From the NCBI GenBank assembly GCA_017535435.1, contig JAFXTY010000029.1:1-62288 (forward strand): a stretch of DNA of 62,288 nt. The letters are read 5' to 3'. Of the stretch, positions 1 to 62,288 are shown piece by piece. The notes under the pieces were generated by a model. That model saw only the letters and a list, made by a program, of their open reading frames with translations. It was not told where the DNA came from and did no database searches. This stretch comes from Spirochaetia bacterium. Lineage in GTDB: Bacteria; Spirochaetota; Spirochaetia; CADAEX01. Position numbers and translations under genes: made by a program. Numbering within the stretch: position 1 is the first letter of the stretch; each line of letters begins with the position of its first letter.

Positions 1-1030
1 CGCTTTCGATAAGCATGGAGCCGTAACCGATAGCCTTGGCGTTCTTCTCGTTGTCCAGCTGCTTAGATGTGGTTCCTGTTGCGATAAGGGAGTGGAAGCC
101 TGAGCAGGCACCGCATGCTACTGTGATGAACAGAGCAGGGAACATAGGTCCTATCTTTGTGCTCCAGCCTGTGAAGGCAGGAAGCTCAAATGTTGCATTG
201 CCTGTGAATGCAGTCATCAGTATACCGATGAGAGCCAGACCCATCATGCCGTACAGCAGGAAGCTGGAGAGGTAGTCACGGGGCTGGAGAAGAACCCATA
301 CAGGAACCAGAGATGCGATTGTGATATATGCACCGATGAAGATGATCCATGATGTTCTGCTCATTGCGAATCCGATATTAAGGCCCAGGATGACGGCTAA
401 TACAATTCCGACAAGACATACGATTGTCGCAGGGAGTATTCCCCAGTTGAGCCGGTTGGTAAGGTATCCGTATACAATGGCCAGTACTATGAACAGCAGT
501 GATATCATGGCGGTGGACTGCTGTCCTGTAGGATTGAAGACAACTCCGAATCTTCCGTCATTGGAAAGGAATGTGCTGGCAACAACGTTTACGAATGAAG
601 CGATTACCAGAATAAGTACCAGGAGGGCAAATATAATGAACAGTCTCTTGCTTGTCTTGCCCATGGATGCTTTGATGATCTCTCCTACAGATTTACCATC
701 GTTACGGGCAGAGGCAAAGAGAGAACCGAAGTCCTGAAGTCCTCCGAAGAATATACCGCCCAGTACGCACCACAGGAATACTGGCACCCAGCCGAATACT
801 GCAGCCAGGATAGGACCGTTGATAGGACCTGCGCCTGCTATTGATGAGAAGTGGTGTCCCATCAGTACAACCGGTTTTGCGGCAACATAATCCATTCCAT
901 CTGCCTTGACCTGGGCAGGTGTCTGTCTTTTTGGGTCAATTCCCCACTGCTTTGCAAGCCATGAGCCATAGAACACATAACCTATTAAAAGCAGTACAAT
1001 TGCAGCAATAATTATAAGTAATGCAGTCAT
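1..1030 (-). CDS. cstA: Carbon starvation protein A family peptide/pyruvate transporter (5' part; runs off the window)
   Basis: Manual translation from the ATG at 1030 gives MTALLIIIAAIVLLLIGYVFYGSWLAKQWGIDPKRQTPA...DYV...VLMGHHFSSIAGAGPINGPILAAVFGW, the CstA signature. RBS GGAGGG lies upstream. Confidence 0.93.
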   Translation of the reverse strand, partial: MTALLIIIAAIVLLLIGYVFYGSWLAKQWGIDPKRQTPAQVKADGMDYVAAKPVVLMGHHFSSIAGAGPINGPILAAVFGWVPVFLWCVLGGIFFGGLQDFGSLFASARNDGKSVGEIIKASMGKTSKRLFIIFALLVLILVIASFVNVVASTFLSNDGRFGVVFNPTGQQSTAMISLLFIVLAIVYGYLTNRLNWGILPATIVCLVGIVLAVILGLNIGFAMSRTSWIIFIGAYITIASLVPVWVLLQPRDYLSSFLLYGMMGLALIGILMTAFTGNATFELPAFTGWSTKIGPMFPALFITVACGACSGFHSLIATGTTSKQLDNEKNAKAIGYGSMLIES

Positions 1031-1052
1031 ATTCCCTCCTTTTAGGAATTCT

Positions 1053-1553
1053 TTATAAAGTGCTTATGACTTTCTTAAGGCTTTTGCCCGCTCTGTTGCA
1101 GGCAACACGGCCTGAAGAAACCTCATAAGCCAACAACCTGAAATTGCTCCAGCCATGCAGGCTGAACCTGTAGGATTTGGAACGTTTAATCTTGCTGACC
1201 TTTCTGAAAGCTGTCTCTTCTATATTATCTGCAATGATGATGAGGGCTACATCGGAATTCCTGTGGCCAGGTCCAGGCTGAACCCGGGAAAGCCCTTCCT
1301 TCCATGCTTCATCCTCCAGTTCTGCAAGACGGTCAGATGTAAGATTATCCTCCTCTGCAAAAAAGACATATTCATGGGAATCGATATCTGCAATATGGGC
1401 AGCGCGGGTAAGAAAATATTGCTCGGAATGGGAATGGAACTCTGCTTCTGCCGCAAAGGGTCCGGAAGCATCAGTTCCTGGTTCTCCTGCCTTTACATTG
1501 TAATAACGTTCGAACGAATGTAAAAGGGTCTTTAAGACACCATTTTTTTCCAT
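1053..1553 (-). CDS. Conserved hypothetical protein (166 aa)
   Basis: Intact ORF directly upstream of cstA on the same strand; no recognisable motif. Confidence 0.7.
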   Translation of the reverse strand: MEKNGVLKTLLHSFERYYNVKAGEPGTDASGPFAAEAEFHSHSEQYFLTRAAHIADIDSHEYVFFAEEDNLTSDRLAELEDEAWKEGLSRVQPGPGHRNSDVALIIIADNIEETAFRKVSKIKRSKSYRFSLHGWSNFRLLAYEVSSGRVACNRAGKSLKKVISTL

Positions 1554-1689
1554 ATTTGCTGGATAAATTCTGTGTCATTTTCTATAGGATTGTCAAGAAA
1601 AAAACAAAAAATAACAATTTTTTAATGTTAGTTTATATTGACAACAGATTCTGTTTGGGTGTAGAAAAAAATAACAAAACCTATTAAAG

Positions 1690-1956
1690 GCTACGAAGGG
1701 AACAAGTAGCCTCCAAGGATACTGAAAAGAGAGCTGCCGGGTGGTGAGAGGCGCACAGTTACTGGAGGTGAATACATCCCGGAGCTGCGTATCGAAACTT
1801 TAAAGGAGTAGGTTACGACGGGTGTGCCCGTTACAGCGCAAGGGTATAACCACACGTTGTGTGACGTACCTGAAGAGATTGCCACTGCGAGGTGGTGATG
1901 AATAGAGGTGGTACCGCGGAATTATCCGCCCTCTTGATCGGGGGGCGTTTTTTTTT
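1690..1956 (+). promoter_or_regulatory. T-box riboswitch leader, specifier UAC (Tyr)
   Basis: Stem I has AGUA (1705-1708), AGAGA/GGUG distal motifs, a CCUCCA/UGGAGG helix and specifier loop GAA-UAC-A (UAC at 1773-1775). T-box AATAGAGGTGGTACCGCG is at 1901-1918; the terminator at 1927-1956. Confidence 0.9.
1927..1956 (+). terminator. Intrinsic terminator of the T-box leader
   Basis: CGCCCTC-loop-GGGGGCG hairpin followed by 9 T, immediately 3' of the T-box sequence. Confidence 0.88.
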
Positions 1957-2009
1957 GCCCTGACGCTGACGCCCTCCGAAATGCAGACTTTGTATGAAGG
2001 AGGAAATGT

Positions 2010-3593
2010 ATGAATGCAAAAGTTGCAAGCGTCATTATGCTGCTGGTCTTCTTTGCTGTGATGATCGCCGTAGGTTTCATCACCAGAAAAAGAGCAGCTT
2101 CTGTGGATGGATTTGTTCTGGGAGGGCGCACAGCCGGCCCGTGGATTACGGCATTTGCCTTTGGTACCTCTTATTTCTCGGCAGTTATTTTTGTAGGATA
2201 TGCAGGACAGTTCGGATGGAACTTCGGTCTCTCCAGCACCTGGGCCGGATTGGGAAACGCCTTTATCGGCTCTCTTCTGGCATGGAACATACTGGGACGG
2301 CGCACCCGTATCATGACCCAGCACATCGATGCCAAGACCATGCCGGACTTTTTCGGCAAGCGGTTTGACTCTGTCCCTATGAAGGTGGTGGCATCTGTCA
2401 TTGTCTTCATCTTCCTTATTCCTTACACATCATCTCTGTACAATGGTCTCTCCAGCCTCTTCGGACTGGTGTTCCATATGCCGTACTGGGTGGTGATCGT
2501 GATGATGGCAGCCCTCACCGGTATCTACGTAATCTTCGGCGGCTACATGGCTACAGCTATCAACGACTTTATCCAGGGAATAATCATGCTCTTCGGTATC
2601 TGCGCTGTAATCGGCTCTGTACTCAGTGCCAACGGCGGCCTGCTGGCTGCTACCCAGGCTCTTTCTGCTGTAGAGGCCAAAGGCTGGGCAGGTGGTGCCT
2701 TCACATCATTCCTGGGACCGGATCCTCTGGCGCTCCTCTTTGTAGTGCTCCTTACATCTCTGGGTACCTGGGGATTGCCTCAGATGGTCAACAAATTCTA
2801 CGCCATCAAGAGCGAGGATGATATCCAGAAGGGAACTATAATCTCAACTCTGTTCGCTATTGTTGTTGCAGGCGGATGTTACTTCCTTGGCGGCTTCGGA
2901 CGGCTCTATGCTGATAAGATCATGTACCAGAAAAACGGAGTCACACCTCTGTTCGATACAATTGTTCCGGCAATGCTTGCAACCCTGCCGGCACTGGTCA
3001 TCGCAGTAGTCATTGTACTGGTGCTCTCTGCCTCCATGTCCACACTCTCTTCTCTGGTGCTCACATCCAGCTCCACATTCACACTGGATGTTATCGAACC
3101 TCTCTCCAAGAACAAGATGGGAGAGAAGAAGAAAGTCTCCATCATGCGGGTGTTCATCGTGTTCTTCATCGTTATCTCAGCATACATTGCAATCATAAAG
3201 GATGCTCATCCTGAAATCACATTCATAGCCCAGATGATGGGTGTTTCCTGGGGTGCTCTGGCAGGATCATTCCTGGCTCCGTTCCTCTATGGTCTGTACT
3301 GGAAGGGAACTTCCCGGGCTGCCTGCTATGTCTCATTCGTTTTCGGTTGCGGTCTTATGATAATCCAGATGTGGGTTTCCCTGGGCGGCGTCGATATCTC
3401 AGGCTGGGCTCCTGTCTGCCGCTACCTCTTCGCCTCCTCTGTCCGCTCCGGTGTCATCGCTATGGTGGGCGGTCTGGTGATTGTGCCGGTAGTCAGCATG
3501 TTCACAAAGAAGCAGGATTCTGCACAGCTGGACAAGCTTTTCTCCTGCTACGAGGAGAAGGTTACTGTTGCCAAGAAAGAGGCATTGGACTGA
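2010..3593 (+). CDS. Sodium:solute symporter (SSS/PutP-like)
   Basis: About 13 hydrophobic segments; motifs GFVLGGR..GPW..AF...TSYFSA..FVGYAG, T.PDFFGKRF, GLPQMVNKFY and SASMSTLSS. RBS GGAGGA. Confidence 0.92.
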   Translation: MNAKVASVIMLLVFFAVMIAVGFITRKRAASVDGFVLGGRTAGPWITAFAFGTSYFSAVIFVGYAGQFGWNFGLSSTWAGLGNAFIGSLLAWNILGRRTRIMTQHIDAKTMPDFFGKRFDSVPMKVVASVIVFIFLIPYTSSLYNGLSSLFGLVFHMPYWVVIVMMAALTGIYVIFGGYMATAINDFIQGIIMLFGICAVIGSVLSANGGLLAATQALSAVEAKGWAGGAFTSFLGPDPLALLFVVLLTSLGTWGLPQMVNKFYAIKSEDDIQKGTIISTLFAIVVAGGCYFLGGFGRLYADKIMYQKNGVTPLFDTIVPAMLATLPALVIAVVIVLVLSASMSTLSSLVLTSSSTFTLDVIEPLSKNKMGEKKKVSIMRVFIVFFIVISAYIAIIKDAHPEITFIAQMMGVSWGALAGSFLAPFLYGLYWKGTSRAACYVSFVFGCGLMIIQMWVSLGGVDISGWAPVCRYLFASSVRSGVIAMVGGLVIVPVVSMFTKKQDSAQLDKLFSCYEEKVTVAKKEALD

Positions 3594-3622
3594 TTGTAAA
3601 AAAGGGGCTGTTGTTATATACT
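3594..3622 (+). promoter_or_regulatory. Sigma70-type promoter for the downstream ligase-like gene
   Basis: TTGTAA (3594-3599), 17-nt spacer, TATACT (3617-3622). Confidence 0.55.
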
Positions 3623-3674
3623 TTTCCCGTTGCACAGGGTGCAGCATTTTGAATTTTGCATAAGGGGTGTTCTT

Positions 3675-4868
3675 ATGAGTAGAATGGTTGGAACTGTTTC
3701 TAGAGGTCTTCGTGCCCCTATTATCCGCGAAGGTGATGATCTGGTGAAAATTGTCACAGAGACTGTTCTTGAGGCTTCTAAACAGGATGGATTTGCGGTC
3801 AGGGACCGTGATGTTGTGGCTATGACCGAGGCTATTGTGGCCCGGGCACAGGGTAACTATGCAACTGTTGCCGATATAGAGGCCGATGTGAAGGCTAAGC
3901 TGGGCGGCGGTACAATTGGAGTTGTATTCCCGATTATGAGCCGCAACCGTTTTGCAATCTGTCTCCGGGGTATCGCATCCGGTGCCAAGAAAGTTATTGT
4001 TCAGCTTTCCTATCCTTCTGATGAGGTGGGAAACCATCTTATTGATGACGATCTGGTTGAGGCAAAGGGGGTTGATCCATATACTGACGTGCTTGATGAA
4101 AAAAAGTACCGCCAGCTTTTCGGATACACAAAGCATCAGTTCACCGGTGTTGACTACATCGATTATTATAAGCAGCTGATCACAGAGAGCGGCGCCGAGG
4201 CAGAGGTTATCTTTGCCAACAATCCAAAGGCAATCCTCAGCTACACAAAGAATGTTATCTGCGCCGATATCCACACAAGAGCCCGGACAAAGCGCCTTGT
4301 AAAGGCAGCTGGCGGAGAGCGGGTATTCGGACTGGACGAGATTATGAACGCTCCTGTAAATGGCAGCGGATGCAACGAGAAGTACGGACTTCTGGGTTCC
4401 AACAAGGCTACAGAGGATAAGGTGAAGCTGTTCCCGAGAGCATGCCAGAACCTGGTTGAGGATATCCAGAAAGCTCTGTTCAAGGCTACCGGAAAGAATG
4501 TTGAAGTCATGGTTTATGGTGACGGCGCATTCAAGGATCCTGTAGGAAAGATCTGGGAGCTGGCAGACCCTGTGGTATCTCCGGCTCATACAGCAGGTCT
4601 TGCTGGCACACCTAATGAGCTTAAGCTCAAATACCTGGCAGACAACGACTTTGCTGCCCTTGATGGAGATGCTCTTAAAGAGGCTATCAAGGAAGAGATC
4701 CGGAAAAAGGATGGCAACCTGGTGGGCAAGATGGTTTCCGAGGGAACCACTCCACGGCAGCTTACAGACCTTCTTGGATCCCTCTGCGACCTTACTTCCG
4801 GTTCTGGTGACAAGGGAACTCCTATAGTTTACATCCAGGGTTATTTTGACAACTATACTACCGAGTAA
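3675..4868 (+). CDS. Coenzyme F420:L-glutamate ligase-like protein (Clostridia-type)
   Basis: MSRMVGTVSRGLRAPIIREGDDL...DRDVVAMTEAIVARAQGN and C-terminal DLLGSLCDLTSGSGDKGTPIV match CofE-like motifs. Start placed at ATG 3675 after TAAGGGG. Confidence 0.75.
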   Translation: MSRMVGTVSRGLRAPIIREGDDLVKIVTETVLEASKQDGFAVRDRDVVAMTEAIVARAQGNYATVADIEADVKAKLGGGTIGVVFPIMSRNRFAICLRGIASGAKKVIVQLSYPSDEVGNHLIDDDLVEAKGVDPYTDVLDEKKYRQLFGYTKHQFTGVDYIDYYKQLITESGAEAEVIFANNPKAILSYTKNVICADIHTRARTKRLVKAAGGERVFGLDEIMNAPVNGSGCNEKYGLLGSNKATEDKVKLFPRACQNLVEDIQKALFKATGKNVEVMVYGDGAFKDPVGKIWELADPVVSPAHTAGLAGTPNELKLKYLADNDFAALDGDALKEAIKEEIRKKDGNLVGKMVSEGTTPRQLTDLLGSLCDLTSGSGDKGTPIVYIQGYFDNYTTE

Positions 4869-6063
4869 AAAGGCCCAGCGCCTCTGCACGCGCCTGATGG
4901 CTGCCCTTGACAGCGGGGAGGAGAAGCTCCCCCTGGAGGGGGAAGGGAAGATGCTGGGCATCTTGGCCTGCGACGATGCAGAAGGAAACAGGGTAGTACT
5001 CAAAGCTTTTTCAGGGCAGGTTGGCGGCCAGTGGGTTATCCCAGGCTGGTGCGAGCCTGCCTTTTCTGTTTCTGAATATAATGCAATTCTCGAAGAGACT
5101 GACCGGCAGGTTAAGCAGCTGACCGGGGCAGGCGAGGTGAGCCGGGGCGTTTCGGCCGAGGCCATGCGGCGCCTCTTTGGCCTTTACCGGATCCACTGCA
5201 TAGACGGCTCGGTAAAGACTTATCATGAGATTTTCGGTGATGTCATGCCACCCTCCGGCACCGGGGACTGTGCCACTATAAAGCTTTTAAACTGTGCTTT
5301 CAAGAATCACCTGAAGCCAATAAGCATGGCCGAGTTCTTCTACGGCGCCCCCAACCCATCTGCAACCAGGGAGCCCTGCCAGTTCTACCCACCCTGCGAA
5401 GAGAAATGCAGGCCCCTCCTCAAGGAGATGCTGGGACTGGATATCCTCTACCTGGATCAGGAGATAGTTGTAGTTAACAAACCGGCAGGGCTCCTGTCGG
5501 TGCCCGGAAGGGGAGAGGACAAGCAGGACTGCGTTGTAAACCGTGTGAAAAGGCTATATCCCGACTGCATCGACAACCCTTCCGTGCACCGGCTGGATAT
5601 GGACACCTCCGGCATACTGGTGCTGGCCCTGACCAAGGAGAGCCACCGCTTCCTCTCAATGGAGTTTGAGAGCAGGCATGTCCACAAGAATTATACAGCC
5701 CTTCTGGATGGCATTCTGCGAAGCTCAGGTGGCGCAATGGCTCTTCCCTTCCGTCTGGATCCGGACAACAGACCCTACCAGGTCTACGACCCGGTTCATG
5801 GCAGGTTGTGCATCACTTTGTGGAAGAGACTTTCTGTATATGATGGCAAAACTCTGGTTGAATTCACACCTCTCACCGGCCGCACCCATCAGCTCCGGGT
5901 ATCATCAGCATCTCCAAAGGGCCTGGGAATCCCCATAGTTGGTGACCGGCTCTATGGCACAAGGAAAGAGGGGCAGCGGCTTATGCTCCATGCAGGATAC
6001 ATAAGCTTTACCCATCCCTGGTCAAAAGAGAAAATAGAATTTAAAGTAGATGCGCCCTTTTAA
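4846..6063 (+). CDS. RluA-family pseudouridine synthase with N-terminal extension
   Basis: VVNKPAGLLSVPG, catalytic VHRLDMDTSG and PLTGRTHQLRV, GIPIVGDRLYG. Exact start uncertain. Confidence 0.92.
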   Translation: MTTILPSKKAQRLCTRLMAALDSGEEKLPLEGEGKMLGILACDDAEGNRVVLKAFSGQVGGQWVIPGWCEPAFSVSEYNAILEETDRQVKQLTGAGEVSRGVSAEAMRRLFGLYRIHCIDGSVKTYHEIFGDVMPPSGTGDCATIKLLNCAFKNHLKPISMAEFFYGAPNPSATREPCQFYPPCEEKCRPLLKEMLGLDILYLDQEIVVVNKPAGLLSVPGRGEDKQDCVVNRVKRLYPDCIDNPSVHRLDMDTSGILVLALTKESHRFLSMEFESRHVHKNYTALLDGILRSSGGAMALPFRLDPDNRPYQVYDPVHGRLCITLWKRLSVYDGKTLVEFTPLTGRTHQLRVSSASPKGLGIPIVGDRLYGTRKEGQRLMLHAGYISFTHPWSKEKIEFKVDAPF

Positions 6064-7499
6064 ATCTTGTCGATAAGAATGGAGCACTTGCCGGAAGGAA
6101 TAGGCAGCCGCTTCTTCTGCCCTCCCAGAATATTGATGGTGAAGTAGTAGAGCTTCTCAGACTCCATGCGCACTTCCCAGCCCCGTCCGCTCTTGTTCAC
6201 AAGTATAGTGATCATGTTCCGCTTAAGGGAGAGATCCTGAATTCCCATGATCTCCAGAAGCGGGATGATCCAGTCTACAGTTTTCCGCGGCAGGCTTATA
6301 TCCAGGCCGATCACATTCTCTATCATCAGGGTGATGGTGGAGAGGGCGGCGTAGGAGAGGAAGTTCTTCCGGGGGAAGTTCTTTTTACCCTCCCATTTAG
6401 AAGGAACTCCTGTTATAGGCGAGTAGGCCTCATACAGATCTCCAGGCTTGTTCCCGTCCGGGTTCAGGGCATCAAGCATAAAATAGAGGTGCCGGATAGC
6501 ACATTCCCGGGCAAACTCGTGTCTGTCATATTTTTCAAGACCCTTTATCACCATGAAGGTCAGGTGTGGATATACAGAGCCGCAGAATCCTTTTCCATTG
6601 GGGTTATAAGCCTTTGAATCGGTGGAAAGGGATGGGAACGGGTTCTCTGTGTTGAAGGGGCCGTCCATCAGCTTCTGAACCAGGGCCTCCACCTTGTCCT
6701 CGCTTGGGATCTGGGCCAGCATTGTCCAGTAGGAAGCCAGAGTCTTCACCTTGACCTTTTCCTCACTCCGGTTCAGGTCATAATAGAACTGATCCTTCTC
6801 ATCCCACATGAGGGAATCAATACGGGTCTTCAGAGAGTAATATTTTTTCTTATATTTGAAGCTTACTTCTTTGTCATTCAGAATATCGCCTATGGCAGAC
6901 ATATAATAGGCGTTAAGAGCCATCTGAGAGTTGAAATCGATCAAATAAGCTGCTTTATCCCTGGGAGAATTATCCATCTGAGCCACTGACAGCGGTGTCT
7001 TGAACAGCCCGTTCTTCTGCTGGAACTTGCTTTCAATCCACTCATAATATCTCTCAAGGACAGGAATTACTTCTTTAAGTCGTTTCTTAATACCTACCTT
7101 GTGATAAATATTGAATTCTGCCCATGCGAACAGAGGAGGGAACAGACATTCCGGATTGTCCCTGGGGAACACGGCCTTTCCGTCAGCCTCGTTGTAAATA
7201 CCGCGGATAGCGCCTGAGTCTTCCTGCTTGTTATAGAAATTGTCCAGCGCTGGAGCAGGTGAATAAGTTGAATTGCTGTAAACGAGGAAGAATGTGGAAA
7301 GACATGCCTCGTACTGATTTATGGTTGTACTTTCGGGATAACAGTAGTATTTGTTCTGGAACCCGTTTTTCTTATTTCCTTTTTTCCAGAAATCTCCAAG
7401 CCACAGCCATGTTTTGTTGTAAATGTCCACGAAGTCCTGATCATAGAAGTGGATAACCGGAAAACCTGTTTTAATCACTTTAACTCCCTTTTGCCACAA
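6060..7499 (-). CDS. MGH1/GH63-like (alpha/alpha)6 glycoside hydrolase
   Basis: Motifs QMDNSPR, DFNSQMA, MWDEKDQFYYD and KTLASYWTM are typical of the trehalase/GH63 clan. Confidence 0.7.
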   Translation of the reverse strand: MWQKGVKVIKTGFPVIHFYDQDFVDIYNKTWLWLGDFWKKGNKKNGFQNKYYCYPESTTINQYEACLSTFFLVYSNSTYSPAPALDNFYNKQEDSGAIRGIYNEADGKAVFPRDNPECLFPPLFAWAEFNIYHKVGIKKRLKEVIPVLERYYEWIESKFQQKNGLFKTPLSVAQMDNSPRDKAAYLIDFNSQMALNAYYMSAIGDILNDKEVSFKYKKKYYSLKTRIDSLMWDEKDQFYYDLNRSEEKVKVKTLASYWTMLAQIPSEDKVEALVQKLMDGPFNTENPFPSLSTDSKAYNPNGKGFCGSVYPHLTFMVIKGLEKYDRHEFARECAIRHLYFMLDALNPDGNKPGDLYEAYSPITGVPSKWEGKKNFPRKNFLSYAALSTITLMIENVIGLDISLPRKTVDWIIPLLEIMGIQDLSLKRNMITILVNKSGRGWEVRMESEKLYYFTINILGGQKKRLPIPSGKCSILIDKI

Positions 7500-7614
7500 G
7501 AGAAACTATAATTAGTTATATGCTTTAACTATATTACACCCATTATCTTTAATCTGTCAAATTTTTTTATAATTTTTTATTGACATTTTGTTATTAACTA
7601 CATAATTTGCAGAT

Positions 7615-7968
7615 ATGACTACTGCTGATTTTGCTGAGAAAGTGCTTGAAATCGACCCGGAAACCTTGAAAAAACGGAATATTTTCATCAAGTTTATCGT
7701 GGCCGATGGGAAGGTGATATTCGATCCAGAGCTCTTCGTGTACTTCGAGAAGCACTATGGAGAGGAGAGCCTGTATCACAAGGATATTGCCGGTGCCCAT
7801 AACATAGACCTGAGCAAGGTCCAGGGCGGTGCCTTCGTCGGAGTGGGTGAGGATGAGGTGAAGGTGGCAGGCTACAGCACCCAGTTCGGCGGGGTTGAGG
7901 ACTATAAGGACGTGGTCCGTTCATATTTTGAGTCCTATTTTGACTGCCCTGTGGCAGTGGAGGTCTGA
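7615..7968 (+). CDS. Janus/Ocnus (PHPT1)-like protein, putative phosphohistidine phosphatase
   Basis: FIKF, YHKDI, QGGAFV and VKVAGYSTQFG align with human PHPT1 VFKY, YHADI, LGGGRI and IHVYGYSMAYG (comparison from memory). Confidence 0.6.
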   Translation: MTTADFAEKVLEIDPETLKKRNIFIKFIVADGKVIFDPELFVYFEKHYGEESLYHKDIAGAHNIDLSKVQGGAFVGVGEDEVKVAGYSTQFGGVEDYKDVVRSYFESYFDCPVAVEV

Positions 7969-7969
7969 T

Positions 7970-8941
7970 TTGGAGTTCAAGGATCCGGCTGTGAAGGCCA
8001 GAGTGGAGCAGGCAGGTAAGCTTACCAAAAAGATTTTCGGAAACAAGGTATATATCCGGGGAATAATAGAGTTCTCCAACTGCTGCCGCAAGAACTGCAA
8101 CTACTGCGGCATACGCAGGGGCAACACCAGCGTAGTCCGCTATCAGATGAGCCCCGATGAGATTGTGGCCAAGGCAGAAGAGAACCTGAAACATGGAATC
8201 AAGACCATAGTGCTCCAGTCTGGGGAAGACCTTTCCTATACCAAGGACGTTCTTGTAAATATTATAAAACGTATCAAGGCACTGGACCCGGAGTGTGCCA
8301 TAACCCTGTCCATCGGGGAGCGGACCGAGGAAGAATACAAGGCCTTCAAAGATGCAGGGGCCGACCGGTTTCTGATGCGGTTTGAGACTGCAGACCGGGC
8401 TCTGTTCAAAAGCCTCCATCCGGACGACGACTACGATTATCGTATTGAAGCTATAAAAACTCTGCAGAGGCTGGGCTACGAGACAGGAAGCGGCTTTATG
8501 TTCGGCATCCCCGGGGAGGCCCCGGATGCAGATGACCATAACATAGCCCTGCTCAAGGAGCTGGGGGTGGCCATGGTGGGGTGCGGCCCCTTCATCCCGG
8601 CGGAAAGAACCCCCATGGAGGGTTCCGGTATCCATGCCGACCTGGAGCGGTGCCTGGATATCTATGCCAAGATCCGGCTTGCAATGCCGGAGGTGAACAT
8701 TGCGGCAGCCACCGCCCTGGACGCCATGGATAAGGGAGCGCGGAAGCTCTCCCTCTCCGCCGGTGCCAACGTAGTGATGCCGAACACCACCCCAGCTGAG
8801 TACAAAGACAATTATTCTATTTACGAGCGGAAAGGCAAGCTGGATGATGCCATCGCAGATGCCAAGAAATTAGGTGCTGAACTGGAAAAGCTGGGGTACA
8901 CCCCGCTGTGGAACCAGCGGGGCGACTCCAGAGTGAAGTAG
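7970..8941 (+). CDS. hydE: [FeFe]-hydrogenase maturase HydE-like radical SAM protein
   Basis: YIRGIIEFSNCCRKNCNYCGIR (CxxxCxxC), TIVLQSGED, RFETAD, GPFIP, GANVVMPNTTP and C-terminal YSIY. Likely TTG start at 7970, 1 nt after the upstream stop. Confidence 0.82.
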   Translation: MEFKDPAVKARVEQAGKLTKKIFGNKVYIRGIIEFSNCCRKNCNYCGIRRGNTSVVRYQMSPDEIVAKAEENLKHGIKTIVLQSGEDLSYTKDVLVNIIKRIKALDPECAITLSIGERTEEEYKAFKDAGADRFLMRFETADRALFKSLHPDDDYDYRIEAIKTLQRLGYETGSGFMFGIPGEAPDADDHNIALLKELGVAMVGCGPFIPAERTPMEGSGIHADLERCLDIYAKIRLAMPEVNIAAATALDAMDKGARKLSLSAGANVVMPNTTPAEYKDNYSIYERKGKLDDAIADAKKLGAELEKLGYTPLWNQRGDSRVK

Positions 8942-8944
8942 AAT

Positions 8945-10123
8945 TTATCCAATCAGTCTTACAGCGATAACTCCTTCTGCAGCTTTGAGCTTTGTGGTGA
9001 CTTCTGCCATAAGCTCGTCTGTAACTTCGCTGTCAATCTCGATGATGTTGTATGCATAGCCATTCTTGTTCTTGTTGATGAACTCGGCGATGTTGATCTT
9101 CTCCTCTGCCATGATAGCAGTAAGCTGACCGATTACGTTAGGGATATCCTTGTTGATTACGCAGATTCTCTTCCGGCCTGTGAAAGGCATGGAGCAGTTA
9201 GGGAAGTTCACGGAGTTCTTGATGTTTCCGAACTCCAGGTAATCCTTAAGCTGCTGTGCTGCCATTGCGGCGCAGTTATCCTCGGCCTCTTCTGTGGATG
9301 CTCCAAGGTGTGGAACGCAGATCACGTTTTTCATGCCGATAAGCTCGGCATCTGGGAAGTCTGTCATATAAGTTGCGATAGTGCCGTTCTCGATGGCAGC
9401 CTTCAGGTCCTCGTTCTTAACCAGTCCACCCCGGGCAAAGTTCAGCAGTACAGTTCCCTTCTTCATGATCTTGAACTTGTCTGCGTTGAACATTCCCTTT
9501 GTGCCGTCAGTCAGAGGAACATGGACTGTTATGTAGTCTGATTCTGCGATCAGGCTGTCCAGGCTGATGGCCTTCTTGATATCTCTGGAAAGTCCCCATG
9601 CTGCATCAACAGAGATGTATGGGTCGCTTCCGATAACCTTCATTCCCAGTGCAGATGCGCTGTTTGCAACCATTACACCAATGGCGCCCAGACCAATTAC
9701 ACCCAGGGTCTTGCCCTTGATCTCGTGGCCTACGAACTGACCTTTGCCTTTCTCCACCAGCTGCGGTACCTCGTCTCCCTTGTCAGCCAGTGTCTTGCAC
9801 CAGTCGATAGCTGCATTCATATTTCTGGATGCAACCATCATTGATGCGATAACCAGCTCCTTGACGCTGTTTGCATTTGCGCCAGGTGTGTTGATTACTA
9901 CAATACCTTTCTCGGTGCACTTGTCTATAGGAATATTGTTCACTCCGGCTCCTGCCCTTGCCACTGCAAGGAGGGATGCAGGAAGCTCCATATCGTGCAT
10001 CTTGAAGCTCCGCAGGATGATTCCGTCGGGATTTGTCATCTCGGAAGCGGTTTCATATTTGTCTCTCTCCAGCAGGGAAAGTCCTGCCAGGGAAATCTTG
10101 TTGAGGGTCTGAATCTTGAACAT
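8945..10123 (-). CDS. serA: D-3-phosphoglycerate dehydrogenase with C-terminal ACT domain
   Basis: ARAGAGVNNI, NTPGANANSVKE, GLGAIG, VPHLGASTEEAE and an ACT domain. Start MFKIQ at 10123. Confidence 0.93.
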   Translation of the reverse strand: MFKIQTLNKISLAGLSLLERDKYETASEMTNPDGIILRSFKMHDMELPASLLAVARAGAGVNNIPIDKCTEKGIVVINTPGANANSVKELVIASMMVASRNMNAAIDWCKTLADKGDEVPQLVEKGKGQFVGHEIKGKTLGVIGLGAIGVMVANSASALGMKVIGSDPYISVDAAWGLSRDIKKAISLDSLIAESDYITVHVPLTDGTKGMFNADKFKIMKKGTVLLNFARGGLVKNEDLKAAIENGTIATYMTDFPDAELIGMKNVICVPHLGASTEEAEDNCAAMAAQQLKDYLEFGNIKNSVNFPNCSMPFTGRKRICVINKDIPNVIGQLTAIMAEEKINIAEFINKNKNGYAYNIIEIDSEVTDELMAEVTTKLKAAEGVIAVRLIG

Positions 10124-10124
10124 A

Positions 10125-11216
10125 TCAGTTCTCCTTTGCGAATTTATCCATGAATTCAACCAGCTTCTTCACACCTTCCAGTGTCATTGCATTGTAGATG
10201 CTGGCTCTCATTCCGCCTACCAGTCTGTGTCCGCCAAGGTTTGCAAGCCCTGCAGCCGCAGCCTCTTTCACAAACTTCTTGTTGATGGCGTCTGCCTCTT
10301 CTCCTGTGTACTTGGTCAGGAAAGGTACGTTCATAAGGGATCTGCTTCCCTTTGCGGCTGTTGCGTGGTAGAAGTTGCTGTTGTCCAGGTAGTTGTACAG
10401 GTAGTCTGCCTTCTCCCTGTTCCGCTTTCCCATTCCCTCGGCTCCGCCGTTCTTCTCGATCCAGTTGAGCACTTTGCCTACAACATAGATTGCATAGCAA
10501 GGAGGTGTATTGTACATGCTCTCGCCGTCCACATGGGTCTTGTATGTAAGCATGGTAGGTGTTCCGGCCAGCGGTGTCTCGGTGATAAGGTCCTCTCTGA
10601 TGATGACAACTGTAACACCTGCAGGTCCCAGGTTCTTCTGTGCTCCGGCATAGAGCAGACCGAACTTTGTCACATCCAGAGGTTCGCTCAAGATGCAGGA
10701 AGAGATATCTGCCACCAGCGGAATGTCCCCTGTGTCTGGGATATACTCATAGTGGGTTCCCATGATTGTGTTGTTGAAGCAGATGTATACGTAATCGTAG
10801 TCGCCTGTAACCTTCTCAACTCTTGGGATATAGCTGAACCCCTTGTCCTCGGAAGAAGCGATCTCATCAACAGTGATGAACTTCTTTGCCTCTGCGGCAG
10901 CTTTCTTTGCCCATACTCCGGTTCTGATATATGCGGCTTTCTTTTGCTTGAGTCCCAGGTTCAGAGGGATCATTGCAAACTGTGTGGAACCGCCACCCTG
11001 GAGGAAGAGGATCTTATAGTTGTCTGGCACATTCATCAGCTTTCTTACTTTTGCCTCTGCTTCTGTGATAATAGGCTTGAATGCGGCGCTCCGGTGGCTC
11101 ATCTCCATTACAGACTGACCTGTTCCGTTGTAGTTGAGCATTTCTGCTGCACATTCCTTAAGCACTTCTTCTGGCAGGCAAGATGGACCTGCGGAAAAAT
11201 TGTAAACTCTATCCAT
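10125..11216 (-). CDS. serC: Phosphoserine aminotransferase
   Basis: VYNFSAGPS, MEMSHRS, LQGGGSTQF, YAGAQKNLGPAG, GHRLVGGMRASIYNA. Confidence 0.97.
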   Translation of the reverse strand: MDRVYNFSAGPSCLPEEVLKECAAEMLNYNGTGQSVMEMSHRSAAFKPIITEAEAKVRKLMNVPDNYKILFLQGGGSTQFAMIPLNLGLKQKKAAYIRTGVWAKKAAAEAKKFITVDEIASSEDKGFSYIPRVEKVTGDYDYVYICFNNTIMGTHYEYIPDTGDIPLVADISSCILSEPLDVTKFGLLYAGAQKNLGPAGVTVVIIREDLITETPLAGTPTMLTYKTHVDGESMYNTPPCYAIYVVGKVLNWIEKNGGAEGMGKRNREKADYLYNYLDNSNFYHATAAKGSRSLMNVPFLTKYTGEEADAINKKFVKEAAAAGLANLGGHRLVGGMRASIYNAMTLEGVKKLVEFMDKFAKEN

Positions 11217-11218
11217 TT

Positions 11219-11845
11219 TTAAACTCCTTTTTCCAAATCTGGTATCATTGCTGTCAGAAACCGTAACTCTTCTGCAAAATGGACATTCCTGACCGCTATA
11301 TCCTTATCCCCCAAGATAGCCGGGGAAAAGTTCAGAATTCCCTTTATGCCCCCCTCTTTCATCCGCTGCATCGTCATCTCGGCAGCCTGGGCAGGTACGG
11401 CAATTATTCCCAGGTCTATCCTCATCTCCCTTATCCTGTCTGCCATCTCATAGGCAGGGAACAGGGGAACATCCGACTTCATCACCTCTATTTTGTTGAT
11501 ATTGGTGTCAAAACCGGCCACTATTATGAACTGGCCACCTTCCTGCACGGGATTCTTTATGAAGGAAGAACCCAGAAGGCCTATTCCGGCCACACATACC
11601 CTCAGTGGGGCACCGAAGTTGAACAGGCCATTGATGAAGTCCAGAAGCTCCCCGGCCTTGTAGCCTGCATTTGAGCTTTTGACCTTGCCGGCCACGCTCA
11701 GATCCTTCCGGATGGTGTGGGCCGGTATATTCACCAGCTTGCCCAGCTTTGCGGAGGAAAGCACAGTCTCCCGGTCCATTCCCAGAAGCACCCTGTATAT
11801 CAAACAGAGCCTTGATACTGTCTGGACTGGCAACTGAAAACTCAC
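11219..11845 (-). CDS. rex: Redox-sensing transcriptional repressor Rex
   Basis: wHTH with RL..Y...SS..L......TIRKDLS...G...GY, Rossmann GIGLLG, IVAGFD and GIKGILNFSP. GTG start at 11845 with a GAGG RBS. Confidence 0.93.
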   Translation of the reverse strand: MSFQLPVQTVSRLCLIYRVLLGMDRETVLSSAKLGKLVNIPAHTIRKDLSVAGKVKSSNAGYKAGELLDFINGLFNFGAPLRVCVAGIGLLGSSFIKNPVQEGGQFIIVAGFDTNINKIEVMKSDVPLFPAYEMADRIREMRIDLGIIAVPAQAAEMTMQRMKEGGIKGILNFSPAILGDKDIAVRNVHFAEELRFLTAMIPDLEKGV

Positions 11846-11858
11846 CTTCAAACCTCGG

Positions 11859-11876
11859 TTGTGAAATTTTTCACAA
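11859..11876. promoter_or_regulatory. Rex operator (ROP)
   Basis: TTGTGAA-ATTT-TTCACAA, an exact match to the Rex consensus TTGTGAA-W4-TTCACAA, 13 nt upstream of the rex start codon. Confidence 0.88.
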
Positions 11877-11965
11877 GTAATAATATATTGATTTCCAGCC
11901 CCTGTGTCAATATGTTTTGAAAGAAATCTTAACATTCTTTGAAAATATGTGTTATAGTAGGGGTG

Positions 11966-13129
11966 ATGAAGCGGTTTATCCCACTTGCATTCCTTTTATT
12001 ATTACTCACCAGCCTAATTTATGCCGATGAAAGCCAGGCTAAGAACTACATGATCTCTGTGCGGCTCAAGGAAGGGCACGACAAGGTTCGCATCGATTTC
12101 ACTGCTCCAGATAAGCACAGGATATATACCTACCGGGATCTGAAGAATGATATCGTGACTTTCTACACCTCATCAATCGGATTTATCCCTTCAGATATCA
12201 CAGTGCAGCAGTTCGATACAGGCATGGATATGATAGAATCCATAGACAGGAAGGAGATCGTCCTGGATGGAAAGCCTTCTTTGGAACCGCTTCCTGCCGA
12301 TTTCAAGCAGATTCTTGAGAATGATCCGGCCCAGTGGCGCTATTCCGACTGGGAAGTCTATAGATGGGAAAGTTTCCCTGGAATTTTAATAATAGACTTT
12401 CAAAACTATAATATTCAGAGCCATATGCTCAAGCGGCTCTCCTATTTTGTGGAGAAGAGGGGCTACACCGGGAAGATTCACAGTTTCCTCCGCCTCTCAG
12501 GAAAGTCAGACTGGAATGCCCACAACTACAAGGCAAAGGATCTGGCTGCCTTCTTCACCGAGGCACAGCGTAGCAATGCGCTCCTTACATCTTCTGAGTC
12601 ATATCTGATGGAGCTTCTTCTGGCCAACGGCATAATAGAGAGGGGCGAGGCTGGTTATACAGGCGGCGAGGATAAGGGAATAGTGTCTGTATCTCAGGAG
12701 AGCGCTCCCCATGTCCGGTCCCTGCTTCTTACCCACGAGGGGTATCATGGCCTTTTCTATGCGGCGCCGGGGCTCAAGGAGCTGGTGTATGACCTGTGGG
12801 ATAAGCTGGCACCCGAGGCTCAGGAGATGTGGGTTGAGTACCTGCGTACCGCAGATGCCTGGAACTATGATTACAGGAATGGATATCTCCTGCGGAACGA
12901 GATGCTGGGTTATATGATGCAGCAGAAGGATTTTGCCGAGTATTTTGACAACATGATGTTCCCCCGGCTTTTAAAGCGGATTCCCGACAAGGCGGAGCAC
13001 TTCCAGGGGATCCGGGATGCTGCAAGGCAGGCATTCCTGGACACAGCTTTGAAAATAGCGGTATTCCTTCAGAACAACTATAATCTTTCCCCAGGGAACC
13101 TTTCCTACATGCGGGAAGTGCGTCCGTAA
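11966..13129 (+). CDS. Secreted hypothetical protein with HExxH zincin motif
   Basis: Signal peptide MKRFIPLAFLLLLLTSLIYA; LLTHEGYHGLF motif; downstream NEM glutamate. Confidence 0.65.
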   Translation: MKRFIPLAFLLLLLTSLIYADESQAKNYMISVRLKEGHDKVRIDFTAPDKHRIYTYRDLKNDIVTFYTSSIGFIPSDITVQQFDTGMDMIESIDRKEIVLDGKPSLEPLPADFKQILENDPAQWRYSDWEVYRWESFPGILIIDFQNYNIQSHMLKRLSYFVEKRGYTGKIHSFLRLSGKSDWNAHNYKAKDLAAFFTEAQRSNALLTSSESYLMELLLANGIIERGEAGYTGGEDKGIVSVSQESAPHVRSLLLTHEGYHGLFYAAPGLKELVYDLWDKLAPEAQEMWVEYLRTADAWNYDYRNGYLLRNEMLGYMMQQKDFAEYFDNMMFPRLLKRIPDKAEHFQGIRDAARQAFLDTALKIAVFLQNNYNLSPGNLSYMREVRP

Positions 13130-13761
13130 CTGCAAATATCTTTAAGCAGACATTTATCACACTCAGGCTTCCGGGCATGGCAGCACTCCCTTCCATGGAG
13201 GTTGGCAGTCATGGAGAACCGGTACTGTTTCTCCTGGGGCAGTATTTTCCTTATGTCGGCCTCCACTTTGTCCGGCTCTGTGTTCTTGGTCAGCCCAAGG
13301 CGGTAAGTGACCCGCTTGAAGTGGGTGTCCACAATGACAGCAGGCTTGTCGAATACAGTGCCTACCACCACATTGGCAGTCTTGCGGCCGACACCGGGCA
13401 GCTTGACCAGCTCTTCTATACTGTTGGGGACAACCCCGCCGTAAAGCTCCAGGAGCTTCTGGGATGTGGCCTTTATATTCTTTGCTTTGGCATGGAAGAA
13501 GCCGGTGGCATGGATCAGCTTCTCCAGAACCGGGATGTCGGCCTTTGCCATCGCTTCCGGGGTAGGGAATTTGGCAAACAGGGCGGGAACAACCCGCATC
13601 ACCTGCTCATCGGTGGTCTGGGCGCTGAGTATCACGGCGATTAGAAGCTCAAAGTTGTTGCGGAAGTGGAGAAACTGTATCTCCGGAGGATAGTGGGCAT
13701 CTAAAATATCTGCAATCTGCACAGCTTTTGCTTTGATAGTCATATGAAAATAAAATATCAT
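13105..13761 (-). CDS. nth: Endonuclease III
   Basis: ILSAQTTD, HhH motif LPGVGRKTANVV, VDTH and 4Fe-4S motif C-x6-C-x2-C-x5-C. Confidence 0.96.
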   Translation of the reverse strand: MIFYFHMTIKAKAVQIADILDAHYPPEIQFLHFRNNFELLIAVILSAQTTDEQVMRVVPALFAKFPTPEAMAKADIPVLEKLIHATGFFHAKAKNIKATSQKLLELYGGVVPNSIEELVKLPGVGRKTANVVVGTVFDKPAVIVDTHFKRVTYRLGLTKNTEPDKVEADIRKILPQEKQYRFSMTANLHGRECCHARKPECDKCLLKDICSYGRTSRM

Positions 13762-13768
13762 TTATATC

Positions 13769-13797
13769 TTGACCGTGTAAAGGTAAATCTTTATACT
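13769..13797 (+). promoter_or_regulatory. Sigma70 promoter of tRNA-Pro
   Basis: TTGACC, 17-nt spacer, TATACT; 11 nt before the tRNA. Confidence 0.7.
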
Positions 13798-13808
13798 AGG
13801 CTTTGTAT

Positions 13809-13881
13809 CGGAATGTGGCCCAGTGGCTAGGGCACCTGGTTTGGGACCAGGGTATCGTGAGTTCGAGTCTCACCATTCCGA
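13809..13881 (+). tRNA. tRNA-Pro(UGG)
   Basis: Cloverleaf CGGAATG...CATTCCG-A; anticodon arm CCTGG-TTTGGGA-CCAGG; GTTCGAGTC T-loop. Confidence 0.96.
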
Positions 13882-13981
13882 TATTTTTTTTGCCCGCAAC
13901 AAATTACAAAAAACTTTCAAAAAATCAAAAAAAATTTTCAAAAAGTCAAATCAAAAATAACTTTTTTGCAGTTACTTAGGC

Positions 13982-14572
13982 ATGAAGTGGATAAAAATCT
14001 TTTTGCTTGCAGTTCTGCTGATCTCTTGTGGCAATGCTCAGAATGGCCAAAATTATCAAGCCTTCAGTGTTGCCAAGGACCTTTTTCTCCAGGGGAATTC
14101 CCAAGGTGCTCTGGAAAAGCTGGAGACCCTTGAGAAACAGAACCCGTCGTATCTTCTTCCTTTTAATCTGGATGGAAGAATAAGTCTTTTCACTGGCCAG
14201 TATGAAAGGGCAGAAAAGAGGCTTAATCATGTCCTGAAACGCAGTCCTTTGGATTTTGATGCCCTGCGCTGGATGGCCAACCTTTATCTTCTTACAGAGC
14301 GATATGAAGAGGCAGAGAAGCTGGTCTCCATAGCCCTTGAGAATTATGTGGAGGAGCCTCGGCTGCTGCTTCTTCTTGCTGCCAGCTTTAAGGAGCAGGG
14401 AAAGGTTAAGGAGGCTGTGGTTGCATATCACAGGGCGTACTTGTTCGAGGTTGAACTTGCCTATGCCCATTATGAGATGGCTCAGCTTTATTCCCAGTTT
14501 GGCCTGGAAAAGGAATGCAAGGAGCAGCTGGAACGTGCTTCGGCTCTTTCTGAGAGGAGGTTCAATGAATAG
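13982..14572 (+). CDS. TPR-repeat lipoprotein
   Basis: Lipobox LLISC followed by tandem TPR-like helical repeats. Confidence 0.8.
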   Translation: MKWIKIFLLAVLLISCGNAQNGQNYQAFSVAKDLFLQGNSQGALEKLETLEKQNPSYLLPFNLDGRISLFTGQYERAEKRLNHVLKRSPLDFDALRWMANLYLLTERYEEAEKLVSIALENYVEEPRLLLLLAASFKEQGKVKEAVVAYHRAYLFEVELAYAHYEMAQLYSQFGLEKECKEQLERASALSERRFNE

Positions 14573-15950
14573 ATGGATTATTTTCTTATATTTTTTTATT
14601 TCACTCTCTCTTCCTGTTCCAGCCTTTGAACCATTCACTCTCAGCAAAGCAATTGCAAAGGGCCTTGATAACAATCTCAGTCTTGAATTTGCGAAGCAGG
14701 AGAACCGTATAGGAATAAAAAATATGCGGATGAAGTATAGAAAATTCTTCCCCAATTTGAATGTAGGCTACTCAGCCACCGATACAGTCACTTACTATGC
14801 AGACGACAGCCATTCCAGACAGTTGAGCGCAACCTTGACCCAGCTTATTTATGACAGAGGAGTGCTTCATTCTTCCATACATCTTGAAAAGGAACGGCTT
14901 GCTCTTGAGGCTCATCAGAACAATCTTAACCGTACATTCTTTATCTTCTCGGTGATAGACGGTTATAAGAATGTGCTTGAGCTTGCAAAGGAACTGGAGA
15001 TATCAAGACAGGCGCGAAATGCAGTATCCAAGCAGGTTGAGATAGGACATCTGGAGAGAAATCTTGGAGAGATAACCCAGTTCGATTTTCTGGAACTTGA
15101 GCTGGCATTGGCAGATATGGATATACAGATAACACAGATATCTCAGAAGCTGGATGAGGCAAAATCGGCTTTTGCATCAGTTATGAATATGCATTCCAAC
15201 GATGTTCCTGTACTGGCGGGGGAATTGAACTATCTCTATGGCGGCTTTGTGACTGAGAGCAGTGATTATTACGTTTCTCAAGCCATGAAAAACAGTCTTG
15301 TTCTGCAGGAGATTGAGTTTGCAGAGCATAAGGCTCATGCCGATTATGCTCTTCTGAAGAAAAAGTATGTTCCAGATATCTCTCTTTCATGCACAGCATC
15401 AGTTTCGGGGGAATCTTATCCACTTACAGAAAAAAGCTTCTCTATATTTCTTAACCTGGATTTCGATACACCTGCACTTCCTGCCTCTATAAGTGCAGGA
15501 ATCGGTAAAAATTCTGATGAGCAGCGATATAGGAAAGTTACGGCAGATGCTGATGTGATGGGAAATTCAGAATCGCTATACTCCAGCCAGAATGGAAAGG
15601 TGGCAATGGAGCGGACCAAGTGGAATCTTGAGAAGTACAAAAGGGAATGCAGGGAGGAGATTGAGGGGCAGCATAAGGCGATTCTTGTGCTCAAGGAGAA
15701 TCTTGAGGCCGCACGGCGGCGGATTGAGCTTGAGCAGAAGAAGGTGGAGATAGAAGAACTCAAAGTTCAGCTGGGAGAGGAGAAGCGGATTGATTATGTG
15801 GAAAGCCAGATAGCGCTGGCACAGAACAGAATAAAAGTTTTCCAGACTATCTCCCGCCTCTATTCCATGGAGATTGCATTTATGAATCTTTGCGGCATCG
15901 GAGAACCTGCTTCCTCAGGCAAATACCTTATCGTAGGGAGCGGCTTATGA
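14565..15950 (+). CDS. TolC-family outer membrane channel
   Basis: Signal peptide; AIAKGLDNN, ...FFPNLN, LTQLIYDRG and two repeated OEP halves; GEITQFDFLE. Start ATG 14565 after GAGGAGG. Confidence 0.8.
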   Translation: MNRWIIFLYFFISLSLPVPAFEPFTLSKAIAKGLDNNLSLEFAKQENRIGIKNMRMKYRKFFPNLNVGYSATDTVTYYADDSHSRQLSATLTQLIYDRGVLHSSIHLEKERLALEAHQNNLNRTFFIFSVIDGYKNVLELAKELEISRQARNAVSKQVEIGHLERNLGEITQFDFLELELALADMDIQITQISQKLDEAKSAFASVMNMHSNDVPVLAGELNYLYGGFVTESSDYYVSQAMKNSLVLQEIEFAEHKAHADYALLKKKYVPDISLSCTASVSGESYPLTEKSFSIFLNLDFDTPALPASISAGIGKNSDEQRYRKVTADADVMGNSESLYSSQNGKVAMERTKWNLEKYKRECREEIEGQHKAILVLKENLEAARRRIELEQKKVEIEELKVQLGEEKRIDYVESQIALAQNRIKVFQTISRLYSMEIAFMNLCGIGEPASSGKYLIVGSGL

Positions 15951-17284
15951 GAAATCTATTCTTTTTTTTCCTGCTTATAGCTCTTTTCTCCTTGGCTTTA
16001 TTCTGCTGCCGTAAACCAGAGGAGAAGATTGAGAAGGCTGTTGAAATAAATACTGCAGTTGCTGGCAGAGAGATGGCTGCTCCTGTAATATCGGCATTTG
16101 GGTCCATTGTCTACAAAGCTAAGGCCGATGTCTATCCTACCTCCATTTCCAACGTGAAGGCATTATTTGTAGATAAAGGGATGAATGTAAGCAAAGGCGA
16201 CATTCTGGCATTGCTGGATGATGTGAAGCTCCAAGTGCAGCTGCGGCAGTCTGAGTCTGATGTACAGTCCAAGAAAGCCCTGGTTGCTTTGGCAAAAGCA
16301 CAGTTTGACGAGGGGTGCCAGAATGCGCGAAAAACTATCCTTTCTATAGACCGGATTCAATGTGCAGTGGATCAGAAGCAGAAAGAGTACGACAATCTTA
16401 AGCGCATCTATAACAACAAACTGAAGCTTCATATCATAGGGGGGCTTTCTGACGAAGAACTCCAGTCAATTAAGATGAATATGGACTCGGCAGGCAGTGC
16501 TTTAGAACAGGCACTTCTTGAACTCAGGACTGCCAGGGTGGGTTTTTCTGATAAGGATATATATGGTGCTGGATATGAGATTCCTGAGGATAAAAAAGAG
16601 TACGAAGATCTTCTGATTCAGATCAATACTGCCACCTTGAAGGCTCAGCTGGAAGCGGCCAGGGCTGAACTGGAAGCGGCCCAGTCCCAGATGGAGAATA
16701 TCAAGCTATACCTGGAAGAGACAAAAATAAAGTCTCCGATTGACGGTATTGTTGCGGAACGGTATGTGGACATAGGTGAGAAGGCAGATACTGAGACCAG
16801 GCTTTTTACCTTATTTTCAACCGAATCGGTATATGTATCTGTGACCGTGAATGCCCAGCGTTGCAATGAGATTTCTGAAGGATGCACTGCAACTGTTCGC
16901 CTGGGGTCTGCAGTTCACAACGGTGTTGTAGAACAAGTTGCCCCTTATGCAGATACAAAAACTGGTGGTAGAACATTGAAGATTGAAGTGGATAACAAGG
17001 ACAAGTCCCTTATTCCCGGCCTTTTTGCAGATGTCTTGATCACCATTGGAGAAAAACAACTCCGTCTTTCTGTACCCAAGGAGGCAGTACTGCACAAGCA
17101 GGATGATTATAGTGATGCATCCCTTTTTCTTATACGGGATGGTCATGCTTTCCTGCAGAACGTGACAGTGGATTTTATCACTGATTCAAAAGTCTTCCTG
17201 AAGGAAGGACTCAAAGATGGGGATGTGGTTGCAGTATCCCGTCTGGGACTCCTCTCTGACGGATGTGAAGTGGAGGTAAGATGA
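15947..17284 (+). CDS. RND periplasmic adaptor (membrane fusion protein) with long alpha-hairpin
   Basis: Lipoyl halves V.KGDILALLD and IKSPIDGIV...V..GE; LIPGLFADV, LSVPKEAV and GLKDGDVV; ~160-aa coiled coil. Confidence 0.88.
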   Translation: MRNLFFFFLLIALFSLALFCCRKPEEKIEKAVEINTAVAGREMAAPVISAFGSIVYKAKADVYPTSISNVKALFVDKGMNVSKGDILALLDDVKLQVQLRQSESDVQSKKALVALAKAQFDEGCQNARKTILSIDRIQCAVDQKQKEYDNLKRIYNNKLKLHIIGGLSDEELQSIKMNMDSAGSALEQALLELRTARVGFSDKDIYGAGYEIPEDKKEYEDLLIQINTATLKAQLEAARAELEAAQSQMENIKLYLEETKIKSPIDGIVAERYVDIGEKADTETRLFTLFSTESVYVSVTVNAQRCNEISEGCTATVRLGSAVHNGVVEQVAPYADTKTGGRTLKIEVDNKDKSLIPGLFADVLITIGEKQLRLSVPKEAVLHKQDDYSDASLFLIRDGHAFLQNVTVDFITDSKVFLKEGLKDGDVVAVSRLGLLSDGCEVEVR

Positions 17285-18657
17285 GAAATATTATTTGCAT
17301 TATCATATGTTTGATATGTCTCTCCTGTGGGATTATCGATTTTTCCCCTTCTGAATCCATAAAGGTTAACCCGTCAAAATACAATCAGATCATAGGAGAA
17401 AATGAAGATATTTATATCAAATATGGTTTCTCGCCAGATCATGTCTCTGCCCAGTCAGCCTTCGAGCTTCAGGATGCTGACGGCAGAGTAGGTGGTTCTT
17501 TTAAGTGGAAAGACAATACCATGGTGTTTGTTCCTTTGGAGCACCTTGAACCAGCCCGGAGATATTTGCTCAAATATGCAGGCGAGGTTTCTGATAAATC
17601 AGGGAAGGTGCATAAGTACAATATTTATACTCCTTTCTTCTATATGATAAAACAGGCTGATAAACCTGATATCACCAGAATGAATCCTGCCGATGGCAGT
17701 ACTATACAGGCCTTTGATAAAATAGTTTTCTCTTTTTCGGAGCCTATGTCCCTTCCTTCCTTTCTTAGGGGTTTGACTGTCGCTCCTGATACTGAATATT
17801 CAGATGAATGGAATGGGGATCATACCCAGCTGATCTTGACACCAAGATCTGGTTGGAAAGAACATCAGGTATACAGTTTTTCTTTTGCAGGTTCGATAAC
17901 ATCAGCCGAAGGAATTCCTATTGCCGAACCAAAGACCTTCTATCTGTATTCCAGCACCGGTGCTGCTCTGCCATCTGTAATATCAATTGATACGGCATTG
18001 AATGACGGTCTTTCATATCCTCTGCTCCTGTCTGGTCTGGAAGGGGTAAAAAGTAAAGATGCTATAAGAATAACTTTCTCTGTACCGATGGATGCTGATG
18101 CCACAGAAGACGCTTTTTCCATCACTCCAGATATCCTTGGCCATACCTGCTGGCTTGATGACAGCACCTTGGTATTTGTTCCAGAAACAGAGTGGCAGGG
18201 CGAAACTTCATATTCGGTATCAGTAGGTACATCTGCCAGGAGTAGAAAAGGGCTCTGTCTCTCAGATCAGTTTGAGATCAGTTTTACTCCGGATGTTACA
18301 CCTCTTAAGCTTCTTTATATAGAAGGTAAGGCTGCCGATGGATTCCCCATCTCAGTTTTTAATCCTCATCAGGAGGTTGATATTGATGTTGGTGATGCTC
18401 TCTTGCCGGAAAACACTTATATCTTTGGCTTTGTATTCAACCATACATTTACGACATCAGAGGAAAAGGAACATATTTATTCAGGCATAAAGCTTAAAGG
18501 AATTTTCCCGCCATCACTTTCTTCTCCGAAGGTCATGTCTCTTTTCTGGTCTGGGGACAGTAAGATTCAGGTCACTTATACAGGTTTTGAACCAGAGGGT
18601 CGCATTTATTCATTGGATGTGAACGGTCTTGAGAAAATAACCTTGAGGACGCGATGA
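17281..18657 (+). CDS. Lipoprotein with tandem bacterial Ig-like (SbsA/Big_5-type) domains
   Basis: Lipobox LSC; repeated units with P.DG, I.F.FS.PM, W......L.F.P and Y...... Confidence 0.72.
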   Translation: MRNIICIIICLICLSCGIIDFSPSESIKVNPSKYNQIIGENEDIYIKYGFSPDHVSAQSAFELQDADGRVGGSFKWKDNTMVFVPLEHLEPARRYLLKYAGEVSDKSGKVHKYNIYTPFFYMIKQADKPDITRMNPADGSTIQAFDKIVFSFSEPMSLPSFLRGLTVAPDTEYSDEWNGDHTQLILTPRSGWKEHQVYSFSFAGSITSAEGIPIAEPKTFYLYSSTGAALPSVISIDTALNDGLSYPLLLSGLEGVKSKDAIRITFSVPMDADATEDAFSITPDILGHTCWLDDSTLVFVPETEWQGETSYSVSVGTSARSRKGLCLSDQFEISFTPDVTPLKLLYIEGKAADGFPISVFNPHQEVDIDVGDALLPENTYIFGFVFNHTFTTSEEKEHIYSGIKLKGIFPPSLSSPKVMSLFWSGDSKIQVTYTGFEPEGRIYSLDVNGLEKITLRTR

Positions 18658-20012
18658 TGAAAAAAATATTTTTGATTGTATTTGTTTTTGTCTCCTGCGG
18701 CATTGCAGAAGAATACACTCATATGAAATCACCAGAGGTTTCAGACTGCTCCTATGGTGAAGGCTGTATACAGGTAACTTTTTCTTCTGAAATGAAAAGG
18801 GGAATTACGGAGCAGGCTTTCTCTTGTCTGTGCAATGATGATGTGGCTTCTGGTATGTTTGTGTGGTATGAGAAAAAAATGTGTTTTTATCCAGACGAGG
18901 GAATCAAGGATAAAAGCAGATATGAGGTGGAGGTTGGAACCAGGGCCGAGGACAGATATGGAAATTCTCTCAGGGAGACCTTCAGCTATGTTTTCTCCAC
19001 CTTGGAAAAAGAAGAGAGTTTATTTGTTCAAAAAATGAACATATCTGATGGCGATGTTGTTGCAGACCTTAGGCAGCCTATCGAGATAACATTTTCCAGT
19101 CCAGTGGATAAGGCAACGTTTTACCAGGGTTTTGGTATATCCCCTTTTGTCCCAGGAGCCCACTCCTTTAAGGACAATTGTCAGACTGTTGTCTTTGTGC
19201 CTCTTGAAAAGCTGGACTGGAGTTCATCATATACCGTCACTCTGAAAAAGAGTATAGCAGACCAATATGGAAATACACTTGGGGCCGATTGTGCTGTCAC
19301 ATTTTCCACCTCCAGGGAGCCAGCCTGCTCTCTTGAGAAAGTATGTGTGAATAATGGGGTGGAGCTTATATCAGGAGGTGCTGTAAACAAAGGAATAGAA
19401 AAAGATGCGGCGCTGGTGCTGACATATTCGGGTACAGTAGATTCTAAAGTTGTAAGAAATCCTGTTGTTATATCTCCAGTTCAGGATTATACAACAGATT
19501 GGAACGACGGGTACACCCAATGTACCGTAACCTTCAAAAAGCCCCTTCCGTATAAGACTCTTCTTGAACTTTCAGCAGGTAATGATAAGAGGTATCTCCT
19601 TTATGTGGATGGGGAAAGTTCAAAACCTCTAGAGGTGCAGAAAATTAAATTCTATCAGGATTATACGGCGGATGCAGGTGAAGTGCTGGAGCAGGGCAGC
19701 GGAATCGTGTTTGAAACTGGTTCTCAGGCTTGCTTTGAGTTTGTTTTATCGGCAGGGAGCAGCGCGGAAATTCTGACTGCAGATGCATATGGAGCGGTGG
19801 ATGTGGCTGTGTCCCGGGGGAACCTGACCATAGATCTGGAACGGCTTGAGACCGGAAAGAGAGAATCGGGGATTTTATACATAAGAGTATTCTGTTCAAT
19901 TACAGCAGGAACAATACAAACTCCGGTGGTTGTCTCTGTCAATGGAATGTTGAAAGATTCCAACGGCAATACCTTGGAAAAAGATTATGTGTTGAGGATA
20001 AATGCACTGTGA
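18654..20012 (+). CDS. Lipoprotein with tandem bacterial Ig-like (SbsA/Big_5-type) domains
   Basis: Lipobox VSC; I.VTFSSEM, IEITFSSPVD, F.P...L....Y.V and D.YGN.L....F.FST repeats. Confidence 0.72.
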   Translation: MMKKIFLIVFVFVSCGIAEEYTHMKSPEVSDCSYGEGCIQVTFSSEMKRGITEQAFSCLCNDDVASGMFVWYEKKMCFYPDEGIKDKSRYEVEVGTRAEDRYGNSLRETFSYVFSTLEKEESLFVQKMNISDGDVVADLRQPIEITFSSPVDKATFYQGFGISPFVPGAHSFKDNCQTVVFVPLEKLDWSSSYTVTLKKSIADQYGNTLGADCAVTFSTSREPACSLEKVCVNNGVELISGGAVNKGIEKDAALVLTYSGTVDSKVVRNPVVISPVQDYTTDWNDGYTQCTVTFKKPLPYKTLLELSAGNDKRYLLYVDGESSKPLEVQKIKFYQDYTADAGEVLEQGSGIVFETGSQACFEFVLSAGSSAEILTADAYGAVDVAVSRGNLTIDLERLETGKRESGILYIRVFCSITAGTIQTPVVVSVNGMLKDSNGNTLEKDYVLRINAL

Positions 20013-22843
20013 GAAAATGGGATTTTTGCATACAGCATCCTTTCTCTATACTGATCTGCTGGCTTGGTATGGCCCTTTTGGGATTAGGCAGCCTTTTCAA
20101 GCTGGACATAGGATTTTATCCCGAGGTTTCTGTTCCGTATGCAACTATAACTACAGAGTTTTCTGGTATGCCGGCAGACGATGTGGAGAAGCTGGTCACA
20201 ATACCTCTTGAAAACAGCCTTTCTGCTGTAAAGAATATCAGACAGATTTTCTCTACGTCAAAAAGAGGCGAAAGCATTATCAACCTTGAGTTGGGCTGGA
20301 GTGCAGATATGGCCGTCACAGGGAGTGATATCAGGAATAGGATTGATGCAGTATACCCTTTTCTACCTGAAAAAGTTTCCAGACCGATACTTTCATTCAA
20401 ATCATTTGCTGATTCTCATATCATGACGCTGGCTGTGTTTCCTAAGCAGGGATTCCCCTTTCCCAGGGCTTCGTCATTGGTGGATAGAGAACTGAAAAGC
20501 CGTATTTTGTCGCTGGATGGAATTGCACAGGTTCATCTTATAGGGTGCACTGAACCTGAGATTCAGATAGATGTTAATTATCCTCTTCTCATGGCAGCCC
20601 ATTCCCTTGATATTCAGAAAGTGGCAGAAGTTGTCCGGAAATGTTTTTTCCGTTATCCTGTCGGGAATATAGATGAAGGGGAGCACTGCTATTCGATTAA
20701 AGCCGAGACAGATATACAGCAGCCTGATGACCTCCGGCATATTCCGTTGGATATGGAAGGAGCTATGACAGTAGGTGATGTAGCTTCCGTGGTTCTGGGA
20801 GAAAAGGAGAGGGATTCGTTTTTCTGTCATAATGGGCAAAATGGAATAGGCCTGAGGATTATAAAGACAGGGGGAAGCAGCCTTCTTAAAACTTGTAGGG
20901 AACTTCGGAGTATGGTGGGACAGCTATCCTCTGTTTACGGGAATCTTTTTGATATTGAGATTATAGAAGACAGCTCAATGCCCCTTGAACAGGAGATATG
21001 CAATCTGTCAGTCACTATCGTGGCAGGTATCATCTGTGCCTGCATTATCATAATGATTCTGATGCAGAACATTCATGTGGCGTTCATTGTCATCCTGTCC
21101 CTACCGTTCTCGCTTCTGCCTCTGTTTGTCTGCATGCACTGCGCCGGCATATCATTGAACATAATCACACTCTCTGCACTTGCTGTAGGTTCTGGAATGG
21201 TTTTCGACAACGCTGTGGTGGTCACAGGATATCTTCTTGAGAATAAACCTTATTATAGTTGTGTTCCTGCAGTCATCGGCTCCACCCTCACTACAATCAT
21301 CATCTTTGTTCCTGTCATTCTTCTCCCTGGCCTCATGGGCAAAGTTTTTTCAACGCTGGCAGTCACTGTCATCATGTATCTTGCTATTTCCTGCCTTGTA
21401 TCTCTTACCTTGACTCCGGCGTTATTTGCCATGATGAAAGATGGCATCAGATATAGTCCGAAAGCTTTTGCTTTTGAGAAATGGTATGAAAAATATCTGA
21501 ATAGAATGAGGACAAAGAAGATTATACTTGCTTTCATTGCCTCTGCTGTTCTGCTTCCATTCTGCCTTTTGTTTCTTATACAGTTTAAGACAGTTCCGGA
21601 GATGAAATCAAACAATGTTGATATACAGGTTGCATTCCCTTATGGATATCCTTTCTCGTCCTATATGGCTTGGGCCGGCGAGCTGGAAGAGCAGATTTAT
21701 AAAAGCCGGCTATGTTCAGATATCACAATTTATGGCGGTTATGACAGAGATTCACAGCAGGATTTGAACATATTCATATTCAATATGCGGAATGTGGATA
21801 AGGGTAGGGTTGAGCCGCTGTTTGATGATTCAAAATGGGATTATCAGGTACTGGAATCCAAGAACTTTCTTTCTGCTCTGGTAGGGGATGACAGTCTCTA
21901 TTCCATCACTTCTTCTGATCGGGCAACTCTTGAGAAAGAAGTTTTATCTGTCGGAGATAGAGCGCGGAAAGATGGAGTTTCAGCTACAGCAGTCCATGGT
22001 ATGAGGATTTTCCCGGAATACATGATTTCAGTCTCTGATAATATTGTTTCTGCAGCCCTCGCTCCTTCTGATATTTTCAATGCTGTTTCACTGGCTGTCG
22101 AGGGCTGTGTGGTATCCCAGATGGAACTGGATGGGGAGCCTGTGGATATCAGACTCAGATATGGAAAAGAGTTTGTGGATACACCTGAGAAGATAGCTGC
22201 TCTTCAGTTTAAGAATGATGGAAAGATGTTGTTTACCCAACCTTTTATTCAGCTGAAGAAAAGGTATGATTACTTTGCCCTCGACAGGTTGAACCGGCAG
22301 AATGCTATACTTCTGACTTTCGTACCTGACAATGGAAATGGTTATGGTGCCAGGAAAATCTCAGATGCGCTGACTAAGATTCATAAGCGGGAAATCTTTA
22401 TTGTTTTTTCAGGAGCACTGGTGTTTATCTGGTTCGTGCTTGCAATCCAGTTTGAGTCCTGCCGGAAGCCATTTCTTATTCTTTGTACCGTTCCTATGGG
22501 TGTTTCGGGAAGCCTTCTTGCCCTGTTTGTGGCGGGAAAGAGCCTGAATATCAGTTCTGTACTGGGGCTTATGATACTCTCTGGAACTGGGGTTAACTCA
22601 GGAATACTTATTTTATCTGATGCAGCCCGAGGTGTTCCTATTGCACGGGCCGCTTTATCCCGATTCAGAACAGTTTGCCTGACCCTTTTGTCGACAGTTA
22701 TGACTCTGCTGCCTGTTGCTCTTTTTGATTCGAATCCAATTCAGAATTGCGCCTCGATTTCTCTGCTTGGTGGACTTCTGTTCGGTACAGCAGCCCTGTT
22801 TGCACTTGTGCCTGCTCTTGTAAAGGAGGATTGCAGTGGATAA
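20009..22843 (+). CDS. AcrB/AcrD/AcrF-family RND permease subunit
   Basis: YPEVSVP...G...DVEKLVTIPLE; TM4 GMVFDNAVVV; TM5 GSTLTTIIIFVP; TM8-12 with QFES..KPFLI, GVNSGIL and RFRTVCLT..TVMTLLP. Confidence 0.9.
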   Translation: MRKWDFCIQHPFSILICWLGMALLGLGSLFKLDIGFYPEVSVPYATITTEFSGMPADDVEKLVTIPLENSLSAVKNIRQIFSTSKRGESIINLELGWSADMAVTGSDIRNRIDAVYPFLPEKVSRPILSFKSFADSHIMTLAVFPKQGFPFPRASSLVDRELKSRILSLDGIAQVHLIGCTEPEIQIDVNYPLLMAAHSLDIQKVAEVVRKCFFRYPVGNIDEGEHCYSIKAETDIQQPDDLRHIPLDMEGAMTVGDVASVVLGEKERDSFFCHNGQNGIGLRIIKTGGSSLLKTCRELRSMVGQLSSVYGNLFDIEIIEDSSMPLEQEICNLSVTIVAGIICACIIIMILMQNIHVAFIVILSLPFSLLPLFVCMHCAGISLNIITLSALAVGSGMVFDNAVVVTGYLLENKPYYSCVPAVIGSTLTTIIIFVPVILLPGLMGKVFSTLAVTVIMYLAISCLVSLTLTPALFAMMKDGIRYSPKAFAFEKWYEKYLNRMRTKKIILAFIASAVLLPFCLLFLIQFKTVPEMKSNNVDIQVAFPYGYPFSSYMAWAGELEEQIYKSRLCSDITIYGGYDRDSQQDLNIFIFNMRNVDKGRVEPLFDDSKWDYQVLESKNFLSALVGDDSLYSITSSDRATLEKEVLSVGDRARKDGVSATAVHGMRIFPEYMISVSDNIVSAALAPSDIFNAVSLAVEGCVVSQMELDGEPVDIRLRYGKEFVDTPEKIAALQFKNDGKMLFTQPFIQLKKRYDYFALDRLNRQNAILLTFVPDNGNGYGARKISDALTKIHKREIFIVFSGALVFIWFVLAIQFESCRKPFLILCTVPMGVSGSLLALFVAGKSLNISSVLGLMILSGTGVNSGILILSDAARGVPIARAALSRFRTVCLTLLSTVMTLLPVALFDSNPIQNCASISLLGGLLFGTAALFALVPALVKEDCSG

Positions 22844-25826
22844 CAATTTTATGAACTTTCGGCTTAAACTTATTTTTCTTGCCCTTTGTATCCTTATTTT
22901 CCTTGCTATAAAAGGACATATCAGATTGGGGTATGCCCCAGAACTTGAGAAAAAAAATATTGCAATTGCCTTTGACTATTATGGTGCGTTTGAGAAAGAG
23001 GTAGAAAGTCTTGTTTCCAGCCTTGAAGAGGCCTATATGGAATTGGAGGGAATAAAGGATATACACTCAGTATCTGAACCTGGAAAAGGATACATCCTTT
23101 GCATGTTCTCCGATAAGACCAAACTCGATGAAGCCTATGTTCAGGTCTCTGATATCACATCCAATGTATGGTCAGATTTCCCAGCTGGAGTGAACCGTCC
23201 TTCCATAACACGTAGCTCCAGGGATACATATCCTGTCTACATTTCTTATTTTCCGTTGGAAAAAGAAGCTGATGCTGATCTTATCAAGAAAGCATATGAG
23301 GCGGTACCTGGAGTGGGGAATGTAGAACTTGGTGGTCTGAAGAAGAAGGAACTGATGGTGGAGTTGACGTCTGGGCGTTCCGCCGGCATGGCGCTGCCCG
23401 GCGAGGTGCTGGGCAGCAGGCTGCGGAGCAGCAACCTTGCACGCAAGGTTGCCATGCCAGGAGGAGAGACGCTGGTTCTTTCTTCCCGCCTCTCTTCGGC
23501 AGCGGATTTCAGCCAGGTGCATATGACTCCCAGCTTAAAGCTTTCTGATCTGGCAGATATTAAGCATCAGTTGGCAGTGTCCCAAAGTCTAGGACATATC
23601 AATGGGCAATCTGTACTGCTCTTTTTTATAATGAAATCAGGAGAAGGAAATACTGTCCGGCTTTGCCGAGAACTGGAGAAAGTGACGTCACAATTCAACG
23701 GCGGTAAACTTTACAGTCTTGGGAAAAAGATAGAAAAATCATTCATAGGTTCCTCTTCTATACTCCTTCTCCTGTTTATTTTTTTATTGTTTGGCCAGTG
23801 GTTCAAGACCAGAAATATTCATCTTGCAGCACAGGCTATCTGCCGTTGTATAATAGCTCTCCTTGTCGCCATCTCTTCCGTCACTGCCATAGGTCAACAG
23901 GTTGATATGACGGTGATGATGGCCCTTTTCTTAGTTGTTGCTTTTTCGTTTATGGGCGGGAGAGTACAGGTTCAGAATAATGTACCACAACATTACAAAG
24001 AACCGATAAACAAACAGGATATATTGATACTCCGCAGCATCGGCAGAAAGAGCATAAACGATTTCACCAGTGAAGATATTGAGAAATCTGGCAAATGGGC
24101 ATATAAGTTCTGGCAACAGCTTGGAATAAAGTCTCCTTTTTACCGCCGTTTATTTGGTGACTGGCGAGAGGATGATATTAGTAATGTAAATCAGATTAAA
24201 GAAATTAAACTTCTTAAAGCCAAAGACCAGAATGAGGCAGTTTCTTATATAAAGGTTAAAGTAAAAGATGGCACGCTGTTTAGAGGTGATAAAACAAATT
24301 CTGATACTGGTTTAAAAATTAACATAGGAAGGCAGGTATATGGTGATACTGTTACTTATGCAAACCGAGCATATTCACGAGAAAGAAAACATGACGAATA
24401 TGAAGCATTTAATAATTATTTAGCAAAGATGTCTATACTTGCCAGCATTGGAGATATTGTTGAAAGGTCTATATTGCTTGATACAAAGATAAATGATGAC
24501 CAGGAAAACCCGTATAGGAGTTTTATGCACCATTTCTACTGTATTGCAAACATAGGAAACAGTAGTTATTTGGTTAAACTTTTAGTTGATGAAATCAATT
24601 CAGAAGGGGGAGATACTTACAGGGCTTACAATGTAAAAGACATAAAAATAGCACCTGTTGTCGGAATCAAGGTTTATAAGCCTTCACGTACAACAAGTGC
24701 TGATGGAAGTTCAACTTCCACTTACACTGTAGCAGACCTGCATTCACTTGTCAAGAAATATGATAAAGCGTTTCATCCGAGACATTGTGAACATCGTCCG
24801 AAAGAGATTCTTGCTGTACCTGTGTTATTAATCTTTTTAACAATGATTATTTTACTTTATGCCCCAGTTTACCTTATGAACCTGGTGCTTCCATTCTGTG
24901 CCGCTCTAACAGCTGGTTGCTGTGCTTCTGCTCTCTTTTTGTATGTTACAAAGAAAATCATATTGCCACAATTCCGTATCCCTCTGTGGGGCTTTTCGCC
25001 GATCCTGCTTTTTGCCCTGGGATTGTCCCCGTTTTCCCCGTTCTCGTCCTTTGGCACTGATGTTTCTTTCTCTCTTGAATATGATAGCGGAACTTCTTTT
25101 CATTTTATCCAGCAAAGTGCACTTGATATTGAAGCTGACCTTCTGAAATGGAATGCTTTTGATTGTCTTACGCTTCATATCGATCAGGGAAAGGCCTCTT
25201 TTACTGTCCTGGGGGTTAAGAAACGCGATATTCTGGCTAAAATCAATAAATTATCAGTTCTGTATCCAGAAATATTCTTTTATATTCCGGAAAAACATAC
25301 CAGACATTCCATTGATGTGACTGTTTATGGTAATGATGTGTCTGAAATCGAAAATAATATATTGCAACTGGCAAAATATGTGAATAAATATACAAATAAT
25401 GTGAATATTATCTATAATTTTAAATCTGATGTGACAAATATTGTGTTTGAGATTCCCGTGAAGTGTACTTCGGCAGGACTTTATCCCTATGAGGTTTATA
25501 AAACTCTCTATTACACTGTCTCAGAGCCAGTGGTGGACAAATATTTTGCTGATGATATGGAGACTGATGTGAAAATCCGAGGTGATGTCCGGTATCGAGA
25601 AACCCTTTCCGGGCTCCTTTCTGTTCCGGTTCTTTCCCCATTTGGCATGGCGGGGGAGGTGGGTGACTATATCAATGTCCGAAGGGAATCAGCTCAGGGA
25701 CGTATTTATCATAAGAACAGGATGAGGATCTTGAGCTTCTCTGTAACTGGAATCAGAAGGGCAAGACTTCGGGAAATAGTCTCCAAATTCCCTTTTACCG
25801 GCAGCTGCCATGGAGAAGTGGGTTAA
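22836..25826 (+). CDS. Degenerate AcrB-like subunit lacking TM8-12, with an in-frame ~275-aa foreign domain
   Basis: N-terminal RND porter domain (GAFEKEVE, LPAGVNRP-like FPAGVNRPSI); TM2-4; insert at ~23961-24795; TM5-7; second periplasmic domain ending RIYHKNRMR; stop before TM8. Confidence 0.75.
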   Translation: MDNNFMNFRLKLIFLALCILIFLAIKGHIRLGYAPELEKKNIAIAFDYYGAFEKEVESLVSSLEEAYMELEGIKDIHSVSEPGKGYILCMFSDKTKLDEAYVQVSDITSNVWSDFPAGVNRPSITRSSRDTYPVYISYFPLEKEADADLIKKAYEAVPGVGNVELGGLKKKELMVELTSGRSAGMALPGEVLGSRLRSSNLARKVAMPGGETLVLSSRLSSAADFSQVHMTPSLKLSDLADIKHQLAVSQSLGHINGQSVLLFFIMKSGEGNTVRLCRELEKVTSQFNGGKLYSLGKKIEKSFIGSSSILLLLFIFLLFGQWFKTRNIHLAAQAICRCIIALLVAISSVTAIGQQVDMTVMMALFLVVAFSFMGGRVQVQNNVPQHYKEPINKQDILILRSIGRKSINDFTSEDIEKSGKWAYKFWQQLGIKSPFYRRLFGDWREDDISNVNQIKEIKLLKAKDQNEAVSYIKVKVKDGTLFRGDKTNSDTGLKINIGRQVYGDTVTYANRAYSRERKHDEYEAFNNYLAKMSILASIGDIVERSILLDTKINDDQENPYRSFMHHFYCIANIGNSSYLVKLLVDEINSEGGDTYRAYNVKDIKIAPVVGIKVYKPSRTTSADGSSTSTYTVADLHSLVKKYDKAFHPRHCEHRPKEILAVPVLLIFLTMIILLYAPVYLMNLVLPFCAALTAGCCASALFLYVTKKIILPQFRIPLWGFSPILLFALGLSPFSPFSSFGTDVSFSLEYDSGTSFHFIQQSALDIEADLLKWNAFDCLTLHIDQGKASFTVLGVKKRDILAKINKLSVLYPEIFFYIPEKHTRHSIDVTVYGNDVSEIENNILQLAKYVNKYTNNVNIIYNFKSDVTNIVFEIPVKCTSAGLYPYEVYKTLYYTVSEPVVDKYFADDMETDVKIRGDVRYRETLSGLLSVPVLSPFGMAGEVGDYINVRRESAQGRIYHKNRMRILSFSVTGIRRARLREIVSKFPFTGSCHGEVG

Positions 25827-25913
25827 TAAACCCTATTATAATTATATTTTACTTGTATAAGCTCTCTTTTTAGTATATTTTAGAACAAGATAAATTAAAG
25901 AGGTATTATCTGT

Positions 25914-28244
25914 ATGAAAAGAAGATTGATAACATCTGCACTGCCTTATGTAAACAATATTCCGCACCTGGGAAACCTTATCCAGATGCTTTCCGGTGAT
26001 GTTTTTGCCCGGTTCTGCCGGCTCAGGGGTTATGATACCCTATATATCTGCGGTACTGACGAGTATGGTACTGCCACCGAGACCAGAGCTCTGGAGGAGA
26101 AGAAGACCCCACGGGAACTGTGTGACTACTATTTTGCAGAACATACAAAGATTTACGACTGGTTCCATATTGATTTTGACAAGTTCGGCCGCACCTCCAA
26201 TGATGAGTGCACCGAAGTGACCCAGGGGCTTTTCAACGACCTGGACAAGGCCGGACTTATAACTGAGCACACAAACAAGCAGCTTTTCTGTCCTCATTGC
26301 AACATGTTCCTATCCGACCGGTATGTGCGCGGTATCTGCCCTAAGTGCGGCGCTGATGATGCCCGGGGCGATCAGTGCGACGGCTGCGGTTCCCTGCTGG
26401 ATCCGATTGATCTTAAGGAGCCTAAGTGTGTGACCTGTGGATCTACTCCAGAGGTAAGGGAGACCAAGCACCTTTACATAAACCTTCCTGCCATCAGCGG
26501 CAAGCTGGAAGCTTGGATGGACAAGGTGAGCAAGGATGGCAAGTGGTCTGACAATGCAATAAACACTACCAAGTCCTGGCTCAAGGCAGGTCTCAACGAA
26601 CGGGCTATCACCCGTGACCTCAAGTGGGGTATCCCTGTTCCAAAAGCTGGCTATGAGAACAAAGTGTTCTATGTATGGTTCAATGCCCCGATCGGATATA
26701 TCTCCATAACTGCTCAGCTGGCAAACGAGCTTAAGAAAGCCGGCAAGGCAAGCTTTGACTGGAAGAGCTGGTGGCTCCCGGAGGAAAGCGAGGAGGCCAA
26801 GGGCAAGGAAGATATTGAGCTCTTCCAGTTCATCGGAAAGGACAATATCCCATTCCATACAGTGATCTTCCCATGCACACTGCTGGGATCCGGCCACAAC
26901 TGGACAAAGCTGTTCCATATGAGCTCATCTGAATACTTGAACTACGAGGATGGCAAGTTCAGCAAGTCCCGCGGCGTAGGCGTATTCGGAAGCGATGCCA
27001 TTGCCACTGGTATTCCTGCTGATGCATGGCGTTTCTATATCTTCTACAACCGGCCGGAGAAATCAGACTTCCAGTTCACCTGGAAGGATTTCCAGGAAAA
27101 GATGAACAGCGAACTTATCGGAAACCTGGGCAACTTGGTGAACCGCACCCTTCTGTTTGTCAACAAATACTATGACGGCAAGATTCCGGAGGCTCCTGTG
27201 GACGAGGCTCTGTGGGCCGATATCCATGCACGGGAAGCCAAGATTGCCGAGCTTCTTGAGTGGGCAGAACTTAAAGATGCATTCCACGAGATGTTTGCCA
27301 TCTCCGACATCGCCAACAAAGCATTCCAGGCTGCCGAGCCATGGAAAACCAGGAACACCGACCCAGAGCTGGCTGCCAAGCTTATCCATAACCTGTGCTA
27401 TGTGATCAAGGACCTTATGATCATGATGCATCCGTATATGCCACAGTACACTCAGAAGGTGATGAGCTATTTCGGCGCCTCAATCTTCGAGAGCCGCGTG
27501 GATCTTGGCTCGAAGCCTGGAATGGGCTGGGACGCTGTGGGCAAGACCGAAGGGCTTTCCACAGTAGGGCCGACAGAGGTTTTCTTCAAACCTATGGACA
27601 AGAAGACTATGGAATCATTCCGGGATCAGTTCTCCGGCAACCAGAAGGACCGCAAAGAGGCAAAGCCACAGCAGGCCCAGCCGCAGAAGCAGCAGCCTAA
27701 AAAGCAGAAGGCTCCAGAGCCTGAAGTGCTGCCCGCTGCGGAGCAGCCCGCATTCTTTGCCAAGAATATACGGCTCAAGGTGGCTAAGATTGTCAGCGTA
27801 GAGCGGAACCCCGAGAGCGACAAGCTTTATATTGAACACCTGGATGACGGAAGCGGCGAGGACCGGGTTATCCAGAGCGGCCTGGTGCCATACCTGACTC
27901 CGGAGCAGCTTCTGGGCAAGCACATTATCCTGGCTGACAATCTTAAGCCACGTAAGATGCGTGGGGTTGAGAGCCGCGGTATGCTGCTGGCTGCCGACTA
28001 CAAGGATGCCGATGGCAAAGAATGCGTAGAGGTGCTTTCTGCACCTTGGGCAGCACCTGGAACGAATGTAGTTCTTGAGGGTGACGATGTGAATGCTGTT
28101 AAACCGGACAATATTGAGGCAGATATGTTCTTCAGCATTGAGATCAATGTAGTGGATAAAAATGTGGAGATAGGGGGCAAGAAACTGACTGCCGATGGAA
28201 AGGTTCTTACTACCGAATTCACTGTGAACGGCGGGGTGCACTGA
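25914..28244 (+). CDS. metG: Methionyl-tRNA synthetase with C-terminal tRNA-binding domain
   Basis: ITSALPYVNNIPHLGN (HIGH), Zn knuckle, FIGKDNIPFH, KFSKS (KMSKS) and an OB-fold C-terminus. Confidence 0.97.
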   Translation: MKRRLITSALPYVNNIPHLGNLIQMLSGDVFARFCRLRGYDTLYICGTDEYGTATETRALEEKKTPRELCDYYFAEHTKIYDWFHIDFDKFGRTSNDECTEVTQGLFNDLDKAGLITEHTNKQLFCPHCNMFLSDRYVRGICPKCGADDARGDQCDGCGSLLDPIDLKEPKCVTCGSTPEVRETKHLYINLPAISGKLEAWMDKVSKDGKWSDNAINTTKSWLKAGLNERAITRDLKWGIPVPKAGYENKVFYVWFNAPIGYISITAQLANELKKAGKASFDWKSWWLPEESEEAKGKEDIELFQFIGKDNIPFHTVIFPCTLLGSGHNWTKLFHMSSSEYLNYEDGKFSKSRGVGVFGSDAIATGIPADAWRFYIFYNRPEKSDFQFTWKDFQEKMNSELIGNLGNLVNRTLLFVNKYYDGKIPEAPVDEALWADIHAREAKIAELLEWAELKDAFHEMFAISDIANKAFQAAEPWKTRNTDPELAAKLIHNLCYVIKDLMIMMHPYMPQYTQKVMSYFGASIFESRVDLGSKPGMGWDAVGKTEGLSTVGPTEVFFKPMDKKTMESFRDQFSGNQKDRKEAKPQQAQPQKQQPKKQKAPEPEVLPAAEQPAFFAKNIRLKVAKIVSVERNPESDKLYIEHLDDGSGEDRVIQSGLVPYLTPEQLLGKHIILADNLKPRKMRGVESRGMLLAADYKDADGKECVEVLSAPWAAPGTNVVLEGDDVNAVKPDNIEADMFFSIEINVVDKNVEIGGKKLTADGKVLTTEFTVNGGVH

Positions 28245-28245
28245 T

Positions 28246-29196
28246 TTGTCCGGCGCATTTCTCCAAAGCAATCTATGGACCCTCTTTAAGGGCTCTTTTG
28301 AAATGGAGCCTTATTCTTTCCACTTCGAAGGTAAGCTTGTAAATGCATATCTTCGCCGTTTCTTTAAGGTCTTTTCCCTTATTTATATTCCTTATGCACC
28401 CATTGAGCAGGAAAGGCTTGAAGAGGTTTCTGCCTACCTTAAGCCCATGCTTCCGAAGAGTTGTCTCTTTATCCGCTGGGACCTGCCTTGGTATGTAAAG
28501 GAAGAGGGGGCGTGGCCAAATGCACCTGAATCCTTCCATAGGGCTACTATGGATGTCCAGCCTCCTTCCTCTGTTATCCTGAATATTTCCCGACCTCTGG
28601 AAGAAATCCGCAAAGGGTTTAAGGAGAGAGCCCGCAGGAATGTAAAGACTGCAGAGAAGAAAGGGGTTGTTATAACCTGTCATGGTGCTGAGAAAATTCC
28701 TGTCTGGTATAATCTTTATAAAGAGACTTCTGAAAGGGACAGAATTTCCATACATCCTGAGGTCTATTATCAAAAACTGTTTGAACTGGCCAAAAACCAG
28801 AAGAGGCTTGATGTGCGTCTTTATATGGCATCGGTAGATGGGGATGAGATAGCTGGAATCATAACCATATTTGACGGAGTAGAGGCTACCTATCTATATG
28901 GTGCCACTGCCAATCGGAAGAGTGAGACAAGGCCTGCTTATGCTCTCCAGTGGCGGGCAATCCAGGATGCCAAAGCTGCAGGTTGTCTGGAGTATGATTT
29001 CTTCGGTATGTCACCGACAGATGACCCTAATCATCCAATGCATGGTTTATATCTGTTCAAGACAGGGTGGGGTGGCACAATAATCCACCGTCCTGGCTGC
29101 TGGGATTATCCATGCCATCCGATTCTGTATCGGATGTTCCGTATAGCAGAAGCTGTCCGCAAGTGGTATTTCAAGAAGTTCAGGAAAAAGAAGTAA
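28246..29196 (+). CDS. FemAB/FemX-family peptidoglycan peptidyltransferase
   Basis: FLQS..W..FK, R.NVKTAEKKGV, ATYLYGA, ALQWRAIQDAK..G...YDFFG and GLYLFKTGWGG. Confidence 0.88.
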   Translation: MSGAFLQSNLWTLFKGSFEMEPYSFHFEGKLVNAYLRRFFKVFSLIYIPYAPIEQERLEEVSAYLKPMLPKSCLFIRWDLPWYVKEEGAWPNAPESFHRATMDVQPPSSVILNISRPLEEIRKGFKERARRNVKTAEKKGVVITCHGAEKIPVWYNLYKETSERDRISIHPEVYYQKLFELAKNQKRLDVRLYMASVDGDEIAGIITIFDGVEATYLYGATANRKSETRPAYALQWRAIQDAKAAGCLEYDFFGMSPTDDPNHPMHGLYLFKTGWGGTIIHRPGCWDYPCHPILYRMFRIAEAVRKWYFKKFRKKK

Positions 29197-30201
29197 TCAG
29201 GATTCCAGTGTGTATTCGGCTTTGAGTTTCTTCTCAAGGAGCATATAGGCTCTGTCCACAGCTCCCTCAATGGTGGAGGCTCCAGTCTGCCCTTCAGTGT
29301 AGTAGGGGGAAAGCTCCAGGGCTTCCTCGTTGTCCATAAGGACTGTATTCAGGGTATACTTTATCATCTGATTCGGATTGCCAGGCAGTTTATACTCATA
29401 CATCTCAACAGTACAAATAAGCTCATATCTGGATTCCTTAGGTGTGGTCTTGAATCCATAACTCTGCAGCTTTCCTGCAAACACCTTCTGAATTTTATTG
29501 TTCCAGTCGCCGGTGGTTCCTGCTATGGAAATATGGATAGGCACCTTCTGCTGCAACTGGCTCAATGCTTTCTTCACCTTGTTGGGCGAGATTATCTTAT
29601 CCTCCACCAGCATAGCATCTGCGCTGTTCAGGACAGTGAGGATAGATATATACTCGTTCTGCTTTTCTGCCAGATCAAAGGCACTCTTGTGGTTCATGCA
29701 GGCTGAGAGAGGGCTTTCATCCTCTGCTGTTGCAGTCAGTTCAACTATATCGTCATGCAGCTTTGCAATTTCCCGTGAATAGTAATTTGCCGCATCATAT
29801 TTATCAATAAGGGCCAGGGCGTAACATGTCCCGTCCGGTGCACTCCAGGTCAGCTTTATCTCGGCATTAATCAATGATTTTATATCTGTATGAAGAGAAA
29901 TATCCTGACTTATGCTTGTTCTCCCTTGATAATTCTGCCCCTGTGCGCCGTGGGACTCCGCTAAATTCTTTGAAGATTTAGTTTCTGCGCTTACGCTCTG
30001 ACCAAAAATAGAAGCAAGTGCATTGATAGCACTTGCCTCTGCTGCTTTTCTATCTTTACCAGTGCCTACTGCGGTAATATATGAATCTTTATCATATATG
30101 GCTGACGGATTATCAACCCACTCCGGGGGAAGTTCTGCAAAGCAGTTGGAGCATACCAGGAAGAGGCATAAACTGGCAATAAGATAGAAAATGTTCTTCA
30201 T
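29197..30201 (-). CDS. LPP20-family exported protein
   Basis: Signal peptide, PPEWV, YITAVGTG, A...A...LASIF. Confidence 0.65.
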   Translation of the reverse strand: MKNIFYLIASLCLFLVCSNCFAELPPEWVDNPSAIYDKDSYITAVGTGKDRKAAEASAINALASIFGQSVSAETKSSKNLAESHGAQGQNYQGRTSISQDISLHTDIKSLINAEIKLTWSAPDGTCYALALIDKYDAANYYSREIAKLHDDIVELTATAEDESPLSACMNHKSAFDLAEKQNEYISILTVLNSADAMLVEDKIISPNKVKKALSQLQQKVPIHISIAGTTGDWNNKIQKVFAGKLQSYGFKTTPKESRYELICTVEMYEYKLPGNPNQMIKYTLNTVLMDNEEALELSPYYTEGQTGASTIEGAVDRAYMLLEKKLKAEYTLES

Positions 30202-30202
30202 G

Positions 30203-31780
30203 TTATTTCAGACACTCCACCTGTACCAGATTCAACTGTCCGGCCTTAACTTCGACGGTTTTCTTGACAGGTTCACTTTCGCCAGGGAACTGTACGACAA
30301 CTTCATATGTGCCAGGATCAAGATCGATTCCGCCAGCCTGTACTTCTGCAGGATAGTAGTGGGCTCCTCTGATATCTGCATGATCGTTCATGAGAGCTGC
30401 CCTGATTTTGTCTCCTGCGCTTCCGAGACTAGCTTCTGCTGCTTTCCTTGCAATCGGGTTTGAAATGGTAGATGGGTCCGGGAGAAGCAGGTAGGAAACG
30501 AACAGAGGAATAGCCTTGAACATTGATCTGTACATACTTCTCCGTGCTGCCATATACTGCTTTCTTGCAGTGCATTTGCCTGCTATGGCACTTACATTCT
30601 CGATTGTCTCAAGTGGGAAAGTGTTTCCGTTGATGGTAACTGTGCATGGTCCTTCTTTCAATGTTGTTCTATTCCGAAGTCCTGAGTAAACAACTTTTAC
30701 CATTGCCCCGCTTAATGGATTGTTTGGTGCATTTAATCTGCTGGCGATATCAATGTTTGCATTCTTCAACTGTTCATTTGACTCAAGCTGGGATGTAAGG
30801 AATCCAGTAGGAGCTGGTGCACTGATTGGATCAGCCTCAACCTTCTCGGCCATCAGACCTTTCAGAGCCAATACATTGAGACGCGCCTTTCCTGCTGGAA
30901 GAGAACCTCTCTCTACCTCGGCTGTTGCTGGCATATGCTGTCCCTCATAGCTGTCCTGGGCATATGACTCTTTCATCTGCTTATACAGGAAATCTCTCTG
31001 ATCGCCATCCCGGTCATTATATTTGTTGTAGATAAGTGCCAGGTAATTTGCCAGTGCAGAATTGTGATATACAATATTTGCTGGCTTTGGAAGTTTCTCT
31101 GTGGATTCTTTGTCCAGTTCTCCTGCCCCGTTCATCTTTTCAGTGAGCGCCTTATTGTACTGATCCATTGCCAGTAGCATCTCCCGGATGTTCTTAAGGT
31201 CCTGGAATGCGGCGTCTGCAGTTGCTGGATTATCCAGTTTTGCCACTGCATCAAAGATAATCGCATAGACATCCTCATAATCATATGTCACATATGGCTG
31301 AGAGTATTCATCTGCAAAGAATGTTGACAATACAACCTTGTCTGCACCGGCATATTTCTCATTGAGTGTATCCATGTTTGCCACTGGGCCAAGGTGAGAG
31401 ATTGCTGCTTCATTCTCGTCTGCATACAGCTTGATCATTCCTGCATCCATGTTGTATACATCATCAGATCCAAGATAAGCTCTGTTGGTCTCATCTGAAA
31501 TGAGGGCATATGCATCTGCATATTCTCCAGCTGTTACAGCCGCATTGATTGGCACAAGATAATTGCCGGATTTTGCTTCCTTGGATTTTCCTGCTTTCTT
31601 CTTCTCTTTTGCCTTCTGCTTTTCAGCTTTCTGCTGCTCTTTAGCTGCCTGTTTGTCAGACTTGACTGTTTTCTCTTCCTTCGCACCATCTGTTGCCGCA
31701 CTCTTTTCTGTTGTGCCGCATGCTGCGAAGAACATTGTACAGAGCACCAAGATGAGTGCTCCCTTCAAAATCTTTTTCAT
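30203..31780 (-). CDS. COG3014-like lipoprotein
   Basis: Lipobox FAAC, Lys-rich linker, YDYEDVYA, and C-terminal ADIRGAHYYP...GGIDL.PG.Y. Confidence 0.6.
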   Translation of the reverse strand: MKKILKGALILVLCTMFFAACGTTEKSAATDGAKEEKTVKSDKQAAKEQQKAEKQKAKEKKKAGKSKEAKSGNYLVPINAAVTAGEYADAYALISDETNRAYLGSDDVYNMDAGMIKLYADENEAAISHLGPVANMDTLNEKYAGADKVVLSTFFADEYSQPYVTYDYEDVYAIIFDAVAKLDNPATADAAFQDLKNIREMLLAMDQYNKALTEKMNGAGELDKESTEKLPKPANIVYHNSALANYLALIYNKYNDRDGDQRDFLYKQMKESYAQDSYEGQHMPATAEVERGSLPAGKARLNVLALKGLMAEKVEADPISAPAPTGFLTSQLESNEQLKNANIDIASRLNAPNNPLSGAMVKVVYSGLRNRTTLKEGPCTVTINGNTFPLETIENVSAIAGKCTARKQYMAARRSMYRSMFKAIPLFVSYLLLPDPSTISNPIARKAAEASLGSAGDKIRAALMNDHADIRGAHYYPAEVQAGGIDLDPGTYEVVVQFPGESEPVKKTVEVKAGQLNLVQVECLK

Positions 31781-31792
31781 TAGTTTCTCCTT

Positions 31793-32383
31793 TTATTTTT
31801 TTCCAATGACTTTTTTGATTTCTTTATTCTCACCGCGCCATATCATCTCGCCTGTCTCGATATCAACAAGCTCTGCATATATGAAATATGTTCTAAGCGA
31901 TGTCTTGTTATCAGTATCCACAATAGTTTTTACTGAGCCTGTAAGAACCAGATCTGGAATCAGCTCGTTGGCCACTTCCTTTTGCTGGGACATATCTGCT
32001 TGCCAACTCTGACGTGCCATCCGTTCTTCCCTTATCTCCTCTATTCTTTTGCGGGATGCTATGAATCTGGCTTTCCCGGAGTTAAGGATTGCTGTGGTTA
32101 TGCCTTCTGTCAGAATGGATGTGTCAATATATTCACTGCTGTCATTTCTGAAAGAACCACCAGTAATAATAGGCCTGCGTCCAAGGTCTTCCTTATATCC
32201 CATGAAACTGCCGGAATTCAGGGCCTGTTCTATAAGGCTCTCAGAGACAATTCTGGCATCTGTGTCGTTCCAGTAGCCACTTAAATCAACCTGCTTGCCG
32301 GCATCTACCCGGTTCACTTTTTTCGCAAAACATGGGCAGGCTGCCAGCATGACAAGCAGCAATATACAGATTATCTTCTTCAT
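31793..32383 (-). CDS. LpoB/CsgG-like protein (penicillin-binding protein activator LpoB family)
   Basis: DLSGYWNDTD, F.NDSSEYIDT, LVLTGSV, ELVDIETGE.IW. Confidence 0.78.
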   Translation of the reverse strand: MKKIICILLLVMLAACPCFAKKVNRVDAGKQVDLSGYWNDTDARIVSESLIEQALNSGSFMGYKEDLGRRPIITGGSFRNDSSEYIDTSILTEGITTAILNSGKARFIASRKRIEEIREERMARQSWQADMSQQKEVANELIPDLVLTGSVKTIVDTDNKTSLRTYFIYAELVDIETGEMIWRGENKEIKKVIGKK

Positions 32384-33099
32384 CTGCTTACTTCGCTGCT
32401 AAGATCGGTGGTGGAAAGTTCCTTGGCAAGGTCATCTGCCATTGCCTCGGCCTTCTTCTGGTCTGCTGAGTCAAAGTCTTTGATGATAGTGTCCAGATAG
32501 CTGCTCAGAAGCTTTTGGTAGAGCTCTTTGTCTATGGTATAGAACTGAACAACATTGTATTCGTCTTTAACTGTTTTTTTGACATTGTCGATGATCCGCT
32601 GCTGTGCCCAGAAATCTGTTTTCTTCTGGAATCCGGCAAACTTTGCCTTTGTGCTTGAGGCATAGATTGCCTTCTGGGTTTTCTCCTTATTGGAGAGGAC
32701 ACCACTGAACCGCTGCTCAACTATAGTCTGGAGTGATGTGGCAATCTGATAATTGAACTCTGCATTCTGGAGCCAGCTCTGAACCAGTTCTAGGTTTGTC
32801 CCTTTTCCTTCAATCTTGAATATAGTTGCATCCTTGCAGTTGAACTTCTCCTTGAAGGAATCATAGTCATCCTGGAGGGCATCCATGAACCATTCCGGCA
32901 TCGGGGCTCCAAAAGCTTTGTTCTTATAGTCGATTATCACAGTCTGCGGGATGGCTGGGTTTGCGGCCTGCTGTGCAACTGCTGGCTGGGCCGGCTCTGC
33001 AGCCGGAGGTGTTTCTTTGGCTGCCTTTGATGTTGTTCCGCAGCTTATAAGAGCGATTGCAATTAAGCAAAGCACTGCGATTGAGGTAAATTTTTTCAT
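32380..33099 (-). CDS. Lipoprotein (LPP20-like)
   Basis: Lipobox LISC, Pro/Ala/Gln linker, IIDYKNKAFGAPMPEW. Confidence 0.65.
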   Translation of the reverse strand: MKKFTSIAVLCLIAIALISCGTTSKAAKETPPAAEPAQPAVAQQAANPAIPQTVIIDYKNKAFGAPMPEWFMDALQDDYDSFKEKFNCKDATIFKIEGKGTNLELVQSWLQNAEFNYQIATSLQTIVEQRFSGVLSNKEKTQKAIYASSTKAKFAGFQKKTDFWAQQRIIDNVKKTVKDEYNVVQFYTIDKELYQKLLSSYLDTIIKDFDSADQKKAEAMADDLAKELSTTDLSSEVSR

Positions 33100-33203
33100 T
33101 AATCTCTCCTTTTATACGCCAATTGAAGTATTAGGGAAATAAAATACAACTATTTCTGCGTATTGTCAACATATATTTACGCATTTTGAAGTATTATTTA
33201 ATT

Positions 33204-33539
33204 ATGGAAGCAAATTTCCGGAAGAACCTGAGAGATTTACTGGACTATAAATGTATTTCTGTCAAGGAATTAGCTGAAATGACCCAAATCCCTAAAAGGA
33301 CCCTAGAGAACTATCTGGGGAGCCGTGCTTCCATGCCGCCAGCCGATTATGCCCACCGGATTGCCAAGGCGCTCCATGTGACTGTGGAGTATCTCTTCTC
33401 GGATGAAGATGGCAGGTCTGACGATACAATCCCAGAATATGGTCTTGTCATGAACGAACTGAAGAATCTGCCCAAGGAAGATATAAAGATGGTGCTGGGC
33501 ATTGTACAGGCTGTGCTGAAGAATAAAAAACCAAATTAA
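33204..33539 (+). CDS. XRE-family HTH transcriptional regulator
   Basis: NFRKNL...SVKELAEMTQIPKRTLENYL...PPADYAHRIAKALHVTVEYLF. Start ATG 33204. Confidence 0.88.
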   Translation: MEANFRKNLRDLLDYKCISVKELAEMTQIPKRTLENYLGSRASMPPADYAHRIAKALHVTVEYLFSDEDGRSDDTIPEYGLVMNELKNLPKEDIKMVLGIVQAVLKNKKPN

Positions 33540-34238
33540 TAGAGCATCAAAATAAAATAATCTTATTATAAATATTAATAAAATTAATGCTTGAAAATTT
33601 TGAGCTGCACAACTCAATAATTCTTTTTTTCTGGCAAAAATGCAGTAAAAAAAAGTCTCTTGAATGATCAAAATGGGGCTGGCTATAGCTTTAGATAAAG
33701 TAAAAGCTAAAATACATAACTATTATTTATGAAAAAATGATGTTTGAAATGGACTTAAAGTTATGTCTGATAATCAATTATAAAAAAGTTTTATTTTTTT
33801 GAAAATTTTATCTGCTAAATACCCCTAAAAATCTGTATATAGGTGAGAGGGTTTTGGATCTGCCAATATGCAGAAAAACCTGGCAAAAATAAATGCAAAT
33901 ATTATTTAATTTATAAGATATAGTTATAACTTTAACTTTCGCTTCAGATTAATTTTTGGCACAAGAGGCATGTTTTAGGGTATATATAGTGAAGGGAGGG
34001 ACAAAATAAAGCACCCGCCCGCAAGCTACGGTCTGGCACGTGAGAAAAAATTTAACTTTTTTGCTTTAAAACCCTATGATTTCATAAAGTTGCCAAATCT
34101 GGCATCATAATCACTCGTCCAAAAACATTTCTTTATAATATAATTAAATAAAAACTTTTTTATTTTTTTTTCAACTTTTTGCTTTTTATAGCCCCTCAAA
34201 TTTCCCTTATATAAGTGAATTTTTTTTGAAAGGAGAAA

Positions 34239-34394
34239 ATGAAAATGATTTTTGAAGAAATTTGGACAGATGATGATGAATTTGATGAGATTGCCTATGA
34301 AGTGAACATCAATATGATAGAGGATGAATATCTGAAGGATTTGGAACACGAGGATGCATTGGATTATGGTGATTTTTCTAGAATAAAAGATTAA
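34239..34394 (+). CDS. Small, very acidic protein (51 aa; not in the ORF track)
   Basis: RBS AAGGAG 4 nt before ATG; MKMIFEEIWTDDDEFDEIAYEVNINMIEDEYLKDLEHEDALDYGDFSRIKD has 19 of 51 residues D/E. Confidence 0.65.
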   Translation: MKMIFEEIWTDDDEFDEIAYEVNINMIEDEYLKDLEHEDALDYGDFSRIKD

Positions 34395-34409
34395 CAGAAC
34401 GGTATTTAT

Positions 34410-34466
34410 AAAAACCTTTAAGGGACTGAGAAATCAGCCCCTTTTTTTGTCTTTGGAGGGAAAATG
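34410..34466 (+). repeat. Hairpin+RBS cassette repeat, copy 1
   Basis: AAAAACCTTTAAGGGACTGAGAAATCAGCCCCTTTTTTTGTCTTTGGAGGGAAAATG; near-identical to 34662-34720. Confidence 0.9.
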
Positions 34467-34643
34467 ACAAGGTTAGTAATTGACAGGAAGTTCAGGAAAG
34501 CGGGCTGGAGAATTATCCATGGTAAGTCACATGACCAGGCAGTGAGCCCAACGGGGCAGAAGGTGTCTTTGCCTCGGCATAGAGGAGATCTGGCTATGGG
34601 GACTGTAATTAACATCTTAAAAATGTCAATTTGCTGTAATTAA
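34464..34643 (+). CDS. hicA: HicA-family toxin (mRNA interferase), 59 aa; not in the ORF track
   Basis: MTRLVIDRKFRKAGWRIIHGKSHDQAVSPTGQKVSLPRHRGDLAMGTVINILKMSICCN shows the GW...G.SH...G..V..PRH..DL..GT...I.K pattern with His23. RBS GGAGG. Confidence 0.8.
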   Translation: MTRLVIDRKFRKAGWRIIHGKSHDQAVSPTGQKVSLPRHRGDLAMGTVINILKMSICCN

Positions 34644-34661
34644 AGCTAAAACACAACATAC

Positions 34662-34720
34662 AAAAACCTACAAGGGACTGAGAAATCAGTCCCTTTTTTT
34701 TGCTTTCGGAGGGAAAAATG
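34662..34720 (+). repeat. Hairpin+RBS cassette repeat, copy 2
   Basis: AAAAACCTACAAGGGACTGAGAAATCAGTCCCTTTTTTTTGCTTTCGGAGGGAAAAATG; perfect 10-bp stem with a GAAA loop. Confidence 0.9.
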
Positions 34721-34945
34721 AATCAATCAGTTAATGAATTGTGCATAAGATGTGCATTCTTTGATGTGAAGGAAGGGTGTGCCCTGGACCGGCACTGGAA
34801 ACGTGGAAAAGATGGCAAGATTACCTGTCATGACTTTATGCCCCCGGAGGCAATCACACTGCCTGCCAGCGACAGCCGGTATACTGTTGTCCATGGTATT
34901 GTGGATGTTTGGATGGGGCAAGGTTCTGAAAAAAGTTCAGAGTGA
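34718..34945 (+). CDS. Small Cys-rich protein (75 aa), putative metal finger
   Basis: ATG 34718 after the cassette RBS; C9-x2-C12-x8-C21-x15-C37. Confidence 0.6.
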   Translation: MNQSVNELCIRCAFFDVKEGCALDRHWKRGKDGKITCHDFMPPEAITLPASDSRYTVVHGIVDVWMGQGSEKSSE

Positions 34946-36418
34946 CGGTACCCACCGGTCGCCTTTAAGCTCCAGACCGTACTGTTCCCTCAGATTCCAC
35001 ACCAGCCCCTTCTGCACAGAGCGGACAGCCCTGACAAAGTCTGTGTCCTCGTGCTCGGAAAGGTAAGATCGGCAGCATTCCAGGTCGGAGGCCAACATAT
35101 TGTCCATAAGCAGCTTGGAGGCGATGAATCTCTCGTACTTTTCCACTGCGAATATCATCAGGTTGTCCAGCAGCCCTATGACTTCCCAGGTAATCTGCTC
35201 CGCCTGGGAGTACTGGCCGATATCCTTGTTCTGGTTGCTCAGCCGGATAGGAAGGTTTTCTATTATCCGGTCCAGGTTCTCCACCAGGTATTCCAGGTTG
35301 AATAGGCCAGTGGCGCAGTTGAACAGGATCGGTATTCCCGCATCCTCGTTCTTTTTTACAAACTCATTGGACACAGCCCGGCCGATATCGCCGCAGGTAA
35401 GGTGACCGTTCCTCTCCCTGATAAGTATTCCCCCCTTCACATCCATCGGTGTCTTGAAGGAGAAGTCGAAGGTGGCCTGCCGTCCTGAAAGGGCCAGTGC
35501 TGCAAGCTCGACTGGTGTTATAGTGAACCCGATGTTGTCCACATTCCCCAGGTAGACGAACTTTTTTCCCGCAGCCAGAAGCTTTTTATAGATGTCACGA
35601 AGCACTATGAAGTTCTGTCCATGTCCTCCGGGGAGTCCATAATAGCTGCCATCCTTGTCCTTGAAGAATGAGAGGGGATAGCCTGCCGATGTGGGGGTGA
35701 ATGCAGGAATCAATGGCTGTACAGCACTCTCCGGCTCTGTGACATCCACTCCGGTCCGGGTTATCAGATCCTTCAGAATAGGGGAGTTCTTGTATTCTTT
35801 ATACTTGGCCGCCAGTCTGGCATCGGTGTTGTCGCTGGTCATCTGGAAAATAGCGTGCTGATATTCTGATGCAGGCTTTCCGGTCAAAGCTTGGGACTGC
35901 TGGATATGCCTGAGCACAGAGCGCATCTTGAGCTCGATGAAGTCGTAGCCCGGGGAACCGTCCGGATTGATGTATGCAGGGGTTATTCCCTTGGGCTGCC
36001 CTTTGCATAACTGGGCCATCTTCCCGAAATCAGCCTCTGCCTGGGCAAAAAGGTCGGGATTGAACTTCGAGTTGTTCTTCACATCGCAGTAACTGGTGGC
36101 CATGCCGCCATTGAGAATGCCATAGGAGAGATAAGGAATCAGGTGGAGACCCAGCTGGTGCAGGGTATCATAGGTGAAGTGGCATGTCCCGTCAGTGCAT
36201 GGTACATCATCTATTGAGGAGTGCGGGATGCCGAACTTATCCAGCACTTTCTCGACCTGGGCTGCGCTGACAGGAAACTTCATATTTGAGCGGAGGATAA
36301 ATATATCCTTGCCGTCCGGGTGGGGAAGTATGTCGGCATCCAGGGTTTTCACATCAAGATTCCGGGATGCATTGACTGCTGCTAAAATCTTTTTGCCAAG
36401 CTCGAAATCAATTGCCAT
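34937..36418 (-). CDS. UTP--glucose-1-phosphate uridylyltransferase (UDPGP/UAP family)
   Basis: LNGGMATSY, VQPLIP, PGGHGQ, YLGNVDNIG, KTPMDVKGG and FNCATG. Confidence 0.82.
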   Translation of the reverse strand: MAIDFELGKKILAAVNASRNLDVKTLDADILPHPDGKDIFILRSNMKFPVSAAQVEKVLDKFGIPHSSIDDVPCTDGTCHFTYDTLHQLGLHLIPYLSYGILNGGMATSYCDVKNNSKFNPDLFAQAEADFGKMAQLCKGQPKGITPAYINPDGSPGYDFIELKMRSVLRHIQQSQALTGKPASEYQHAIFQMTSDNTDARLAAKYKEYKNSPILKDLITRTGVDVTEPESAVQPLIPAFTPTSAGYPLSFFKDKDGSYYGLPGGHGQNFIVLRDIYKKLLAAGKKFVYLGNVDNIGFTITPVELAALALSGRQATFDFSFKTPMDVKGGILIRERNGHLTCGDIGRAVSNEFVKKNEDAGIPILFNCATGLFNLEYLVENLDRIIENLPIRLSNQNKDIGQYSQAEQITWEVIGLLDNLMIFAVEKYERFIASKLLMDNMLASDLECCRSYLSEHEDTDFVRAVRSVQKGLVWNLREQYGLELKGDRWVPSL

Positions 36419-36477
36419 TATCTAATTTTATACCATATAAATATTTTTTACAATCTGCCGATTTATAAAGAGAACCT

Positions 36478-38289
36478 ATGGAAAAAAGAATAGTTACACT
36501 TGTCTTATTATGCATTTTTATTTTTCCTCTTTTTGGAGAGAGCGAGCGGATAGTGATTCTGGAGGATGGCACATACATTTCCACCTGCCGCGATTCTCTG
36601 GTCCAGCGCTCCTTTGACGGCGGGAACACATGGAGTCCTTTTACCGACGGGCTTCCTGAAAAACATGTATATCCTTTTAAAGATAAGGAATACAGAGATC
36701 TTTCCAGCATCTTCTGCCACGAGGCAAGCGGCTATATGGTGGCCTGCGGTTCCAACTTCGTCTCCCTTTATGATGTCGATACATCCACCTGGAAGAATAT
36801 TCCGGTGGGAGAGCCGGTGAAAGTCCGGTCATACTATACAGCAGTTGCAATGAAAGGGACTGATGAAGGCTATACTGTCATGATAGGTACCAGCTGTGAC
36901 GGTCTGTTTGTCACCTATGACATGGGCGCCACCTGGGAGATTTTCCCCAGCAACCGGTTCTATATCGGCGGCGGTTTTTACGAGGAGATAACTGCAATAT
37001 GTCCGGTCGACAACAAAGAACCTTACACATGGTATGCTTCAAGCCTGCCGGATAATCAGCTTTATGGCTATGACCCATATATCCAGCGCTGGAAGCCTCT
37101 TCCTACACCGGAGGCGGTGGCTGCCAATCCTATTCATGCAATTACAGATACAGGTACAGCACTCAAAGTGTTCACAGGCACCGAGGTGTATGAAGTCTCT
37201 TATGATGGCGGCGAATGGTACAAATATGATGGTCTTGAGCTTCCGGTAAAAAAGACCACTATGACGTTCTCCGAAGCTGTCAGGAAAAAAGCTGCTGCCG
37301 ACAGAACCGGTATCTACCTTAATTATATAAATGGAAAACCGGGTCGGATAGAGAATCATATAAGATTTCTTAAGGCCCACAATATGGATTCCTTTGTCAT
37401 AGACTTAAAGGATGACTTCGGCAATGTCACATGCACAACATCCAACCCGACTGCAGCTGCCAACGGAGCCAACAAGGAGTACTTCGATCTTTCCAAGCTC
37501 CTTGAGACAGCCCATAGTGCAGGCCTGTATGTGATCGGCCGCATAGTGGTGTTCAAGGATGAGCGGATGTACCGATATGACGGCTATAAATATTCAGTCA
37601 AGAAAAAGACCGATGGCAAGCCCTGGGAAAACGGCCGGGAATACTGGGTTGATCCCTTCTGTTCCGACATATGGGATTACAACATCGCTCTTGCCCTGGA
37701 GTTCCAGAATGCCGGGGTTGATGAGATCCAGTTCGACTATATACGGTTTCCTACCGACGGAAAGATTCAGAACATAGAATACACATGGTGTCACGACGGA
37801 ATGACCAACTCCGATGCCCTTGAATCCTTCCTCAAGAAGGCAAGGGAGGCAATCGCCATTCCTATAAGTGTGGATTTCTACGGTTTCAACGGCTGGAACA
37901 AGATGGAGAAATGGAATGGACAGAATCTGGTCATGGCCAGCAAGTATGTGGATGTGGTTTCCCCTATGTATTATCCTTCCCATTTTTCAACAGATTTCCA
38001 TAAAAAAGGACGTAGCTACATGGAATGGGCTGAATATATTTACGAGGCTGGAACTCTCCATTCCAAGCTTATAGGCGGCTATAACAACTGTCTGGTGAGA
38101 CCCTTTGTCCAGGCTTTCCTGGTGGGAGATGAGAAAGCTTTCAGCGAGTCGGAATACCACGAATATTATAGGCGGCAGATTTCTGGTCTTTCCAAGGAGA
38201 AGGCCAGCGGATTCACCCTGTGGAACTCCTCCAATAAATACTATATGGTGCCTTCGGGCTTCAAGGCTTCTTCAAAAGTGCAGCCTTGA
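36478..38289 (+). CDS. Secreted protein: Asp-box beta-propeller plus putative glycoside hydrolase (DUF4015-like) TIM barrel
   Basis: Asp-boxes SFDGGNTW, TYDMGATW and SYDGGEW; C-terminal VIDLKDDFG, IGRIVVFKD, DEIQFDYIRFP and PMYYPSHF. Confidence 0.75.
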   Translation: MEKRIVTLVLLCIFIFPLFGESERIVILEDGTYISTCRDSLVQRSFDGGNTWSPFTDGLPEKHVYPFKDKEYRDLSSIFCHEASGYMVACGSNFVSLYDVDTSTWKNIPVGEPVKVRSYYTAVAMKGTDEGYTVMIGTSCDGLFVTYDMGATWEIFPSNRFYIGGGFYEEITAICPVDNKEPYTWYASSLPDNQLYGYDPYIQRWKPLPTPEAVAANPIHAITDTGTALKVFTGTEVYEVSYDGGEWYKYDGLELPVKKTTMTFSEAVRKKAAADRTGIYLNYINGKPGRIENHIRFLKAHNMDSFVIDLKDDFGNVTCTTSNPTAAANGANKEYFDLSKLLETAHSAGLYVIGRIVVFKDERMYRYDGYKYSVKKKTDGKPWENGREYWVDPFCSDIWDYNIALALEFQNAGVDEIQFDYIRFPTDGKIQNIEYTWCHDGMTNSDALESFLKKAREAIAIPISVDFYGFNGWNKMEKWNGQNLVMASKYVDVVSPMYYPSHFSTDFHKKGRSYMEWAEYIYEAGTLHSKLIGGYNNCLVRPFVQAFLVGDEKAFSESEYHEYYRRQISGLSKEKASGFTLWNSSNKYYMVPSGFKASSKVQP

Positions 38290-39430
38290 TCACCTGATTC
38301 TCCTTGAACCTGCTGTTCAGCTTAAGCACGGCCTTCTCCACCTTGTTCTGCTTCTCATGGATATCCTCGAACAGCGAAGGCTGGCCTGCTCCCGTAATAT
38401 CTGCATTCTGGAATCCCAGTCCGATAAGTCTGACATTATGTCTTCTGTCCCACTTCTTCTGAAGCAGAACAAGGGATGTCTGGAACACTTCCTCTGCTGA
38501 TGTGAAAGGGTTTTCCTGTGTCATCTGAATGGTGGATGTGGAGAAATTGTCCAGTCTGAGTTTAAGGGCAAGTGTCTTTGATGACCAGCCTTTTTCCAAG
38601 AGCCTGAAAAGAATCTGGTGTGAAAGCCACAGGAGTGTATCCTTAAGCACAGAGTAATCTCCTACATCCTGGTCAAAGGTTGTCTCGTTGCTGACCGATC
38701 TGCTCTTAGGCTCTGCGGCACAGATTCCAGGATCCTGTCCACGGGCAATGGCTTTTAAGAACTGGGCTGCTCCCTTGCCGAAAATCCCTTCAAGAATGGT
38801 ATCGGAAAGGTTTCGTATCTGGGATGCTGATGTTATGCCTGCTTTCTCAAGATGGGTCCAGGAACTCTTGCCTATTCCCCATAGTTTCTTGAGTGGAATG
38901 GAATCTATGAACTCTATCTCTTTCCCTTTCTCCACCTGGAACAGCCCGTCCGGTTTGCGGTAGTCGGATGCCAGCTTTGCCAGATACCGGTTTCCGCCTA
39001 TTCCTATGGAGACAGTCAAACCGGTCTCCTCCTTGACGCAGCCCTTTATCTTTGCCGCCACCTCCATAGGAGACCCCATAAGGCGGTCTGTCCCGGTCAT
39101 ATCAAGGAAAGCCTCATCTATGGAGTTCTGAATCACCTCTGGAGCGAATCGGGAGAATATCTCCATTATATGGTCAGAAACCTCTTTATACCGTTTCATC
39201 CGTACAGGTACAAAAATGCCATTTGGGCACAGCTTGTGGGCTGTGGCTGCAGGCATGGCGGAATGGACGCCAAACTTTCTTGCCTCGTAGGAGCAGGATG
39301 ACACTACACCCCGGTGGCCCTCTATTCCTCCTACTATAAGCGGCTTGCCTGCATAATCAGGGTTATCGTGCTGCTCTACAGATGCAAAGAAAGCATCCAT
39401 GTCGGCACAGAAGAAAACGTTTTCCATCAT
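38261..39430 (-). CDS. dinB: DNA polymerase IV
   Basis: FCADMDAFFASVEQ, SYEARKFGVHSAMP, SIDEAFLD, LAKLASDYRKPDG. Start 39430. Confidence 0.96.
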   Translation of the reverse strand: MMENVFFCADMDAFFASVEQHDNPDYAGKPLIVGGIEGHRGVVSSCSYEARKFGVHSAMPAATAHKLCPNGIFVPVRMKRYKEVSDHIMEIFSRFAPEVIQNSIDEAFLDMTGTDRLMGSPMEVAAKIKGCVKEETGLTVSIGIGGNRYLAKLASDYRKPDGLFQVEKGKEIEFIDSIPLKKLWGIGKSSWTHLEKAGITSASQIRNLSDTILEGIFGKGAAQFLKAIARGQDPGICAAEPKSRSVSNETTFDQDVGDYSVLKDTLLWLSHQILFRLLEKGWSSKTLALKLRLDNFSTSTIQMTQENPFTSAEEVFQTSLVLLQKKWDRRHNVRLIGLGFQNADITGAGQPSLFEDIHEKQNKVEKAVLKLNSRFKENQVIKAALLKKP

Positions 39431-41568
39431 TTCTCCTCTTGGAAGGAGAGCTTCTTGGAAAGTATCAGAGAAGTTTTGCAATACTTATTATCGCCTGAGA
39501 ATATGAAGTCAAAAGGCATGGTGGAATAGCATATCTCCACCTGGGCATCGAAGGCACTGTCTTTGTGGGTGGTCACCTTAAGCTCAAAGGGCATGGGCTG
39601 GTTCTTCCCGATGAAGAACGAGACTGTATCATCCTGAATCTGATAAGGGTAGGTGGAATCCAAGATAAGAATCTTCTCATCTTTGGCAGGTGCTTTAAAT
39701 GTAATATACAACTGGTCAGGCTTGCCCTTGGCGGCAACATGGAATTCGATAGTCTTCCGGTCCAGGAAACGGTTGGTGGCGGCCCATACAGAGACCTCCT
39801 CCTGAGGCTTCTTTATATCGTAGATAACCTGTTTATCCTTTGAAGAAACAGAGATCTCCTCATTTCCATTCTGTACCAGCAGAGTTCCAAGCTTATAGTC
39901 GCTTTCCAGAGTCAAAGTGCCCCGGTTCTCATCCAGATCATAGAATTCTATTGCATTTACCAGCTGTCTGTTATTCTCATCGAAAGGCTTATACAGGTAG
40001 ATGAACCGGAAGGCCAGTACAGTCAGGATTATCATTACTGCATATCCTGTCAGCTTGGAAAATATATGCTTCAGTTCGACTTTCAACGGGATGACATAGA
40101 AGATACGGATTCCCATAAAGATGAAAGGAAGGACAAAGAGAGCCAGATATAAATTTGTCCACATGGAGGAGAATATCAGATTCTGACACAGATTCAGCGC
40201 CGGGTAGAACAGTATTCCATGTATAGTCCGAATAAAGAAGAGTCCTGAAAGCAGCATGCAAAGAAACTTTATATGCCGTCTTTTTGCAACGGCGAAAATG
40301 AAGATACACAGAAGACTCCATGTGAAATGTGCGGCCAAGGAAAAATCGATGGCCATGAAAATAACCATATCCAGCAGAGCTGTGATTATTGCGCTTCCAG
40401 AGTAGAAGTTCCCCAGGTTATGCTGCTTGAACTGGGAGTAAGTAGGGAGCAACAGAACAAGGAATACCAGACAAATGAGTACCTTAAGGCTTATAAGCTC
40501 AGGGATTATGGTCTGCCATTGTGTATCCAGCTTTGTGACAGAAAGGAAGAGCTCCGAAATCCAGGTTGAAATCTGGAAAAAGATAAAGAGCATCATGATG
40601 GTCCAGAACACAATGAAGAAATTTTTAAGGAACAGGTGGACATAGTTTCTTGCCTGTTTTGCATGAAGAACTATATAGAACAAGATGAAACTGGTGACTG
40701 CAAGGAAGAAAAGCATAATATAAAGCTCGGTGAAGATAAAATAATTGTCACCTAAATTCATAATAAAATAATTCTGATCTTCGTTTTCGTGATGAGTCAG
40801 TTCCTGTTTCTCGAAATACTCCACAAAGCGGCAGAAAGAGTCTGCCCATATAGATGCATACTGGGGCTTTTCCCTTTTCTCTCCATACATCATAAGGGCT
40901 GTTATACCTGCATCCAGATATATATCCAGCGGCGAAGGTTCTGGAATCATTCCTATGCTGTAGAGAATATTCTGCTCAGGTTTAAGGTTGAATTTTAATC
41001 CCGCTTTCCGCATGGTGCTGTTGCAATAGTTGACCATCCAGTATGGAGTGATATGCTCCCGGTTTCCTGTCTGGAGTATTATTTCATCTGGAATCTCTTT
41101 GAAGTTCAGATAGAACAGGGAGTATTTCCCGTTCGAAAGCTCTTCGGATGAAACCTTTGCTCCTATGAAATCAGCCCCCAGAAAAAGAATCTGAATATGG
41201 CTGATATGCTCCTGCTTTGAAAACCGTTCCGCCAGCTCCAGCGCCAAGGCAGTATTTGCGGCACTGCCATGTTCTGCCATGGGCACAGCTATAATCAGGT
41301 TCTGGTCTCCTGTTCCAGGCAATACCACAGATATGTTCTGTGCAAAAGAATGGCTGTCCTTAAGTGTGTTCAGAGGTGTTTCTGTATATGGAATATCAGC
41401 TTTCTCCAGCCTGCTTTTTATATATTTCTGTATCCAATCGGCCTGTTCTGAATGCTCCTGGGCAGGGTAGAATGGGCTCAATTTTCCGATGGCTTGCTCA
41501 AAATCTTCCTGGGCGGAAATGGAAGTGAGGCAGAAAAAAAACAGGAGCATAGCCAATAGTTTTTTCAT
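39427..41568 (-). CDS. Membrane protein with N-terminal M28-peptidase-like domain
   Basis: Signal peptide, SQNISVVLPG..LIIAVP and a multi-TM central region. Zinc ligands not clearly conserved. Confidence 0.55.
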   Translation of the reverse strand: MKKLLAMLLFFFCLTSISAQEDFEQAIGKLSPFYPAQEHSEQADWIQKYIKSRLEKADIPYTETPLNTLKDSHSFAQNISVVLPGTGDQNLIIAVPMAEHGSAANTALALELAERFSKQEHISHIQILFLGADFIGAKVSSEELSNGKYSLFYLNFKEIPDEIILQTGNREHITPYWMVNYCNSTMRKAGLKFNLKPEQNILYSIGMIPEPSPLDIYLDAGITALMMYGEKREKPQYASIWADSFCRFVEYFEKQELTHHENEDQNYFIMNLGDNYFIFTELYIMLFFLAVTSFILFYIVLHAKQARNYVHLFLKNFFIVFWTIMMLFIFFQISTWISELFLSVTKLDTQWQTIIPELISLKVLICLVFLVLLLPTYSQFKQHNLGNFYSGSAIITALLDMVIFMAIDFSLAAHFTWSLLCIFIFAVAKRRHIKFLCMLLSGLFFIRTIHGILFYPALNLCQNLIFSSMWTNLYLALFVLPFIFMGIRIFYVIPLKVELKHIFSKLTGYAVMIILTVLAFRFIYLYKPFDENNRQLVNAIEFYDLDENRGTLTLESDYKLGTLLVQNGNEEISVSSKDKQVIYDIKKPQEEVSVWAATNRFLDRKTIEFHVAAKGKPDQLYITFKAPAKDEKILILDSTYPYQIQDDTVSFFIGKNQPMPFELKVTTHKDSAFDAQVEICYSTMPFDFIFSGDNKYCKTSLILSKKLSFQEEK

Positions 41569-41632
41569 TACATAAAGAATATTTTATGAACGGTTTACAG
41601 TCAAGTCTATTAATATTATGATATAATCAGAT

Positions 41633-41965
41633 ATGCAGGTAAGGGATCTTTCCAGGACAAGGGTATTCAAATTAATAAACAGGTGCTCCATATTTATGGC
41701 GATATTCGCAGCATTTGTGTTCTTCTACTATGTCCTGGGCTCATACCAGGCCTTCCTGCCGGAAACCATGATTCTTCTCCTGCGGTGCACAATCTGGTCC
41801 TCGCTGGCTCTCATCGGTTTCTCGGTGGTTGTCATCATCCTGCTTCTCACCTTTATCAGCAGGAGACGGGCTTATGCCATAAAAAAGCTTTTTGCCCAGA
41901 TTTTTTTCATTCTGATGGCTTTTACTTTTCTTTATATCTCCATGTTCATCATTGCCTGTGTCTGA
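41633..41965 (+). CDS. Hypothetical 3-TM membrane protein
   Basis: Intact hydrophobic ORF with an upstream TAATAT/TATAAT promoter-like sequence. Confidence 0.6.
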   Translation: MQVRDLSRTRVFKLINRCSIFMAIFAAFVFFYYVLGSYQAFLPETMILLLRCTIWSSLALIGFSVVVIILLLTFISRRRAYAIKKLFAQIFFILMAFTFLYISMFIIACV

Positions 41966-42800
41966 TTATTACCTTTGAGCACAGTGCCAGCACCAGATAG
42001 ACAATTCCCGACAGTATGATAGTCACAGCTCCGGTAGGTAGATCAAAGGAATAACTCAAGAAAAGCCCCGATGTGGAGAAGAATGCACAGAGTACAGCTC
42101 CCAGTGCCATGATATGTGACAGTCTTCTTACCACCAGCGAGGCTGCGGCTGCCGGTATGGTCAGGAATGCGATGGACATGACCACACCCACCAGGGAGAC
42201 CATAAGCACTACAGTTATGGCAATAAGTATATTCAGAAGCACATTCAGGAACACAGTATTAATTCCCCGGACTATTGCAAATGTTTCGTCAAATGATGTG
42301 GCCTTGAGCACATGGTAGAACCGGATGACTATAAAGACAACAACCATATCCAGCAGAGTTATGGTTATAAGGTCGTTGTGTGAAATGAGAAGTATGTTGC
42401 CGAACAGATAACTCATAGGGTCGGCATATCCAGCTGATAGGGCTATACACACAATGCCACAGGCCATTCCCACTGCCCATACTGCGCCGATTACGCTGTC
42501 GCTGCGTTCCTCGCTGTACAGATCCACCAGCGAGATAATTACTGCCGCCAGCACCGACGCCACCAGGGCTCCTATTATGGGTGATATGGCAAGTCCCAGC
42601 TTCTCATTAAGCAGTATTACAGCACCTATTCCGCCCAGTGCCACATGGCTTACAGCTCCAACTATATAGGACATGCGCTTGATGACCACATAGGAGCCGA
42701 TCATGCCGAAGGAGATGCTTGAAAGAAGCCCTGCCAGAAGTGCATATCTGATGAACGGCACCGCCGGGTCGGTGATGGCGGCGAAGAATTCACTCAACAT
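41949..42800 (-). CDS. znuB: Zn/Mn ABC transporter permease
   Basis: ABC-3 motifs GSYVVIKRMSY...SHVALGG, YLFGNIL and LTIPAAAA. Confidence 0.9.
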   Translation of the reverse strand: MLSEFFAAITDPAVPFIRYALLAGLLSSISFGMIGSYVVIKRMSYIVGAVSHVALGGIGAVILLNEKLGLAISPIIGALVASVLAAVIISLVDLYSEERSDSVIGAVWAVGMACGIVCIALSAGYADPMSYLFGNILLISHNDLITITLLDMVVVFIVIRFYHVLKATSFDETFAIVRGINTVFLNVLLNILIAITVVLMVSLVGVVMSIAFLTIPAAAASLVVRRLSHIMALGAVLCAFFSTSGLFLSYSFDLPTGAVTIILSGIVYLVLALCSKVIIRHRQ

Positions 42801-43545
42801 GGTGGTCCTCCTTCCTGTGCCCCCTGTGGTTGTACAGGTCTATGTCGTGACGGATCATATTAATGGTGCCGTCTCCAAGGGTGACAAGCTCGGTGGGATG
42901 CTCGTGGACAAAGGTGTTTACGCACAGCACCCTGGTCTGGAATGAAGTGGTGAATGCAGTGTCGTGGGTCACCAGAAGGATGGTCAGCTCCTTGTTCAGT
43001 TTTTTCATAAGTGCAGAAAGATAATCCTCGGTGGTCACATCTATGTTGGTGGTTGGCTCGTCCAGAAGCAGTATTTCAGGCTCGCTGGCCAAGGCTCTTG
43101 CTATAAGCACACGCTGCCGCTGACCGCCGGATAGAGCTGCGAATGTATTATTCCTGACATCTGCAAGGCCTATATCGTTTAAGATCTGCTCTGCAATCTC
43201 CCTGTCCTCTGCTGTGTAGCGGAAAAGGCCATCTTTCATCCGTCCGGAAAGGACAGTCTCGAAAACCGAGATAGGGAACCTGGGGTCGAAAAGAGAATAC
43301 TGGGGTACATAGCCCAATACAGGTTTCTTAAGCTTTTTCGGCGGTACACCGTCTATCAGGATTGTGCCTGAATCTGGCTTGAGTATCCCCAGCAGCAGCT
43401 TGAGAAGTGTGGACTTTCCTCCGCCGTTAGGTCCTATGATGGTCACAATATCCTTGTCATAAACCTCGAATGAAACATTCTTGAGAACATCCCTGGAATC
43501 ATAGCGGAAGGAAAGATCCTTCACCTGGATTTTAACATTTTTCAT
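42790..43545 (-). CDS. znuC: Zn/Mn ABC transporter ATPase
   Basis: GPNGGGKST, GYVPQ, LSGGQRQR, LLDEPT and His-rich tail. Confidence 0.92.
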   Translation of the reverse strand: MKNVKIQVKDLSFRYDSRDVLKNVSFEVYDKDIVTIIGPNGGGKSTLLKLLLGILKPDSGTILIDGVPPKKLKKPVLGYVPQYSLFDPRFPISVFETVLSGRMKDGLFRYTAEDREIAEQILNDIGLADVRNNTFAALSGGQRQRVLIARALASEPEILLLDEPTTNIDVTTEDYLSALMKKLNKELTILLVTHDTAFTTSFQTRVLCVNTFVHEHPTELVTLGDGTINMIRHDIDLYNHRGHRKEDHHVE

Positions 43546-44420
43546 TTTTGTTCCTCAAAGGATTCTGCCAGCAGTGCGGCTGTCTTTCGCATGTTGGTCT
43601 GGACATCATACTCAAGCACCGATATGCAGACAGTCTTGCCACCGATTGCCTCTGCCACACGTCTGGCTCCAGATGCAGGAAATTCAGGCTGGATAAAAAC
43701 AGTCTTGACTTTATCTTGGTTTGCCTGGTTCACCAGTTCCCGCAGCTTGGCAGGAGTAGGCTCCTTCTCTCCGGTCTCGATGGATTTCTGTACCAGACCG
43801 AAGCGCTGGGCAAAGTAGGTGTAGGCAGAATGATACACATAGAAAATCCGCCCTCTGTAAGGGGCAAGTTTCTGGCTCAGCTCGGTCTGCAGGGTATCCA
43901 GCTCTTTCTTGAAAATCTCAAGGTTTGAAGCATAGACTGCCGCATTGTCTGGATTCAGGTCTGATAGGGTGCAGGCCATGTTTTCAGCTATGATTTTTAT
44001 AAGCTCCGGGTCGGTCCAGATATGAGGGTCGAACTCTCCATGGTGATGATGACCTTCCTCATGTCCGTGCTCATGCTCCGCGTTTTGCAGCTTAGGCACA
44101 TCCTTGTCGCATGGAGCTATAACCAGCTTTTTTCCCCCTGCCTTAAGCTTGTCCAGGAATATATTCTCAAATGGAACTCCCATAGTAAAGTAGACATCGG
44201 AACTTCCCAGCTGCACTATCTGCCTAGGGGAGGGGTCGAAGTTCTCCGGACTTGTTCCAGAAGGGACAAGCACCGATACATTCACCAGGTTACCCCCTAT
44301 TTTCTCTGCAAAATATTTCTGGGGCATTATACTTACAAATACATCTATCTTTGCGTTTTTATCTGCACATACGGAATTGATGCAGAATACAGCAATCAGG
44401 ACAATCAGTGCTTTCCGCAT
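43542..44420 (-). CDS. znuA: Zn ABC transporter solute-binding protein
   Basis: PENFDPSP, His-rich loop HEHGHEEGHHHHGEFDPHIW and YHSAYTYF. Confidence 0.9.
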   Translation of the reverse strand: MRKALIVLIAVFCINSVCADKNAKIDVFVSIMPQKYFAEKIGGNLVNVSVLVPSGTSPENFDPSPRQIVQLGSSDVYFTMGVPFENIFLDKLKAGGKKLVIAPCDKDVPKLQNAEHEHGHEEGHHHHGEFDPHIWTDPELIKIIAENMACTLSDLNPDNAAVYASNLEIFKKELDTLQTELSQKLAPYRGRIFYVYHSAYTYFAQRFGLVQKSIETGEKEPTPAKLRELVNQANQDKVKTVFIQPEFPASGARRVAEAIGGKTVCISVLEYDVQTNMRKTAALLAESFEEQK

Positions 44421-44683
44421 TTTCCGTGGGCTCCTTTATTGCATCTGATATAGAGTTCGTGGCAGTCTTTGCACTCCTCCACAGAGTGGGTCTTTATAAA
44501 CTTGTCCCAATGAGCCCTCTGGGCTACGGAGATAAGGCCGGTTCCCTGGCAGAGGGGGCAGGTGTTCTTCATATGCTCCAGCACAGCATTCCTTATGAAA
44601 TCCGACTTGTTAGGGATGTGCTTTAAAAGGGCAGCCAGCTCCTCATCGGCTTTGAAAGATATAACTTCTGTTTTTTCAGTCAT
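44405..44683 (-). CDS. CopG-like ribbon-helix-helix protein with Cys/His-rich C-terminal domain
   Basis: VISFKADEELAALL...NKSDFIRNAV (RHH) followed by CPLC, CKDCH and C...H..C..H. Start ATG 44683 with a GAGGA RBS. Confidence 0.78.
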   Translation of the reverse strand: MTEKTEVISFKADEELAALLKHIPNKSDFIRNAVLEHMKNTCPLCQGTGLISVAQRAHWDKFIKTHSVEECKDCHELYIRCNKGAHGKCGKH

Positions 44684-44696
44684 GTTTTTTTCCTCG

Positions 44697-44713
44697 GTAA
44701 TACTTTGTAATAC
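44697..44713. promoter_or_regulatory. Candidate RHH operator GTAATAC-N3-GTAATAC
   Basis: Two quasi-palindromic heptamers 10 bp apart, between a minus-strand TTGACA (44728-44733) and the RBS. Confidence 0.5.
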
Positions 44714-44740
44714 CAAGGCAGCCCTTATGTCAATAGGCTC

Positions 44741-46006
44741 TTAAAAGAAATCCATCTCTTCAGGCGGGGTCGGAACTTTAAGAACTTTTCCTATGGACAG
44801 GACAGAATCCAGCTCCAGATGGTTGAAATAGGCTATATGTTTGATATCGGTATGGAACAGCTTGGCTATAGACCACATTGTGTCTCCCGCCTGCACCTTG
44901 TATTCTCCGGCAAAGCCTTCTTCGGAGATATCCGGTTTCCATGTGTCCAGATCAAGGGTTCCTTCGTATGGCTTTATATCAGGGTCACTTACAGGAATAA
45001 CCAGCTTTGATCCTATCTTAAGGTTGTTGGGATTAATATTGTTGAAGCTCTGTATCATGGCCACTGATATTCCGTAGTGCTGGCTCAAGTGGGAGAGGGT
45101 GTCCCCAGCTTTCACAGTGTACAGATGGAAGTCGGTGAGCTTGGTCTTCTTGTTGGCTGTCACACTTCTTATTTTCTCTATCTTGTCTGCAGGGGCTTTA
45201 AGCAGGTAGCCTGTCTTGGCAGGCGGAGTGACATAGAACTTTAGCTCGGAGTTGCCCATGTCCAGGATGTTCCTGGGTATGCCGGTCTCCTTTGCCAGAA
45301 GCCGTATATCCACCGGCTGCGGCAGCTCTATTTGGGCCCACTGGAAAGGTTTTGCCTGCTTGTCTTTTATACCATATTTGTCCCTGTCCTTAAGCAGGTC
45401 AGAAATTGCCAGAAGCTTAGGGATGTAGTGGGTGGTCTCTTTGCTCAGAAGCCCTTTCTGGCAGAGCTTCCAGTAGTCGGAGGTACCCCCTTCCTTTACA
45501 GTTCTCCTCATCTTGCCCAGGCCGCAGTTGTAGGCAGCGATAGCCAGGTTCCAGTCCTTCAGCACAGAGTAGTTGTACTTAAGTTTTTTCATGGCGGCGT
45601 CGGTGGCTTTCCAGAAGTCCCTTCGCTCATCCACCCATTCGTTTATCTTCATATTGTAGCCATCAATGCTGTTTGTCATGAACTGCCACAGCCCGGTGGC
45701 CCCGGATTTGGAGACTGCATCTGGTTTGAAGTTGGACTCCACGAAAGGAAGGTAGATAACCTCCCGGGGCAGTCCGTATTCCTTTACCTTTGACTCAATG
45801 AAGGGGACGAAATATTCAGCCTGTTCCCAGATTGCCGCAAGATGTTTCTGCTCCTGCTTCGAAGAATACTTTTTAAAATAGTTGTCATACAGCTGGCTGC
45901 CGCCCTTTGGGAGCAGCGCAGACTTTGACTCTTTTTCCTGGGGATAAGAGATAAAGGGAGCACCCAATGTAAAAAATATGAGAAGAATAAGTGCTTTGCT
46001 ATTCAT
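44741..46006 (-). CDS. Lytic murein transglycosylase with LysM domains (MltD-like)
   Basis: YLPFVES, SGATGLWQFM, AIAAYNCG, ETTHYIPK and two LysM domains (YTVKAGDTLS, YKVQAGDT). Confidence 0.92.
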   Translation of the reverse strand: MNSKALILLIFFTLGAPFISYPQEKESKSALLPKGGSQLYDNYFKKYSSKQEQKHLAAIWEQAEYFVPFIESKVKEYGLPREVIYLPFVESNFKPDAVSKSGATGLWQFMTNSIDGYNMKINEWVDERRDFWKATDAAMKKLKYNYSVLKDWNLAIAAYNCGLGKMRRTVKEGGTSDYWKLCQKGLLSKETTHYIPKLLAISDLLKDRDKYGIKDKQAKPFQWAQIELPQPVDIRLLAKETGIPRNILDMGNSELKFYVTPPAKTGYLLKAPADKIEKIRSVTANKKTKLTDFHLYTVKAGDTLSHLSQHYGISVAMIQSFNNINPNNLKIGSKLVIPVSDPDIKPYEGTLDLDTWKPDISEEGFAGEYKVQAGDTMWSIAKLFHTDIKHIAYFNHLELDSVLSIGKVLKVPTPPEEMDFF

Positions 46007-47057
46007 TGGATCTGCTGAAAACTCTGTCTCCCAGATAGATTCCTGCCCACTCCCAGTTACCATGGATTTCTGGGTTTGCAGGGAAGTTTATTTTTCTGAA
46101 ATAAAAATACCAGGTGTTCATTCTGAAGTCCCAGCCCGATGTCTTAAGATATGCCTCCTGGGCATTGGAAATCTTGTCCAGTTCCTTATTTATACGGATG
46201 TTGCTGTTGATGAGACTTCCGATATTGTTCATTGCCAGAGATTCCTGGCTTGCCTCCTGTTCCTCCCAGGAAGACATGAAGAATTTCACCTTGGAGGTGT
46301 GTTTGTTTATCTCCGATGACCGCCCAGTCTTCAAGGCTGCCGAAACTTTCTTTATAAGCTCGTCCAGACTGGCATAGCTCCAGGTGACCCTTGTGTTATA
46401 GTAGGCCTCAAAGTCGGTGGCATATTCACGGGCCGAGGAGTTTCCTGGTACAGTAGCCTCGGGGTAGCTTAAGAACTTCTTGTAGGATTGAGCTGCCAGA
46501 TCCCACTGTCCCGCCTGCCCATAGCAGTCCCCAAGATAGAAGTAGATTTCCCCCTGGTTGATTTTATCTGAGAACCGGTTGATCAGTTCCTTGTAGCATT
46601 CTATTTTCTCTTCCAAGTTCTGGCTGCTTTTCAGAATCTCCTTCAGACAAAGGAAATGGATAGATTGTCCCTGGTAGGTGACATCAGTGTAGCTGTGGAG
46701 AATGCGGCTGAAATAATAATGTGCGAAGGGGGCTGCATCCTGTTGTTTATACCGTCCTGCAACAGTAAAAAGATAGTAGGCGTTGAAGGGATCTGCAGGG
46801 TGATTATCCACATAGTCGGTCAGGAAAACAGAAAGAAGTTCGGGATCTTCCTTTTTGTCCAGGAAATTATAAATCTGCATCATGCGGATATAATTTTTCT
46901 CATAATCGGTGCTTGTCTCCAGGGAGGAGGAAAGAGCCTCAAACTCACCTCTCTGGACCTTGTCCATACCGGCTGTGTACATATCTTTGCTGCATGCTGT
47001 GAGCATCAGCAGTATAAGGGAGAGAAAAAGCAATGTGATATGGGCATACTTTTTCAT
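45999..47057 (-). CDS. TPR-repeat lipoprotein
   Basis: Lipobox LTAC; TPR motif YFYLGDCYGQAGQWDLAAQSYKKF. Confidence 0.8.
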   Translation of the reverse strand: MKKYAHITLLFLSLILLMLTACSKDMYTAGMDKVQRGEFEALSSSLETSTDYEKNYIRMMQIYNFLDKKEDPELLSVFLTDYVDNHPADPFNAYYLFTVAGRYKQQDAAPFAHYYFSRILHSYTDVTYQGQSIHFLCLKEILKSSQNLEEKIECYKELINRFSDKINQGEIYFYLGDCYGQAGQWDLAAQSYKKFLSYPEATVPGNSSAREYATDFEAYYNTRVTWSYASLDELIKKVSAALKTGRSSEINKHTSKVKFFMSSWEEQEASQESLAMNNIGSLINSNIRINKELDKISNAQEAYLKTSGWDFRMNTWYFYFRKINFPANPEIHGNWEWAGIYLGDRVFSRSNE

Positions 47058-47141
47058 ATTCAGTGAAATATATCATACTATTTTTGAGTTGGCAAGAAAA
47101 GAGCAATATGTTATTATATTCACATTAAAAAGGAGTTCCCT

Positions 47142-48350
47142 ATGGGCACAAAGATTTCAATGCAGAATGGACAGTTCATTGTTCCGGATAATCCCATTAT
47201 TCCATATATCGAGGGGGATGGCACAGGGCCGGATATAACACGGACAGCTCTCCCTGTCATAGACGAGGCAGTGCGCCTTGCCTACGATGGCAAGCGTAAG
47301 ATTGAATGGAAAGAAGTGCTTGCAGGGGAGAAGGCCTTCAACAAGGTTGGCGACTGGCTGCCTGCCGAGACATTGGCTGCGTTCCAGGAGTTCAGGGTGG
47401 GGCTGAAAGGGCCTCTGACCACCCCGGTGGGTGGCGGCCGGCGGAGTCTGAATGTGGCACTCCGGCAGAAGCTCGACCTCTACGTTTGTCTGCGCCCTGT
47501 AAAATACTTCGAGGGAGTTCCTTCCCCGGTGAAGAACCCACAGCTTGTGGATATGGTTGTGTTCAGAGAGAACACCGAGGATGTATATGCAGGTTACGAA
47601 ACACCTGCCGGAGATGCCAAGACCGAGAAGCTGGCCGCCTTCCTCAAGGCAGAGTTCGGCTGGGACATCCACCCGGAGTCAGGCATCGGCATAAAGCCGG
47701 TAAGCAAAGAGCGGACTGAGCGGCTGGTACGGGCTGCTATTGAATATGCAATTGCAAATAACCGGAAATATATAACCCTGGTGCACAAGGGCAACATAAT
47801 GAAGTACACCGAAGGGGCATTCCGCAACTGGGGCTATGAACTGGCAAAGCGTGAGTACCCCGGCAAGATTATGACAGCCGAGGAGGCAGGTGCAAACCCA
47901 CCAGCCGGGACAATCATAATCAAGGACTGCATTGCCGATGCCTTCCTTCAGCAGATTCTGACCCGCCCAGCCGACCATGATGTCATAGCCACCCTGAACC
48001 TGAACGGCGACTATATGTCGGATGCCCTGGCAGCCCAGGTGGGTGGCATCGGAATTGCTCCGGGAGCCAACATAAACTACAAGGAGATGGTAGGCGTGTT
48101 CGAGGCCACCCACGGGACTGCGCCCAAGTATGCCAACCTGGATATGGTGAACCCTTGTTCCATGATCCTCTCGGCCGGCATGATGCTGGAGTTCATGGGC
48201 TGGAAGGAGGCAGGAAAGCTGCTTGAGACCGGTATTGCCAAGACTATCAGGTCAAAGAAGGTGACCTATGACTTTGCCCGCCTTATGGAAGGGGCCGAGA
48301 AGGTTTCCACCAGCACCTTCGGAAAATACATAATAGAAAATATGAAGTGA
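47142..48350 (+). CDS. icd: NADP-dependent isocitrate dehydrogenase
   Basis: [44 protein letters not shown] and [10 protein letters not shown]. Confidence 0.96.
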
Positions 48351-48374
48351 CGGCGCTGATCTGTAATTGAAAAT

Positions 48375-48406
48375 AAAAAAGGCAATCCAAGAAGGATTGC
48401 CTTTTT
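48375..48406. terminator. Bidirectional intrinsic terminator between icd and the tRNA cluster
   Basis: AAAAAA-GGCAATCC-aagaa-GGATTGCC-TTTTT. Confidence 0.85.
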
Positions 48407-48409
48407 GTT

Positions 48410-48482
48410 TGAGCCGCAAAGGGATCGAACCTTTGACCCGCAGATTAAGAGTCTGCTGCTCTACCAGCTGAGCTAGCGGCCC
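48410..48482 (-). tRNA. tRNA-Lys(CUU)
   Basis: Reverse complement GGGCCGCTAGCTCAG...GCAGA-CTCTTAA-TCTGC...GGTTCGATCC. Confidence 0.95.
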
Positions 48483-48493
48483 ATATTATTTTT

Positions 48494-48567
48494 TACACCC
48501 GACAGGGATCGAACCTGCAACCTGCGGATTCGAAGTCCGACGCTCTATCCAATTGAGCTACGGGTGC
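48494..48567 (-). tRNA. tRNA-Arg(UCG)
   Basis: Reverse complement GCACCCGTAGCTCAATTGGATAGAGC...CTTCGAA...GGTTCGATCC. Confidence 0.95.
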
Positions 48568-48576
48568 TTCTTTTTG

Positions 48577-48649
48577 GGTGGGTAGTGGGGTTCGAACCCA
48601 CGACAACCGGATCCACAATCCGGTGCTCTACCGCTGAACTATACCCACC
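48577..48649 (-). tRNA. tRNA-His(GUG)
   Basis: G-1/C73 pair; CCGGA-TTGTGGA-TCCGG anticodon arm; GGTTCGAACC. Confidence 0.95.
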
Positions 48650-48766
48650 ATGCCCACCATGTAAAAGATAATATGACAAAAAAAAAGGCTTTTTGTCAAC
48701 ATCCCTTTGCAAGAAAAGACTGGAAATTCTGAAAAAAACGTGGTATAATCATTACTTCGTAAGGAG

Positions 48767-49540
48767 TTGGTGGTGATAGAGGGAAACAGCTATATTACAG
48801 CCGTAAAGCCGGTGTATCAGGGTGGTAAGCTGCCTTTTTTAAAGAAATTCTTTTTCTATAAGGAATTCATAAAGAAACTGTTCCGGACCCGTAAAGCAGT
48901 AATCCAGGGGCAGGGGATAACGCCTATTATACAGGGGAGCGACTTTGTGATCCAGCTGTGCGAAGCAGTAGGGGGCCGAATTGAAATAACAGGCCTTGAC
49001 AACATCCGTTCTGTTTCCGGCGGCGTTGTTATTGCCGCAAACCATCAGAGCACTCTGGAGACCCTGCTTTTCCCGACCATCATGGATGGTCTTAAACCTG
49101 TCACCTTTGTGGTCAAGAAAAGTCTTGTTACAGGCTGGGCTTTCGGCCCTATAATGAGGCTCTTTAACCCTATAGCCTTGGAAAGAAGAGAACCCAAGGT
49201 GGATCTGGACAAAGTTATGAAGGATGGAACTGCTGCTCTGCAGGAAGGAAAATCGGTAGTGCTTTTCCCCCAGGGGACCCGGTGCAAAGGCTTTGATCCG
49301 GCCACCTTCAACTCTCTGGCTGTAAAGCTGGCAAAAAGGGCTGGTGTTCCTGTAGTTCCCTGTGCTGTCAAAACTGACTTCTGGGAGAATGGAAAGATCT
49401 TAAGCACTATCGGCGACATCTACCCGGGACGCACTATCCACATGGCCTTCGGTCCCGCTATCACCATAGACGGGGCAGGCAAAAAAGAACAGCGGCAGCT
49501 TCTGGAATTCATAGATGAAACCTACAGAGGAATGGCGTAA
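48767..49540 (+). CDS. plsC: 1-acyl-sn-glycerol-3-phosphate acyltransferase
   Basis: ANHQSTLE (HX4D variant), FVVKKSL and LFPQGTR. Confidence 0.85.
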   Translation: MVVIEGNSYITAVKPVYQGGKLPFLKKFFFYKEFIKKLFRTRKAVIQGQGITPIIQGSDFVIQLCEAVGGRIEITGLDNIRSVSGGVVIAANHQSTLETLLFPTIMDGLKPVTFVVKKSLVTGWAFGPIMRLFNPIALERREPKVDLDKVMKDGTAALQEGKSVVLFPQGTRCKGFDPATFNSLAVKLAKRAGVPVVPCAVKTDFWENGKILSTIGDIYPGRTIHMAFGPAITIDGAGKKEQRQLLEFIDETYRGMA

Positions 49541-51368
49541 GCTTGTCTTTGACTTAAGCGATCAGGCTTTCTTTGACTTGGTCCGCAACTATCTGGGGGA
49601 TATCCATACCCCTTTCAACAAGCATAATCTCTTGGATCAGCTTGAAGCTTTTCTCCTGAACGGGTCGAACCTGAATCAGATTATCTCCATGATTGACAGT
49701 TCTGATGCTGCACTGCTTTCTGCAATAGATTTTCTCGGAAAGGCCAGCATAGAACAGCTGTATGCACTTTTCAGGGATGAAAAGCCTTACTACAGTTTCT
49801 ATACCCATCTTATGAATTTGGAGGAACGGATGCTTATCTGTCCGGCAGGTGGGAAAGGCAATGACCAGGCTGTTGTCATTTCCCCTCTGTTCCGCGATGA
49901 ACTCGAAAAACAGGTGATAGATATTGACCTGTTTCTTGGCTGCAGAAAAGCTCCGGTTAAGAAAAAATCCCAATACTCCTGGTACGATGTCCCGGTGATT
50001 TCTGCATATGTATCCGGCATTCTGACAAAAAAAGGAAAGTCTATAGTTCCGGAATATGGGGACATACTGAAAAATATCCTGTTACGCTATTCAATGCTGC
50101 ATCAGACAGGCCGTCATCTTATTCCGGCCAGGGGGGCTTTCGATGATCTTTTTGCCCTTGAAAACCAGCAGGTCAGCCAATTCTTTGTCCATGCTTATCT
50201 GTTGGACAATCCACTGGTGGCCATTATTTATGCGAATATGCGTGCCGACCGTTCATACCCTGACCGAGCCTTTGCCCGACTGGTGAAATGCTCTGCATAT
50301 CTGGCCGGTCTTGAAGCAGGGGAGATTCAGGCCTATAAAGAAGACCTGATTAAGGCAGAACTTGCAGCAGAAGACAGTACAGGATTAAGAAAGCTGACCT
50401 CCCTTCAAGGAACAGATGAAGGGAAGATAGTGGTGCAGCCCGATTTTTCTCTTTATTCCCAAGGAGTTCTGAGCCTTGAAGAGAATATGACCCTTGCATT
50501 CTATTCTGAAATCAAGGAACTGGATGTGATTAGCCGCTGGGAGGTTACCCGTGAAAGCTTTATGCGGGGTATCCGCTCTGGAATCGGTGCCGGCAGCTTT
50601 ATCAGACTGCTTGAGGAAAAGTCTGGTTCCCCGTTGCCGCAGAACATTCTGTTCTCTTTCAAAAGCTGGGAGGAGGAGTGTCAAGGAATTTCTGTCTACC
50701 GTGGTTGTGTGATCAAGGTTGACGGGCGCTTCTCCAAGCTTCTGGACAGCAACAGTCATTTTAAAAGATATATCAAGGAAAAACTTTCGGATGGCCTTTA
50801 TCTTATTGCTGACGAGGATTTCCCCGAAGCCATGAAGGTGGTGGAGGGTGTTTCGGGACAAAGCCTTGATCTGCCGCCGGAGAAAACAAGCCCTGGTGTA
50901 CTGGTTACCGAAGAGGACAACAGTGGCTTAAAACGATTTCAGAACTATGTAAAGCCTGCTGCAAAGGCAAAAAAACATAATATTTCGGTCAAGCTTCTGA
51001 AGAAGATAGAAACCCTGGATATAACACAGGAACAGAAGGAGATACTGTCCGACAGGGTTCATAGAAAACTGATCTTGTCGGAGCAGCAGCTTGCGGGCAG
51101 TGGTGTCAGGTATGAGCTTATGGAGGCCAGGGGAATTGATTACAACAGGAAGGTCCGGCTGTGCCAGCATGTGATGGAAACGGGGGGTGCATTCCTTGAA
51201 CTGACTCTGGGAGCAGAGGAGACACTCCTTATAAAACCTATTCAGCTTAAGAAATCTGGAAACGATATGCTGGTGATTGGAGACGAGATTCCCGATGGGG
51301 CTCTGGTGCAGGTTCCCCTTCGCAAGGTGCATTATATGCGGAAGGTCCGCACATCCCTTATGGGTTGA
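49515..51368 (+). CDS. Helicase-associated (XPB-associated, Helicase_C_3-like) domain protein
   Basis: VVQPDFSL...WEVTRESF.RG...L...SGSPLPQNI.F....WE motif. Confidence 0.68.
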   Translation: MKPTEEWRKLVFDLSDQAFFDLVRNYLGDIHTPFNKHNLLDQLEAFLLNGSNLNQIISMIDSSDAALLSAIDFLGKASIEQLYALFRDEKPYYSFYTHLMNLEERMLICPAGGKGNDQAVVISPLFRDELEKQVIDIDLFLGCRKAPVKKKSQYSWYDVPVISAYVSGILTKKGKSIVPEYGDILKNILLRYSMLHQTGRHLIPARGAFDDLFALENQQVSQFFVHAYLLDNPLVAIIYANMRADRSYPDRAFARLVKCSAYLAGLEAGEIQAYKEDLIKAELAAEDSTGLRKLTSLQGTDEGKIVVQPDFSLYSQGVLSLEENMTLAFYSEIKELDVISRWEVTRESFMRGIRSGIGAGSFIRLLEEKSGSPLPQNILFSFKSWEEECQGISVYRGCVIKVDGRFSKLLDSNSHFKRYIKEKLSDGLYLIADEDFPEAMKVVEGVSGQSLDLPPEKTSPGVLVTEEDNSGLKRFQNYVKPAAKAKKHNISVKLLKKIETLDITQEQKEILSDRVHRKLILSEQQLAGSGVRYELMEARGIDYNRKVRLCQHVMETGGAFLELTLGAEETLLIKPIQLKKSGNDMLVIGDEIPDGALVQVPLRKVHYMRKVRTSLMG

Positions 51369-51428
51369 CACTCAACTTCAATTTTTTTAGTATTTCATAT
51401 TGACTATTTCTTTAGAAAAAGTTATAAA

Positions 51429-51509
51429 GCGAGAGTGGTGAAACTGGCAGACACGCCAGACTTAGGATCTGGTGCCTCAGGCATAAGGGTTCGAGTCCCT
51501 TCTCTCGCA
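51429..51509 (+). tRNA. tRNA-Leu(UAG)
   Basis: CCAGA-CTTAGGA-TCTGG, long variable arm, GGTTCGAGTCC. Confidence 0.95.
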
Positions 51510-51526
51510 AGAGAAGGATGCCGTAT

Positions 51527-51598
51527 GCGGGAGTAGCTCAGTGGTAGAGCGCCACCTTGCCAAGGTGGATGTCGCGGGTCCAACTCCCGTCTCCCGCT
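51527..51598 (+). tRNA. tRNA-Gly(GCC), atypical T-loop
   Basis: CCACC-TTGCCAA-GGTGG anticodon arm; U73; T-loop TCCAACT instead of TTCRANY. Confidence 0.9.
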
Positions 51599-51601
51599 CT
51601 T

Positions 51602-51631
51602 AAAGCAGCTTGAAAAAGCTGCTTTTTTTTT
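51602..51631 (+). terminator. Intrinsic terminator after the tRNA-Leu/Gly pair
   Basis: AAAGCAGCTT-GAAA-AAGCTGCTTT followed by a T-run. Confidence 0.85.
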
Positions 51632-51737
51632 GTCCTGAAACACCATAATTTTTCATCTCTGTGGGGATATACAAAATTTAAAATTTTATATATATTTTTA
51701 TAATACTTATATAATTTCAAACTAAAAGAGGACAAAA

Positions 51738-53099
51738 GTGGTAGCAAGCAAAGAAATCAAATGTCTTGAGAAGTCAAGAGTCGAGCTTTCTGTAAAGGTT
51801 GACAAGGAATTTGTAAAGAAGGAGTACGACGAGCTTCTGGCCAAGTATTCCAAGACAGCACATATCAAGGGTTTCAGACCAGGCAAGGTTCCTGCATCTG
51901 TCTTAGAGCGGAAGTTCGGAGATTCACTGGTCAACGAAGCTGGTTTCAATGTGATAGAGAAGAGCCTTCAGGAGGCACTGCTGGATGTGGAGAAGAAGCC
52001 TCTTCCATATGTTACTCCGGCCCTTAAGGACGAGGAGAATCTGAAACTGGCCTTGGACAAGGATATCGAATTCACTGTTGAGTACGACACATTCCCGGAT
52101 GTGGAGCTTGGGAATTACAAAGGAATCGAGATTGAGGTTCCAAATGTGGTGATCAAGGATTCTGATATCGACCGGGAGCTGGACAAGTATCGGGAACAGA
52201 ACGCAATTGTAACCGAGAAGAAGGGAGCAAACGGCAAGGTTGCCAAGGACAATGTCATCACCATCAACTATGTGGAGGTGGATGCAGAGGATAAGGAAGT
52301 TACCGGAACCAAGCGGGACGATTTCACATTCACAGTAGGCACCGGCTATAACTACTACAAGCTGGATGATGATGTCATCGGCATGAAGAAAGAGGAAGAG
52401 AAGATCATCGAGAAGGAGTATGCTCCTGATTTCGAATATAAGGATCTTGCAGGCCGCAAGGTGCGAATCAAGGTCAAGGTTACCAGCATCAAGAAGAAGG
52501 AGCTGCCGGAAATTACCGACGAGCTGGCTCAGGATATCAACGAGAAGTTCAAGACCAAGGAAGACCTTATTGAGGATGTCAAGAAGCGTCTTAACGGCGT
52601 TACCGACATGAAGCTTAATGATGACAAGAAGAGAGCTATCATGGAGAAGATCATCGAGAGCACCAAGGTTGATCCGCCACAGGCAATGATCGACAACCAG
52701 ATCAACACAATGTGGACCAACTTCATCTACCGGTTCGGCGGCGACGAGAAACAGGTGGAGAAGATGCTGGCCATGGAGGGCAAGACTAAGGACGATCTGG
52801 CAAAGGACTGGGAAGGCGAAGCTCTCCGGGCAGTTAAGAGTCAGATCATCATCGCTCAGATCAGCAAGGCAGAGAAGATTGATGCCACCGATGAGGATAT
52901 CGAGGAAGAAATCAAGACCGAAGCTGGCAGAAGCGGTATGAAGATTGAGGAATTCAAGGAGTATGTCAAAGAGAACAACATGAATGAATATTTCAAGATT
53001 GGTATCATTGACAGAAAGACCTATGACTTCCTGATTAAAAATGCAAAAATCAAGAAGGGTGCAGATATCAAATATCTTGACTTCCTTCATAAGGCATGA
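51738..53099 (+). CDS. tig: Trigger factor
   Basis: IKGFRPGKVP, FKPBP-like (FKBP) central domain; located before clpP-clpX. Confidence 0.95.
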   Translation: MVASKEIKCLEKSRVELSVKVDKEFVKKEYDELLAKYSKTAHIKGFRPGKVPASVLERKFGDSLVNEAGFNVIEKSLQEALLDVEKKPLPYVTPALKDEENLKLALDKDIEFTVEYDTFPDVELGNYKGIEIEVPNVVIKDSDIDRELDKYREQNAIVTEKKGANGKVAKDNVITINYVEVDAEDKEVTGTKRDDFTFTVGTGYNYYKLDDDVIGMKKEEEKIIEKEYAPDFEYKDLAGRKVRIKVKVTSIKKKELPEITDELAQDINEKFKTKEDLIEDVKKRLNGVTDMKLNDDKKRAIMEKIIESTKVDPPQAMIDNQINTMWTNFIYRFGGDEKQVEKMLAMEGKTKDDLAKDWEGEALRAVKSQIIIAQISKAEKIDATDEDIEEEIKTEAGRSGMKIEEFKEYVKENNMNEYFKIGIIDRKTYDFLIKNAKIKKGADIKYLDFLHKA

Positions 53100-53109
53100 T
53101 TGACAGAGT

Positions 53110-53706
53110 ATGACAGAAAAAGACAACACACTGGTTCCTATCGTTATTGAAAAGACAGGGAACGGCGAGCGTTCATATGATATTTACTCCCGGCTTTTAA
53201 AGGACCGCATTGTGTTCCTGGACGGGGAGATAAACGATCTTACTGCCGACCTGGTGGTGGCTCAGCTCCTCTTTTTGGAATCCCAGGATCCGGAGCGGGA
53301 CATAAGTCTCTATATCAATTCGCCTGGTGGCATTGTAACTGCCGGGCTTGCCATCTATGACACCATAAAGTACATCAAACCCGATGTGCAGACCATCTGC
53401 ATAGGACAGGCCGCCTCCATGGCTGCTGTAATTCTGGCAGGGGGCGCCAAGGGCAAGCGTTTTGCCCTGCCTTCGGGACGAGTGATGATGCACCAACCTT
53501 GGGGCGGTGCCGAGGGGCAGGCTAAGGATATCAACATCCAGGCCAGAGAGATTCTGCGGCTCAAGAAGATGCTTACAGAGTATATTGCCAAGGATACAGG
53601 CAAGAGCTTTGAAGCTGTGGCGGCGGACCTTGAGCGGGACAATTTTATGTCTGCAGCTGAAGCCCGGGATTATGGTGTCGTTGACAAGGTGATGAGCAGG
53701 GCCTGA
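53110..53706 (+). CDS. clpP: ATP-dependent Clp protease proteolytic subunit
   Basis: [29 protein letters not shown] and ERDNFMSA. Confidence 0.97.
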
Positions 53707-53709
53707 AAG

Positions 53710-54957
53710 ATGGGAAAGGATAAGCATAACTACTGCAGCTTCTGCGGCATGTCAGAAGAGCTGGTGGGAAACCTGATTCCCGGTGTGGCAGGTTATATCT
53801 GCGAGAACTGTGTCGATATATGCGCCGGCATCTTCGAGAATGCCCACAATAACAAGAACGGCAAGAAAGAGAGCACCTTCAACCCTCAGCTGGATGCTAC
53901 CCCAGAGGAGCTCAAGGCCTTCCTGGATGACTATGTCATAGGTCAGGACCAGGCCAAGAAAGTGCTTTCTGTTGCAGTCTACAACCACTATAAGCGCATT
54001 TTTGAGAAGGACAAGGTGGAAGAGGGAGTTGAACTGGACAAGTCCAACGTTCTTATGATAGGTCCCACCGGAACAGGAAAGACACTGCTTGCCAAAAGCC
54101 TTGCCAAGAAGTTGAATGTTCCTTTTGCAATCGCAGATGCCACCACTCTTACCGAGGCTGGCTATGTGGGAGAGGATGTAGAGAATATCCTCCTGAAGCT
54201 TATCCAGGCTGCAGGGGATGATGTAGCTGCTGCCGAGAAAGGAATTATCTATATCGACGAAATCGACAAGATATCCAAGAAAGGGGAGAATGTCTCCATA
54301 ACCAGGGATGTGTCGGGCGAAGGTGTACAGCAGGCTCTGCTCAAGATTATCGAGGGAACCCAGGCTTCAGTGCCACCTCAGGGTGGACGGAAGCACCCTA
54401 ATCAGGAGCTTATCAAAATCAATACAGAAAATATTCTGTTTATATGCGGCGGTGCCTTTGTAGGTTTGGACAAAATCATAGAGGCCCGGGTGGCGCAGCA
54501 TCCTATGGGATTTGGTGCCGATGTACGCCAGAGCGGCGAGAAAAACCTGGAGGATCTCTATGCCCAGATTCAGCCTGATGACCTGGTGAAGTTCGGGCTT
54601 ATTCCTGAGCTTATAGGACGACTGCCCATCACAGTCACTTTGAACAATCTGACTAAAGAGGACATAAAGAGGATTATCACTGAGCCTAAGAATGCCATTA
54701 TCAGACAGTATGTGGCTATGCTTAAACTGGATGATGCAGAGCTGGAGTTTACCGATGGTGCTCTTGATGCAGTGGCTGATCAGGCAATAAAGCATAAGAC
54801 TGGTGCCCGTGGAATCCGTGCCATTGTGGAGGGCTTCATGACTGATGTCATGTATCGGCTCCCTTCTATCAAGGGGCATAAGAAAGTAATTATTTCTGAA
54901 GAAGTAGTCAATGGTGCCAAGGAGCCGGAAATAATCATAGGGCAGAAATCTGCTTGA
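53710..54957 (+). CDS. clpX: Clp protease ATP-binding subunit ClpX
   Basis: C4 Zn finger, [29 protein letters not shown]. Confidence 0.97.
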
Positions 54958-54970
54958 AGCGAGGTACAGT

Positions 54971-55915
54971 ATGAATTTATGCGGTAGATCCCTTATTTCT
55001 CTTAAGGATTTCACACCAGATGAGATCCGCTATTTTCTTGATGTGGCCCAAAAGGCCAAGGATGAACACCACAGAGGAATCCGCAAACAGCGTTTTCTTG
55101 GGATGACTATTGCACTTCTTTTTGAGAAGCGTTCCACCCGAACCCGCTGTTCCTTTGAGACTGCATTCGGCGAGGAGGGAGGCCATCCGGTGTTCCTTTC
55201 CAGCGCTGATATTCAGCTTGGGGTTAAGGAGACTGTAGAGGACACAGCCCATGTTCTGGGCCGTATGTTTGACTGCATCGAGTTCCGCGGCTTCAAGACC
55301 CGGCATGTGGAAATTCTTTCTGAAGTTTCCGGAATTCCTGTTATAAATGGACTTTCAGACGATTTCCATCCTACCCAGGTGCTGGCCGACCTTATGACGC
55401 TTGAAGAGCACTTCGGTTCACTCAAGGGCAGAAAGCTTGCTTTTGTCGGTGATGGCCGGAACAATATGGCAAACTCCCTTATGATAGGCTGTGCCAAGAT
55501 GGGGGTGAATGTGGCTATAGTAGCACCGGATGAACTCCACCCTGAGAGTGAGCTGGTCAAACTGGCAGAAGGCTTTGCCAAGGAGGCTGGTTCCACAGTG
55601 CTTATCACTTCTGATGTAGAGGATGGAATAAAGGGCGCTGATGTAATCTATACCGATGTATGGGCATCTATGGGTGAGGAGGCCAAACTGGCAGAGCGCA
55701 TCAAATTGCTCAAGCCATATCAGGTTAATTCTGAACTTATGGCCAAGACTGGAAAGGAAAGTGTCTTTATGCACTGTCTTCCAGCTGTGCGCAACAACGA
55801 GGTTACTCCCGATGTTATTGACGGAAAACAGTCTGTAGTGTGGGACGAAGCCGAGAACCGCAAGTGGACTATCAAGGCTGTTATGCTTTGTCTGCTTGGG
55901 AAAGAAAAAGAGTAA
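54971..55915 (+). CDS. argF: Ornithine carbamoyltransferase
   Basis: STRTR, HPTQVLAD, DVWASMG, FMHCLPA and EAENR. Confidence 0.93.
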   Translation: MNLCGRSLISLKDFTPDEIRYFLDVAQKAKDEHHRGIRKQRFLGMTIALLFEKRSTRTRCSFETAFGEEGGHPVFLSSADIQLGVKETVEDTAHVLGRMFDCIEFRGFKTRHVEILSEVSGIPVINGLSDDFHPTQVLADLMTLEEHFGSLKGRKLAFVGDGRNNMANSLMIGCAKMGVNVAIVAPDELHPESELVKLAEGFAKEAGSTVLITSDVEDGIKGADVIYTDVWASMGEEAKLAERIKLLKPYQVNSELMAKTGKESVFMHCLPAVRNNEVTPDVIDGKQSVVWDEAENRKWTIKAVMLCLLGKEKE

Positions 55916-55962
55916 TAAACAGCTTCGTTCTTATGAGCGTGCTGTTTCCATCTGGACTCGTA

Positions 55963-56556
55963 TTATTTTTTCTTTTCAGGGTGCGCGTTGAAATATTCGT
56001 TCCACTCTGTGAGCTGATCGTCATCGTGGACAACATAAGCTTTCTTTGCACATTCGGCCAGGAAATGGTCTGACCAGGCGTCGCTGTAGAATTCATCGAT
56101 CACATCGGTGCTGAACTGCTTCTTGAAGTTGTCCAGCTTGTACGGGCCTATGGCGAACATTCCGCTTACTATCTTGCCGGTGTGCTTGTCCATGTCGGTG
56201 GCAACCAGGTGCTTGAGTCCCAGCCGTCTCATGGCAGGTTCCATAAGGAATGCAGGGGTGCCGCTGGCCACAATATCCTCGGGATCCTTCACAGCCATAT
56301 ACCAGGGTTTCATATACTTCATCACGGAATCCCAGTAGCCCTCAAGCACCTCATCAATATTCTTGATCTTGCGCAGGAACTTGTAGTGCCCCTGGCGTGC
56401 AGTTGTCTTGTTGATTATCTTGAGACGGAGGAGAATCTCCCACCACCACCAGTTGATGTGATACCAGAAGAATCCCTTCTGATGGAATATATAATCGAAG
56501 AACCGGTCCTCTGAGTCGCCGTTGAACATGGTCTCATCAAAATCGTAAACTTTCAT
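55963..56556 (-). CDS. HAD-family hydrolase (IB-like)
   Basis: Motif I VYDFDETM, motif II ASGTP and FYSDAWSD. Start ATG 56556. Confidence 0.8.
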   Translation of the reverse strand: MKVYDFDETMFNGDSEDRFFDYIFHQKGFFWYHINWWWWEILLRLKIINKTTARQGHYKFLRKIKNIDEVLEGYWDSVMKYMKPWYMAVKDPEDIVASGTPAFLMEPAMRRLGLKHLVATDMDKHTGKIVSGMFAIGPYKLDNFKKQFSTDVIDEFYSDAWSDHFLAECAKKAYVVHDDDQLTEWNEYFNAHPEKKK

Positions 56557-56670
56557 TATATGTGCCCCCGGAGTGAATACTATCATAACTGTTGATATAA
56601 AACAATTATTTTATTAAATCTCTTCTATAAATTACGGTTTTTTTCTATAATGGAAGGACAGGAGATAAAA

Positions 56671-58197
56671 ATGGACATCGATATAAAGAACCTCCATCCA
56701 TTGGAGATCAAGGTTCTTCTGAACTACAAGGGCGATGATATCACTGCTGAGCAGATAGGATCCCAGCTGGGATTCGAGAGCCAGAGCAACCAGATTTTCA
56801 GCTGGCTGTCGGGCAAAGAGCTTATAAAGGAAAAGAGCAGGACACTCAGGACAATCTACGAGCTTACCGAGCTTGGTGCAGAGTACAAGGCAAAGGGGAC
56901 CCCTGCCGAGCGTATCCTGAATCTGGTGAAAGAGAAGGGGGCAATGAGCCTTCCGGAGATTGCTGCTGCCCTGGGCCTTGAGAACAAGGATGTAGGTACT
57001 GCCTTCGGTCAGCTCTCCAAAGAGGGAATTCTGGCTATGGATGCCGAGAAGAAGGCTTCTGTGAAGAACGGAGAGCCATCTGCTGCCATGAAAGCTGTAC
57101 GGGCACTGCTTGAGAAAGGAAACCAGATTCTGGATTCAGACCTTTCTGACGACGAGAAGAAGGCAATGGCCACTGTCAGCAAGAAGCGTGGTGCTGCCGC
57201 CGCTCCGTTCAAGGTGATTGAGCGCGAGGACCTGGTATACGAGTTCACAGCCGATGGTCTTGAGGCAAAGAAGATGCTCCAGGACAAGGGAGTGACAGGC
57301 GATGAGATCGGTGTTCTTACCCCAGACATGCTGAAGAAGGGCGACTGGAAGGGCAAGGCTTTCCGCAGCTACAATGTGAATACACCTCCTGCACGGCTTA
57401 TTATCGGTCGTCACAACCCATACACCGTATTCCTTGACAGCATCAAGGACAAGCTGGTTTCCCTGGGCTTTGAAGAATATGACGGACCGCTGGTGGAGGC
57501 AGAGTTCTGGAACTGCGATGCCCTCTTTATGCCTCAGTTCCATGCAGCCCGAGATATACATGATGTATATCACATCAAGACACCTACAATGGCAAAAGAT
57601 ATAGAGCAGCCATATCTGGACCGGGTGGCAGAAGTCCACAAGAACGGATGGACCACCGGAAGCCGGGGCTGGGGCTATGAGTTCGACCGGAATTTCACAA
57701 AGCGCCTTATCCTCAGGAGCCAGGGAACTGTACTTTCTGCAAAGCAGCTCCACAAGGCCAATGTTCCGGGCAAGTATTTCGGAATCGCACGGTGCTTCCG
57801 CTACGACAAAGTAGATGCAACACACCTTTCCGACTTCTACCAGACCGAGGGAATTGTGCTGGGCAAGGATGTGAACATGAAGACCCTGCTGGGACTTTTG
57901 AAAATGTTCGCTGTGGAGTTTGCCGGAGCCACCGAGGTTATGTATGTGCCTGGCTACTTCCCGTTCACCGAGCCATCGGTAGAGATCCACGTAAAGCACC
58001 CTGTACTGGGCTGGATTGAGCTGGGCGGCGCCGGAATCTTCAGACCGGAGGTCACCAAACCTATGGATGTGGATGTGCCTGTTCTGGCATGGGGTATCGG
58101 AATCGACAGAATGGCCCTGATGTCACTGGGACTCAACGACCTGCGTGAGCTTTTCTCACCTGATATCGAGAATGTCCGCTTAAGAAGGAGTAAATAA
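56671..58197 (+). CDS. pheS: Phenylalanyl-tRNA synthetase alpha subunit (long, archaeal-type)
   Basis: N-terminal wHTH domains; FWNCDALFMPQFHAARD, FRYDKVDATH, YFPFTEPS and ELGGAGIFRPE. Confidence 0.96.
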   Translation: MDIDIKNLHPLEIKVLLNYKGDDITAEQIGSQLGFESQSNQIFSWLSGKELIKEKSRTLRTIYELTELGAEYKAKGTPAERILNLVKEKGAMSLPEIAAALGLENKDVGTAFGQLSKEGILAMDAEKKASVKNGEPSAAMKAVRALLEKGNQILDSDLSDDEKKAMATVSKKRGAAAAPFKVIEREDLVYEFTADGLEAKKMLQDKGVTGDEIGVLTPDMLKKGDWKGKAFRSYNVNTPPARLIIGRHNPYTVFLDSIKDKLVSLGFEEYDGPLVEAEFWNCDALFMPQFHAARDIHDVYHIKTPTMAKDIEQPYLDRVAEVHKNGWTTGSRGWGYEFDRNFTKRLILRSQGTVLSAKQLHKANVPGKYFGIARCFRYDKVDATHLSDFYQTEGIVLGKDVNMKTLLGLLKMFAVEFAGATEVMYVPGYFPFTEPSVEIHVKHPVLGWIELGGAGIFRPEVTKPMDVDVPVLAWGIGIDRMALMSLGLNDLRELFSPDIENVRLRRSK

Positions 58198-58198
58198 G

Positions 58199-59905
58199 AT
58201 GCCAAAGATTGAAGTTTCTGCAAAAGCTCTTTACAAATATATGGGAAAAAAGGTCACAGGACAGGAGTTCATCGACCTGATCCAGTGCGCCAAGGCAGAG
58301 CTTGACGAGGAGGATGGCGACACCCTCAAGATCGAGCTTAACGATACAAACCGCCCAGACCTGTGGTCCACTGCAGGCTTCGGCCGGCTTCTGAAGCTGT
58401 ACCTGGGTGGCAAGATTCCTGAGTATCCGTTCTTCTCCCGCAAGGGTGATATCAAGGACAATGGCGGAAGGGAAGTTCACGTGGATCCATCCATCAAGGA
58501 TTACCGCCCTTACGAAGTATGCTTCATGGTGAAAGGCAAGGAGGGAATCTCTGAGGAAGGGCTTAAGGATATCATCCAGACCCAGGAGAAGCTGTGCTGG
58601 AACTATGGCCGCAAGAGAAAGTCCATTGCCATGGGTGTTTTCCGCAGCGATATGCTTAAGTTCCCTCTCAAGTACTATGCGGCAGACCCTGACAAGACCA
58701 AGTTCGCACCATTGGGCTTTGAGGAGAAGATGACACTGCGCCAGATTCTGGAGAAGCATCCCAAGGGAATCGAGTTCGGCCATATCATCAAAGATTTCCC
58801 TGTATACCCATATATCACCGACTGCGATGGCAATACCCTGAGCATGCCTCCTGTAATCAACTCCAACGAGAGCGGCGCAGTGGAAGTGGGCGACAAGAAC
58901 CTGGTGGTGGAGATCACCGGAACTGATATGCCTTCCCTGGTTCTCTCCGCATCAATCGTAGCCTGCGATCTGTACGACTCAGGCTTCGAGGTGCTCCCTG
59001 TAAAGGTTGTATATCCATATGACACACCTTTCGGAAGAGAACTGACTATTCCATACTACTTCCAGGAGCCGGTCACTGTGGATGTGGCTTATGTGAACAA
59101 GCTGCTGGGCGAGAAGTTCACTGCTGATGAGGCTGCTAAATACTGCCAGAAGATGGGAAGCAGGACCAAGGTTGAGGGCGATATCATCACAGTCTACCCG
59201 CCGGAATACAGAAACGACTTCCTCCACTCTGTGGATGCTATCGAGGATATCATGATCGGAAGGAACCTCAAGAACTTTGTTCCTGAGATGCCATCTGACT
59301 TCACAAAGGGAAAGATCTCTGACGAATCCCAGTTCGGCCGCCAGGTCAAGAATATCATGGTGGGCCTGGGGTACCAGGAGATGACATACTGCTATCTGGG
59401 CTCTGCAAAGGACTTCATCCAGAAGATGAACATCACACCGGAGAAGGTTGTGCAGATTGCAAACCCTATGAGCGAGAACTTCGAGTTTGTACGCCCCTCT
59501 GTCCTGCCATGCCTCCTGAACTCAGAGTCTATCTCCAGCAACGCAGTGTATCCGCATAACATCTTCGAGATCGGAAAAATCGCACTTATCAACCCGGAGG
59601 AGAACTACGGCGTAAGCACAATCAATGCGCTGGGTTTCCTGTCCGCTGACAAGGATACAACATTCAACACCCTTAATTCCCAGATCACAGCACTGTTCTA
59701 CTACATCGGAGCAGAGTACACCCTCAAGGAGGCCGAGGATCCACGGTTCATCACAGGACGCTGTGCCAAGGTCATCTCCGGTGGAAAGGAAGTTGGAATC
59801 ATGGGGGAGATCAATCCTGTGGTCCTTGAGAACTGGGGCATCCAGGTGCCATGTGCCGCATGCGAGCTGAACCTGGACATCATTCTTGCAGACAAGCAGA
59901 AGTGA
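58199..59905 (+). CDS. pheT: Phenylalanyl-tRNA synthetase beta subunit (short, archaeal-type)
   Basis: NRPDLWS, QTQEKL, LSMPPVINS and YRNDFLH.VD.IED; no C-terminal anticodon-binding domain. Confidence 0.95.
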   Translation: MPKIEVSAKALYKYMGKKVTGQEFIDLIQCAKAELDEEDGDTLKIELNDTNRPDLWSTAGFGRLLKLYLGGKIPEYPFFSRKGDIKDNGGREVHVDPSIKDYRPYEVCFMVKGKEGISEEGLKDIIQTQEKLCWNYGRKRKSIAMGVFRSDMLKFPLKYYAADPDKTKFAPLGFEEKMTLRQILEKHPKGIEFGHIIKDFPVYPYITDCDGNTLSMPPVINSNESGAVEVGDKNLVVEITGTDMPSLVLSASIVACDLYDSGFEVLPVKVVYPYDTPFGRELTIPYYFQEPVTVDVAYVNKLLGEKFTADEAAKYCQKMGSRTKVEGDIITVYPPEYRNDFLHSVDAIEDIMIGRNLKNFVPEMPSDFTKGKISDESQFGRQVKNIMVGLGYQEMTYCYLGSAKDFIQKMNITPEKVVQIANPMSENFEFVRPSVLPCLLNSESISSNAVYPHNIFEIGKIALINPEENYGVSTINALGFLSADKDTTFNTLNSQITALFYYIGAEYTLKEAEDPRFITGRCAKVISGGKEVGIMGEINPVVLENWGIQVPCAACELNLDIILADKQK

Positions 59906-59912
59906 GGTGATT

Positions 59913-60401
59913 ATGGACGTTAAGATCAAAGCTGTTCAGGCAGTGATTCCTGAGGATTCAAATATCATCGTGGGACAGTCCCATTTCATCAAGACTGTGG
60001 AGGACCTGGAGGAGATTATTGTCTCAGCAGTGCCCGGCATCCAGTACGGACTGGCTTTCAACGAGGCATCAGGTCCATGTCTGGTCCGCACCGGCGGCAA
60101 CGAGCCTTCTCTGGTGGAGGCTGCTAAAGAGAATGCACTGGCAACCAAAGCTGGCCATACCTTCTACCTGCTTATCAAGAAGGCGTTCCCTATCAATATT
60201 CTTAAGCAGATCCAGGCCTGCGGCGAAGTGGTGAACATCTATGCCGCAACTGCAAACCCGCTGCAGATTGTACTTGCCGAATCAGAGCAGGGCAACGGTA
60301 TCCTGGGTGTCATCGATGGATTTGCACCTAAGGGCGTTGAGGGCGATGCCGACAAGAAAGACCGGAAGGATATGCTGCGCCTGTTCGGGTATAAGTTCTA
60401 A
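59913..60401 (+). CDS. Adenosine-specific kinase family protein (DUF355)
   Basis: NIIVGQSHFIKTVEDL, AFNEASGPCL, ATANP.Q and GILGVIDG. ATG 59913. Confidence 0.85.
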   Translation: MDVKIKAVQAVIPEDSNIIVGQSHFIKTVEDLEEIIVSAVPGIQYGLAFNEASGPCLVRTGGNEPSLVEAAKENALATKAGHTFYLLIKKAFPINILKQIQACGEVVNIYAATANPLQIVLAESEQGNGILGVIDGFAPKGVEGDADKKDRKDMLRLFGYKF

Positions 60402-60406
60402 GCCTC

Positions 60407-61861
60407 TCAATCTTTCTTTCTGCTGAAGATGCACAGTCCGACGAAGGCCAGTAGAGCATTTAATAAAAGAATCTCAAAACCGAAGGTATAGCCGAACAGA
60501 AGCTCCTTTGAGTAGCGGTTTATCAGATAGCTTGCCACTGGCGATATGACTGCGATGAACGGGACTGCCTTGTCATAAACCCTGCGGTTTTTCAGCAGCA
60601 TGCCGAAACAGAACAAAGCCAGGAGTGGGCCATAGGTATAGCCTGCGATCATAAAGATTGTGGAGATTAGGGCATCGGAATGGAACGGTCTGAACCCCAC
60701 GATTATGATGAAGAAACAGGTGGTGAATATCACATGCATCATCTTGCGCAGTCTTATTTTCTTTTCCTCTGAAAGGTCTTTTCGTTTCTCAAAGCCGATG
60801 ACATCTACACAGAATGTGGTGGTGAGGGCTGCTATTGTGCCGTCTGCACTGGAATAACCGGCAGCTACAAGGCCAATCATGAACAGGATGGAAGTGACCG
60901 AGCCGGCCGACAATGCAATGGTTGAGAAAATAGCATCAGATTTCTGAGGAAGGACGATATGATTATTATCAGCATAGGCGAGGAGCAGAATTCCCAGACC
61001 CAGGAAAAGGACATTTATGAGGACAAACAGTGTGGCGGTGATAGACATGTTTTTCTGGGATTCCCGTGCGTTCCGACAGGAGAGATTCTTCTGCATCATA
61101 TCCTGGTCAAGACCTGTCATAGTGATGGTCAGGCAGATGCCTGATGCAAGCTGCTTCCAGAAGAAGGTGGCAGATCGCCAGTCGCTGTCATATATTCTCA
61201 TCTTTCCGGCTTCTCCCGCTTTCTTGAAGGCTGCGAAGAAAGTTGATCCAAGTCCTGTCTTAAGGAGATATAAAATTCCTGCTATGGCAAGGAGCATGCA
61301 GGTTGTCTGGAGCACATCGGTCCACACCACTGTCTTGATTCCACCCCGGAATGTATATAAAAGGATGAGGAACAGAATGATTGCAGCCAGAACCCAGAAA
61401 GGAAGACCTGATTCCTTAAATGCAAATTCGTATAGTATGAATACCACGATATAGAGCCGCAGGGCCGAGCCGATAAGCCTTGAGAGCATGAAGAGGAATG
61501 CCCCTGTGGTCTGGGTCCTGGCACCGAACCTCTCTCCAAGATAACTGTAGATGGAAGTAAGATGCAGCCTGTAATACAATGGAATCAGGATAAAGGCGAT
61601 TATGAGGAAACCTATGAAATTCCCGGCTACCACTCCAAGATAGGTGAACTGGCTCTGCCGAACATATCCAGGGACAGACATGAATGTGACCCCTGAAAGG
61701 AGGGTTCCTATCATTCCATAGGCTACAGCCATCCAGGGAGCCCTGTGGTTTCCTGTGAAATAAGCTTCATTGGAGTTTTCTTTGCCGGATACCAGACGTG
61801 ATACCACAAGCAGCAGGAGAAAGTATGAAAGCATCAAAGTACTTATTAAAAGAATAGACAA
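60407..61861 (-). CDS. Sodium:solute symporter family protein
   Basis: YFTGNH.APW, LSGVTFMSVPG, GLDQDMMQKNL and SSADG. Probable TTG start at 61861 after AAGGAG. Confidence 0.9.
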   Translation of the reverse strand: MSILLISTLMLSYFLLLLVVSRLVSGKENSNEAYFTGNHRAPWMAVAYGMIGTLLSGVTFMSVPGYVRQSQFTYLGVVAGNFIGFLIIAFILIPLYYRLHLTSIYSYLGERFGARTQTTGAFLFMLSRLIGSALRLYIVVFILYEFAFKESGLPFWVLAAIILFLILLYTFRGGIKTVVWTDVLQTTCMLLAIAGILYLLKTGLGSTFFAAFKKAGEAGKMRIYDSDWRSATFFWKQLASGICLTITMTGLDQDMMQKNLSCRNARESQKNMSITATLFVLINVLFLGLGILLLAYADNNHIVLPQKSDAIFSTIALSAGSVTSILFMIGLVAAGYSSADGTIAALTTTFCVDVIGFEKRKDLSEEKKIRLRKMMHVIFTTCFFIIIVGFRPFHSDALISTIFMIAGYTYGPLLALFCFGMLLKNRRVYDKAVPFIAVISPVASYLINRYSKELLFGYTFGFEILLLNALLAFVGLCIFSRKKD

Positions 61862-61922
61862 ATGTTTCTCTCCTTGTTTTTGACAGTATAATACATTTTT
61901 TATAATTGTCAAAAAACAGCTA

Positions 61923-61952
61923 TTGACTTTATGTGGAAATATGCCGTATATT
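61923..61952 (+). promoter_or_regulatory. Sigma70-type promoter for the small ORF
   Basis: TTGACT (61923-61928), 18-nt spacer, TATATT (61947-61952). Confidence 0.55.
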
Positions 61953-62009
61953 AATAGTGTATAACGAGTTTTTTGAAAACATATCCTTAGACAAAAGGAG
62001 GTAAAGTGA

Positions 62010-62126
62010 ATGATGAATGCATTCCTTATGCCAGCGCCTGATTTGATGAAGATAACAGGACGCGCAGTATTAGTGATGGCAGCAGTGCTTGCAATTGCGA
62101 CAATAGCTCACTGCTTGGGTTTCTGA
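62010..62126 (+). CDS. Small hydrophobic peptide (38 aa; not in the ORF track)
   Basis: AAGGAGGT 8 nt before ATG; MMNAFLMPAPDLMKITGRAVLVMAAVLAIATIAHCLGF; has its own promoter and terminator. Confidence 0.65.
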   Translation: MMNAFLMPAPDLMKITGRAVLVMAAVLAIATIAHCLGF

Positions 62127-62138
62127 AAAATTGGAGAA

Positions 62139-62163
62139 CGAACCGAAAGGTTCGCTTTTTTTT
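62139..62163 (+). terminator. Intrinsic terminator
   Basis: CGAACC-GAAA-GGTTCG followed by C and 8 T. Confidence 0.8.
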
Positions 62164-62165
62164 GC

Positions 62166-62288
62166 TCAGCGGCACTGAGCAATAGTCTTTCTTATTCCAG
62201 CTAAGAGTTCATCGTAATTGTGGGCCACACCGATGGTGGGGTTCTCGTCCACAATCCTCTGCGGAGGGCAGAAGAGCATTCCGCCGTC
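62166..62288 (-). CDS. thrH: 3' end of phosphoserine phosphatase/homoserine phosphotransferase (ThrH-like)
   Basis: DGGMLFCPPQRIVDENPTIGVAHNYDELLAGIRKTIAQCR* resembles the ThrH C-terminus (GILF.AP..V..EFP......Y.EL); only 40 aa are visible. Confidence 0.55.
   Translation of the reverse strand, partial: DGGMLFCPPQRIVDENPTIGVAHNYDELLAGIRKTIAQCR

What the first reader, a model, noticed from the sequence alone, without database searches (positions are those of the whole stretch)
13982..25826. Seven-gene RND-like export apparatus with built-in Ig-repeat lipoproteins
Seen: TPR lipoprotein, TolC, long-hairpin adaptor, two Ig-repeat lipoproteins, a full RND subunit and a truncated RND subunit; every junction overlaps by 4-8 nt (translational coupling). 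Established: drug and metal RND systems are normally TolC-MFP-RND, sometimes with two RND subunits (MdtBC), and do not include Ig-domain or TPR lipoproteins. Inference: a dedicated envelope machine in which the Ig lipoproteins are cargo, a surface extension or a periplasmic scaffold and the TPR protein is an assembly factor, rather than a simple efflux pump.
Basis: partly seen in the sequence, partly recalled or inferred. Interest (0 to 1): 0.72.

Follow-up and report, generated by a model that had tools for sequence, protein, structure and literature searches.

The report
Spirochaete RND pump with Ig-rod lipoproteins
A rumen spirochaete carries a seven-gene operon for an envelope-spanning RND-type export machine that, unlike any published pump, always includes two rod-shaped Ig-like lipoproteins and a TPR lipoprotein; the layout recurs in distant spirochaetes, so it is a real, undescribed variant whose cargo is unknown.

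Summary
Seven + strand genes (13982-25826) overlap by 8, 4, 4, 4, 4 and 8 nt. They encode a TPR lipoprotein, a TolC-like OMF, an RND-type adaptor with a hairpin about 90 residues longer than usual, two paralogous four-domain Big_5 lipoproteins (Ig1, Ig2), a full RND permease (RND1) and a degenerate second permease (RND2).

RND2 keeps both periplasmic loops but lacks TM8-12. It carries an AT-rich LPD3 insert where the TM4 proton-relay Asp should be.

All seven genes are under purifying selection (dN/dS 0.04-0.25).

One lineage keeps only OMF-MFP-Ig1-Ig2, which ties the Ig pair to the duct rather than to the pump.

In four distant loci the module abuts a homologous 2,400-3,000-aa signal-peptide protein. 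This window and its clade have no such neighbour.

Best reading: a dedicated RND/MFP/OMF machine with a division of labour like MdtBC, in which the Ig rods are fixed structural subunits and not cargo. No such system turned up in the literature I could search.

The parts
13733..13797 (+). Two sigma-70-like promoter matches in the 220-nt gap upstream of g1
   Evidence: TTGATA-17-TATCAT and TTGACC-17-TATACT, each 10 of 12. These are consensus matches only and are not evidence of function.
13982..14572 (+). g1: TPR lipoprotein, 196 aa, lipobox LLISC
   Evidence: TPR_19 at 44.9 bits and TPR_16 at 41 bits. Orthologues head the cluster in L002-L010 and L013. dN/dS 0.07-0.12.
14565..15950 (+). g2: TolC-like outer membrane factor, 461 aa, with a Sec signal peptide
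   Evidence: OEP PF02321 at 76.4 bits in 2 stretches; TIGR01844 at 86.9 bits, below its cutoff. dN/dS 0.05-0.07.
15947..17284 (+). g3: lipoprotein periplasmic adaptor (MFP), 445 aa, with an extended alpha-hairpin
   Evidence: TIGR01730 at 164.6 bits against a cutoff of 94.9; residues 117-230 correspond to about 22 residues of MexC-like 9j3d, and EmrA 4tko aligns over residues 70-335.
17281..18657 (+). g4: Ig1, lipoprotein of four tandem Ig-like (Big_5) domains, 458 aa
   Evidence: Big_5 at 81.6 bits. AF2 pLDDT 87.6, pTM 0.50, four beta-sandwiches; the fold matches LdtMt2/5 BIg domains, SbsB/SbsC and cadherins; 66 clusters at 50% identity match it end to end.
18654..20012 (+). g5: Ig2, a distant collinear paralogue of Ig1, lipoprotein, 452 aa
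   Evidence: 20% identity to g4 over 390 aa, E 9e-14. Big_5 at 77.6 bits; pLDDT 86.9, and SbsC/Ldt BIg fold matches.
20009..22843 (+). g6: RND1, full RND permease, 944 aa, the probable energy-coupling subunit
   Evidence: ACR_tran at 394.5 bits; the best solved relative is MdtB; the TM4 Asp is kept (FDN), TM10 has Asn where AcrB has K940, and the TM11 Arg is kept.
22836..25826 (+). g7: RND2, degenerate second permease, 996 aa. It has TM1, periplasmic loop 1, TM2-4, a cytoplasmic insert, about three TMs and periplasmic loop 2, but no TM8-12.
   Evidence: Orthologues in L009 and L013 are full length. dN/dS is 0.18-0.25 overall and 0.10-0.14 in loop 2.
23949..24800 (+). In-frame AT-rich insert (residues ~372-655 of g7) containing an LPD3 domain, at the site of the TM4 relay motif
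   Evidence: LPD3 at 37.1 bits against a cutoff of 27; position of the insert in the alignment. GC 0.364 and GC3 0.30, against 0.44 for the N-terminal part; a divergent LPD3 sits at the same site in L005.
25820..25833 (+). Weak terminator-like hairpin overlapping the g7 stop codon
   Evidence: 5-bp stem followed by a T/A-rich tail. This is a pattern match only.

Best explanation
The seven genes encode one trans-envelope machine built on the RND/MFP/OMF chassis, found so far only in Spirochaetota.

Shown:
- the gene content and the tight stop/start overlaps;
- conservation of order across distant lineages;
- purifying selection on every gene;
- the four-Ig-domain rod fold of both lipoproteins;
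- an adaptor hairpin about 90 residues longer than in AcrA/MexC-type adaptors;
- a family-specific relay signature (a single TM4 Asp, a TM10 Asn in place of AcrB K940, and a TM11 Arg kept only in RND1).

Inferred:
- RND1 is the proton-coupled motor.
- RND2 is a non-energised partner in a mixed trimer, in the manner of MdtB2C. In this rumen clade it has been reduced to a 7-TM protein that keeps only its two periplasmic porter/docking loops and has gained a cytoplasmic LPD3 module.
- The adaptor hexamer and the OMF trimer form an unusually long duct.
- Ig1 and Ig2 are lipid-anchored rods of roughly 15 nm (from typical Ig-domain lengths, not measured on the models). They are stoichiometric structural subunits that brace or space this long duct across the wide spirochaetal periplasm. 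They are not cargo.
- The TPR lipoprotein is a docking or assembly factor on the outer-membrane side.

The substrate is unknown. In several distant relatives the module is physically linked to a giant Sec-exported protein that may be its client. This clade has no such neighbour.
For: - Domain calls and overlaps.
- Conserved order in the rumen clade (L002-L007) and in L009, L010 and L013/L020, with partial clusters cut by contig ends in L008 and L014. L023 and L024 show Ig1-Ig2-RND1-RND2.
- The L011/L012 lineage has OMF-MFP-Ig1-Ig2 without adjacent RND genes, which ties the Ig pair to the duct.
- dN/dS is 0.04-0.25 for all seven genes. Ig1 and Ig2 (0.10-0.13) are about the same as RND1 (0.12-0.15).
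- Ig1 and Ig2 lengths stay within 446-493 aa (Ig1) and 451-493 aa (Ig2), and both keep lipoboxes, down to 26% identity.
- 66 end-to-end Ig1-type clusters of 437-526 aa were found; 61 have a Cys in residues 11-40.
- AF2 models are four beta-sandwich domains (pLDDT about 87, pTM 0.5). They match spacer or lattice Ig domains (LdtMt2 BIg, SbsB/SbsC) and contain no enzyme or binding-pocket fold.
- Long hairpin.
- The best solved relative of RND1 is MdtB.
- Relay residues and RND2 degeneration.
- Short contigs from rumen RNA runs cover parts of the operon and span the g2/g3, g4/g5 and g5/g6 junctions.
Against: - No physical or genetic evidence exists for any interaction. No multimer prediction could be run.
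- Lipoprotein sorting in spirochaetes (inner membrane, outer membrane or surface) cannot be predicted, so a surface location for the Ig rods is not excluded.
- RND1 lacks two of the four AcrB relay residues (the D408 and K940 equivalents), so proton coupling is itself an assumption.
- One lineage lacks adjacent RND genes.
- The RNA evidence is low-depth contigs that may contain DNA.
- dS is near saturation (about 1-2), so the dN/dS values are approximate.
Confidence: 0.55

Rival explanations
1. The module is a protein-handling or secretion device for a giant (2,400-3,100 aa) Sec-exported protein. The Ig rods and the long duct would serve that client. The rumen-clade copy would work on a client encoded elsewhere in the genome, or would be a remnant that has lost it.
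For: L020 has a divergent 2,942-aa gene beside the cluster. The divergent upstream ORF of L009 is homologous to its N-terminus (32% over 238 aa, E 4e-35). Starting instead from giant-protein homologues, 2 of the 3 contexts sampled (L023, L024) have the giant gene directly downstream of Ig1-Ig2-RND1-RND2 on the same strand.
Against: There is no ORF over 1,000 aa anywhere in the 62-kb window. tblastn finds no match to the giant protein in the window or in any rumen-clade locus. L022 has a giant homologue with no module within 10 kb, and L011/L012 have the module core with no giant. No RND transporter is known to move a folded or unfolded polypeptide of this size (established knowledge of RND porter domains). 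The operon here is still under purifying selection without the neighbour.
Confidence: 0.2
2. Ig1 and Ig2 are the cargo or a surface extension. The machine would deliver or display these lipoproteins at the cell surface, with the TPR protein acting as their chaperone, by analogy with Slam-type lipoprotein export.
For: Both are lipoproteins encoded inside the operon. TPR domains accompany lipoprotein or secretin export factors in other systems, and there are faint TPR_Slam and Tgl/PilW-type hits. SbsB/SbsC-like Ig domains are typical of surface layers.
Against: Length, domain number and sequence are conserved like those of core subunits, not like exposed antigens. There is exactly one copy of each paralogue in every lineage. 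Folded four-domain rods of about 50 kDa do not fit the RND porter pathway (established knowledge). No Slam/DUF560 barrel or other lipoprotein translocon is present in the cluster.
Confidence: 0.1
3. It is an ordinary small-molecule (drug, bile or plant-toxin) efflux pump of the MdtABC type. The extra lipoproteins would be lineage-specific passengers with an unrelated or marginal role.
For: The OMF, MFP and RND hits are all generic efflux families, and MdtB is the best solved relative. A rumen habitat rich in toxic plant compounds would favour efflux pumps.
Against: Passenger genes would not keep position, order, 4-nt coupling and paired paralogy down to 26% identity. One lineage keeps the Ig pair with OMF and MFP but without adjacent RND genes. 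The adaptor hairpin, the relay residues and the degenerate RND2 all depart from MdtABC.
Confidence: 0.12

Closest known systems
MdtABC-TolC / MuxABC-OpmB (heteromeric two-permease RND pumps)
   Same: One adaptor gene is followed by two paralogous RND genes. MdtB is the best solved relative of RND1. A division of labour between an energised and a non-energised permease is plausible.
   Different: The scores are far below the MdtB/MdtC equivalog cutoffs (198 and 192 bits against 1584 and 1774). Two Ig-rod lipoproteins and a TPR lipoprotein are fixed members. The adaptor hairpin is about 90 residues longer. The relay is D/N/R rather than DD/K/R. RND2 here lacks TM8-12 and carries an LPD3 insert.
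AcrAB-TolC / MexAB-OprM tripartite pumps
   Same: They share the OMF + MFP + RND chassis. The adaptor has lipoyl, beta-barrel and membrane-proximal parts (TIGR01730 above its cutoff).
   Different: The known accessory partners of AcrAB-TolC are small and unrelated (AcrZ, and the TolC-bound lipoprotein YbjP; both from memory, not checked here). A 720,000-character review of tripartite systems (PMC8277102) has no occurrence of 'Ig-like'.
EmrAB-TolC and HlyD-type adaptors
   Same: They share a long alpha-hairpin. EmrA (4tko) aligns to g3 over residues 70-335.
   Different: Those adaptors serve MFS or ABC transporters. g3 has the C-terminal RND-type domains and sits with RND permeases, and the cluster contains no ABC or MFS gene.
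BesABC of Borrelia burgdorferi (the characterised spirochaete RND pump; PMC2279261, PMC3807786)
   Same: It is a spirochaete OMF-MFP-RND system.
   Different: BesA lacks the hairpin altogether, whereas g3 has an extra-long one. BesABC has three genes, no Ig or TPR lipoproteins and no second permease.
N-terminal BIg domains of mycobacterial L,D-transpeptidases (LdtMt2/LdtMt5) and S-layer proteins SbsB/SbsC
   Same: These are the best fold and sequence matches to the Ig1/Ig2 domains. In Ldt enzymes these lipoprotein-anchored domains are taken to hold the catalytic domain away from the membrane (from memory, not checked here).
   Different: Ig1 and Ig2 have no catalytic or lattice-forming domain attached. 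They have four domains and are encoded inside a pump operon.

Membership tests
Tripartite RND efflux pump (OMF-MFP-RND) | Outer membrane factor with paired OEP repeats | tested here: met
   PF02321 at 76.4 bits (cutoff 22), in 2 stretches. The NCBIfam TolC subfamily model scores only 86.9 against a cutoff of 225, so this is a divergent OMF.
Tripartite RND efflux pump (OMF-MFP-RND) | Periplasmic adaptor of the RND_mfp type | tested here: met
   TIGR01730 at 164.6 bits against a cutoff of 94.9.
Tripartite RND efflux pump (OMF-MFP-RND) | RND permease with 12 TM helices and two large periplasmic loops | tested here: met
   For g6: ACR_tran at 394.5 bits, NF033617 aligned over 5-928 of 944 residues, and 11 hydropathy peaks in a 1+5 / 5 layout.
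Tripartite RND efflux pump (OMF-MFP-RND) | AcrB-type proton relay (D407, D408, K940, R971) | tested here: not met
   g6 has D-N in TM4, Asn at the K940 position and Arg at the R971 position. The same pattern holds across the family.
Tripartite RND efflux pump (OMF-MFP-RND) | Small-molecule efflux activity | not testable with these tools
   This needs expression and efflux assays.
Heteromeric RND pumps (MdtABC/MuxABC) | Two adjacent paralogous RND genes downstream of one adaptor | tested here: met
   g6 and g7 are paralogues (E 4e-8). Two lineages, RND1 and RND2, are conserved in L009, L013, L023 and L024.
Heteromeric RND pumps (MdtABC/MuxABC) | Both permeases full length (12 TM) | tested here: not met
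   g7 lacks TM8-12 and its TM4 motif. The feature is met in the distant relatives L009 and L013.
Heteromeric RND pumps (MdtABC/MuxABC) | Equivalog-level similarity to MdtB or MdtC | tested here: not met
   198.5 bits against 1584 for MdtB, and 192 bits against 1774 for MdtC.
Type I secretion system | ABC transporter partner of the MFP and OMF | tested here: not met
   None of the seven genes or the flanking genes has an ABC domain.
Slam-type surface lipoprotein translocon | DUF560 outer-membrane barrel fused to or next to the TPR domain | tested here: not met
   g1 is 196 aa of TPR only. No gene in the cluster gives a Pfam hit other than TPR, OEP, MFP, Big_5, ACR_tran and LPD3 families.
Big_5 (PF13205) bacterial Ig-like domain proteins | Score above the gathering cutoff and an Ig-like beta-sandwich fold | tested here: met
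   81.6 and 77.6 bits against a cutoff of 23.6. AF2 and Foldseek agree.
Bacterial lipoproteins | Signal peptide ending in a lipobox Cys | tested here: met
   By inspection, g1 (LLISC), g3 (ALFCC), g4 (CLSC) and g5 (FVSC) have one, and so do all orthologues. Lipidation itself is not testable here.
LPD3 (PF18798) | Score above the gathering cutoff | tested here: met
   37.1 bits against a cutoff of 27 for g7 residues 481-589; 34.3 bits in the L005 orthologue.

The most novel reading that the evidence does not exclude
The module is the core of an unrecognised spirochaete envelope system that handles giant Sec-exported proteins. It would consist of a heteromeric RND motor, a long adaptor/OMF duct and two Ig-rod lipoproteins. 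The rumen-clade version would be a remodelled derivative in which the second permease has become a 7-TM periplasmic adaptor-like subunit, wired to the cytoplasm through a captured LPD3 domain of the kind found in phage and conjugative-element polyvalent proteins.
Probability: 0.2. Interest if true: 0.9.

Novelty: new variant of a known kind. Interest (0 to 1): 0.62.

Why it matters
Tripartite RND pumps are among the best-studied bacterial envelope machines, and their published parts lists do not include Ig-rod or TPR lipoproteins. A version with two obligate Ig-rod subunits, a long adaptor and a split-function permease pair, conserved across distant spirochaetes, would show how such ducts are adapted to a wide periplasm that houses flagella. 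It may also point to a non-drug cargo, including the giant exported proteins linked to it in relatives.

The rumen-clade copy is a natural experiment. It keeps the Ig pair, duct and motor while it lacks the giant neighbour and the energy-coupling half of the second permease, so it marks out which parts are indispensable.

Tried and rejected
I therefore could not search this organism's whole genome for the giant protein, the 152-aa extra lipoprotein or other RND genes.
- Three literature searches found no paper describing Ig-like lipoproteins in RND operons. The T. pallidum OMP paper shows a lone RND gene (TP0790) and a separate MacAB/OMF operon, which is not this layout.
- A sequence search of Ig1 against PDB gave only marginal BIg-domain hits at E about 1e-3. 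Foldseek gave generic tandem-Ig matches with TM scores near 0.2, because the rods are flexible. Neither suggests a function.
- PHROGs on the LPD3 insert gave one insignificant hit at E 0.006.
- Word-indexed homologue searches under-reported the family, at 28-38 proteins. The exhaustive HMM search corrected this.
- RNA-run contigs were too sparse to prove co-transcription.
- I considered a T1SS reading and rejected it because there is no ABC transporter. I considered a Slam-type reading and rejected it because there is no DUF560 barrel. I considered a metal pump with a CusF-like chaperone and rejected it because Ig1 and Ig2 have no conserved His, Met or Cys apart from the lipobox Cys.
- I considered g7 being a pseudogene and rejected it because dN/dS is 0.10-0.25 across its parts and the frame is intact in four of the five relatives that carry the whole gene (L003, L005-L007; L004 is cut by the contig end).


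Full report
OBSERVATION

The + strand between 13982 and 25826 holds seven ORFs. Their junctions, read directly from the sequence, overlap by 8, 4, 4, 4, 4 and 8 nt (ATGAATAG, ATGA, ATGA, ATGA, GTGA, GTGGATAA). Most have a purine-rich ribosome-binding motif just upstream.

Pfam and NCBIfam give the following:
- g1: TPR repeats. It is 196 aa with lipobox LLISC.
- g2: a divergent TolC-like OMF (OEP, 76 bits).
- g3: an RND-type adaptor (TIGR01730, 164.6 bits against a cutoff of 94.9).
- g4 and g5: Big_5 Ig-like lipoproteins (81.6 and 77.6 bits).
- g6: a full RND permease (ACR_tran, 394 bits, 944 aa).
- g7: a 996-aa protein that matches ACR_tran only at residues 13-282 and also carries an LPD3 domain (37 bits).

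The flanks are housekeeping genes: nth on the opposite strand upstream, and metG and a FemAB-family gene downstream. Two promoter-like matches lie in the 220-nt gap before g1.

ANATOMY OF THE PARTS

Ig1 (g4) and Ig2 (g5) are distant collinear paralogues, with 20% identity over 390 residues and E 9e-14. AlphaFold2 models built on alignments of diverse orthologues are confident locally (pLDDT 87.6 and 86.9). They are loose globally (pTM about 0.5), as expected for four beta-sandwich domains on a string. Foldseek against the PDB returns the BIg domains of mycobacterial L,D-transpeptidases, the S-layer proteins SbsB and SbsC, and cadherin-type rods. No enzyme or ligand-pocket fold appears. The only invariant Cys is the lipobox Cys, and no conserved His or Met cluster exists.

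The adaptor g3 aligns with MexC/MexA/AcrA only from residue about 230 onward. Its residues 117-230 take the place of about 22 residues in a MexC-like adaptor, and EmrA aligns over residues 70-335. The hairpin is therefore about 90 residues longer than in classical RND adaptors.

The best solved relative of g6 is MdtB. Its TM4 reads FDNAVVV, so the D407 equivalent is kept and the D408 equivalent is Asn. TM10 has Asn where AcrB has K940. The TM11 Arg is kept.

g7 has TM1, the first periplasmic loop and three helices. An insert of about 285 residues then sits exactly where the TM4 relay motif lies in its relatives. After the insert come about three helices and the second periplasmic loop. The protein ends 88 nt before metG, with no TM8-12. 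The insert is AT-rich, with GC 0.364 and GC3 0.30 against 0.44 for the rest of the gene.

IS THE ASSOCIATION REAL?

An alignment-based scan of one genome per prokaryotic species found 15 loci, and 10 of them are in Spirochaetota MAGs. I searched all ORFs of these loci with the seven window proteins and modelled gene starts.

- The complete order TPR-OMF-MFP-Ig1-Ig2-RND1-RND2 is present in a rumen clade: water buffalo and yak MAGs and ENA rumen contigs, L002-L007, at 69-77% Ig1 identity. metG and FemAB are syntenic downstream in these loci, but the upstream genes differ.
- The same order is present in three distant lineages at 26-33% Ig1 identity: L009, L010 and L013 (which is the same locus as L020).
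- L008 and L014 show the same order until their contigs end.
- The 4-nt overlaps and the lipoboxes on TPR, MFP, Ig1 and Ig2 are kept in the distant copies.
- The non-spirochaete hits (L015-L019) are large multi-Big_5 proteins with no pump genes nearby.
- An exhaustive HMM search of 1.84 billion cluster representatives found 66 clusters of 437-526 aa that match Ig1 end to end. All score higher against the Ig1 profile than against the Ig2 profile, and 61 have a Cys in residues 11-40. In many, by eye, a C-x-L-[IV]-x-[FL]-like segment follows that Cys. The family is therefore much larger than the word-indexed searches suggested.
- Against three rumen relatives, dN/dS is 0.04-0.25 for all seven genes. 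Ig1 and Ig2 (0.10-0.13) are similar to RND1 (0.12-0.15). The second loop of g7 is at 0.10-0.14. dS is near saturation, so these values are approximate.

WHAT VARIES, AND WHAT THAT SAYS

(a) One lineage (L001, which is the same locus as L012, and L011) has only OMF-MFP-Ig1-Ig2, bounded by genes on the opposite strand. It has no TPR gene and no adjacent RND gene. The tightest linkage of the Ig pair is therefore to the duct (adaptor and OMF), not to the permeases.

(b) In L009 and L013 the second permease is full length (959 and 961 aa, ACR_tran positions 9-1017 of 1021, 11-12 helices). The truncated g7 with its insert is a derived state of the rumen clade. A divergent LPD3 domain occupies the same site in L005.

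(c) Across the family, every RND1 and every full-length RND2 has a single TM4 Asp followed by a non-acidic residue, and an invariant TM10 Asn at the K940 position. Only RND1 keeps the TM11 Arg or Lys. RND1 is therefore the better candidate for energy coupling, and RND2 was probably already a non-energised partner before it was truncated here.

(d) L009 carries an eighth gene, a 152-aa lipoprotein between TPR and OMF. Gaps of similar size (about 450 nt) in L008 and L010 were not examined. The window has no room for such a gene.

THE GIANT-PROTEIN LEAD

Earlier notes of this scan say that similar modules in other spirochaetes usually sit beside a giant exported protein. I treated this as a lead and tested it.

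- L020 has a divergent 2,942-aa gene with a signal peptide and no Pfam domain next to the TPR gene.
- The divergent upstream ORF of L009, which runs off its contig, is homologous to the N-terminus of that gene (32% over 238 aa, E 4e-35).
- Starting from the giant's first 400 residues, I found eight further proteins of 2,282-3,133 aa. Of the three contexts fetched, two (a Treponema MAG, L023, and a Spirochaetia MAG, L024) have the giant gene immediately downstream of Ig1-Ig2-RND1-RND2 on the same strand. One (L022) has no module within 10 kb.

The linkage is therefore real but not universal. The window has no ORF above 1,000 aa in its 62 kb. tblastn with the giant fragment hits neither the window nor any rumen-clade locus.

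MECHANISM

Most likely (about 0.55) this is a single trans-envelope machine.
- An OMF trimer and a hexamer of long-hairpin adaptors form an extended duct.
- A mixed RND trimer has RND1 as the motor. RND2 is a periplasmic porter/docking subunit that cannot translocate ions.
- Ig1 and Ig2 are lipid-anchored rods of four domains. At about 4 nm per Ig domain, a general figure that I did not measure on the models, each would be roughly 15 nm long. They would act as fixed struts or spacers along the duct.
- The TPR lipoprotein is an assembly or docking factor.

The folds, the conservation and the residue patterns are shown. The stoichiometry, the contacts, the ion coupling and the substrate are inferred.

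The cargo reading for the Ig proteins is unlikely (about 0.1). They behave like core subunits in evolution, and folded 50-kDa rods do not fit an RND porter pathway. The plain drug-pump reading (about 0.12) does not explain the paired, ordered and coupled extra genes. The giant-client reading (about 0.2) is supported by linkage in relatives, but it lacks a local client here and has no mechanistic precedent.

COMPARISON WITH KNOWN SYSTEMS

The closest known kind is the heteromeric MdtABC/MuxABC pump. This module shares the one-adaptor, two-permease layout and probably the division of labour. It fails equivalog-level membership, the AcrB relay signature and, in this window, the requirement for two full permeases. 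It adds three lipoproteins that I found reported for no RND system: a large review of tripartite systems has no occurrence of 'Ig-like'. The characterised spirochaete pump BesABC has three genes and a hairpin-less adaptor (PMC2279261, PMC3807786). T. pallidum has a lone RND gene (PMC8407342).

I rate this as a new variant of a known kind. This window's copy is a reduced form of the variant: it has no giant neighbour, no small lipoprotein, and a degenerate RND2 with an LPD3 insert.

HABITAT AND EXPRESSION

Near-identical DNA occurs in many bovine and sheep gut metagenomes. Contigs from rumen RNA runs cover scattered parts of all seven genes at depth 2-6, and some span the g2/g3, g4/g5 and g5/g6 junctions. 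This is consistent with a polycistronic transcript but is weak evidence, and DNA carry-over is not excluded.

Noticed in passing
window 23949-24800: The LPD3-containing insert in g7 is markedly AT-rich (GC 0.364, GC3 0.30, against about 0.44 for the flanking parts of the gene). It evolves faster than the rest of the gene (dN/dS 0.22-0.32). In L005 a much shorter, highly divergent LPD3 copy sits at the same site. This looks like captured foreign DNA that has been kept in frame.
   Followed up: partly
L002 16978 (versus L003): Across the g7 orthologue, the L002 contig differs from the otherwise identical L003 contig by a single G>T. The change creates a stop at codon 475, inside the LPD3 insert, and splits the gene into 474-aa and 459-aa halves. 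It is either an assembly error or a natural split variant that tolerates loss of the insert's continuity.
   Followed up: partly
L009 1470-1928: A 152-aa lipoprotein with no Pfam hit sits between the TPR and OMF genes in this distant relative. Gaps of similar size in L008 and L010 were not examined. The gene is absent from the window clade and from L013.
   Followed up: partly
L023 19192-21547: Three genes with NADase_transloc (PF25302) hits lie convergently just after the giant gene in the Treponema MAG. This hints at a toxin-related neighbourhood.
   Followed up: no
L010 8968-15321: In this high-GC MAG the RND1 homologue is broken across two reading frames, and the frame that holds its N-terminal part runs on, without a stop, into RND2. 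This is a probable frameshift or assembly error, and the locus was not used for residue analysis.
   Followed up: no
window 17281-17340 and orthologues: Directly after the lipidated Cys, Ig1 proteins carry a conserved segment (C-G/N/K-L-I/V/F-x-F/L, then P-D/S...T-x-P). Ig2 proteins carry a different one (C-x-x-x-E/Q-x-F/Y/L-x-H/N/D-M-x-x-P-E-V, with an invariant Met). These may be sorting signals or docking strands.
   Followed up: partly

What the first reader, a model, noticed from the sequence alone, without database searches (positions are those of the whole stretch)
23961..24795. Phage polyvalent-protein-like domain inserted in frame into a cytoplasmic loop of the RND subunit
Seen: about 275 hydrophilic residues between predicted TM4 and TM5 (cytoplasmic in AcrB topology), AT-rich (one 60-nt line counted at ~32% GC), with the frame preserved at both junctions. 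Its motifs are SIGRKSINDFTSEDI, KSPFYRRLFGDWR, NSDTGLKINI, HHFY...YLVKLLVDE...RAYNVKDIKI and TVADLHSLVKKYDK. From memory these resemble modules of large polyvalent proteins of phages and conjugative elements (LPD3-like, possibly a nuclease-type fold); this assignment is unverified. Inference: a conflict-system effector has been grafted onto a membrane transporter, giving a possible membrane-anchored sensor/effector for anti-phage defence, or a domain-sized mobile unit that inserts in frame.
Basis: partly seen in the sequence, partly recalled or inferred. Interest (0 to 1): 0.82.

Follow-up and report, generated by a model that had tools for sequence, protein, structure and literature searches.

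The report
Swappable phage-domain slot in RND protein
A membrane protein of rumen spirochaetes, related to drug-efflux pumps, has one cytoplasmic loop where near-identical strains carry different domains taken from proteins that phages inject, or no domain at all; such a locus has not been described and probably takes part in phage-host conflict.

Summary
ORF 22836-25826 (996 aa) is a 7-helix RND-like subunit without the proton relay. Between TM4 and TM5 it carries an in-frame module of about 265 aa. The module scores above threshold for Pfam LPD3, is 48-54% identical to modules inside giant phage polyvalent proteins, and its model matches phage LPD3 models. It is not an assembly artefact: independent metagenome contigs span both junctions, and metatranscriptome contigs cover it. 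It is under purifying selection (dN/dS 0.21-0.33).

The new result is that the loop is a strain-level cassette slot. In the same syntenic operon (OEP, MFP, two Big_5, RND, half-RND, metG), orthologues carry at least eight unrelated cassettes: four LPD3 kinds, two PBECR3 kinds, MuF_C and one orphan. Others have a 4-12 aa empty loop. Three strain pairs are about 99% identical in DNA across the operon yet carry unrelated cassettes. No immunity gene accompanies any cassette, and no transposon signature marks the junctions.

The nuclease fold suggested for LPD3 is not supported. Function is inferred only: most likely an exchangeable anti-invader module tethered under an envelope-spanning complex, acting as effector or as mimic. 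No prior description was found.

The parts
13982..14572 (+). TPR protein, first gene of the operon (context)
   Evidence: Pfam TPR_19/TPR_16 and others
14337..15950 (+). Outer-membrane efflux protein (TolC-like, OEP). The true start is probably later, since orthologues are 461 aa.
   Evidence: Pfam OEP 75 bits; same gene in all syntenic loci
15890..17284 (+). Periplasmic adaptor (membrane-fusion protein)
   Evidence: Pfam HlyD_D23 and HlyD_3
17281..20012 (+). Two Big_5 Ig-like proteins (17281-18657 and 18654-20012)
   Evidence: Pfam Big_5 at 82 and 78 bits
20009..22843 (+). Full-length RND permease, 944 aa. TM4 reads D-N instead of D-D, the TM10 Lys is absent and the TM11 Arg is kept.
   Evidence: Pfam ACR_tran 394 bits; alignment to MdtB
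22836..23948 (+). Half-RND, conserved N-flank: TM1, periplasmic porter-like domain, TM2-TM4. It has no proton-relay Asp pair.
   Evidence: ACR_tran 84 bits for residues 13-282; aligns to RND residues 33-412 with FSF at the DD position; helices in the model
23949..24812 (+). Variable TM4-TM5 cytoplasmic loop, the cassette slot (residues 372-659)
   Evidence: Alignment with 40 orthologues including four empty alleles; DNA identity to the closest loci falls from 85-90% to about 40-60% here; G+C 0.362
23988..24785 (+). Phage polyvalent-protein module (head, LPD3 core, tail)
   Evidence: phmmer: 706 hits, query residues 10-275 match inside proteins of up to 5240 aa; model pLDDT 84, pTM 0.84; Foldseek BFVD hits to phage LPD3 / PolyVal-ART proteins, E = 4e-7
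24006..24167 (+). Highly conserved helical head (INKQDILILRSIGRKS...KSPFYRRLFGDWR)
   Evidence: Invariant I31 G32 K34 F39 G59 K61 S62 P63 F64 R66 G70 W72 R73 across host and phage copies
24276..24602 (+). LPD3 core (Pfam PF18798 match, residues 481-589)
   Evidence: Invariant polar residues: D119, H194, Y197 and E215 in A2 numbering; the same positions plus an Asn, N107 in A3 numbering.
24720..24773 (+). Conserved C-terminal helix of the module (TVADLHSLVKKYDK)
   Evidence: Invariant L264 V268 D272. Co-occurring alleles share this DNA but join it to other cores.
24813..25826 (+). Half-RND, conserved C-flank: TM5-TM7 and a C-terminal periplasmic alpha/beta domain. There is no TM8-TM12.
25914..28244 (+). 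metG, the conserved housekeeping neighbour. No immunity-like gene lies between it and the half-RND.

Best explanation
What it is (shown). The last gene of a chromosomal seven-gene RND-type envelope operon encodes a 7-helix RND-like subunit that lacks the proton-relay Asp pair of working pumps. Its TM4-TM5 cytoplasmic loop is a dedicated slot for exchangeable domains. In this window the slot holds a complete module of about 265 aa of the kind found in phage polyvalent (virion-injected) proteins: a helical head, an LPD3 core and a C-terminal helix. In phages this module sits next to an ADP-ribosyltransferase domain; here it stands alone. Conspecific strains carry other phage-type domains in the same slot (other LPD3 kinds, PBECR3 predicted RNases, MuF_C, one orphan domain) or nothing.

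How it changes (largely shown). Whole cassettes are replaced between strains, most simply by homologous recombination through the conserved TM-coding flanks. Within the LPD3-long type, cores are swapped between the conserved head and tail.

How it works (inferred). The RND-like complex spans the envelope and holds the cassette at its cytoplasmic face. There the cassette acts on what an invading phage or conjugative element delivers, either as an enzyme (PBECR3 cassettes) or as a binding module (LPD3). Its access or activity is coupled to the state of the envelope complex. Diversity would be kept by frequency-dependent selection from changing invaders.
For: In-frame graft and topology. Phage origin of the module family: 706 homologues, nearly all in large multi-domain proteins, with ART-PolyVal listed for most of the calls' Pfam-annotated hits. 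It occurs in 26 IMG/VR viral contigs, for example a 2658-aa ORF with LPD3, ART-PolyVal and LPD23 beside an M15 endolysin, and in a prophage remnant beside a holin and an amidase. Fold matches to phage LPD3 models. The D-type cassette is 37% identical to the C-terminus of Burkholderia phage portal proteins, and also matches a Helicobacter phage jhp1044-like mosaic protein. Slot polymorphism: eight cassette clusters plus empty alleles. All loci are syntenic with no added gene. Cassette type is scattered on the scaffold tree, and scaffolds 94-98% identical carry unrelated cassettes. Three strain pairs are about 99% identical in DNA over the operon and metG but unrelated over 570-870 bp. LPD3-long inserts fall in three separate places among phage modules. 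Mosaic alleles co-occur in single metagenomes. Constraint: dN/dS is 0.21-0.33 in the cassette and 0.12-0.23 in the flanks, and the family's invariant polar residues are kept. Expression: metatranscriptome contigs lie on the cassette and its 3' junction. Logic precedent: Zorya, an inner-membrane ion-driven complex that signals phage invasion to nuclease effectors (PMC11946911).
Against: No functional test exists, and the organisms are uncultured rumen MAGs. The operon sits among housekeeping genes, not in a defence island, and no component matches PADLOC models. LPD3 has no known activity; Iyer et al. 2017 do not list it among the LPDs they consider potentially enzymatic. My model finds no solved homologue. 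If the PBECR3 cassettes are active RNases, the lack of any co-varying immunity gene needs gating or a narrow target, which is assumed rather than shown. Nothing shows that the complex senses invasion. The closest phage homologues are only about 53% identical and lie in Firmicutes-type elements, so no donor phage of these spirochaetes is identified. The RNA evidence is low-depth contigs and could include DNA carry-over.
Confidence: 0.4

Rival explanations
1. Exclusion by mimicry. The tethered cassette is a catalytically irrelevant copy of a module that invaders inject. It binds the incoming polyvalent protein, or that protein's partner or target, at the membrane and titrates it. In that sense it would be a dominant-negative decoy, with the logic of entry-exclusion proteins.
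For: Every identifiable cassette belongs to families injected by phages or conjugative elements. The host copy of the LPD3 module lacks the ART-PolyVal domain that is listed alongside LPD3 for most polyvalent-protein hits. The head and tail appear more conserved between host and phage copies than the core does (consensus and invariant columns), which suggests a retained interaction. No immunity gene is needed. Precedent: TraS and Eex in recipients act on donor TraG through cytoplasmic regions (PMC11493245).
Against: The D-type PBECR3 cassette scores 98 bits and is well conserved, which looks like an intact enzyme domain. Self-association or partner binding of LPD3 is unknown. The nearest phage modules are only about 53% identical, which is weak for specific mimicry unless the true donors are unsampled.
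Confidence: 0.25
2. Passenger domains in a permissive loop. Illegitimate recombination with phage DNA repeatedly placed foldable modules into a loop that tolerates them, and they have no role.
For: Empty alleles exist and appear viable. The cassettes are AT-rich relative to the flanks. No function is known for LPD3.
Against: dN/dS is 0.21-0.33, and A-type copies keep 63-70% amino-acid identity where dS is 0.6-1.2. At least eight to ten independent in-frame fillings of one site are seen, and no other membrane host appears among the 250 retrieved proteins. The family's invariant residues are retained. Conspecific strains show replacement of cassettes rather than decay.
Confidence: 0.12
3. Physiological regulator. 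The cassette is a cytoplasmic ligand- or RNA-binding domain that tunes the activity or assembly of the RND complex, unrelated to invaders.
For: It sits on a non-pumping subunit of a heteromeric pump. The operon is a conserved core locus.
Against: Regulatory domains are not normally replaced by unrelated folds between strains that are 99% identical. All recognisable cassettes are conflict-associated phage families.
Confidence: 0.08
4. Offensive polymorphic toxin. The cassette is cut out and exported through the RND/TolC channel to harm competitors.
For: A conserved scaffold with a hypervariable domain bounded by short conserved junction motifs (RENNSxLFQ ... VNxHTN) resembles polymorphic-toxin organisation.
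Against: The cassette is internal and cytoplasmic, not C-terminal. No immunity gene lies downstream in any locus. RND pumps take substrates from the periplasm or membrane, not folded cytoplasmic domains (established knowledge).
Confidence: 0.04
5. Assembly chimera or pseudogene.
For: The sequence is metagenome-derived, and G+C drops in the insert.
Against: Contigs from several independent studies span both junctions. More than 40 intact orthologues exist. The cassette is under purifying selection and is covered by RNA contigs.
Confidence: 0.01

Closest known systems
Phage and conjugative-element polyvalent proteins (Iyer et al. 2017, PMC5512222)
   Same: The cassette here is one of their modules (LPD3, with its usual head and tail). 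Other alleles carry PBECR3 and MuF_C, which belong to the same repertoire. Both show extensive mosaicism by module shuffling.
   Different: This protein is host-chromosomal and lies in a housekeeping neighbourhood. It carries one module per protein, embedded in a loop of a polytopic membrane protein. There is no virion or T4SS gene context, and the ART domain that usually follows LPD3 is absent.
RND efflux permeases, including heteromeric MdtBC
   Same: The N-terminal 370 residues are homologous to RND TM1, porter domain and TM2-TM4. The gene lies in an OEP-MFP-RND operon beside a second RND gene.
   Different: It has 7 rather than 12 helices and no proton-relay residues. It has a 190-290 aa swappable domain in the TM4-TM5 loop, and two Ig-like proteins are encoded in the operon.
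Polymorphic toxin systems (CdiA, Rhs, MuF toxins)
   Same: A conserved scaffold carries a strain-variable conflict domain, short conserved motifs mark the junctions, and cassettes are exchanged by recombination.
   Different: The variable part is internal and cytoplasmic, no immunity gene is present, and there is no secretion-type N-terminus.
Zorya and other membrane-anchored anti-phage systems (PMC11946911)
   Same: The possible logic is shared: an ion-driven envelope complex coupled to cytoplasmic nucleic-acid-directed effectors, with effectors that differ between subtypes.
   Different: There is no homology (PADLOC negative). The effector here is fused inside the membrane protein, it is derived from phage-injected proteins, and sensing is not demonstrated.
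Entry-exclusion proteins (TraS, Eex; PMC11493245)
   Same: An inner-membrane protein whose cytoplasmic, allele-specific segment recognises a protein delivered by the invader.
   Different: Those proteins are small and encoded by the element itself. Here the scaffold is a chromosomal RND-like protein, and the variable segment is a whole folded phage domain.

Membership tests
Pfam LPD3 (PF18798) | Score above the curated gathering threshold | tested here: met
   37.1 bits for the whole protein and 40.1 bits for the insert alone, against a cut-off of 27
Pfam LPD3 (PF18798) | Homology to modules inside phage or plasmid polyvalent proteins, with fold agreement | tested here: met
   706 hits, with 48-54% identity over 265 aa for the best ones; Foldseek BFVD E = 4e-7 to 6e-4 to annotated LPD3 / PolyVal-ART phage proteins; family-invariant N, D, H, Y and E residues kept
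Polyvalent protein (sensu Iyer et al. 2017) | Two to fifteen effector domains in one polypeptide, encoded by a phage or conjugative element next to virion or T4SS genes | tested here: not met
   There is a single module, in a chromosomal operon between RND genes and metG, and no phage or T4SS genes appear in eleven syntenic loci
RND permease (PF00873 ACR_tran) | HMM match above threshold | tested here: met
   83.8 bits against a cut-off of 28, but the best stretch covers only residues 13-282
RND permease (PF00873 ACR_tran) | Twelve TM helices in two repeats | tested here: not met
   Seven helices in the model, and the C-terminus ends in a soluble alpha/beta domain. This is conserved in all orthologues.
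RND permease (PF00873 ACR_tran) | Proton-relay acidic pair in TM4 (AcrB D407/D408) | tested here: not met
   The profile alignment puts F-S-F opposite D-D
BECR / PBECR RNase fold, for the window's own insert | A PBECR or BECR profile or fold match with His and Ser/Thr active-site residues | tested here: not met
   No PBECR Pfam hit at E <= 1. No BECR structure appears in the 50 listed PDB matches (of 468 at E <= 10), and the best E is 0.29. Other alleles do carry PBECR3, at 98 and 30 bits.
Polymorphic toxin system | C-terminal variable toxin followed by a cognate immunity gene | tested here: not met
   The cassette is internal. The next gene is metG after about 84-88 nt in every locus, whatever the cassette.
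Known anti-phage defence systems (PADLOC-DB 2.0) | Match of any component to a defence model | tested here: not met
   No hit at E <= 0.01 for the half-RND alleles or the RND, apart from one chance-level DrmMII hit at E = 0.009
Transposon, intein or homing element | Terminal inverted repeats or target-site duplication, or intein / homing-endonuclease motifs | tested here: not met
   Only short, chance-level repeats are found at the junctions, and there are no intein or HNH/LAGLIDADG Pfam hits

The most novel reading that the evidence does not exclude
This is a previously unrecognised class of bacterial anti-invader system. A chromosomal, envelope-spanning RND-type machine carries a plug-in slot on its cytoplasmic face. 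Bacteria load the slot with domains captured from the very proteins that phages and conjugative elements inject, and swap them between strains in an arms race, so that the invaders' own weapons are turned against them at the point of entry.
Probability: 0.4. Interest if true: 0.92.

Novelty: new variant of a known kind. Interest (0 to 1): 0.8.

Why it matters
Three points. (1) It is a clear natural case of repeated in-frame domain replacement inside a polytopic membrane protein, with empty, filled and mosaic alleles all available for comparison. That makes it a ready system for studying how domains are grafted and exchanged. (2) It shows host capture of modules from phage polyvalent proteins, a large and almost wholly uncharacterised protein class. 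The host copies give a handle on what LPD3 and PBECR3 do. (3) If the conflict reading holds, it adds an RND-type envelope machine to the scaffolds that bacteria use against invaders. It would also give rumen spirochaete populations a hypervariable marker locus for following phage-host dynamics.

Tried and rejected
I could not look for other copies, co-varying immunity genes or prophages in the window's own genome or its relatives.
2. Sequence search of solved structures with the module profile found nothing. Foldseek against PDB gave no significant hit, so the nuclease-fold idea for LPD3 was dropped.
3. Single-sequence pattern scans of IMG/VR failed for cassette types A, B and D. The D-type alignment also failed. 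Only the A-type alignment worked.
4. tblastn against GenBank phages found nothing for the A-type and B-type cassettes.
5. The B-type cassette has a PD...E.K-like motif by eye, but no Pfam or PHROG hit and no homologue outside this protein family. I do not claim it is a nuclease.
6. I looked for the junction motif NS.[LIM][FY]Q in 210 polyvalent and related proteins and found none. Its origin as a phage inter-module linker is therefore unsupported.
7. A transposon-like insertion was rejected because there are no repeats at the junctions.
8. The full-length model has low confidence (pLDDT 66, pTM 0.40). I used it for helix positions only, not for domain packing.
9. A PHROG search of the insert gave only a weak hit (E = 0.006) to a 2434-position family of unknown function.
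Full report
1. The observation

ORF 22836..25826 (+, 996 aa) follows a 944-aa RND permease gene (20009..22843) with an 8-nt overlap. G+C is 0.362 in the insert, 0.446 in the N-flank and 0.405 in the C-flank, and 200-nt windows fall to 0.31-0.34. Pfam finds ACR_tran in residues 13-282 (84 bits). It also finds LPD3 (PF18798) at residues 481-589: 37 bits in the whole protein and 40 bits in the insert alone, against a cut-off of 27.

2. Topology

A profile of the orthologues aligns residues 32-375 to residues 33-412 of solved RND pumps, that is TM1, the porter domain and TM2-TM4. F-S-F lies opposite the D407/D408 proton-relay pair. The full-length AlphaFold model has low overall confidence (pLDDT 66, pTM 0.40), but it gives seven long hydrophobic helices. 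Four precede the insert (2-30, 290-325, 328-351, 358-376) and three follow it (656-675, 678-707, 717-733). After them comes an alpha/beta C-terminal domain (741-995), and there is no TM8-TM12. With RND topology, and with the basic NNRKGR loop of the empty alleles, the TM4-TM5 loop is cytoplasmic. The protein is a non-pumping half-RND subunit, and this architecture is conserved in all orthologues.

3. The insert is a complete phage-type module

phmmer against 1.84 billion representative proteins gives 706 hits. Residues 10-275 of the 278-aa query match as one block inside proteins of up to 5240 aa, and the best matches are 48-54% identical. In the word-indexed search the same proteins carry LPD3 and, in most cases, ART-PolyVal. 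The alignment consensus shows the ART domain directly after the module.

The module has three parts:
- a very conserved helical head (LRSIGRKSINDFT...KSPFFRxWFGDWR);
- a more variable LPD3 core with invariant N, D, H, Y and E residues;
- a conserved C-terminal helix (xxDLxxLVKxYDKxF).

The module occurs in 26 IMG/VR viral contigs. One example is a 2658-aa ORF with LPD3, ART-PolyVal and LPD23 beside an M15 endolysin. It also occurs in a prophage remnant beside a holin and an amidase. The insert folds confidently (pLDDT 84, pTM 0.84). It matches predicted structures of phage LPD3 and PolyVal-ART proteins at E = 4e-7 to 6e-4. It matches no solved structure: the best PDB hit has E = 0.29, with weak NTF2/cystatin-like hits and no BECR nuclease. 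The suggested nuclease fold is therefore not supported. Iyer et al. 2017 do not list LPD3 among the LPD domains they consider potentially enzymatic, and assign it no function.

4. It is real, expressed and constrained

Twenty public runs from eleven studies hold 60-100% of the sampled words of the stretch. A 21-kb sheep-gut contig (98.5% identical) and contigs from other studies run through both junctions without a break. Rumen or gut metatranscriptome contigs lie on the insert (24226-24376, 24408-24558, 24607-24767) and across its 3' junction (24624-24868). Their depth is low, so DNA carry-over cannot be excluded.

Between A-type orthologues, dN/dS in the cassette is 0.21-0.32 and in the flanks 0.12-0.21, with 63-70% amino-acid identity kept at dS 0.6-1.2. 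For a nearly identical E-type pair the values are 0.33 for the cassette and 0.18-0.23 for the flanks.

5. The main result: the loop is a cassette slot

The search with the whole protein returned 40 orthologues. In a MAFFT alignment the N-flank (371 aa) and the C-flank (about 338 aa) are conserved, but the segment between TM4 and TM5 differs. Clustering gives eight unrelated cassette families plus empty alleles, annotated by Pfam:

| Type | Length | Annotation | Members |
|---|---|---|---|
| A | 223-290 aa (shortest in truncated sequences) | LPD3-long | this window and 13 others |
| B | 216-226 aa | no known family | P0012, P0016, P0020 |
| C | about 195 aa | PBECR3, 30 bits | P0013, P0014, P0030, P0033 |
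| D | 190-221 aa | PBECR3, 98 bits | P0015, P0017, P0022, P0032 |
| E | 189 aa | LPD3 | nine sequences |
| F | 196 aa | LPD3, 50 bits | P0019 |
| G | 248 aa | LPD3 | P0031 |
| H | 198 aa | MuF_C, 64 bits | P0034 |
| empty | 4-12 aa loop | none | P0035, P0037, P0039, P0040; genome locus L014 |

Within type A, the inserts fall in three separate, well-supported places among 181 phage modules: a main clade of 12, P0009 and P0011. That makes ten lineages in all.

The D-type cassette is 37% identical (E = 1e-26) to the C-terminus of Burkholderia phage portal proteins. It also matches a Helicobacter cinaedi phage jhp1044-like mosaic protein, the group highlighted by Iyer et al..

Every locus examined has the same gene order: OEP, MFP, Big_5, Big_5, RND, half-RND, metG, FemAB. 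No gene is added or lost with any cassette. The organisms are uncultured rumen Spirochaetia from yak, buffalo, goat, cattle and sheep.

6. Replacement is recent and operates at strain level

On a tree of the concatenated flanks the cassette types are scattered. Scaffolds that are 94-98% identical in protein carry unrelated cassettes. Three pairs of contigs are about 99% identical in DNA over roughly 2.8 kb upstream and 1-2 kb downstream, including metG, but fall to 45-59% over 570-870 bp at the slot:
- L006 and L041 (E against F);
- L043 and L042 (an LPD3-long variant against G);
- L005 and L007 (PBECR3 against MuF_C).

The loci closest to this window (L003 with B, L008 with C) are 85-90% identical in the flanks and unalignable in the slot.

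In single metagenomes, contigs share the window's head or tail DNA but continue into other LPD3 cores. Translated loose ends read FNSADTMGDFGSS..., TVMASSPAT... and ...GDWREDDITSVTVVD. Mosaic alleles therefore coexist in one population.

Junctions keep remnants of the ancestral loop (FSF-MG ... RNVN). In one scaffold clade, four cassette families share short boundary motifs, (R/K)(E/D)NNSxL(F/Y)Q and VNxHTN. There are no terminal repeats or target duplications. Among the 250 proteins retrieved, no other membrane protein carries the module.

The simplest mechanism has three parts: rare illegitimate capture of phage modules, spread between strains by homologous recombination through the conserved flanks, and core swapping between the conserved head and tail. 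This mechanism is inferred from the breakpoints; it was not observed.

7. How it most likely works

Shown:
- a dedicated, cytoplasmic, strain-variable slot on a non-pumping subunit of an envelope-spanning RND-type complex;
- cassettes drawn from the repertoire that phages and conjugative elements inject;
- purifying selection on resident cassettes;
- no cis immunity gene.

Inferred: the locus takes part in conflict with invaders. I rank first a tethered effector or specificity module whose action is coupled to the envelope complex (about 0.4). Its logic is comparable to Zorya, where an ion-driven inner-membrane complex passes an invasion signal to nucleases (PMC11946911).

A close rival is exclusion by mimicry (about 0.25). 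The host copy of the LPD3 module lacks the ART partner, and it keeps the head and tail best conserved, as expected for a retained interaction. It could titrate the incoming protein or its target. This resembles the way the cytoplasmic regions of TraS and Eex recognise donor TraG (PMC11493245).

Less likely readings:
- passenger domains (0.12), argued against by the constraint and by the repeated in-frame filling of a single site;
- a physiological regulator (0.08);
- an exported polymorphic toxin (0.04), since the cassette is internal and cytoplasmic and has no immunity gene;
- an artefact (0.01).

Against any defence reading: the operon is in a housekeeping neighbourhood, nothing matches PADLOC, LPD3 has no known activity, and no donor phage of these spirochaetes was found, the nearest modules being about 53% identical and in Firmicutes-type elements.

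8. Comparison with what is known, and novelty

The insert is a member of Pfam LPD3. The protein is not a polyvalent protein, because it is chromosomal, carries one module and has no virion or T4SS context. It is not a canonical RND pump, because it has 7 helices and no proton relay. It is not a polymorphic toxin, because the cassette is internal and there is no immunity gene.

Full-text searches for polyvalent protein, LPD3, RND with anti-phage terms, and domain insertion found no description of this architecture. Iyer et al. mention no RND or transmembrane fusions.

I rate it a new variant of a known kind. The evolutionary logic is the familiar one of swappable conflict domains on a conserved scaffold. 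The scaffold, the internal position and the direction of capture (host taking phage-injected modules) are new.

9. Limits

The window's own genome could therefore not be searched for paralogues, prophages or co-varying genes. All functional statements are inferences from sequence.

Noticed in passing
window 20009-22843: The full-length RND partner is itself atypical. TM4 reads D-N where MdtB and AcrB have D-D, the TM10 lysine position is not Lys, and the TM11 Arg is kept. The whole complex may not be an ordinary proton-driven drug pump.
   Followed up: partly
window 19935-25826 against 25914-28244: Between related genomes the RND operon is far more diverged (about 55-85% DNA identity) than the adjacent metG (about 79-96%). 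The whole envelope operon evolves fast, not only the cassette.
   Followed up: no
L005, L006, L007, L041 (half-RND genes); proteins P0015-P0034: Four unrelated cassette families (PBECR3, two LPD3 kinds, MuF_C) share short junction motifs, (R/K)(E/D)NNSxL(F/Y)Q at the N-side and VNxHTN at the C-side. The motifs are also conserved at the DNA level. They could be recombination anchors or a processing site. The motif was not found in 210 polyvalent and related proteins.
   Followed up: partly
P0032 (L005 8001-10757): This D-type cassette is itself a mosaic. Its first 55 or so residues are near-identical to the other PBECR3 cassettes. The segment holding the HIRNEHGD motif is then replaced by HELKRNKN and a diverged core. 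The change may affect the putative active site.
   Followed up: no
P0012, P0016, P0020 (L003 8001-10778): The B-type cassette (about 216 aa; it contains KHPDFLL...IVETRQ, which looks PD-(D/E)xK-like by eye) has no Pfam or PHROG match and no homologue outside this RND family in the word-indexed search. It is an orphan domain.
   Followed up: partly
window 23300-23500: A local G+C spike (0.62, against about 0.42-0.45 around it) lies inside the periplasmic domain of the half-RND. It is unexplained.
   Followed up: no
L044 10001-13348: One of the closest non-RND homologues of the module (P0043: LPD3, ART-PolyVal and a weak Zeta_toxin hit) sits beside a holin and an Amidase_3 gene in a genome with teichoic-acid genes. 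This looks like a prophage remnant of a Gram-positive gut bacterium, not a spirochaete.
   Followed up: no

What the first reader, a model, noticed from the sequence alone, without database searches (positions are those of the whole stretch)
34239..34945. Array of three mini-genes separated by a repeated hairpin+RBS cassette
Seen: acidic 51-aa ORF, cassette, HicA, cassette, Cys-rich 75-aa ORF. The two ~58-bp cassettes are near-identical and each supplies a GAAA-loop hairpin, a U-tract, GGAGGG and the ATG of the next gene; the genes themselves are unrelated. A terminator-like element before each gene is paradoxical for an operon. Inference: a modular gene-capture or shuffling array (compare the promoter/stem-loop repeats flanking variable small ORFs in T4-like phages, or integron-like cassettes), or stepwise attenuation that keeps toxin below antitoxin. 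The upstream XRE could be the regulator. Recombination between the repeats would cleanly delete hicA.
Basis: partly seen in the sequence, partly recalled or inferred. Interest (0 to 1): 0.72.

Follow-up and report, generated by a model that had tools for sequence, protein, structure and literature searches.

The report
Twin terminator-RBS repeats bracketing a hicA toxin gene
In a rumen spirochaete, a small toxin gene (hicA) sits between two near-identical terminator-hairpin-plus-ribosome-site repeats. These repeats exchange sequence with each other and, in some wild strains, have recombined to delete the toxin gene cleanly; this is a local quirk of one conserved locus, not a gene-capture system.

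Summary
Two ~58-nt cassettes lie at 34407-34464 and 34659-34716. Each has an A-rich flank, a 10-bp hairpin with a GAAA loop, U7-8, GGAGGG and an ATG. They bracket hicA, with an acidic 51-aa ORF upstream and a Cys4 75-aa ORF downstream.

The three-gene, two-cassette layout is ancestral to two clades of ruminant-gut Spirochaetia and always sits at the same chromosomal site (XRE ... UDPGP). I found the cassette nowhere else: not in phages, plasmids, a relative's genome, or four metagenomes that hold this organism.

All strain differences are losses: hicA, the acidic ORF, or both. The Cys ORF is always kept. The hairpin halves of the cassettes evolve in concert. One haplotype has the same derived loop and flank in both copies, and another is a mosaic.

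A DNA contig and an independent RNA contig show clean cassette-by-cassette deletions of hicA with different crossover points.

Best reading: the cassettes are paralogous leaky intrinsic terminators fused to ribosome-binding sites. They insulate and step down a hicA-first operon, as in the published HicA^T B operons, and they double as recombination substrates. The gene-capture reading is not supported; the predicted deletion is. This is a new variant of a known kind, of moderate interest.

The parts
33186..33539 (+). XRE/Cro-C1-type HTH regulator gene, conserved upstream neighbour in every relative (context; regulatory role untested)
   Evidence: Pfam HTH_26 E 7e-6. Weak matches to NCBIfam RstR and PADLOC CapH. 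Syntenic in loci L001 and L010-L021.
34185..34218 (+). Promoter-like region: TTTATA-17 nt-TATATA, within the box TATATAAGTGA that is conserved in both clades, 20 nt before the acidic ORF start. Presumed single promoter of the operon (inferred).
   Evidence: Sequence. The box is conserved in the alignment of relatives and in L030/L031. Motif hits at 33836 and 34208.
34239..34394 (+). Acidic 51-aa ORF (pI 4.05, 19 D+E), a real but dispensable gene confined to this lineage
   Evidence: Eight homologue clusters, all at this locus. Synonymous:non-synonymous codon changes are 9:5 and 8:4. Present in clade A and in clade-B strains L030/L031. Lost in L013-L017, L027 and L001. Recurrent in-frame deletions.
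34407..34464 (+). Cassette 1: A-rich flank, hairpin 34420-34443 (GAAA loop, one A.C mismatch), U7, GGAGGG 34455-34460, and the hicA ATG
   Evidence: The orthologous copy is present in all relatives except L001.
34464..34643 (+). hicA toxin gene (59 aa, pI 11, catalytic-type His23), under strong purifying selection
   Evidence: Synonymous:non-synonymous 9:1. Deleted in the X12 and X25 alleles and in L001.
34659..34716 (+). Cassette 2: A-rich flank, perfect hairpin 34672-34695 (GAAA loop), U8, GGAGGG 34708-34713, followed by the ATG at 34718
   Evidence: Present in every relative, including L001.
34718..34945 (+). Cys-rich 75-aa ORF (invariant C9, C12, C21, C37). An orphan family, always retained; candidate non-HicB antitoxin (inferred).
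   Evidence: No Pfam, NCBIfam or PADLOC hit. The AF2 model is unusable, pLDDT 43.
34937..36418 (-). Convergent UDPGP-family gene whose 3' end overlaps the Cys ORF by 9 nt (context). Cassette 2 is the first terminator-like hairpin downstream of it on the minus strand.

Best explanation
The two cassettes are paralogous copies of one intergenic module: a canonical Rho-independent terminator (8-10-bp stem, tetraloop, U7-9, A-rich 5' flank, so it looks bidirectional) fused to a strong Shine-Dalgarno sequence and a start codon. They bracket the toxin gene of a vertically inherited, lineage-specific three-gene locus (acidic ORF, hicA, Cys4 ORF) in ruminant-gut Spirochaetia.

Inferred function: transcription starts at one conserved promoter upstream of the acidic ORF. 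Each hairpin stops part of the polymerases, so mRNA dosage steps down in the order acidic ORF > hicA > Cys ORF, and hicA is insulated on both sides, including from the convergent UDPGP gene. This is the logic shown experimentally for the internal terminator of HicA^T B operons. The U-run plus GGAGG then drives translation of whatever reads through.

Shown here: the copies are 252 nt apart in direct orientation, and they recombine. This homogenises their hairpin halves (concerted evolution and mosaics) and recurrently deletes hicA precisely, leaving an intact acidic-cassette-Cys operon. The Cys ORF is never lost while hicA is present and survives hicA loss, which makes it the likeliest antitoxin. 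The acidic ORF is dispensable.
For: Terminator anatomy. The hairpins are -11 to -17 kcal/mol and are followed by 7-9 U in every haplotype. They are among the top-scoring terminator-like elements in 20 kb and the only ones there with an unbroken 7-8-T run. The stem is 98.6% paired across nine distinct copies, with one compensatory A-U<->G-C pair, while the loop varies (GAAA, GTAA, GCGA, AAAA, TTGC).

No internal promoter. No conserved -35/-10 lies inside the cassettes (my reading of the alignment).

Read-through. RNA-run contigs span hairpin to next start codon: X25 covers 34268-34448 plus the Cys start, and X26 covers 34225-34468.

Precedent. PMC11878559 describes an internal terminator between hicA and hicB that gives about 10-fold more hicA mRNA.

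Ancestral and vertical. Both cassettes flank hicA in clade A (window, L010-12, L018-23, L027) and clade B (L013-17, L030-31), always between the XRE and UDPGP genes.

Concerted evolution. In L020-L023 both copies share an identical 39-nt tract with derived states (flank G, loop TTGC), while the 3' tails stay copy-specific. In L027, c1 has a c2-type tail and c2 has a c1-type flank.

Deletion alleles. X12 DNA contig, 252-nt skip; X25 hybrid.

Not dispersed..

hicA is functional. Synonymous:non-synonymous 9:1; HicA fold.
Against: Termination efficiency and transcript ends were not measured. The only RNA data are low-depth assembled contigs, which cannot show 3' ends and may include DNA carry-over. 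One of them, X26, is labelled 'GENOMIC RNA-Seq', so it may not be RNA at all.

Attenuation before the putative antitoxin is counter-intuitive for a chromosomal TA pair, and the antitoxin role of the Cys ORF is pure inference: it has no homology and no usable model.

Six of the eight stem pairs are invariant across clades whose hicA genes are only 70.6% identical. This could mean sequence-specific recognition rather than mere pairing.

In L027 a promoter-like TATATAT box sits about 10 nt before hairpin 1, which would place the hairpin at the mRNA 5' end, an odd position for a terminator.

The TTGC loop is not a GNRA loop.

The X12 and X25 junctions rest on contigs at 2.4-3.5x depth. An RT or PCR template switch cannot be excluded for X25.

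Confidence: 0.6

Rival explanations
1. PeSL-like mobile regulatory cassette, or gene-capture array. The cassettes would be recombination handles through which single genes are inserted, via small circles carrying one cassette, and are swapped and excised. hicA would be one captured module.
For: The repeat runs from just after the upstream stop codon to the downstream ATG, as in PeSLs. Two direct repeats bracketing one gene is what Campbell-type integration of a one-cassette circle would give. Clean excision-type alleles exist. In L027, homology to the window breaks exactly at the first base of hairpin 1, with 109 nt of unrelated sequence upstream. Earlier notes of this scan report hic modules bracketed by terminator-bearing direct repeats in other phyla; these are unchecked leads.
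Against: There are only two copies, always at one chromosomal site. I found none elsewhere in a relative's genome, viral contigs, phage or plasmid collections, or four metagenomes holding the organism. The slots hold only the same three genes, and every variant is a loss from a common ancestor. hicA and the acidic ORF are found only at this locus. The cassette has no sigma70 promoter. No circle or 'goes back' junction between copy 2 and copy 1 appeared in the 24 runs laid across the locus; a sixth call laid only the 63-nt cassette, and its single 'goes back' row there is the ordinary match to copy 2.
Confidence: 0.13
2. 5'-UTR expression and stability module. Each cassette would act mainly as a 5' stem-loop (after processing in the A-rich flank, or from weak internal promoters) that protects the downstream mRNA. 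The U-run would be an S1-binding translational enhancer placed before a strong SD. Termination would be secondary.
For: The promoter-proximal acidic ORF has the same U8-N6-GGAG-A-rich-ATG leader but no hairpin (family D2), so U-run plus SD is a shared translation context. In L027 a TATATAT box lies about 10 nt upstream of hairpin 1. In L001 the hairpin-U9-SD unit is kept in front of the Cys ORF although the upstream gene is gone. HicA is an RNase and the flank is A-rich (general knowledge).
Against: A stable hairpin followed directly by 7-9 U is the defining signal of intrinsic termination, and RNA polymerase would respond to it. No conserved internal promoter is present. No data on processing sites are available.
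Confidence: 0.15
3. DNA-level operator. The palindromes GGGACTGA-N4-TCAGTCCC would be binding sites for a dimeric repressor, either the neighbouring XRE protein or the Cys4 protein acting as an antitoxin-repressor, which would block transcription into hicA and the Cys ORF.
For: The half-sites are nearly invariant across clades while the 4-nt spacer varies freely. That is the pattern expected for an operator. Type II antitoxins commonly bind palindromes (general knowledge). The XRE gene is always adjacent.
Against: The U7-9 tract directly after the palindrome is equally conserved and has no role in an operator model. The sites lie after coding regions rather than at the promoter. No further half-site occurs in the promoter or intergenic region; the only other GGGACTGA in the window is at 36856. 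The one stem change is compensatory on both arms.
Confidence: 0.07

Closest known systems
HicA^T B operons of IncI2 plasmids: an internal intrinsic terminator between hicA and hicB (Lin et al. 2025, Nucleic Acids Res, PMC11878559)
   Same: The toxin gene comes first. A GC-rich hairpin plus U-tract lies in the short gap before the downstream partner gene. Both genes depend on one upstream promoter. The published effect is premature termination after hicA and about 10-fold more hicA than hicB mRNA.
   Different: Here the U-tract is canonical (7-9 U, not UUU). A second, paralogous terminator also precedes hicA. The downstream partner is an orphan Cys4 protein with no HicB similarity. The locus is chromosomal and lies in Spirochaetia. 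The two terminators recombine with each other. No expression data exist for this locus.
PeSL (promoter-early stem-loop) cassettes of T4-type phages (Arbiol et al. 2010, PMC2839356; Comeau et al. 2014, PMC4122927)
   Same: A short composite intergenic module runs from the upstream stop codon to the downstream SD and ATG and contains a terminator stem-loop. Recombination between neighbouring copies deletes the gene in between (here).
   Different: PeSLs contain a consensus sigma70 promoter, occur about 50 times per genome in hyperplastic regions, flank many different ORFans, and form mini-circles. Here there is no promoter, only two copies at one site, the same three genes in every strain, and no circles seen.
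Deletion and gene conversion between short direct repeats (general bacterial genetics: RecA-dependent or slipped-strand events, stimulated by palindromes)
   Same: Repeats of 40-58 nt lie 252 nt apart. Precise loss of one repeat plus the intervening DNA occurs, with variable crossover points. The copies are homogenised.
   Different: The repeats here are functional regulatory modules conserved across species, and the deleted segment is exactly one toxin ORF, so the deletion leaves a correctly punctuated operon.
Canonical hicAB type II toxin-antitoxin modules (E. coli HicAB, PDB 6hpb)
   Same: HicA has the dsRBD-like fold, a conserved His, a basic 59-aa protein, and a toxin-first gene order.
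   Different: No HicB (no partial RNase-H fold, no HTH or RHH antitoxin) lies in or near the locus on either strand. An extra acidic ORF lies upstream.

Membership tests
Rho-independent (intrinsic) terminator | Stable GC-containing stem-loop | tested here: met
   8-10-bp stems, -10.8 to -16.7 kcal/mol, in all ten haplotype copies. 98.6% of cells are paired across nine distinct copies.
Rho-independent (intrinsic) terminator | Run of about 7-8 U directly after the stem | tested here: met
   U7-U9 in every copy.
Rho-independent (intrinsic) terminator | Transcript 3' ends at the U-tract in vivo | not testable with these tools
   Only assembled RNA contigs were available. They show read-through molecules but cannot show 3' ends.
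HicA toxin (PF07927) | Sequence match to the family profile | tested here: inconclusive
   26.8 bits against a gathering cut-off of 27, E 5.6e-6. PADLOC HicA-like E 0.0018. The best four PDB sequence hits are all HicA family members, but weak (E 0.14-0.46).
HicA toxin (PF07927) | dsRBD-like alpha-beta-beta-beta-alpha fold with the conserved His | tested here: met
   AF2 model, pLDDT 73.6, elements H-E-E-E-H. Foldseek top hit 6hpb_A, E. coli HicA, prob 1.0, TM 0.65, rmsd 1.8 A. His23 aligns with the His of 1whz and 4c26.
hicAB type II TA pair | Adjacent HicB antitoxin | tested here: not met
   No HicB hit for any ORF on either strand of 33300-35066. The downstream Cys ORF is an orphan family.
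HicA^T B-type operon (internal terminator) | hicA first, with a terminator hairpin in the gap before the partner gene | tested here: met
   Cassette 2 lies between the hicA stop (34643) and the Cys ORF ATG (34718).
HicA^T B-type operon (internal terminator) | Excess of hicA mRNA over partner mRNA that depends on the terminator | not testable with these tools
   No quantitative RNA data exist for this organism.
PeSL regulatory cassettes | Consensus sigma70 promoter inside the cassette | tested here: not met
   No promoter call inside either cassette. The A-rich flanks differ between copies and clades, with no conserved -35/-10.
PeSL regulatory cassettes | Many dispersed copies in front of diverse ORFans | tested here: not met
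   Two copies in the window. One hit in the related species' genome, at the same locus. Only c1 and c2 matched in four metagenomes that hold the organism. None in viral contigs, phages or plasmids. The window's own whole genome could not be searched.
PeSL regulatory cassettes | Recombination between neighbouring copies deletes or exchanges the gene in between | tested here: met
   X12 DNA contig joins 34419 to 34672. X25 carries a hybrid cassette. Mosaic and homogenised copies occur.
PeSL regulatory cassettes | Mini-circle products | tested here: inconclusive
   No 'goes back' joint between copy 2 and copy 1 appeared in the 24 runs laid across the locus. Contigs are a poor detector of circles.
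Integron gene cassettes | IntI-type integrase and attI next to the array | tested here: not met
   The genes within about 4 kb are an LpoB-like lipoprotein, a lipoprotein, XRE, UDPGP, DUF4015 and a Y-family polymerase. No recombinase is present.

The most novel reading that the evidence does not exclude
hicA is a recombinationally excisable toxin unit. The twin terminator-RBS modules would be kept identical because they serve as a built-in switch that produces toxin-free cells in the population at an appreciable rate, and perhaps allows re-insertion of a hicA circle. The orphan Cys4 protein would be a new, non-HicB class of HicA antitoxin, and the hyper-acidic peptide a second, optional modulator. 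This would be a chromosomal bacterial counterpart of phage PeSL modules, applied to a toxin gene.
Probability: 0.12. Interest if true: 0.7.

Novelty: new variant of a known kind. Interest (0 to 1): 0.45.

Why it matters
Three points make this worth recording. First, it gives a second, phylogenetically remote example of a terminator placed inside a hicA-first operon, here duplicated so that the toxin gene is insulated on both sides. That suggests transcription attenuation is a general way to set toxin dosage in hic systems. Second, it shows that regulatory punctuation (terminator plus RBS) can double as a recombination substrate. The punctuation makes a toxin gene precisely and recurrently deletable while the rest of the operon stays intact, and natural deletion alleles coexist with full alleles in gut communities. 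Third, it points to an orphan Cys4 protein as a candidate non-HicB partner of HicA, which can be tested with simple co-expression assays.

Tried and rejected
2. The exact-pattern scan of genome contigs gave nine loci. Eight are unrelated taxa in which the same 24-mer is simply a generic GAAA-loop terminator. Only L001 is homologous.
3. A metagenome contigs pattern scan gave 0 hits, and a protein-anchored scan returned only duplicates of loci already held. That collection evidently lacks most of the relevant contigs, so these are weak negatives.
4. The viral-contig, phage and plasmid searches, by DNA and by protein, were all empty.
5. Rfam returned only two chance-level hits.
6. The AF2 model of the Cys ORF failed (pLDDT 43). 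An exhaustive profile search found no remote homologues, so I could not test a HicB-like fold.
7. The HicA word-based homologue search returned only one cluster.
9. I rejected GNRA-loop conservation as an argument. Loops TTGC and AAAA also occur.
10. I rejected the acidic ORF as the essential antitoxin. Intact hicA persists without it in L013-L017 and L027.
11. I rejected cassette-by-cassette recombination as the cause of the L001 deletion. L001 keeps the last ~15 nt of hicA and lacks the promoter region.
Full report
OBSERVATION

- The acidic 51-aa ORF is at 34239-34394.
- Cassette 1 is at 34407-34464. Its hairpin, AAGGGACTGA-GAAA-TCAGCCCCTT, is at 34420-34443, followed by T7, GGAGGG at 34455-34460 and the ATG at 34464.
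- hicA is at 34464-34643.
- Cassette 2 is at 34659-34716. Its hairpin at 34672-34695 is perfect, followed by T8, GGAGGG at 34708-34713 and the ATG at 34718.
- The Cys-rich 75-aa ORF is at 34718-34945. Its end overlaps by 9 nt a convergent UDPGP-family gene at 34937-36418 on the minus strand.

The copies are 83% identical without gaps. The 29-nt core occurs twice in 62 kb, against 0.00 expected by chance. Both fold as hairpins followed by U-runs. In a 20-kb scan they are among the top-scoring terminator-like elements and the only ones followed by an unbroken run of 7-8 T. The scan lists copy 2 on both strands but copy 1 only on the minus strand, because of its A.C mismatch.

GENE IDENTITIES

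hicA.
- The Pfam HicA_toxin score is marginal: 26.8 bits against a cut-off of 27.
- The best four PDB sequence hits are all HicA family members, though weak (E 0.14-0.46). The two printed alignments place query His23 on the HicA His.
- The AF2 model has pLDDT 73.6 and an alpha-beta3-alpha fold.
- Its best structural match is E. coli HicA, 6hpb_A, with prob 1.0, TM 0.65 and rmsd 1.8 A.
- The gene is under strong purifying selection: 9 synonymous to 1 non-synonymous codon change against two relatives.

Cys ORF.
- It has four invariant cysteines: C9, C12, C21 and C37.
- It has no Pfam, NCBIfam or PADLOC match.
- An exhaustive profile search of 1.84 billion representatives found only two, both from this locus.
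- Its AF2 model is unusable, pLDDT 43.

Acidic ORF.
- It has pI 4.05 and 19 D+E residues.
- It has eight homologue clusters, all at the same locus.

No HicB-like ORF exists on either strand.

RELATIVES

The hairpin core as an exact pattern hit nine genomes. Eight of these are unrelated taxa where it is simply a generic terminator. The ninth is L001, a Spirochaetia MAG from yak omasum, and it is syntenic. Look-ups by protein identity brought in loci L010-L023 and L027-L032 from ruminant-gut metagenomes. In each contig long enough to show the flanks, the order is the same:
- LpoB-like lipoprotein and a second lipoprotein;
- the XRE gene;
- the locus itself;
- the UDPGP gene, then DUF4015.

The haplotypes are as follows.
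- Clade A, full form (window, L018/19, L010-12, L020-23): acidic ORF, c1, hicA, c2, Cys75.
- Clade B (Cys ORF 59-61% identical; hicA 70.6% identical at the nucleotide level; hicA starts with GTG). L030/L031 have the acidic ORF (about 80% identical) followed by c1 and hicA; L031, which runs further, also shows c2 and the Cys ORF. L013-L017 have the same layout but with the acidic ORF replaced by about 100 nt of non-coding sequence.
- L027 (clade A): no acidic ORF. Homology with the window stops at 33916 and resumes exactly at the first base of hairpin 1 (34420).
- L001: a deletion runs from the promoter region through all but the last ~15 nt of hicA. Cassette 2 and the Cys ORF remain intact.

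The three-gene, two-cassette layout is therefore ancestral to both clades, and every variant is a loss. The Cys ORF is never lost.

THE CASSETTES RECOMBINE

(a) Concerted evolution. In L020-L023 both copies carry an identical 39-nt tract, AAAAACGTTTAAGGGACTGATTGCTCAGTCCCTTTTTTT. Its derived states, a G in the flank and the loop TTGC, are seen in no other haplotype. Meanwhile the 3' tails remain copy-specific and orthologous to those of the window: c1 has T7-GTCTTTGGAGGG and c2 has T8-GCTTTCGGAGG. In L027, c1 has a c2-type tail, while c2 has a c1-type 5' flank and an AAAA loop.

(b) Deletion alleles. DNA run X12 has a 266-nt contig at depth 3.5 that joins 34331-34419 to 34672-34848. This is a 252-nt skip, and 18 letters fit both sides, so the crossover lies in AAGGGACTGAGAAATCAG. 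The same run also holds a contig of the hicA interior. Because the shared exact stretch is only 18 nt, a k=31 assembler cannot have invented this junction (my reasoning about how the contigs are built; no tool tested it). Metatranscriptome run X25 has a contig that covers 34268-34448 and then continues TGCTTTCGGAGGGAAAGATGAA. That keeps c1's CAGCCCC but has c2's tail and the Cys ORF start, so its crossover lies further 3' and in an L010-like strain. These are two independent events. For X25, an RT template switch cannot be ruled out. No deletion alleles appeared in the other runs laid.

(c) The acidic ORF also shows slippage-type indels: 48-nt and 51-nt in-frame skips, a 66-nt deletion, and the 33-aa variant P0012.

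THE CASSETTE IS NOT DISPERSED

- There are two copies in the window.
- The related species' genome has one hit, at the same locus.
- Viral contigs, phages and plasmids have none.
- When the 63-nt cassette was laid at 80% likeness or more on all contigs of four metagenomes that hold the organism, only c1 and c2 matched.
- hicA and the acidic ORF are likewise found only at this locus.

MECHANISM

Shown: canonical terminator anatomy is conserved in all haplotypes, with an 8-10-bp stem of -11 to -17 kcal/mol and U7-9. The stem is 98.6% paired, with one compensatory A-U<->G-C pair and one G-U, while loops vary freely. No conserved promoter lies inside the cassettes. A conserved TATATAAGTGA box lies 20 nt before the acidic ORF. 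RNA-run contigs cross a hairpin into the next gene.

Inferred: one promoter drives the operon. Each hairpin is a leaky terminator, so dosage steps down from the acidic ORF to hicA to the Cys ORF. With their A-rich 5' flanks, the hairpins also look bidirectional and could stop antisense transcription coming from the convergent UDPGP gene.

There is a direct published precedent for the supposed paradox of a terminator inside an operon. The HicA^T B operons of IncI2 plasmids carry an internal intrinsic terminator between hicA and hicB. It gives about 10-fold more hicA mRNA and is required for plasmid competition (PMC11878559).

The Cys ORF is always present with hicA and is retained after hicA loss (L001, X12, X25). 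That makes it the likeliest antitoxin, but this is inference only. The acidic ORF is dispensable for carrying an intact hicA (L013-17, L027).

RIVALS

- PeSL-like capture. Architecture and deletions fit. The defining promoter, the multiplicity of copies and the diversity of cargo do not.
- 5'-UTR stabiliser or enhancer module. The acidic ORF's own leader has the same U8-N6-GGAG context without a hairpin. L027 has a promoter-like box about 10 nt before hairpin 1.
- DNA operator. The half-sites are invariant and the spacer varies, but the equally conserved U-tract and the lack of any half-site near the promoter argue against it.

Earlier notes of this scan report hic modules bracketed by terminator-bearing direct repeats in several other phyla. 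I did not check these leads. They raise slightly the possibility that hicA originally arrived by recombination at a terminator.

VERDICT

The locus is a vertically inherited, decaying small-gene operon whose toxin gene is bracketed by paralogous terminator-RBS modules. These modules evolve in concert and mediate precise toxin deletion. It is a new variant of known kinds: internal-terminator hic operons, and repeat-mediated deletion in the PeSL style. It is not a gene-capture array. The expression model and the antitoxin assignment remain to be tested.

Noticed in passing
window 33540-34238: A 700-bp AT-rich intergenic region (23-33% GC) lies between the XRE gene and the acidic ORF. It holds further copies of the promoter-like box: TATATAGGTGA at 33836 and tatatatagtga around 33985. 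Each is followed by G-rich/C-rich segments that could form small hairpin RNAs. Much of this region is absent or different in relatives, and L001 and L013 have one such box followed by GGGG...CCCC.
   Followed up: partly
window 34272-34322 and 34330-34395: The acidic ORF has recurrent natural indels between short GATGA-type repeats: 48-nt (X18) and 51-nt (X26) in-frame skips, the 33-aa variant P0012, and a 66-nt deletion that removes its 3' end and stop codon (X10).
   Followed up: partly
L020-L023, both cassettes: The loop TTGC is the reverse complement of the GNRA loop GCAA. This suggests a loop flip within the palindrome, later copied to the second cassette. L027's c2 has an AAAA loop.
   Followed up: no
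L027 657-868 (protein P0003): In this 868-nt contig the Cys ORF diverges after residue 55 (the profile match ends at residue 56). It continues in frame into sequence that hits PF13636 (an RsmF-type PUA domain). This is either a real rearrangement or a chimeric assembly.
   Followed up: no
L013 about 3590-3690 (the segment replacing the acidic ORF): On the minus strand, the ~100-nt replacement contains AAAAGGAGGATATAAATG. This resembles the acidic ORF's RBS and start in inverted orientation, so the loss may have involved an inversion plus a deletion.
   Followed up: no
window 34937-34945: The Cys ORF and the convergent UDPGP-family gene overlap by 9 nt at their 3' ends, with no terminator between them. 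The first hairpin downstream of UDPGP on the minus strand is cassette 2, so antisense transcription across the Cys ORF is possible.
   Followed up: no
window 33186-33539: The XRE protein gives weak full-length matches to the RstR-family phage repressor (NCBIfam, 37.9 bits, below cut-off) and to PADLOC CapH (E 3.7e-9).
   Followed up: no
clade B loci (L013-L017, L030, L031): hicA starts with GTG behind GGAGGTG, instead of ATG behind GGAGGG. This may lower toxin translation.
   Followed up: no
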